Virus record (IMG/VR): IMGVR_UViG_3300030390_001073 | Reading direction: 5' to 3' (one strand) | Origin: an uncultured virus (IMG/VR IMGVR_UViG_3300030390_001073) | Taxonomy: Duplodnaviria > Heunggongvirae > Uroviricota > Caudoviricetes | Length of the DNA stretch: 20,000 bases | Shown here: piece after piece, positions 1 through 20,000 of the stretch | How the letters are laid out: each line of letters starts with the position of its first letter | Numbering within the stretch: position 1 is the first letter of the stretch | Notes under the pieces: generated by a model | Database searches by the model: none | Told to the model about the DNA's origin: nothing | The model's input: only the letters and a program-made list of their open reading frames with translations | Position numbers and translations under genes: made by a program

Positions 1-1
1 A

Positions 2-199
2 GATGAGGATGAGATGGTTGAGATAGCTACAAACCTCGACATGTTTGTAGAACTACAGACTGAAAACGGATTAGATGTAGATGAGGTAAAAGAGTATTAC
101 CTGAATTCAGGATTTCCTCAATACGATGCAGAACCATACAAATCGTATACGGATGAAGATTGGATTGACCACGCAAATGAAAACGAATTAGAAAGATAG
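2..199 (+). CDS. Acidic hypothetical phage protein, probably 5'-truncated by the window edge
   Basis: The frame is open from position 2 (DEDEMVEIAT...) to TAG at 197-199. Very acidic, no recognisable motif. Confidence 0.7.
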   Translation, partial: DEDEMVEIATNLDMFVELQTENGLDVDEVKEYYLNSGFPQYDAEPYKSYTDEDWIDHANENELER

Positions 200-212
200 C
201 CAACAGGAGTGA

Positions 213-244
213 TTTGGTAGTTTCGTTTATTTTTCGTACATTTG
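213..244 (+). promoter_or_regulatory. Bacteroidota-type sigma70 promoter (-33 TTTG / -7 TAnnTTTG)
   Basis: TTTG at 213-216, 20-nt spacer, TACATTTG at 237-244, in an intergenic gap. Matches the established Bacteroidota consensus. Confidence 0.8.
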
Positions 245-247
245 TAC

Positions 248-274
248 TATCCTGAGCAAGATATTAAACTGCTC
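248..274 (+). ncRNA. Compact H-type RNA pseudoknot at the predicted transcript 5' end
   Basis: Stem 1 TATC(248-251)/GATA(260-263). Loop bases GAGCA(254-258) pair with TGCTC(270-274). A-rich linker TTAAAC(264-269). Confidence 0.6.
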
Positions 275-323
275 CTGTATCGAGATGAGTGTCTCGGCTG
301 ATGATTCCAAAAGGATGAAACAG
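275..323 (+). ncRNA. Type III hammerhead ribozyme, predicted cleavage 3' of GUA (after nt 279)
   Basis: Stem III CTGT(275-278)/ACAG(320-323); H17=A279; stem I TCGAGAT(280-286)/GTCTCGG(291-297); core CTGATGA(298-304); stem II T-TCC-AAAA-GGA-T(305-316) with a non-canonical U.U at 10.1/11.1; core GAAA(317-320). Confidence 0.85.
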
Positions 324-344
324 AAACTTTAATTTAATAACATT

Positions 345-590
345 ATGAGAAAATTAAGAAAATTACACATTTACTTTATGAATGCAATTACGTTTGCAGT
401 AGCATTAGGAGTAATAGGTATGGTAGGCAACTTGCTTGTACACCTAGTTAACAATGACATCACAGGTGTTGGGGATTTCCTAGCATGGATGGTGGCAGTA
501 GGAATTTACTTAGCAGTAAGTTATTTAATATTTGGTCTTATCATTTTATCACACAAAGATGACATGAGAGACTTTAACTTAAACAACTAA
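345..590 (+). CDS. Small membrane protein with two predicted TM helices
   Basis: Basic N-terminus followed by two long hydrophobic stretches. Leader AATAACATT-ATG. Confidence 0.8.
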   Translation: MRKLRKLHIYFMNAITFAVALGVIGMVGNLLVHLVNNDITGVGDFLAWMVAVGIYLAVSYLIFGLIILSHKDDMRDFNLNN

Positions 591-594
591 AACT

Positions 595-750
595 ATGGTA
601 ACTGAACTAACAGAGATTACAAAGTATATAAGAATATACAATAATCCATCAAACGAAAAAGCGTATAACGAAGCATGTGAATACCTACTACAGGTTCACA
701 GAAAGTGGGGTACATGCGATGTTTCACTAATTAAAAATCTATTAAAATAA
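595..750 (+). CDS. Hypothetical protein, 51 aa (missing from the ORF track)
   Basis: Translated by hand: MVTELTEITKYIRIYNNPSNEKAYNEACEYLLQVHRKWGTCDVSLIKNLLK*. Fills the gap between neighbours; leader AAAACT-ATG. Confidence 0.75.
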   Translation: MVTELTEITKYIRIYNNPSNEKAYNEACEYLLQVHRKWGTCDVSLIKNLLK

Positions 751-756
751 AACATT

Positions 757-1134
757 ATGAAAAACTTATTAAAACAATTAAAAACTAGAGTAAAGATTGA
801 ACATCATAAATCTCAAGTTCAATTATTAGAATCCATTTGGCTAGATGAACTAGCCAATCATCATCGAGAGAAGACACATTGGAACAGAGAAGACACAGAA
901 GAGTCTTGGGATAATGTTGAAGAACTTTACAAAGAGATGAGGATGTATAAAATAGAACATCGAGAAATCCTTAAGCTAGATAATGATACTCGACTAGCTC
1001 ATAGCATTGTTAATGACCTTGTAATGACATCTAATTGGCATACAAACTTCATTGACTACGTTCAGGGAGATAATAGTAATTTGTATAACACAGCATGTGA
1101 ATTCGCTGATAAAATCGAAAGCTATGAAAGTTAA
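757..1134 (+). CDS. Hypothetical phage protein
   Basis: 125-aa ORF with leader AAAACATT-ATG, tightly packed with neighbours. Confidence 0.8.
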   Translation: MKNLLKQLKTRVKIEHHKSQVQLLESIWLDELANHHREKTHWNREDTEESWDNVEELYKEMRMYKIEHREILKLDNDTRLAHSIVNDLVMTSNWHTNFIDYVQGDNSNLYNTACEFADKIESYES

Positions 1135-1399
1135 AATACAACAACGAAGTGTCTATCACAAATTTGCTGAGATAGAAATAGAAATACCTGATGTTGTTGC
1201 ACCAAGTGATGAGTGTGACATTCAAGATTATCTCTACGACAACGAACATTTATGGGTAGATAAAATTGACCATAAAATTAATGAATCTGAGTTTGTTTTT
1301 GGAACAGGCTTGTACGACATTGAAGGAATGGATGATGCAGAGTCTGATTCTGAATGGAGATATGATTGTCCACAATTAAAGATAGGTGGACATTTATAA
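1124..1399 (+). CDS. Acidic hypothetical phage protein (start revised to 1124)
   Basis: MKVKIQQRSVYHKF...KIGGHL. ATG 1124 gives a short overlap with the upstream gene instead of 83 nt. Confidence 0.75.
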   Translation: MKVKIQQRSVYHKFAEIEIEIPDVVAPSDECDIQDYLYDNEHLWVDKIDHKINESEFVFGTGLYDIEGMDDAESDSEWRYDCPQLKIGGHL

Positions 1400-1400
1400 C

Positions 1401-1444
1401 GGATAGCATGGTGCAAGGGGGGTTCGATTCCCTCCTATCCACAA
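1401..1444 (+). ncRNA. Miniature tRNA-like structure (acceptor-like stem plus T-arm, no anticodon arm)
   Basis: GGATAG(1401-1406)/CTATCC(1435-1440) followed by ACAA; T-arm GGGGG-TTCGATT-CCCTC(1418-1434); small GCA-TGG-TGC hairpin between them. GC-rich island in an intergenic gap. Confidence 0.6.
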
Positions 1445-1476
1445 TAGCAATATTGCTAGAGTTTAAATTAAATATT

Positions 1477-1737
1477 ATGAATAAATATGAAATAGAATAT
1501 TGGTACTTAAACTTTGTCGGAGAAGATGACATGGGTTATGATACCGAAACAATAGAGCTTGAAGCCAATACTGATGCTGAAGCAATAGCTAAAGCTAGTA
1601 GAATGACTAGAGGTAAAAACTATAAAATAATAAATAAATACAATAAGAGAACGGAATCTAAATACAAGATGATGTTATGGTCAATGATAGGATTGATAGT
1701 CTCTATGTTATTTATAGTAATACATTCTTGCTCATGA
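1477..1737 (+). CDS. Hypothetical protein with a C-terminal TM anchor (start revised to 1477)
   Basis: MNKYEIEYWY...; leader TAAATATT-ATG is identical to those at 1981 and 3999; hydrophobic C-terminus MMLWSMIGLIVSMLFIVI. Confidence 0.75.
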   Translation: MNKYEIEYWYLNFVGEDDMGYDTETIELEANTDAEAIAKASRMTRGKNYKIINKYNKRTESKYKMMLWSMIGLIVSMLFIVIHSCS

Positions 1738-1919
1738 CTCTCTCAGAATACCTAATTCAATCGATGAAAGAAGTCAGAGATATGAATGAAAAACAGAAAC
1801 AAAATATTATTGAGATGAATGATTTTTTCAGGGTCAGCGACAAAACCGAAATAGATTCGAAACTAACTGAATTGATTCCTGAATATCGTAAACCGAAAAA
1901 ATATAATTCCAAGCATTAG
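1734..1919 (+). CDS. Hypothetical protein (start revised to 1734)
   Basis: ATGA start/stop overlap with the upstream gene; MTLSEYLIQSMKEV... Confidence 0.7.
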   Translation: MTLSEYLIQSMKEVRDMNEKQKQNIIEMNDFFRVSDKTEIDSKLTELIPEYRKPKKYNSKH

Positions 1920-1947
1920 GAATTGTAATTTTATTATACTATATTTG
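1916..1947 (+). promoter_or_regulatory. Bacteroidota-type promoter
   Basis: TTAG(1916-1919), 20-nt spacer, TATATTTG(1940-1947), followed by TACTA as at the 237-244 promoter. Confidence 0.7.
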
Positions 1948-1980
1948 TACTAATTATAAATCAAATCAAATTTAAATATT

Positions 1981-2241
1981 ATGAAAAATCCTTATTTTGA
2001 TATCTTTGCACCAAGTGGAATAGATGTCGTATTCAATTCAAACAATTCAATCACAATTAAAAAGAAAGGTGCAACGCATATCCTGTGTGAAATCTCAACG
2101 ACAGAACATTTTGAGAGAGCAATGCAGAAAGACCATGACAACACACCAAACATCGACTTACATGAAGTAACTTTAGTAAACGAAGAGCCTGCAAAACTAG
2201 GCATTCCTGAAGTTTACGCATACGATGATTTACCATTTTAA
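1981..2241 (+). CDS. Small protein ending in an SSB-like acidic tail (YDDLPF)
   Basis: 86 aa; C-terminal DDLPF; flanked by its own promoter and terminator. Confidence 0.75.
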   Translation: MKNPYFDIFAPSGIDVVFNSNNSITIKKKGATHILCEISTTEHFERAMQKDHDNTPNIDLHEVTLVNEEPAKLGIPEVYAYDDLPF

Positions 2242-2260
2242 TTAACTGAATTCTAACTTA

Positions 2261-2287
2261 GAGGAGACTTATGTCTCCTTTTTTTTT
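2261..2287 (+). terminator. Rho-independent terminator
   Basis: AGGAGAC-TTAT-GTCTCCT hairpin followed by a T-run. Confidence 0.85.
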
Positions 2288-2296
2288 ACATAAATT

Positions 2297-2479
2297 ATGG
2301 ATAATAAAATTTTTACAATGTACTTAAATCAAGTAAAAGAAAATAAATTGTTGCGTAAGTATGTGCAACAACAAAAATTAAAAAAGTATCAAAAGCCTGT
2401 TTTTAACAATTGGGATCAAATCGACAAAAAACTAATCGATGGTCAATGGTGGGTTAAATCTAAAGATGCATTAAAATAA
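2297..2479 (+). CDS. Basic hypothetical protein
   Basis: 60-aa ORF with leader TAAATT-ATG. Confidence 0.7.
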   Translation: MDNKIFTMYLNQVKENKLLRKYVQQQKLKKYQKPVFNNWDQIDKKLIDGQWWVKSKDALK

Positions 2480-2486
2480 ATAAACT

Positions 2487-2891
2487 ATGAATATATTAAA
2501 TCAAGATGTGCTTAACGAGAAGCTACAAAAGAAACCTAACAAGTCTTACATACAGAAGGTGCAACAATTCAATTGTGCAAAGAAGCCAATGTCATTTCTT
2601 AAGTTTAAAGAGACAGGCAGAAAGATGAAACCATCTGCTTATCTTAAAAACTATTACAAGTCTGACATATCAATTACTGACATGGGATTGGTAATTGAAA
2701 AAGATGCGTCAGCTATATATAGATATGTAGGAGGTTTTGTTATTCAAGAACTAGGAAAGAATTTTTACATGAGATATTACAACAACTTTAATTCTTATAA
2801 AACTAAAAGTGAAGCAGAAAAATTTCTGTATGAATTTGCTTCTGAATTACTTGTATTTTCATATGCTAAAGACCCAACTAATCAACAATAG
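2487..2891 (+). CDS. Hypothetical phage protein
   Basis: 134-aa ORF with leader TAAACT-ATG, tightly packed. Confidence 0.75.
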   Translation: MNILNQDVLNEKLQKKPNKSYIQKVQQFNCAKKPMSFLKFKETGRKMKPSAYLKNYYKSDISITDMGLVIEKDASAIYRYVGGFVIQELGKNFYMRYYNNFNSYKTKSEAEKFLYEFASELLVFSYAKDPTNQQ

Positions 2892-2893
2892 AT

Positions 2894-3175
2894 ATGAAAC
2901 ATAAGAATCCAAACGAAGAAAAAATAAAAGAAGTATCAGCAAAAGTATATCATATGCTATTAGAAAAAAATAGTGCTTATGGTAACTCAGCATTAACGCC
3001 TGTCAACATATTTGCAAAGGGAAATGCTGTAGAAGGAATATCAGCTAGAATAGATGACAAGCTATCTAGAATAAAGAACAGAGGATTGTCTGATGCTACA
3101 GAAGACACCTTGTTTGACTTATGTGGATATTTAATTTTATTAATTATTGCCCAAGAAAATTTGCACAAGAAATAA
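2894..3175 (+). CDS. Nucleotide modification associated domain 1 (Nmad1/DUF1599-like) all-alpha protein
   Basis: Characteristic pattern LLEKNSAYGNS...RIDDKLSRIKN...EDTLFDLCGYLIL. Confidence 0.75.
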   Translation: MKHKNPNEEKIKEVSAKVYHMLLEKNSAYGNSALTPVNIFAKGNAVEGISARIDDKLSRIKNRGLSDATEDTLFDLCGYLILLIIAQENLHKK

Positions 3176-3191
3176 ACAATTATTATATTTG
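3160..3191 (+). promoter_or_regulatory. Bacteroidota-type promoter for the replication/recombination operon
   Basis: TTTG(3160-3163), 20-nt spacer, TATATTTG(3184-3191). Confidence 0.75.
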
Positions 3192-3207
3192 CAATTCATA
3201 ATGTTGG

Positions 3208-3275
3208 TTAGTAAGAGGGGTTACATTAAGGAATGTTTATTTAAGAATTTTTCATCCTTAGTAACCCCTCACTAA
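3208..3275 (+). other. Long imperfect 5'-UTR hairpin
   Basis: TTAGT/ACTAA, GAGGGGTTAC(3215-3224)/GTAACCCCTC(3261-3270), TAAGG/CCTTA and ATG/CAT: about 23 bp with small bulges. Confidence 0.7.
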
Positions 3276-3295
3276 TTTTAATCCAATCAAATTCA

Positions 3296-3604
3296 ATGAA
3301 TTATAAAAAAGATGTATTTAATCAGTACGCACAAAGTGTAGCTAAGGCACACGATATTTCTACAAAACAATTATTTACAAAAGATAAATCTAAACCTGTA
3401 GTGGATGCTAGGCATATGCTATATTACTTATGTAGTAAAAGACCAATGCGTATAGCATACATAGAAACATACATGAAAGATAGTGGGTATCAAATTACTC
3501 ACTCATCTATTATACATGGATTAAAATCCGTTGACCAAAATAAAATAAAGGATAAAGATTTTATGGCTGTTTGTAATAAAATAGAAGAATGTGTTACTCT
3601 CTAG
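3296..3604 (+). CDS. Stand-alone DnaA domain IV (Bac_DnaA_C-like) HTH protein
   Basis: VAKAHDISTKQLFTKDKSKPVVDARHMLYYLC...THSSIIHG resembles the DnaA C-terminal pattern V...F.I...L.S..R...V.ARQ.AMYL...DHTTVIHA. Confidence 0.7.
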   Translation: MNYKKDVFNQYAQSVAKAHDISTKQLFTKDKSKPVVDARHMLYYLCSKRPMRIAYIETYMKDSGYQITHSSIIHGLKSVDQNKIKDKDFMAVCNKIEECVTL

Positions 3605-3993
3605 AACAAATATTCCAACAAGCCAAAGATGACCATTACACAGCTTCGTTAGATGGCGATGGAAGAGAAGCAAGAATATTGTATGGAATCAGAATTGAAA
3701 AAATAAATCTGTCAGGAAAGATATCTATTCACAATACAACTAAAGGAGGAGATTATTATACTCTAGCTGAGACAGATGCAGTAGAAATTTTTACAGAAAA
3801 AGGGTGGAGGTATGGAGTTTTTTCATTAGCTTTGTCTAATTATCGTTCAAAACTAGATATAATAGAACGTAAGATACGAGAGGAAGTGAATACTCGTAAG
3901 AACGCAAAACATATTCAAAGTTTAAAATCAAACAGACAACGAATATTAAATCGTTTTTCAAAAGTTTCACATAAATTTAATTCAATCAAATAA
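3589..3993 (+). CDS. Hypothetical protein with a C-terminal coiled coil
   Basis: 134-aa ORF overlapping the upstream stop; helical, basic C-terminus. Confidence 0.75.
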   Translation: MCYSLEQIFQQAKDDHYTASLDGDGREARILYGIRIEKINLSGKISIHNTTKGGDYYTLAETDAVEIFTEKGWRYGVFSLALSNYRSKLDIIERKIREEVNTRKNAKHIQSLKSNRQRILNRFSKVSHKFNSIK

Positions 3994-3998
3994 ATATT

Positions 3999-4538
3999 AT
4001 GAAATTAAAAACAATTAAAATTCAAGGTAAAGATTACGTTGAAGTACACGAAAGACTAAAGTATTTTAGAAACACCTACAAAGACTTTTCATTAGTCACA
4101 GAGGTTGTAGAGAAAACAGAAACAAGTATATTACTTAAAGCTATCATTACAAATGAAGTAGGTAAAGTAATAGCTACAGGTCTAGCTGAAGAAATTAAAG
4201 GTGTAGGTTTTATTAATAAAACATCTCACATTGAAAATTGTGAAACATCTGCATGGGGTAGAGCGTTAGCTAACTTTGGAATTGGTATTGATTCAGGAAT
4301 TGCATCTGTACAGGAAGTTAGAAATGCGAAAGACAAGCAACAAGATTTAAATACAAAACCTGTTCCTAAACCTAAACCTAAATCTAAAGAAAAAAGAGAT
4401 ATAGATATTCCAATGTTTTTAAAATGGATTGCTTCATTAAGTGTTGAGGATAAGAACATGGATTTTATTCTTAAATATTTAGATGAAAATCACTACAACT
4501 ATACTAAGAAACAAGTAACCTCTTTAATAAAAAGCTAA
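3999..4538 (+). CDS. Single-strand annealing protein, Rad52/Sak-like
   Basis: IQGKDYVEVHERL...ATGLAEE...IENCETSAWGRAL..FGIG pattern, a PKPKPK linker, and position directly upstream of an exonuclease and an SSB-like gene. Confidence 0.65.
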   Translation: MKLKTIKIQGKDYVEVHERLKYFRNTYKDFSLVTEVVEKTETSILLKAIITNEVGKVIATGLAEEIKGVGFINKTSHIENCETSAWGRALANFGIGIDSGIASVQEVRNAKDKQQDLNTKPVPKPKPKSKEKRDIDIPMFLKWIASLSVEDKNMDFILKYLDENHYNYTKKQVTSLIKS

Positions 4539-5260
4539 TGGATATTCTAGAACAACTTAAAGATGACAATGAATATTACAATGGTGTAGGTAAAAAGTAT
4601 TTATCTAATTCAAACATTGGTCAACTATTAAAACATCCTGCTCTCTTTCAAAAAAATGAAGGAGATAATAAAAACTTTCTAGCAGGTAGATACTTTCATC
4701 AACTAATATTAGAACCTCAAAAGGCAAAAGAGTTTCCAATCATTGATGTATCATCAAGAACAACTAAAGCGTACAAGGAAGCAAGTGCTGATGGTAATAT
4801 GTTATTGTTACAGCGAGAAGCTGAAGAAATAAAATCATGGGTCAATACAATAGATTCAAACAAACACTTTGCATCTTTAATATATGACCCTGCCAACGAG
4901 TATGAGATTCCTGCTGTAGCTGAGTTACATGGCAATCTTTGGAAAGGAAAAGCTGATATAATTACTAAAGACTATGTTATAGATTTAAAAACATCAAGCG
5001 ATAGTTTTAAATTTAAACGTAATAGTTTTTATTATAACTATGATAGCCAAGCATATATATATCAACAGCTGTTTGGCAAACCTGTAAAGTTTTTAGTAAT
5101 TGACAAAAATCATAAAGTTTTATCTTGGTGGGATGTTAGTGCTGAAGCATTAGTAAACGGAGAAGAGAAAGTAAAAAGAGCAACTGAAATTTATAACAAA
5201 TATTATTCTGATGACGCAACTGAAAAAATTAATGAGTTTTTTGTGGAAGATTGTATCTAA
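4538..5260 (+). CDS. RecE-like (DUF3799, PD-(D/E)XK) exonuclease
   Basis: LSNSNI, GRYFHQLILEP, WKGKADII, VIDLKT and YDSQAYIY motifs. Confidence 0.8.
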   Translation: MDILEQLKDDNEYYNGVGKKYLSNSNIGQLLKHPALFQKNEGDNKNFLAGRYFHQLILEPQKAKEFPIIDVSSRTTKAYKEASADGNMLLLQREAEEIKSWVNTIDSNKHFASLIYDPANEYEIPAVAELHGNLWKGKADIITKDYVIDLKTSSDSFKFKRNSFYYNYDSQAYIYQQLFGKPVKFLVIDKNHKVLSWWDVSAEALVNGEEKVKRATEIYNKYYSDDATEKINEFFVEDCI

Positions 5261-5402
5261 ACATATTCCTAAAAAGACTCCAAAAAATACTATGATGTGG
5301 ATAGAAGTTCCAATATTCGCAAGTAGTTTAGATGATAAAACAAATTTTATTGTCGCAACAATCAATCATTTGGAACACAAAATAAAAATTAAAAAATTAT
5401 GA
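5232..5402 (+). CDS. Small hypothetical protein
   Basis: Fills the gap between the exonuclease and SSB-like genes; ATGA overlap at 5399-5402. Start uncertain (5211 or 5232). Confidence 0.55.
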   Translation: MSFLWKIVSKHIPKKTPKNTMMWIEVPIFASSLDDKTNFIVATINHLEHKIKIKKL

Positions 5403-5665
5403 ACAAAGAAAAGTATGTACACAAGGCAGGTTCAGGAAGTCTGTTTAAGAATCAGTATAAAGATTCTGATGCAAAACCTGACATGGTAGGTTCTGCTACA
5501 ACATTGAATGGAGATGTTGTAGAATTAGCAGGATGGACATCAACAACACAAGCAGGAGAAAAATATGTTAGCATAAAGATGTCTCCTCCATATGTAAAAG
5601 ATGAAGGAAATGCTCCACAACAAAGTAAACAAGAATCTAAAGTAGAGACTGATTTACCATTTTAA
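5399..5665 (+). CDS. Phage ssDNA-binding protein (DUF736-like OB fold) with acidic tail
   Basis: GSLFKN..K...KPD..G...LAGW......G.KYVSI pattern; C-terminal ETDLPF; follows the SSAP and exonuclease genes. Confidence 0.7.
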   Translation: MNKEKYVHKAGSGSLFKNQYKDSDAKPDMVGSATTLNGDVVELAGWTSTTQAGEKYVSIKMSPPYVKDEGNAPQQSKQESKVETDLPF

Positions 5666-5687
5666 ATAATGCTTAGGGAGTTAAATT

Positions 5688-5712
5688 AGGGGGGAGAAAT
5701 CCTCCTTTTTTT
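5688..5712 (+). terminator. Rho-independent terminator
   Basis: AGGGGGGA-GAAA-TCCTCCTT hairpin followed by a T-run. Confidence 0.8.
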
Positions 5713-5887
5713 AGCTTTTTTTTGTGTTGAAATGCTAATTTAATCCTCTTCTATAGAGCTATATAGACTTTTTAATATTATATTTATTTTCTCTGACTCC
5801 TAAAAACTAATATATACTACATTTTCGACACTTATACTGATAATCAACGACTTATCAAAATTTAATCAACATAAAATCAACATTAAA

Positions 5888-8308
5888 ATGACACACAAAG
5901 TAACAATCTTCAAAAATATCAAAGAAACTATTGCACCTTACCATGTAGAAATCGATGTTATACTAAACAGAATAAGGGAAGGGTCTGATTCTAAGGCACT
6001 TGTGCAACAAATAAGAAAACTAAAGAAAAAAGCTGAAAGAAACGAGATAAAAAAACTATTACCTGCGATTTGTTTTTCAGGTGTTTTTAACAAACGTACT
6101 GATGCATCAATCGTTCAGCATAGTGGATTTATCTGCTTGGATTTTGATGGCTATCCTAACTTTAAAACACTAATGCAAGACAAGGAAAGTTTATCCAACA
6201 ACAAATTTGTGTACGCTGTATTTATATCTCCATCAGGAAATGGATTAAAAGTTTTAATTAAGATTCCTGCTGATGCAGAGAATCACACTAAATACTTTAA
6301 CTCATTAGAGAAGTATTTTAACTCTGAATACTTTGACAAGACTTGTAAAAATATATCAAGGGTTTGTTATGAATCATATGACCCAATAATTTTCATCAAT
6401 AAAAATTCTAAACTTTGGGATAAGATTGAAGAAGAAGAATATGTAGAGGTAAATGTAAACAAAGACCCATTGACAATTCCTATTACTGATGAAAACAAAA
6501 TAGTAGATATATTATTAAAGTGGTGGACTAAAAAATATCCTATGTCATCAGGGCAAAGAAATCAAAACACTTTTGTTCTAGCATCAGCTTTAAATGATTT
6601 TGGAATAAATAAAAGTTTAGCTTCTTATGTGCTTGGACAATTTAGTACAAAAGATTTTCCAACAAGAGAGATAGAAAGAACTATTGACTCAGCTTATTCT
6701 AATACAGCTAATTTTGGAACTAAGTTTTATATGGATGAGGATAGGGTTAACTCTGTTAAAGCAAAACTAAGAAGAGGTGTATCAAAAAAAGAAATTAGAA
6801 ATCAATTAGAAGAATCTAATTTAGACTCAAAAATTATAGACTCAGTATTAAACAAAGCTGAAGAATCTAACAACAATCAAACTTTTTGGGTTAAAAACGA
6901 TAAGGGAACTATAAAAATAGTTCATGTTTTATTTAAAGAATACTTAGAAGATAATGGGTTCTATAAATTTTGTCCTGAAGGTAGTAAAAATTACGTCTTT
7001 GTTCGAGTACAGAACAACCTCATAGACCATACTACTGAAAAAGAAATTAAAGATTTTATATTAAGTGGATTGATTGAGTTGGATGATTTGTCGATTTATA
7101 ATTATTTTGCTGACCAAACAAGATTTTTTAAAGATGAATTTCTTACACTTTTATCTTCTGTTAATATATATTTTATAGCCGACAGCAAAGATACTTCGTA
7201 TTTGTATTATAAAAATTGTGCTGTTAAGATAACTAAAGGTTCGTTGACTATGATAGACTATATTGATTTAGGAGGTTTTGTTTGGAAAGACCATGTTATT
7301 GATAGAGACTTCAACGAATGTTCTATTGATAGCTGTGATTATAAAAAATTCATAGAAAACATATGTGCAAAGAATGAAAGCAGAATAAAATCTATGGAAT
7401 CTACAATTGGATTTCTAATGCATGGTTATAAAAACTTATCATTTTGTCCTGCTGTAATTCTTAATGATGAGGTAATTAGTGACAATCCTGAAGGAGGAAC
7501 AGGTAAAGGGTTGTTTATGAATGCATTATCACACATGAAAAAATTAGTGACTATTGATGGTAAGAGCTTTACATTTGAGCGTTCTTTTGCATATCAATTA
7601 GTTTCAGCTGATACACAGATATTATGCTTTGATGATGTAAAAAAATATTTTGACTTTGAAAGGCTGTTCAGCTTAATTACTGAAGGTCTTACGCTTGAGA
7701 AGAAAAACAAGGATGCAATTAAGATACCATTCTCAAAGTCACCTAAGATAGCCATCACTACGAACTATGCAATTAAGGGAGCAGGTAATTCATTTGCAAG
7801 AAGAAAGTGGGAATTGGAACTACATCAGTATTATAACAAAGCATTCACTCCTTTAGATGAATTCGGAAAATTAATGTTTGGTGATTGGGATGAAGATATG
7901 TGGTGTGAGTTTGATAACTATATGATTAAATGTTTACAGCTTTATTTAGAAAACGGATTAATGCAGTCTGTGTTTGTTAATCTTAAAGTAAGACAGCTTT
8001 CAGCTGAAACTTCTCATGACTTTATAGAATGGTGTGGACTGATTACAGGGCATGAACCAAACGATTTATTAAGAACACATGTGCAAATTCGTAAGCAAGA
8101 CTTATACTTTAATTTTATAGAGGAGAATCCTGACTATGGACCTAAAGCTAAAATGACAATATCACGAACAAGATTTTATAAATGGCTAACTGCATATGCA
8201 ATTTTTAAGCAAGGTGTTCCTCCTGAAGAAGGAAGAGATGCAGCAGGCAAGTGGATTAGATTTAGAAACAAACATGAATTAGAGTATAATGCAAAAATAG
8301 ATATATAA
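5888..8308 (+). CDS. Primase-helicase: BT4734/VirE-N-like primase domain, PriCT-like domain and P-loop helicase
   Basis: LPAICFSG, HSGFICLDFD, FISPSGNGLKV and DKTCKNISRVCYESYDP (BT4734-like); GQRNQNTF (PriCT); Walker A EGGTGKG; Walker B LCFDDV; motif C ITTN. Confidence 0.85.
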   Translation: MTHKVTIFKNIKETIAPYHVEIDVILNRIREGSDSKALVQQIRKLKKKAERNEIKKLLPAICFSGVFNKRTDASIVQHSGFICLDFDGYPNFKTLMQDKESLSNNKFVYAVFISPSGNGLKVLIKIPADAENHTKYFNSLEKYFNSEYFDKTCKNISRVCYESYDPIIFINKNSKLWDKIEEEEYVEVNVNKDPLTIPITDENKIVDILLKWWTKKYPMSSGQRNQNTFVLASALNDFGINKSLASYVLGQFSTKDFPTREIERTIDSAYSNTANFGTKFYMDEDRVNSVKAKLRRGVSKKEIRNQLEESNLDSKIIDSVLNKAEESNNNQTFWVKNDKGTIKIVHVLFKEYLEDNGFYKFCPEGSKNYVFVRVQNNLIDHTTEKEIKDFILSGLIELDDLSIYNYFADQTRFFKDEFLTLLSSVNIYFIADSKDTSYLYYKNCAVKITKGSLTMIDYIDLGGFVWKDHVIDRDFNECSIDSCDYKKFIENICAKNESRIKSMESTIGFLMHGYKNLSFCPAVILNDEVISDNPEGGTGKGLFMNALSHMKKLVTIDGKSFTFERSFAYQLVSADTQILCFDDVKKYFDFERLFSLITEGLTLEKKNKDAIKIPFSKSPKIAITTNYAIKGAGNSFARRKWELELHQYYNKAFTPLDEFGKLMFGDWDEDMWCEFDNYMIKCLQLYLENGLMQSVFVNLKVRQLSAETSHDFIEWCGLITGHEPNDLLRTHVQIRKQDLYFNFIEENPDYGPKAKMTISRTRFYKWLTAYAIFKQGVPPEEGRDAAGKWIRFRNKHELEYNAKIDI

Positions 8309-8556
8309 TGGATGATGATGAAATGGTACATAAAGCCATGTTAAATTCATATAATTTAATTATCAATGATATTTATATAGATGTAAAAAACATATCAAAA
8401 GATGGTTGGTTTGCTCATGATGTAAATAATCCATTAAAAAAAGATGTATTAGAAAACATGTTGGAGTATTTTATGGAAGTAGAAGAATATGAAAAGTGCC
8501 AAGACATTAAGATTGTTTTAGACGATTGGACAAACAATAAGTATAGAAAAATATGA
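8308..8556 (+). CDS. Hypothetical protein with a UVR-like helical hairpin
   Basis: LEYFMEVEEYEKCQDIK resembles a UvrB/UvrC-type hairpin; overlaps both neighbours. Confidence 0.65.
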   Translation: MDDDEMVHKAMLNSYNLIINDIYIDVKNISKDGWFAHDVNNPLKKDVLENMLEYFMEVEEYEKCQDIKIVLDDWTNNKYRKI

Positions 8557-9782
8557 AACTCAGACCATATCAAAAGACAATCATAGAGCTTGGAAAACAA
8601 ACTCTTTTAACTAAGGGTTTTGTATACCTAGCTATGGAAGTTAGAACAGGTAAAACTCTTACAAGTTTAGGAATTGCTGAGAAAGTAAAAGCAAAAAATG
8701 TTTTGTTTATTACTAAAAAAAAAGCAATCTCAAGTATAGAAGATGACTTTCAGCTTTTAAAACCTAACTATGATTTAACAACTATTAACTATGAAAGTTT
8801 ACACAAATTACCTAAAATTAAATGGGATGTTATTGTATGTGATGAAGCTCATTCAATGGGAGCTTTTCCAAAACCAAGCAAAAGAGCTAAACAAGTTAAG
8901 GTGTTAATTCAAGGATGTAATCCTTATGTTATTTTATTGTCAGGAACTCCAACTCCTGAATCTTTTAGTCAGATGTATCATCAAGTCTTTGGAATACCAA
9001 ACAATCCTTTTTCTAAATACAAAAATTTTTATAGGTTTTCAGATGACTATGTTAATGTTGTTGTAAAACCTATTGGAGGTTTACAAATTAGAGACTATTC
9101 TAAAGGTCATGAAAACATAATCAACAAAATGCAACCCTGTATGATAAATTTTTCACAAAAAAATGCAGGGTTTAAAGTTGAAACAACCGAAGAAATTTTG
9201 TATGTTAGCTTACAGGAATCAACTTACGAGTTAGCAAAGAAATTAAAAAAACATTTAGTAGTAGAAGGAAAGACAGAAACGTTAATGGGAGACACACCTG
9301 TAAAACTTATGTCAAAACTTCATCAGATTTACTCAGGAACTGTTAAATTTGAAAGTGGTAACTCAATGGTTCTAGACTTATCTAAAGCAAGATTTATTAA
9401 AAATAAATTTGCAAATAAAAAGATTGCTATCTTTTATAAGTTTAAGGAAGAACTAAATGCTATTAAGGAAGTTTATGGGGAGACCATTTCAACGGAATTA
9501 AGCGTTTTCAAAGAAACCGATAAAAGTATAGCATTACAGATTGTTAGTGGGAGGGAAGGTATTAGTCTAAAGGAAGCCAATGCATTAGTTTACTATAACA
9601 TTGATTTTTCAGCCACCTCCTATTGGCAGTCTAGGGATAGAATGACAACTAAAAATAGATTAAAAAATAATGTGTATTGGATATTTTCTGACAAAGGAAT
9701 AGAAAACAAAATATATAAAGCAGTAACCCGTAAGAAGGATTATACTTTAAAACATTTCAAAAGAGATTTCTTAAATTTGTAA
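8553..9782 (+). CDS. SF2 (SNF2-like, DEAH) DNA helicase
   Basis: LRPYQ Q-motif, VRTGKT, CDEAH, LSGTP, SGREGISL and QSRDR. Confidence 0.88.
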   Translation: MKLRPYQKTIIELGKQTLLTKGFVYLAMEVRTGKTLTSLGIAEKVKAKNVLFITKKKAISSIEDDFQLLKPNYDLTTINYESLHKLPKIKWDVIVCDEAHSMGAFPKPSKRAKQVKVLIQGCNPYVILLSGTPTPESFSQMYHQVFGIPNNPFSKYKNFYRFSDDYVNVVVKPIGGLQIRDYSKGHENIINKMQPCMINFSQKNAGFKVETTEEILYVSLQESTYELAKKLKKHLVVEGKTETLMGDTPVKLMSKLHQIYSGTVKFESGNSMVLDLSKARFIKNKFANKKIAIFYKFKEELNAIKEVYGETISTELSVFKETDKSIALQIVSGREGISLKEANALVYYNIDFSATSYWQSRDRMTTKNRLKNNVYWIFSDKGIENKIYKAVTRKKDYTLKHFKRDFLNL

Positions 9783-9783
9783 A

Positions 9784-9966
9784 ATGAGGTTCGTAAGGTT
9801 TTTGGTAATTTGGATAAGTCAAAACCTTGCAATTCCTTTTTGGGTAGTAGGTCATATACACCTATCAATCCATAACTACCATGATGCAATAGAAATTATA
9901 TCATCACTTAGTATGAATATAATTGTGTTTATTGGACTCTTAGAGGATTATAGAAAAAACGGATGA
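9784..9966 (+). CDS. Small membrane protein
   Basis: Two hydrophobic segments with a His-rich loop; ATGA overlap with the VRR-NUC gene. Confidence 0.65.
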   Translation: MRFVRFLVIWISQNLAIPFWVVGHIHLSIHNYHDAIEIISSLSMNIIVFIGLLEDYRKNG

Positions 9967-10205
9967 CTGAACAACAGATACAAAGTAAAAGAATAAAAGA
10001 ACTCGAAGCAAAAGGATATTATGTTTTAAAATTAGTGAAGACTAATAAAAACGGAATACCGGATTTAGTAGCAATACCACCTAATTCCCAAGTTTTGTTT
10101 AGTGAGGTAAAGACAGCGAAGGGAAGGCTGTCAACATTACAGAAATATAGATTAAAAGAATTAGAAGAACATGGATGCATCACAGAAGTTTTTAGAGGAG
10201 ATTGA
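9963..10205 (+). CDS. VRR-NUC domain nuclease (putative Holliday-junction resolvase)
   Basis: MTEQQIQ, GIPDL, FSEVKT..GRLS.LQ motifs. Confidence 0.85.
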   Translation: MTEQQIQSKRIKELEAKGYYVLKLVKTNKNGIPDLVAIPPNSQVLFSEVKTAKGRLSTLQKYRLKELEEHGCITEVFRGD

Positions 10206-10545
10206 ATATTTAATGCAAGATGGCATCAGTCATTACGAATATGAAGATGAAGTTGCAGATGCATTACGAGATATGCCGGAAGATTATAGCATACCAATAA
10301 TAGTTTTGTTGGAAAGCAATATACATCTCCTTCCAAAAGTAGAAGGATACACACAAATGATATCCGGAGTATTACGCTACGAAGAACCTTATTTTTTTGA
10401 GATTGAATATATCAATCAACCAAATGAATTTCCTATATTTATAGATATTAATCCCATTAAAGTTGACAGGTACTTGGATTACATTAATTCAAATCAAATT
10501 TTAAAAGCAAATGAATCAATACTACAAAGAATCTACAAAAGTTAG
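10171..10545 (+). CDS. Acidic hypothetical protein (start may be 10213)
   Basis: 124-aa ORF that fills the gap between neighbours. Confidence 0.65.
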   Translation: MDASQKFLEEIEYLMQDGISHYEYEDEVADALRDMPEDYSIPIIVLLESNIHLLPKVEGYTQMISGVLRYEEPYFFEIEYINQPNEFPIFIDINPIKVDRYLDYINSNQILKANESILQRIYKS

Positions 10546-11047
10546 CATATATAAAAGAATTATAAAACAAGTTTTTAACATTAGTTTAGATACCAAAGGA
10601 AGAGTAAGAAATTTAGTAGATGCTCGTATGGTTTTTACTAAATTAATGAGAGATGAAAAATCAACATATCAATCAATTGCATTTCATTTAAACCTAGAAA
10701 GTCATGCATCTGTTATTCATTACTACAAGTCTATACAGTTTTTATTATCACACGACAAAGAGTTAAAAAGAAAGTACGATATGTGTGTTAGATTGTATAA
10801 TTTAACAGACCCTGCACTTGATATATTGAAACCTGACGAGCTAAAAAACAGATGTTTGAATTTGGAAGATAAAAATAAATTGTTATCTTTAGAGTTAGAG
10901 ATACTTAAAAAGCAACTACAAGAAACTTCTAGTCAAGAAAAAAGGTTCAAAAGCCTGTTTGACATGATAAGGACTCGCACTAAACCTAATACAGAAAAGG
11001 TAATAGAAAAAAAATTAAATACTATATTCAATGGGATATATGATTAG
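10511..11047 (+). CDS. Second DnaA domain IV-like HTH protein with a coiled-coil C-terminus
   Basis: KGRVRNLVDARMVF...TYQSIA...SHASVIHY pattern; heptad-like LEDKNKLLSLELEILKKQL. Confidence 0.7.
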   Translation: MNQYYKESTKVSIYKRIIKQVFNISLDTKGRVRNLVDARMVFTKLMRDEKSTYQSIAFHLNLESHASVIHYYKSIQFLLSHDKELKRKYDMCVRLYNLTDPALDILKPDELKNRCLNLEDKNKLLSLELEILKKQLQETSSQEKRFKSLFDMIRTRTKPNTEKVIEKKLNTIFNGIYD

Positions 11048-11063
11048 CAACATGGATTAAATT

Positions 11064-11252
11064 ATGCCTTTAAAAGGAGTAGATTTTGAACGTTTAAAAC
11101 ACATCAACTTTGTGATGAACGAAATTCATGACTCTAACAATGAAATATATGAGCTTCTCGTAGAACAACAATATCCTGAATTAAGAGTAGAAGTTTTAAA
11201 TAACATTAGAATGTTGCGTTCTATATTAGAAAACATGGAAGATGAAATTTAA
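11064..11252 (+). CDS. Small helical hypothetical protein
   Basis: 62-aa ORF with leader TAAATT-ATG. Confidence 0.7.
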   Translation: MPLKGVDFERLKHINFVMNEIHDSNNEIYELLVEQQYPELRVEVLNNIRMLRSILENMEDEI

Positions 11253-11991
11253 TCAACCAACAGGAGACAAATATACTAATGATGAAATAAGACCACGACT
11301 AAGTGGAAACAAAAGATTATCCTATGAAAATTTAAACAGGGATGAAAGAAGAATTTTAGTTATAGGAGACTTACATGCTCCATTTGTTTTAAAAGGATAT
11401 TTAGAATTTTGCAAAGAAGTATATGCAAACTACAATTGCAACCAAGTAATTTATATTGGAGATATTTTGGATAATCATGCATTTTCATATCATGAGCCAA
11501 CTCCGGACGGTTATTCAGCCGGCAATGAATTATCTTTAGCAATAGAAACAGTAAAGAAATGGTACAAAGCGTTCCCTGTAGCTGATGTTTGCATCGGAAA
11601 TCATGATAGGATGGCTGCAAGGAAGGCAATGTCAGGGGGTATACCTTCGGCATGGATTAAGTCTTATAACGCAGTATTAGGCACTCCTAATTGGAATTGG
11701 GTAGAGTCTATTGCCTATGATAATGTGCTTTATGAGCATGGAGAAGGAGGTCAGGCTGCTAGAAAGGCACAGCAAAATATGATGTCAAGTGTTTGCGGTC
11801 ATACACATACCTCTGCTTATGTCCAATGGTTCGTTGGAAAAAACTTTCGAGTCTTTGCGATGCAATCCGGCTGTGGTGTGGACTCTAAAAGCTATGCATC
11901 TGCATATGCTAAAAATTTTAAAAAACAAGCTATTGGATGCGGAGTTGTTCTCGGTGGTCACACAGCTATAAGTAAAATGATGGAATTATGA
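11242..11991 (+). CDS. Calcineurin-like metallophosphoesterase
   Basis: All five motifs are present: GDLH, GDILD, GNHD, HG and GHTH. Confidence 0.9.
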   Translation: MKFNQPTGDKYTNDEIRPRLSGNKRLSYENLNRDERRILVIGDLHAPFVLKGYLEFCKEVYANYNCNQVIYIGDILDNHAFSYHEPTPDGYSAGNELSLAIETVKKWYKAFPVADVCIGNHDRMAARKAMSGGIPSAWIKSYNAVLGTPNWNWVESIAYDNVLYEHGEGGQAARKAQQNMMSSVCGHTHTSAYVQWFVGKNFRVFAMQSGCGVDSKSYASAYAKNFKKQAIGCGVVLGGHTAISKMMEL

Positions 11992-12152
11992 TATGTCCTA
12001 AATGTAAAGAAAAACTATTGTGGGGTGGCGAACACGACTCTGACTATGATGATGATGCAGGTGGCATAGTAGGTAACTATACCTGTACAAATGAAGAATG
12101 TGATGTAGATAGTGTATACATATACACTAAATTTGATATAGATGAGGTTTGA
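11988..12152 (+). CDS. Small zinc-ribbon protein, 54 aa (missing from the ORF track)
   Basis: Translated by hand: MICPKCKEKLLWGGEHDSDYDDDAGGIVGNYTCTNEECDVDSVYIYTKFDIDEV*. CxxC...CxxxxC; ATGA overlap with the upstream gene. Confidence 0.75.
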   Translation: MICPKCKEKLLWGGEHDSDYDDDAGGIVGNYTCTNEECDVDSVYIYTKFDIDEV

Positions 12153-12555
12153 AAATGAAAAAGATTTAGAAAGAGAGAAGAAAGCTATCAAGACATTTGT
12201 AACAGAATTTAATGGTAGCTTTAAAAAACTTGATGACAACGATATAGACTTTAAAATTTTTGATAGTAAAGGAAATCATATAGCTTATGCAGAAGTAAAA
12301 GGAAGATTAAAAAGTATAAAAGATGCCTACCCTTTACCTGTAGCAGCTAGAAAACTTGTAAAACTTGCTGATAAAAGATTAAATCCTGTTATGATTTGGA
12401 GTTGTTTTGATGGAATAATATACTGTCAAGTAAAACATATGAGAGGGTTAGTAACATGGGGAGGAAGAAAACCACGAACACATTCATATAACGACCAAGA
12501 ACTAATGATTTATTTTAACAAGAAAGATTCTCCCTTTAAAATTATTTCTTTTTAA
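12142..12555 (+). CDS. PD-(D/E)XK superfamily nuclease-like protein
   Basis: N-terminal helix with RE, then IDFKI...AYAEVKGR (D...EvK). Confidence 0.65.
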   Translation: MRFENEKDLEREKKAIKTFVTEFNGSFKKLDDNDIDFKIFDSKGNHIAYAEVKGRLKSIKDAYPLPVAARKLVKLADKRLNPVMIWSCFDGIIYCQVKHMRGLVTWGGRKPRTHSYNDQELMIYFNKKDSPFKIISF

Positions 12556-15500
12556 GTTTTTCTTTTAACTTTCTCTTTTCAGCATCTAAATTTTTAACTG
12601 TTTCATAAAGTTTTGGATTAAACTCTTTAAGTATTTTCCTGCTTATTCCTTTGCCACTTCCCTTTTTAGTTCCACGCTTTCCTGATGCAGGTCTGCCACC
12701 TTGAGGTACACCCAATATATCATAGATATATTGTTCAGTATCTTCGCCATTCATTATTATATTAACACCACCTTCAAAGAAGTCAAATTGAAATCCTGCC
12801 AAAAATTCTGCAGCAGGTTTTAAACCTTTTAATACCTCATTATCTCCAAACTGTCTCATCATTTCTCGAGTTATTCTTTCAACAGGTTCAACTGTAGATT
12901 GATTTCTCTCAAAAGCAGTCATTTTTCTTCCTTTTACCATATAAAAAAGAAATGAATTTATTGTACCTCCTAATACAGGAACTTGTTCTAGTTGTGATGC
13001 ACCATACATAGCTAATTTTATTTTGTCATAAGCTTTTTCTTTCTCTTTGTCATCACCCCTCATTAAAACAAACATCTGTGATGCCATAACAAAGAACATA
13101 GGTGCTAAAGCTCCTGATAATAATAATCCTCTGACATCTGCTTGATTTACTTTGTTTTCATTAGAAAAAGCTTCTTTAAAATTACCTTTTAGAATTTCTT
13201 CTCCTTGATTACGAAGACTTCTACTAATATTTCTAAATCTCATTGCATTTTCATTCAATAGTAAAAGTAGTGAACTTCCAAATGTAGTAAACAATCGTAA
13301 TAAACCACCTTCCATTTGAAGACCACCTTTATCCATATCTCTTCGAGATTGTTGAGTCATGTTGTATTCAACAAATCTCATGGTAGCATCTATTTCAGAC
13401 ATTCCGTTTGCAATGTCTTGATTATATGTAGCTAAATAACCTAGCACACCCAATATATCTCCTATTGTAGTACCCGCTCCTAAAAAAGCATTTATTTTTT
13501 CACTTAATTGTCTTGGAGTAAGTTCTATTTTATTCAGTCCCGGCAATTTCATAACATACTTAATTCCAAATTCACCAAGAGCTACTTGTGTATTTAAACC
13601 GAGCTTTTGACCTGACTCTAATTCTGCTATACTAGCTCCTGTTAAAGCATCAGCCATTCTTTTTTCAAATCCTGCTGATATTCTTTTAGCTGTTTTCATT
13701 CCACCTTCTTTTCCTAAAGCTGTCATAGCTAAAACTTGAGCATATCTAAACGTAAACATTAATGCATCTAAAGGAAGGGCAGGTAATTCAGCTGCTAAAC
13801 CTGTAATTCCACCTTTTTTTCTAGCTCTTCCTAATGTACCTAAAGCTCCTTTTTGTTCTGTAGTAAAGTTAGTAAACGCCATTATAGATGATGTAAATTG
13901 TTTAGGTATTTGCATCAATTTTAAATTAAGTGTATAAGAGATAAATCCTCCCATTACAAAATTTATTAAAGCATTCATTTGTGTAGAATTACCAAGCGTA
14001 CCATTAATAGAATAATTTAATAATTTATTAACGAGGTCTGTAGTTCCTGTTGCATCTAATAAATTAGCTATAGATGGAGTATTTAAAAGTTTATTAAACA
14101 AAGAAACAGTATCGGCATAAGCTTTATACCTTTCCATTTCTTGAATATGATTGTTTAATTTATTTGTAAAACTAGAATTTAAATCAAGAGGACCTTTCTT
14201 TCCTCTTGTTTTTACACTACCCGGAGAATTGCCTTTAAATGCTGAACCATAATTATTAGGGTTTTGTAAATCTGCTTGTTGACTTTTTCTTGAATCAAAC
14301 TGTACAGCTACAGGAAAATAATCTTGTATTTTTTCAAGAGATACATCATTATTTTTTATATATACATTGTTGACACCTTCAAAATAAGTATTAGTCAACC
14401 ACTCTACAACCCCGTCTACATAGGCAACTAATTTATTTCCTAAATGTTTTTGTATTTGTTCTATAATTTCATCTGTTATGCCTTGTTCTTTTTGACGTTT
14501 TCTTGTGTCATTATTTTTACTATAAGCATACATACTCATTAACATGTCAGCATCAAAAAGTTTTCTTTTACCGTCAATTACTAATTCTAAATTTGGTTTA
14601 CTGTATATTTCTTGTGGTAATCCTACAACTCTACCTTTAGTTATACCGGCTTTTTTTGCTATGTTATCTAATTCAGTATTACTATCTCTTATACCCTCTT
14701 CTCTATTAAAATTAGAAGTTGTCAATCTTTTTTGAAACACTCTAGTAAAGAATTTTCCTTTACGACCATCAAGCATATTAAATACTGTTCCTGTGTGAGA
14801 TAATAGACCATCAAAGAATTGTCTTAACGTTACAGCCGGGTTCACACTTGCACCTATATTTTTATATCCACTAAAAAATTGTTCTGCATAATCTCTTGCA
14901 GTTTGCACAAATCCATTATCTTTTAAAGAAGTTAATATGTTTTTTCTATTATTATTAATTTCTTCAGGAGTTAATGGTCTACCACTTTCATCGAATAAAA
15001 AAGGATTGTCTGCTAAAATATCTTTATCGGCTTCTCTTTCTAGTTTTGCAGCTTCTTTTCTTCTGTTATCAATTCTATCTAAAAGTTTCTTTCTAGATTC
15101 TTTTGTCTCTTCTTTTAAAGCTTGAAACATATCTTCGAGTTCAGCTAAGGACATTTCATTTACATTACCCATTCTTGAATATGCTTCTACTTCGGCTAAA
15201 AGTGTAACTTGGTCTGAATTTAAAATATTTTGAGAATTTAAATCGTCAGCCAAAGCTTCATCTATTTCTGATTCTTTTTTAGCTAGTTCTTCTTGTTTAG
15301 AATTTAATTCATCAGGTGTCATCTGCATTAGTCTATCTACAGCTTTAAAAAACTCCATTCCTCTGTACTCAACAGTTCCTGCTTTAGGTTTCTTAGCACT
15401 TTTTTTAGCTTTACTTTTAGATTTAACGTAATCTGAAATTTTATTTCTTAAATCTTTAATATCTTTTGCTATAATTACATCGGCTATATCTTGAACTTCT

Positions 15501-18500
15501 AATACAGTTGCTCTAAAGTTATCTTCATTTACCTTAGCCATCTTTTTTATTAATCTATCTAACTTAGCTTTATTAATATTATCTGACTTAGGTATTAGTG
15601 CTTGTATTACGTTTTGTAATTTATTTCTAGTAGCTAAATTAACTTTGTCTTGTTTTTTACGACCTCTTAATTCAGAAAGAATTTCATTTATTTCTCTTTG
15701 TGTTTGCACACCTGCCTTGCTTCCTAACATCTTATCATAAGCAACAATCAAGTTTTGTCTGTCTAATTCAGATAAGCTTTTAAATTTTTCATTGCTTTCA
15801 ATTTCTTTTTTCCTAGCTTCTCTCTCTGATTTATTATTAGTACGTTTACCTTCAGCTTTATCTTTTGCTTGTCTAGCTTCACGAACTTGGTCTAGTTCTT
15901 GCAGGATTTCTCTACCAACATTTATACCACCTTCTATATTAGCAAACGCAGGAGGTACTTGTATGTTAATAGCCATATCATCTACTGCTTTTTTAGCATC
16001 TGTTCTAGACAATTTATTTCTTTTAACTAATACCTCAATTATTTGATTCTTTGTAAACCCTAATTGTCTTCCACGATAAATAACGTCTTCTACTGACAAT
16101 CCTTTTCTAAATGCTAATTCAGGATTTTTTAAAGCTTTCTTTTGTATATCTGTTAAAGCTATTTCTTTACCACTAAATATATCTGCTAATGCAGTTCCAA
16201 TAAACTTATCAAGATTCATGTCTCGAATCTCTTGTTCGGTCAAGTCTTTAGACATTTTAAATTGACTCTTGATATATTTCCACATACCAAATAACCATTC
16301 TTTAAATTTAGAAAGTAATGTTGAATTAGCTATAGTTTCGCCTTCGTTACCAATTAAAATAGCCATTGTTTCGTCAGCTGCTTTTTTAGAATCGCCATCA
16401 AACTTTTTTAATTGTTTCTTATATTCATCTGTTTTGCTAACTAACTCTACACCTCTTGCATATATACGTTTGCCTTTAGCAGTTGTTTGTAAATAGTCAG
16501 TCCAAATGTGACCCATCTCATGTATTGCTGTATTATATAAAGAGCTTTCATTATTATGTACATCAGGATTTATATATATATCTCCATTTTTAGTAACACC
16601 ATATATTACTTCATTGCCTTTTAAATACTTTTGAGTACCGGGTTCATTGATAACTTGTTGAAACACCTCACTATCTACACTCATCATCACGCTAGGAAAA
16701 GATTTGTTAATGAAGTTTACAAGTTTATTAATATTGCTTTGGTTATAATTAGCTAACGCTCCTATGTAATCTTTAGAAGCTATGCCAATGCCAATGCCTG
16801 TTTGATTAGTTCTTAATTGTTTACCCGTAACTTTTGTGCTAGATTTTTTTACTGTTTTACCTTTTACTTTTTTCTTAGAAGGTGTTTGTTCTTTTTCTAT
16901 TAAACTTCCTAAAGCTTTTTCATATGCTATAGGATAAGCTTTCTCCATTGCCACCGGATTAGATAAAACCCCTATTGATTTTCCTTTAGGTGCAAACGGA
17001 TAGTTAGGATGATTAGATTTAAGAACTTCAGGATTTAAAACATCTACACCTACAACACCAATTATACTTAACTCAGGCACATTTTTTAATTGTGGGTCGG
17101 TAATAATTTCTGCAATGCTTCCAATGTTAACTAATTTATTATTAGATTTATCTTGATTCTCCATTAAAGCTCTAGTAACTGTAGAGCTTTTAGCAATAGT
17201 ACCGGCTTCTTTAGTTTCATTTGGTTTGTTAACCGTACCGTATCCTATTATTTTCATAAGATTAGCTCTAGCTCCAAGTCCTAATTTATCAACAAATGCA
17301 GGTGCTACTACATCATCAATAGAATTAAGGTTATCAGATTCTAACAATGCAATTATATCATTAAATGGTTTCTTTTTATCCGACTTATCTCTTCGGCTTA
17401 TAATTTCTTCCTTCAAAGCTTCTAAAGCTTTTACTCTATTTTCTTCAGGTAACTTAGTAATATTGTCAGCCAAGACTCTAAACATAGCTTCATTAGATAC
17501 AATACCATCTTCAGCCATTTTAACTACATTAACCATAACCAAGCCATTGTAATCAGGATTTTCTTCCCAAAATTTATCGTAAACTTCTTTATTGTTATTA
17601 TATATATTTTGAGCTTTATTAATCATTCCTTGAGCAGTCTTTTCATTAGTGCTTGCCCAAGCAGCGTTTTCATTTCCTACCGTACCATTAAAACCTATAG
17701 CTCCTTTTAAATTATCTATTGTTTTTCCTGTATTTGGATTGACTGTATTACCTGTTGTAAGTTGGTCAGATATAGTAAATGAAGTTGGTAAATCATTTAC
17801 AACATCGAAAGTTGTTTCATTTAATTTATTATCTGTTCTGTTGTTTAATTCATCAACATCTATAGATACACTTTCTTCATCTCTTTCAATTTTAACATTT
17901 ACGTTATCACTTTCTAATTCGTTAATTTTTGAAGTTATATTTTCTACTCTTTCTCTATTTGGTTCAGTAACAGCATCATCTTTTAATCTAAAATTAACTG
18001 ACTCATCTACATCTAGTTGTTGTTCAAGTCTTTCTACAGCTTCCATGTCAACATCCTCAGTTGTTTCCGATTCATAAACAATTTCAAAAGTTCCGTCAGG
18101 ATTAATTTTTTCTATAACAGATACATCATCTAAAGTATAACCACCTTTTATATGACCATCAACGTCATTTTTCATTCTAAGTTTATTGTCAGGTAAAGCA
18201 GAATCTATTACATCTCCTTTATAAGTTACTCTATATTCAGCATCTGTAGCTGTTGTAACTTTTTCTGAGTTGGTAACATCTACACCAAAGGATTTGTTTT
18301 TACCTTCAATAGTTTCATTATTATTAAGAGCATCAACTTCAGATTGTCCTACAAATCTATAAGTAGGTTTAAACTTCCAATCAATTCCATACTTCTCAAA
18401 TCTTTGTTGCATATCAACATCCCCTGCTCTTGCTTTTTCTAAATCACTTATTTCTTGTTGGTTACTTTCTCCGGAAGATTCTTGATTTTCACCGGGTACT

Positions 18501-19999
18501 TGTTCTTCCATTTGTTGAACAGGTCCTTTCGGTTGGCTGCTAGCCATCTCGCTTGTCTCTTGCTTTGTATCGGCATCGGTATCTATTTTTATTAATTCAG
18601 ATGGGTTAAGGTCAATCCCTAACATATCTGCTTCTTTCATTTTTAATTCATTTATTTTTTGAGCTACTATATCTCCTAATTCTTTTCCTAATTTCTCATT
18701 ATCAAACACTTGTATACCAACAGCTGTACGCCAATCGGTCATTTTACTTACATACTTTCTAAATTTATTTTCGTCTTCTGTTGCTACGTTTCCAACTCTA
18801 AATTGAGGTCTTGGTCTATTAAAAGTATTAATTTTAGCAACATCATTCCCTGCTAAACCCTCTGTTAAATTTGTTGGCTTTGTAGAGACTTCTCCCATAA
18901 CAACAGTCTTAGCTATTTCTAAATTTATTTCTTTTAGTTTTTCTTTATATATCTCTCTTCTATTTATATCAGAACCTAAAATTTGTTTAGCATTTATTAA
19001 TTGCATCATTCTTGAAACTACTTGTGGAGAAGCATCTACTCCTGCCATATTAATAGCATCTCTTTTAATCCCAATATTTTTCTTTACATTTTGACCTTGA
19101 GCTTCATCAATTTTGTTTGTTTCAATCATTCTATTTATATAGTCTACAACTTGTTTGTCTGTAGCTTCATTATAATTAGATATAAATCGAGGGTCTGTAA
19201 GGTTTCTAAAAAATTGGTCTCTTTTAGATTCTCTGTTTATTAACATTATATTTACAGCACCATTAGAAACTTGTGTTCCTAAACCTCCACCAATTTCTGC
19301 AACTATTTCTTTGCCATCAAATTCTTGTCTTCCTGTTTCAAAAAACATTTCACTTGTTTGTGCAGCAATTTCACTTGTTGCTTCACCACCTACACCTATA
19401 CCAACTTCTCCAAACAATGCAACACCTACATTTACAGCACCTTTAGCTGAAATAACAGGATTTGTTGCACTTAAAAGTTTTCCGGCTAATCCTGCTGTAA
19501 AATAACTAACAACAGCAATTGGTATACCTCTTGCATGACCTTGTGCATTAGCTTGTTTCCACATTACATCATCCATTAAAGCTGCTTCAACATCTTCAGG
19601 ATTAGTTAAATCATAATCCATAGCAGTCATGGTTTCCATTACAGCATTAGTATATTCCATTGCATAAGCTGTAGCTGCAAAACCTGTTCGCAATCCATAA
19701 CCTAAACCTGTAAGAGCTCCTCCTGCTACAGTTGCAGGATTACCACCTAACGCACCATATCCCGCTCCTACTCCTGCTCCTGTTGCACCACTTACAGTTA
19801 CTATTTGACTACCATATTCTAACATTTGACCTAAACTATTAGCTGACAATTGCATTGCCCACTCTACAGGGTCGTTTTGTATTACATTAAATATTTCTTC
19901 CCATGATTTTGCCTTGTTCCATGCTAACATAGTTCTTGTATCTCCCATAGCAGCTTTGTTTCTAACTCCCTCTACAATAGCTCTTGCTACAGATTTAAC
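12542..19999 (-). CDS. Giant polyvalent / internal virion (ejection) protein, 5'-truncated
   Basis: The frame stays open upstream of ATG 19948 to the window edge (VKSVARAIVEGVRNKAAM...). Gly/Ala-rich hydrophobic N-terminal part, ART-like module, zincin HEMGH, coiled coils, amphipathic/hydrophobic C-terminal region and a basic tail. Confidence 0.85.
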   Translation of the reverse strand, partial: VKSVARAIVEGVRNKAAMGDTRTMLAWNKAKSWEEIFNVIQNDPVEWAMQLSANSLGQMLEYGSQIVTVSGATGAGVGAGYGALGGNPATVAGGALTGLGYGLRTGFAATAYAMEYTNAVMETMTAMDYDLTNPEDVEAALMDDVMWKQANAQGHARGIPIAVVSYFTAGLAGKLLSATNPVISAKGAVNVGVALFGEVGIGVGGEATSEIAAQTSEMFFETGRQEFDGKEIVAEIGGGLGTQVSNGAVNIMLINRESKRDQFFRNLTDPRFISNYNEATDKQVVDYINRMIETNKIDEAQGQNVKKNIGIKRDAINMAGVDASPQVVSRMMQLINAKQILGSDINRREIYKEKLKEINLEIAKTVVMGEVSTKPTNLTEGLAGNDVAKINTFNRPRPQFRVGNVATEDENKFRKYVSKMTDWRTAVGIQVFDNEKLGKELGDIVAQKINELKMKEADMLGIDLNPSELIKIDTDADTKQETSEMASSQPKGPVQQMEEQVPGENQESSGESNQQEISDLEKARAGDVDMQQRFEKYGIDWKFKPTYRFVGQSEVDALNNNETIEGKNKSFGVDVTNSEKVTTATDAEYRVTYKGDVIDSALPDNKLRMKNDVDGHIKGGYTLDDVSVIEKINPDGTFEIVYESETTEDVDMEAVERLEQQLDVDESVNFRLKDDAVTEPNRERVENITSKINELESDNVNVKIERDEESVSIDVDELNNRTDNKLNETTFDVVNDLPTSFTISDQLTTGNTVNPNTGKTIDNLKGAIGFNGTVGNENAAWASTNEKTAQGMINKAQNIYNNNKEVYDKFWEENPDYNGLVMVNVVKMAEDGIVSNEAMFRVLADNITKLPEENRVKALEALKEEIISRRDKSDKKKPFNDIIALLESDNLNSIDDVVAPAFVDKLGLGARANLMKIIGYGTVNKPNETKEAGTIAKSSTVTRALMENQDKSNNKLVNIGSIAEIITDPQLKNVPELSIIGVVGVDVLNPEVLKSNHPNYPFAPKGKSIGVLSNPVAMEKAYPIAYEKALGSLIEKEQTPSKKKVKGKTVKKSSTKVTGKQLRTNQTGIGIGIASKDYIGALANYNQSNINKLVNFINKSFPSVMMSVDSEVFQQVINEPGTQKYLKGNEVIYGVTKNGDIYINPDVHNNESSLYNTAIHEMGHIWTDYLQTTAKGKRIYARGVELVSKTDEYKKQLKKFDGDSKKAADETMAILIGNEGETIANSTLLSKFKEWLFGMWKYIKSQFKMSKDLTEQEIRDMNLDKFIGTALADIFSGKEIALTDIQKKALKNPELAFRKGLSVEDVIYRGRQLGFTKNQIIEVLVKRNKLSRTDAKKAVDDMAINIQVPPAFANIEGGINVGREILQELDQVREARQAKDKAEGKRTNNKSEREARKKEIESNEKFKSLSELDRQNLIVAYDKMLGSKAGVQTQREINEILSELRGRKKQDKVNLATRNKLQNVIQALIPKSDNINKAKLDRLIKKMAKVNEDNFRATVLEVQDIADVIIAKDIKDLRNKISDYVKSKSKAKKSAKKPKAGTVEYRGMEFFKAVDRLMQMTPDELNSKQEELAKKESEIDEALADDLNSQNILNSDQVTLLAEVEAYSRMGNVNEMSLAELEDMFQALKEETKESRKKLLDRIDNRRKEAAKLEREADKDILADNPFLFDESGRPLTPEEINNNRKNILTSLKDNGFVQTARDYAEQFFSGYKNIGASVNPAVTLRQFFDGLLSHTGTVFNMLDGRKGKFFTRVFQKRLTTSNFNREEGIRDSNTELDNIAKKAGITKGRVVGLPQEIYSKPNLELVIDGKRKLFDADMLMSMYAYSKNNDTRKRQKEQGITDEIIEQIQKHLGNKLVAYVDGVVEWLTNTYFEGVNNVYIKNNDVSLEKIQDYFPVAVQFDSRKSQQADLQNPNNYGSAFKGNSPGSVKTRGKKGPLDLNSSFTNKLNNHIQEMERYKAYADTVSLFNKLLNTPSIANLLDATGTTDLVNKLLNYSINGTLGNSTQMNALINFVMGGFISYTLNLKLMQIPKQFTSSIMAFTNFTTEQKGALGTLGRARKKGGITGLAAELPALPLDALMFTFRYAQVLAMTALGKEGGMKTAKRISAGFEKRMADALTGASIAELESGQKLGLNTQVALGEFGIKYVMKLPGLNKIELTPRQLSEKINAFLGAGTTIGDILGVLGYLATYNQDIANGMSEIDATMRFVEYNMTQQSRRDMDKGGLQMEGGLLRLFTTFGSSLLLLLNENAMRFRNISRSLRNQGEEILKGNFKEAFSNENKVNQADVRGLLLSGALAPMFFVMASQMFVLMRGDDKEKEKAYDKIKLAMYGASQLEQVPVLGGTINSFLFYMVKGRKMTAFERNQSTVEPVERITREMMRQFGDNEVLKGLKPAAEFLAGFQFDFFEGGVNIIMNGEDTEQYIYDILGVPQGGRPASGKRGTKKGSGKGISRKILKEFNPKLYETVKNLDAEKRKLKEKLKKK
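16140..16740 (-). other. Zincin-like metallopeptidase domain within the giant protein
   Basis: IYGVTKNGDIYINP...TAIHEMGHIW (HExxH at nt 16508-16522, about aa 1143), then DETMAILIG with a candidate third ligand. Boundaries approximate. Confidence 0.75.
18060..18430 (-). other. Probable ADP-ribosyltransferase-fold domain within the giant protein
   Basis: TYRFVGQSEVDAL...GVDVT...EYRVTY...DVDGHIKGGYTLDDVSVIE follows ART strand order; bounded by acidic low-complexity linkers. Boundaries approximate. Confidence 0.5.
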
Positions 20000-20000
20000 G

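Follow-up and report, generated by a model that had tools for sequence, protein, structure and literature searches.

Why would a phage set a compact pseudoknot directly against a self-cleaving ribozyme at the entrance to its early genes? This question is raised by a 20,000-nt stretch of DNA from an uncultured member of the Caudoviricetes (IMG/VR record IMGVR_UViG_3300030390_001073; the whole stretch is called the window hereafter), in which, as read from the sequence, a 27-nt H-type pseudoknot ends at 274 and a type III hammerhead starts at 275 with zero gap. The original prediction placed a promoter, the pseudoknot and the hammerhead at coordinates that are right when read directly from the sequence (Table 1), and took the three together for a purpose-built unit that produces a small RNA. 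The comparisons presented here lead us to a different reading, to which we give an even chance. The locus would be an RNA-processing cassette, in which self-cleavage caps the 3' end of the upstream RNA with the knot and gives the downstream early mRNA a 5'-OH.

Table 1. Features of the pseudoknot-hammerhead locus and its neighbors in the window.
Feature	Position	Strand	Details
Upstream ORF, 3' part	2..199	+	65 aa seen; stop TAG 197-199; same strand as the cassette
Promoter-like block, Bacteroidota-type	213..244	+	TTTG 213-216, 20-nt spacer, TACATTTG 237-244
H-type pseudoknot, 27 nt	248..274	+	stem 1 248-251/260-263; loop 1 CU 252-253; stem 2 254-258/270-274; A259; loop 3 UUAAAC 264-269
Type III hammerhead ribozyme	275..323	+	stem III 275-278/320-323; stem I 280-285/292-297, loop UGAGUG
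Hammerhead core	298-304, 317-320	+	CUGAUGA 298-304; GAA 317-319; A15.1 = A320
Hammerhead stem II	305-316	+	UUCC-AAAA-GGAU; 305-308/313-316; loop AAAA; U-U at 10.1/11.1
Predicted self-cleavage site A279/U280	279..280	+	from hammerhead geometry: U16.1 = U278, H17 = A279
Short A/U-rich leader, ribozyme to next start codon	324..344	+	without Shine-Dalgarno sequence
First downstream early ORF	345..590	+	81 aa, hydrophobic; then a run of small ORFs, then replication genes

The source is a marine phage, as the window was present in marine metagenomes in a sequencing-run search. A Bacteroidota host is likely because the 806-aa primase/helicase-like protein of the window matches mainly phages of Flavobacterium, Nonlabens, Polaribacter, Cellulophaga, Maribacter and Tenacibaculum; judged by these matches, the host probably belongs to the Flavobacteriia. 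In the GenBank record closest by the same protein (MW202828, 70% identity), positions 30,000-60,850 contain no hammerhead and no knot. Comparison with PHROG assigned no family to the upstream ORF or to ORF 345..590, and leaders resembling 324-344 come after the hammerhead in relatives too. RNA-library contigs matching the window came from two libraries and span 805-1082 only. In two runs of unstated kind contigs break at 294/300, and these breaks coincide with the hammerhead core common to a co-occurring variant that resembles locus L013, the closest relative found here.

Read directly, the hammerhead runs CUGU-A / UCGAGA-UGAGUG-UCUCGG / CUGAUGA / UUCC-AAAA-GGAU / GAAA-CAG and forms three helices round the core, with stems I and II loop-closed and stem III open. 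The type III core is complete (C3 U4 G5 A6 N7 G8 A9, G12 A13 A14, and A15.1-U16.1 as the A320-U278 pair), and H17 is A279, a non-G as required; homologues have A, U or C in this position. To describe the element as a complete hammerhead is correct for the core and the three helices, but not for the Watson-Crick pair 10.1-11.1, which is replaced by a U305-U316 mismatch in 28/28 aligned rows, nor for its Rfam score. At gathering scores, no Rfam family matched anywhere in the window. A permissive scan of 150-450 (301 bases) matched Hammerhead_3 (RF00008) end to end at 272-326 with 27.5 bits (E 5.6e-4), against a gathering score of 48.5, and because it falls below this threshold the subfamily is missed by standard pipelines. 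The mismatch itself is no bar to membership, since Perreault et al. (2011; PMC3088659) document that natural hammerheads may open stem II with U10.1-U11.1. A canonical G-C at 10.1-11.1 is found in relatives L203 and L206, whose loop I is as in the window, and in the first hammerhead of G001 (HH#1), the contig that carries L013. Minimum-free-energy folds of 248-345 and 275-323 were no more stable than those of shuffles (z -0.58 and -0.79), so that thermodynamics alone is uninformative on the hammerhead.

Evidence for the fold comes instead from sequence variation. Exact matches to the 24-mer that spans CUGAUGA to GAAAC were present at 37 IMG/VR loci, which together with phage PAA2 and the window gave 29 distinct 56-mers. 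Covariation was assessed on 28 of these, L011 being left out as a circularly permuted type I hammerhead with identical stem II. Across the 28 distinct homologues, stems I and III are both 100% paired, with 6/6 pairs changed on both sides in stem I and 2/4 in stem III. The covariation score was 0.601 vs 0.162 for shuffled alignments (0/500 reached it) and at most 0.112 when partners were slid. Stem II is invariant in this set because the search pattern fixed it, which made variation there impossible. Our own hammerhead model (R1), whose alignment includes the window sequence, scores the window at 79.7 bits.

The same element is present in cultured phages. A blastn search of window positions 1-1200 against GenBank phages gave a match at 277-321 only, in 65 Pseudomonas Bruynoghevirus records with 91-93% identity. 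In phiIBB-PAA2 and PaP4 it lies directly before orf01, the first early gene; relative to the window, its stems I and III carry compensatory changes. PaP3 carries this element too, with stem II UUCC-UAAA-GGAU, and the window hammerhead belongs to the same U10.1-U11.1 subfamily. The legend of Fig. S6 in Perreault et al. (2011; PMC3088659) names the PaP3 phage hammerhead among active core variants. As we infer that this is the PaP3 element found here, self-cleavage of the window hammerhead is predicted by homology. The covariation of stems I and III in 28 sequences and the kinship with PaP3 thus establish a genuine hammerhead at 275-323 and support the cut after A279 that had been predicted. Because both are supported, so are the predicted products, which would be an upstream RNA with a 2',3'-cyclic phosphate and a downstream mRNA with a 5'-OH.

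The pseudoknot reads UAUC-CU-GAGCA-A-GAUA-UUAAAC-UGCUC and has G-poor flanks; allowing up to 3 mismatches, 248-274 is the sole copy in the window. A search pattern with 14 fixed and 5 two-fold positions, in which the outer three stem 1 pairs were left free, matched at least 133 viral loci and at least 119 genome-contig loci. Among the matches listed, 132 distinct 32-mers served as the covariation set. Of the cells in this set, 97.0% are paired, and the covariation score was 0.482 vs 0.174 shuffled (0/500) and at most 0.141 slid, which bears out the predicted fold. The free stem 1 pairs are formed in 130, 132 and 102 of the 132 sequences and take all four Watson-Crick types, and in stem 2 there are 20 and 10 joint G-C/A-U switches against only 3 and 1 mismatches. 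Locus L038 is compensatory in both stems at once (ACAC/GUGU and GAACA/UGUUC). The comparison shows that the 27-nt H-type pseudoknot is genuine.

In bacterial and archaeal genome contigs, both stems are kept in 89/120 of the matches listed, and the other 31 look like chance matches in coding sequence. The 89 genome knots come from Bacteroidota, Bacillota, Pseudomonadota, Cyanobacteria, Saccharibacteria, Aminicenantes, Planctomycetota and others. The loops and stem 2 hardly vary among the matches listed, whose hosts span many phyla; sequence conservation of the knot is partly by design, because the search pattern fixed 14 positions. Neither preQ1-I nor another riboswitch family was among the 4 Rfam matches to window positions 150-450 at E up to 10. 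A literature search on CUGAGCAAG returned unrelated papers only, and one combining H-type pseudoknot and phage returned nothing relevant.

How firmly are the two elements linked? The knot is present in 6/28 distinct hammerhead loci (the window, L013, L016, L024, L030 and L038), and most other hammerheads of the subfamily have a strong plain hairpin in its slot. Seen from the knot, the R1 model detected an adjacent hammerhead in 1/133 viral loci listed (L042) and 2/119 genome loci listed (L203, L206). These hammerheads have other stem II variants, and L041 has, by eye, another hammerhead variant behind its knot. The proposal that adjacency would recur in related phages is thus borne out by these loci and by a contig that carries it twice, but most knots are found without a hammerhead. 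In 19/26 distinct hammerhead loci, the pairing of the upstream fold ends within 0-1 nt of stem III, vs a mean of 6.05 and a maximum of 10 in 40 rounds of shuffling and 4-8/26 in windows displaced by 60-150 nt. Judged by the loci compared, knot and hammerhead are separate modules that combine without mutual dependence. The knot itself is, on the same evidence, a widespread, portable and stand-alone phage module, tied to neither hammerheads nor promoters.

The contig that carries the arrangement twice is G001, which is 99% complete by CheckV. About 450 nt from its end lies an ArdC-like anti-restriction gene with stop TAG, followed 5 nt later by a knot and then a hammerhead. After this first cassette come gene 2, a 34-nt promoter-like block, a knot, a hammerhead and small early genes, so that two knot-hammerhead cassettes flank one gene of the early operon. 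In the first cassette, the knot variant has U at the counterpart of A259, stem II of the hammerhead is canonical, and there is no room for a promoter. ORF 345..590 of the window has 56% identity to the ORF behind the cassette in G001. The upstream ORF 2..199 has no detectable relation to gene 2 of G001, and a second cassette before the window start is not inferable.

The surroundings of the knot point to the ends of genes. Among the matches listed, and counting upstream ORFs of at least 60 codons, the knot starts 5-9 nt past the stop codon in 71/144 cases and 5-13 nt past it in 83/144, while only 2/144 lie at less than 5 nt and 27/144 have no such ORF within 70 nt. The window knot lies 49 nt past the stop codon, with the promoter-like block between. 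The proteins encoded upstream form a diverse set that includes phrog_1221, ribonucleotide reductase, Hsp20 and peroxiredoxin but is mostly of no family, and no shared function was found among the genes up- or downstream of knots. A tRNA starts 4-14 nt downstream of 20/219 distinct knots among the matches listed, vs 0/219 with a tRNA within 160 nt upstream; these 20 cases are not independent, because 15/20 are tRNA-Asp from related phages. Directly behind the knot, again among the matches listed, there is a T-run in about 33/141 and a Shine-Dalgarno sequence with start codon in about 35/141. Sigma-70-like promoters were flagged behind four loci (L060, L066, L077 and L130).

Rfam scans of 80 knot loci added other structured RNAs to this picture. 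DUF2800 RNA lies directly behind the knot in L054 and L278, tRNAs do so in L063 and L178, and a twister-P1-like match begins 2 nt past the knot in L220 (E 5e-10; 54.3 bits vs a gathering score of 67.2). The distance from the end of the knot to the twister-like match and to the DUF2800 RNA is 1-2 nt. A literature search on DUF2800 as an RNA motif found no papers. In 20 loci picked for no obvious feature, Rfam found nothing behind the knot (20/20). The order differs in Bacillota prophages, where a terminator-like hairpin with T-run comes first, then the knot, then scaffold (GP20) or head-protease genes; here, the knot looks like a 5'-leader element rather than a 3' cap. Taken over the contexts compared, the knot is associated with the end of the gene before it and lies 5' of sites where RNA ends would be formed. 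Other roles were considered and dropped: tRNA-acceptor mimic (ACC behind the knot in only about 20/140, by eye), recoding stimulator (no extended downstream frame), and type III antitoxin mimic or CRISPR-repeat mimic (no supporting feature).

The promoter is the least certain part of the locus. The motifs TTTG and TAnnTTTG, which we take to be the Bacteroidota sigma-A consensus (-33 and -7 motifs), are indeed present at 213-244, but a consensus promoter as originally claimed does not follow from them. The pattern occurs 3 times in the window vs 2.0 expected, with 62/200 shuffles reaching 3, and on these counts the match is no proof of a promoter by itself. In L013 the 32-nt block is kept almost unchanged although the coding sequence beside it has diverged, and it is absent from 4/5 related pseudoknot-hammerhead loci (L016, L024, L030 and L038), in which the knot lies 6-7 nt past a stop codon. 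Whether the block is an internal early promoter seems about evenly balanced. It ends 3 nt before the knot, and a start at 248-249 would keep stem 1 of the knot, whereas a start at 250 or beyond would truncate it.

These observations can be joined into one course of events. The hammerhead would fold in the early transcript and cut after A279. The downstream early mRNA would then have a 5'-OH end and begin directly with the stem I hairpin. Both a 5'-OH and a 5' hairpin are expected to slow 5'-end-dependent decay. The upstream RNA would end in the knot plus CUGUA with a 2',3'-cyclic phosphate, a tail probably too short for a 3' exonuclease to grip, and the knot, flush on the 4-bp stem III, could serve as a structural end-cap against 3'-to-5' exonucleases. 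Probably it would also stack on the ribozyme and insulate it. If the promoter-like block fires, a knot RNA of about 32 nt would be freed as well, which we would regard as a by-product. The pyrimidine loop 1 opposite a purine-rich stem 2 strand and the A-rich loop 3 suggest base triples, which would lend the knot mechanical strength and account in part for the conservation of its sequence. Some points speak against a cap. Stem 2 and the loops are far more conserved in sequence than a mere roadblock needs, which hints at a partner or ligand; and the knot has the look of a 5' leader in Bacillota prophages and, in the window, lies 49 nt and not 5-9 nt past the stop.

The tight fit between knot and ribozyme could have a simpler meaning. 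The knot might be a folding clamp or insulator only, stacking coaxially on the weak 4-bp stem III, shielding ribozyme, tRNA or twister from upstream sequence and terminating ribosomes, and having no role once the cut is made. Structure 0-1 nt from stem III in 19/26 loci, vs 4-8/26 in the displaced controls, agrees with this, as do the 1-2 nt that separate knots from the twister-like match and the DUF2800 RNA, and weak stems III are common among hammerheads (Perreault et al., 2011; PMC3088659). However, many knots have no detectable structured RNA behind them (Rfam nothing, 20/20), with a start codon or T-run often there; the 4-14 nt to tRNAs are too far for stacking; and the fixed spacing of 5-9 nt from the upstream stop codon is left unexplained. 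We therefore consider a clamp alone unlikely. The near-invariance of loops and stem 2 across hosts of many phyla would suit a specific binding site that regulates the downstream gene, termination or the ribozyme, be it an aptamer like those of riboswitches or a site bound by a conserved protein, the ribosome or RNA polymerase. The architecture is like that of the smallest aptamers, of the preQ1-I type, and the knot is the 5' half of GP20-b, an RNA of Rfam type cis-regulatory found upstream of scaffold (GP20) genes. Yet neighboring genes share no function, unlike riboswitch regulons, no Rfam riboswitch matched at E up to 10, and where a ribozyme follows, its cut would separate the knot from the downstream gene. 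Such a site is, in our judgment, quite unlikely.

The purpose-built small-RNA unit of the original prediction would start at about 248 and be trimmed by the hammerhead, releasing a knot RNA of about 32 nt that acts in trans, for instance as a host-factor decoy in takeover. The three elements are packed gap-free, the promoter-like block sits 3 nt before the knot and is conserved in L013 despite diverged flanks, and high conservation of the knot sequence would suit a specific binding partner. What weighs against such a unit is the company that the knot keeps elsewhere. Most knots have no hammerhead and lie inside mRNAs, with nothing to free a 5' end, and at the usual 5-9 nt past a stop no promoter fits. 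The promoter block is missing from 4/5 related loci and, like these, the first G001 cassette has its knot 5-7 nt past the stop; most hammerheads of the subfamily carry an ordinary hairpin instead of the knot. The promoter pattern is not enriched, and a start at 250 or later would damage the very RNA to be made. We regard this interpretation as very unlikely. A further idea is that of a compact intrinsic terminator or attenuator that lowers read-through, with the hammerhead unrelated to it. T-runs directly behind about 33/141 knots and sigma-70-like promoters behind four loci would suit it, but no T-run follows the window knot (CUGUAUCGAG) or precedes tRNAs and ribozymes, and stem 2 is 5 bp only; we find it extremely improbable.

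Returning to the RNA-processing cassette, its end-cap could be more general than the pairing with a hammerhead. More tentatively, and with some doubt, we suggest that the knot is a universal, host-independent phage RNA end-cap, paired with any end-maker, be it a hammerhead, a twister, RNase P at a tRNA or a U-run. If so, phages would set the 3' ends and lifetimes of single messages without host terminators, and the knot would be the bacterial-world counterpart of exonuclease-resistant viral RNAs, with GP20-b as one local use. A knot that blocks exonucleases would also be a useful part for RNA stabilization and insulated operons, and would explain GP20-b. That hammerheads occur between phage genes has been on record since 2011; the flush knot or hairpin, together with knots before tRNAs and the twister-like match, provides the first concrete and testable idea of how the cut could benefit the upstream RNA. 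The new point is the end-cap paired with ribozymes and RNase P sites, while the hammerhead itself adds to a known subfamily.

The closest known system is the PaP3-type hammerhead of Bruynoghevirus. It is like the window hammerhead in its core, in stem II with U10.1-U11.1, in a 6-nt loop I UGNGUG and in a stem III of 4-5 bp; the identity of 91-93% extends over 45 nt, and the element likewise directly precedes an early gene (orf01 in phiIBB-PAA2 and PaP4). It differs in that the Pseudomonas phages have a GC-rich hairpin upstream, not a pseudoknot, that the 3' strand of their ribozyme enters the start codon, and that stems I and III differ by compensatory changes; of these phages, only PaP3 has had its hammerhead tested for activity. 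The first 2200 nt of LUZ24 contain no such hammerhead, and the 3' end T001 at 998, from the ONT-cappable-seq data for this phage (Putzeys, 2024), shows no hammerhead core. A literature search on the hammerhead in LUZ24 found no papers. Perreault et al. (2011; PMC3088659) described prophage hammerheads clustered round single genes or short gene blocks, and proposed that they cut long transcripts to gene-length mRNAs. The two hammerheads round one early-operon gene in G001 resemble those clusters. Here, in contrast, each ribozyme has a conserved 5' pseudoknot, which is absent from those descriptions; the pseudoknots described there are intra-ribozyme, from loop I to stem II or tail.

GP20-b (Rfam RF03003; Weinberg et al., 2017) is a catalogued RNA that contains such a knot. 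Positions 1-27 of its model describe a 5-bp stem, whose 10-11-nt loop ends in UAAAA, and a 5' flank that is complementary to this loop. Among the loci retrieved by the knot pattern, L285 reaches 41.3 bits against GP20-b (gathering score 36.2), while L233 and L227 stay under that threshold; all three align over the knot. The window element differs, for GP20-b requires a second hairpin and an A-rich tail in addition to the knot, and in Bacillota phages it precedes the GP20 scaffold genes. GP20-b gave no match in window positions 150-450 at E up to 10, and the downstream ORF has no family. The function of GP20-b is given as unknown by Fremin et al. (2023; PMC10690425), and the RNA is not mentioned in the main text of Weinberg et al. 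(2017). Because the knot forms the first 27 positions of GP20-b, it is not wholly uncatalogued.

Two further comparisons concern shape and use. The preQ1-I aptamers and the luteovirus frameshift knots are compact H-type pseudoknots of 27-34 nt with a short loop 1 and an A-rich loop 3. The phage knot is like them in size, in its short loop 1 and in an A-rich loop 3 that possibly lies in the minor groove of stem 1, and its spacing of 5-9 nt behind a codon is that of recoding knots. It is unlike them in having no sequence relation, no Rfam match, no extended downstream frame and no coherent regulon. In use, a counterpart is found in the early genes of T7, where RNase III cuts between cistrons leave a stable 3' structure that stabilizes the upstream mRNA. 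Both systems would combine an intercistronic cut with a stable 3' structure. T7, however, uses a host enzyme for the cut and a plain hairpin for the end, whereas here the RNA would cut itself and a pseudoknot would cap the end.

The knot (the 27-nt pseudoknot at 248-274 of the window and its counterparts elsewhere) is followed closely by structured RNAs at several loci, among them DUF2800 RNAs and a twister-P1-like match. On a Polynucleobacter contig with two hammerheads of the window hammerhead's subfamily, which includes the PaP3 hammerhead, the second lies directly 3' of a knot. At L228 the knot begins about 30 nt past the end of a HEARO/IscB-guide-like RNA match. At eight further knot loci, on Aminicenantes-type and other MAG contigs, a conserved gene end precedes the knot, and its DNA reads as a Cys-rich peptide tail (...tgcgcactgtgcagaaggatgt...). 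The gene end may belong to a small-peptide gene family carrying the knot in its 3' UTR.

Features at hammerhead and knot loci (L-numbers) and in the window
Feature	Location	Strand	Remarks
DUF2800 RNA	L054:260-445		far above Rfam gathering score; starts within 1-2 nt after knot
DUF2800 RNA	L278:142-324		far above gathering; starts within 1-2 nt after knot
Twister-P1-like match	L220:501-578		below gathering; starts within 1-2 nt after knot
HEARO/IscB-guide-like match	L228:557-698	-	54.6 bits, below gathering; 5' end cut off
Conserved gene end	L174, L188, L195, L209, L212, L225, L230, L287		40 nt upstream of knot
GUGUC/GACAC-topped hairpin	L004, L005, L006, L007, L014, L026, L027, L032, L036		~25-45 nt upstream of hammerhead
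Two subfamily hammerheads	L206:447-772	-	~215 nt apart; Polynucleobacter MAG contig
Circularly permuted type I hammerhead	L011:595-680	-
Hammerhead 3' part and orf01 start	L001:1113-1140		phiIBB-PAA2
2468-aa ORF	window 12542-19948	-	no Pfam or PHROG family at thresholds applied

A second recurring element 5' of the hammerhead consists of long hairpins with a conserved top, GUGUC-(4-6 nt)-GACAC, whose 3' end lies 0-1 nt from stem III. These hairpins may constitute a separate family of their own.

In two marine sequencing runs of unknown library kind, contig ends fall at window 294/300, and in the same samples a variant contig with changes like those of L013, the locus on the closest relative of the window phage, spans window 207-294. 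Two related phages with a common hammerhead core seem to co-occur there.

In the Pseudomonas phages, stem II of the hammerhead has as its 3' strand the sequence AAGGA, which lies 7 nt upstream of the orf01 ATG; that ATG is itself overlapped by the 3' strand of stem III. Ribozyme folding could therefore mask or expose the orf01 ribosome-binding site. The stem II/loop II module of the window's hammerhead (UUCC-AAAA-GGAU) recurs unchanged in the permuted type I hammerhead, which shows that the module moves between hammerhead topologies.
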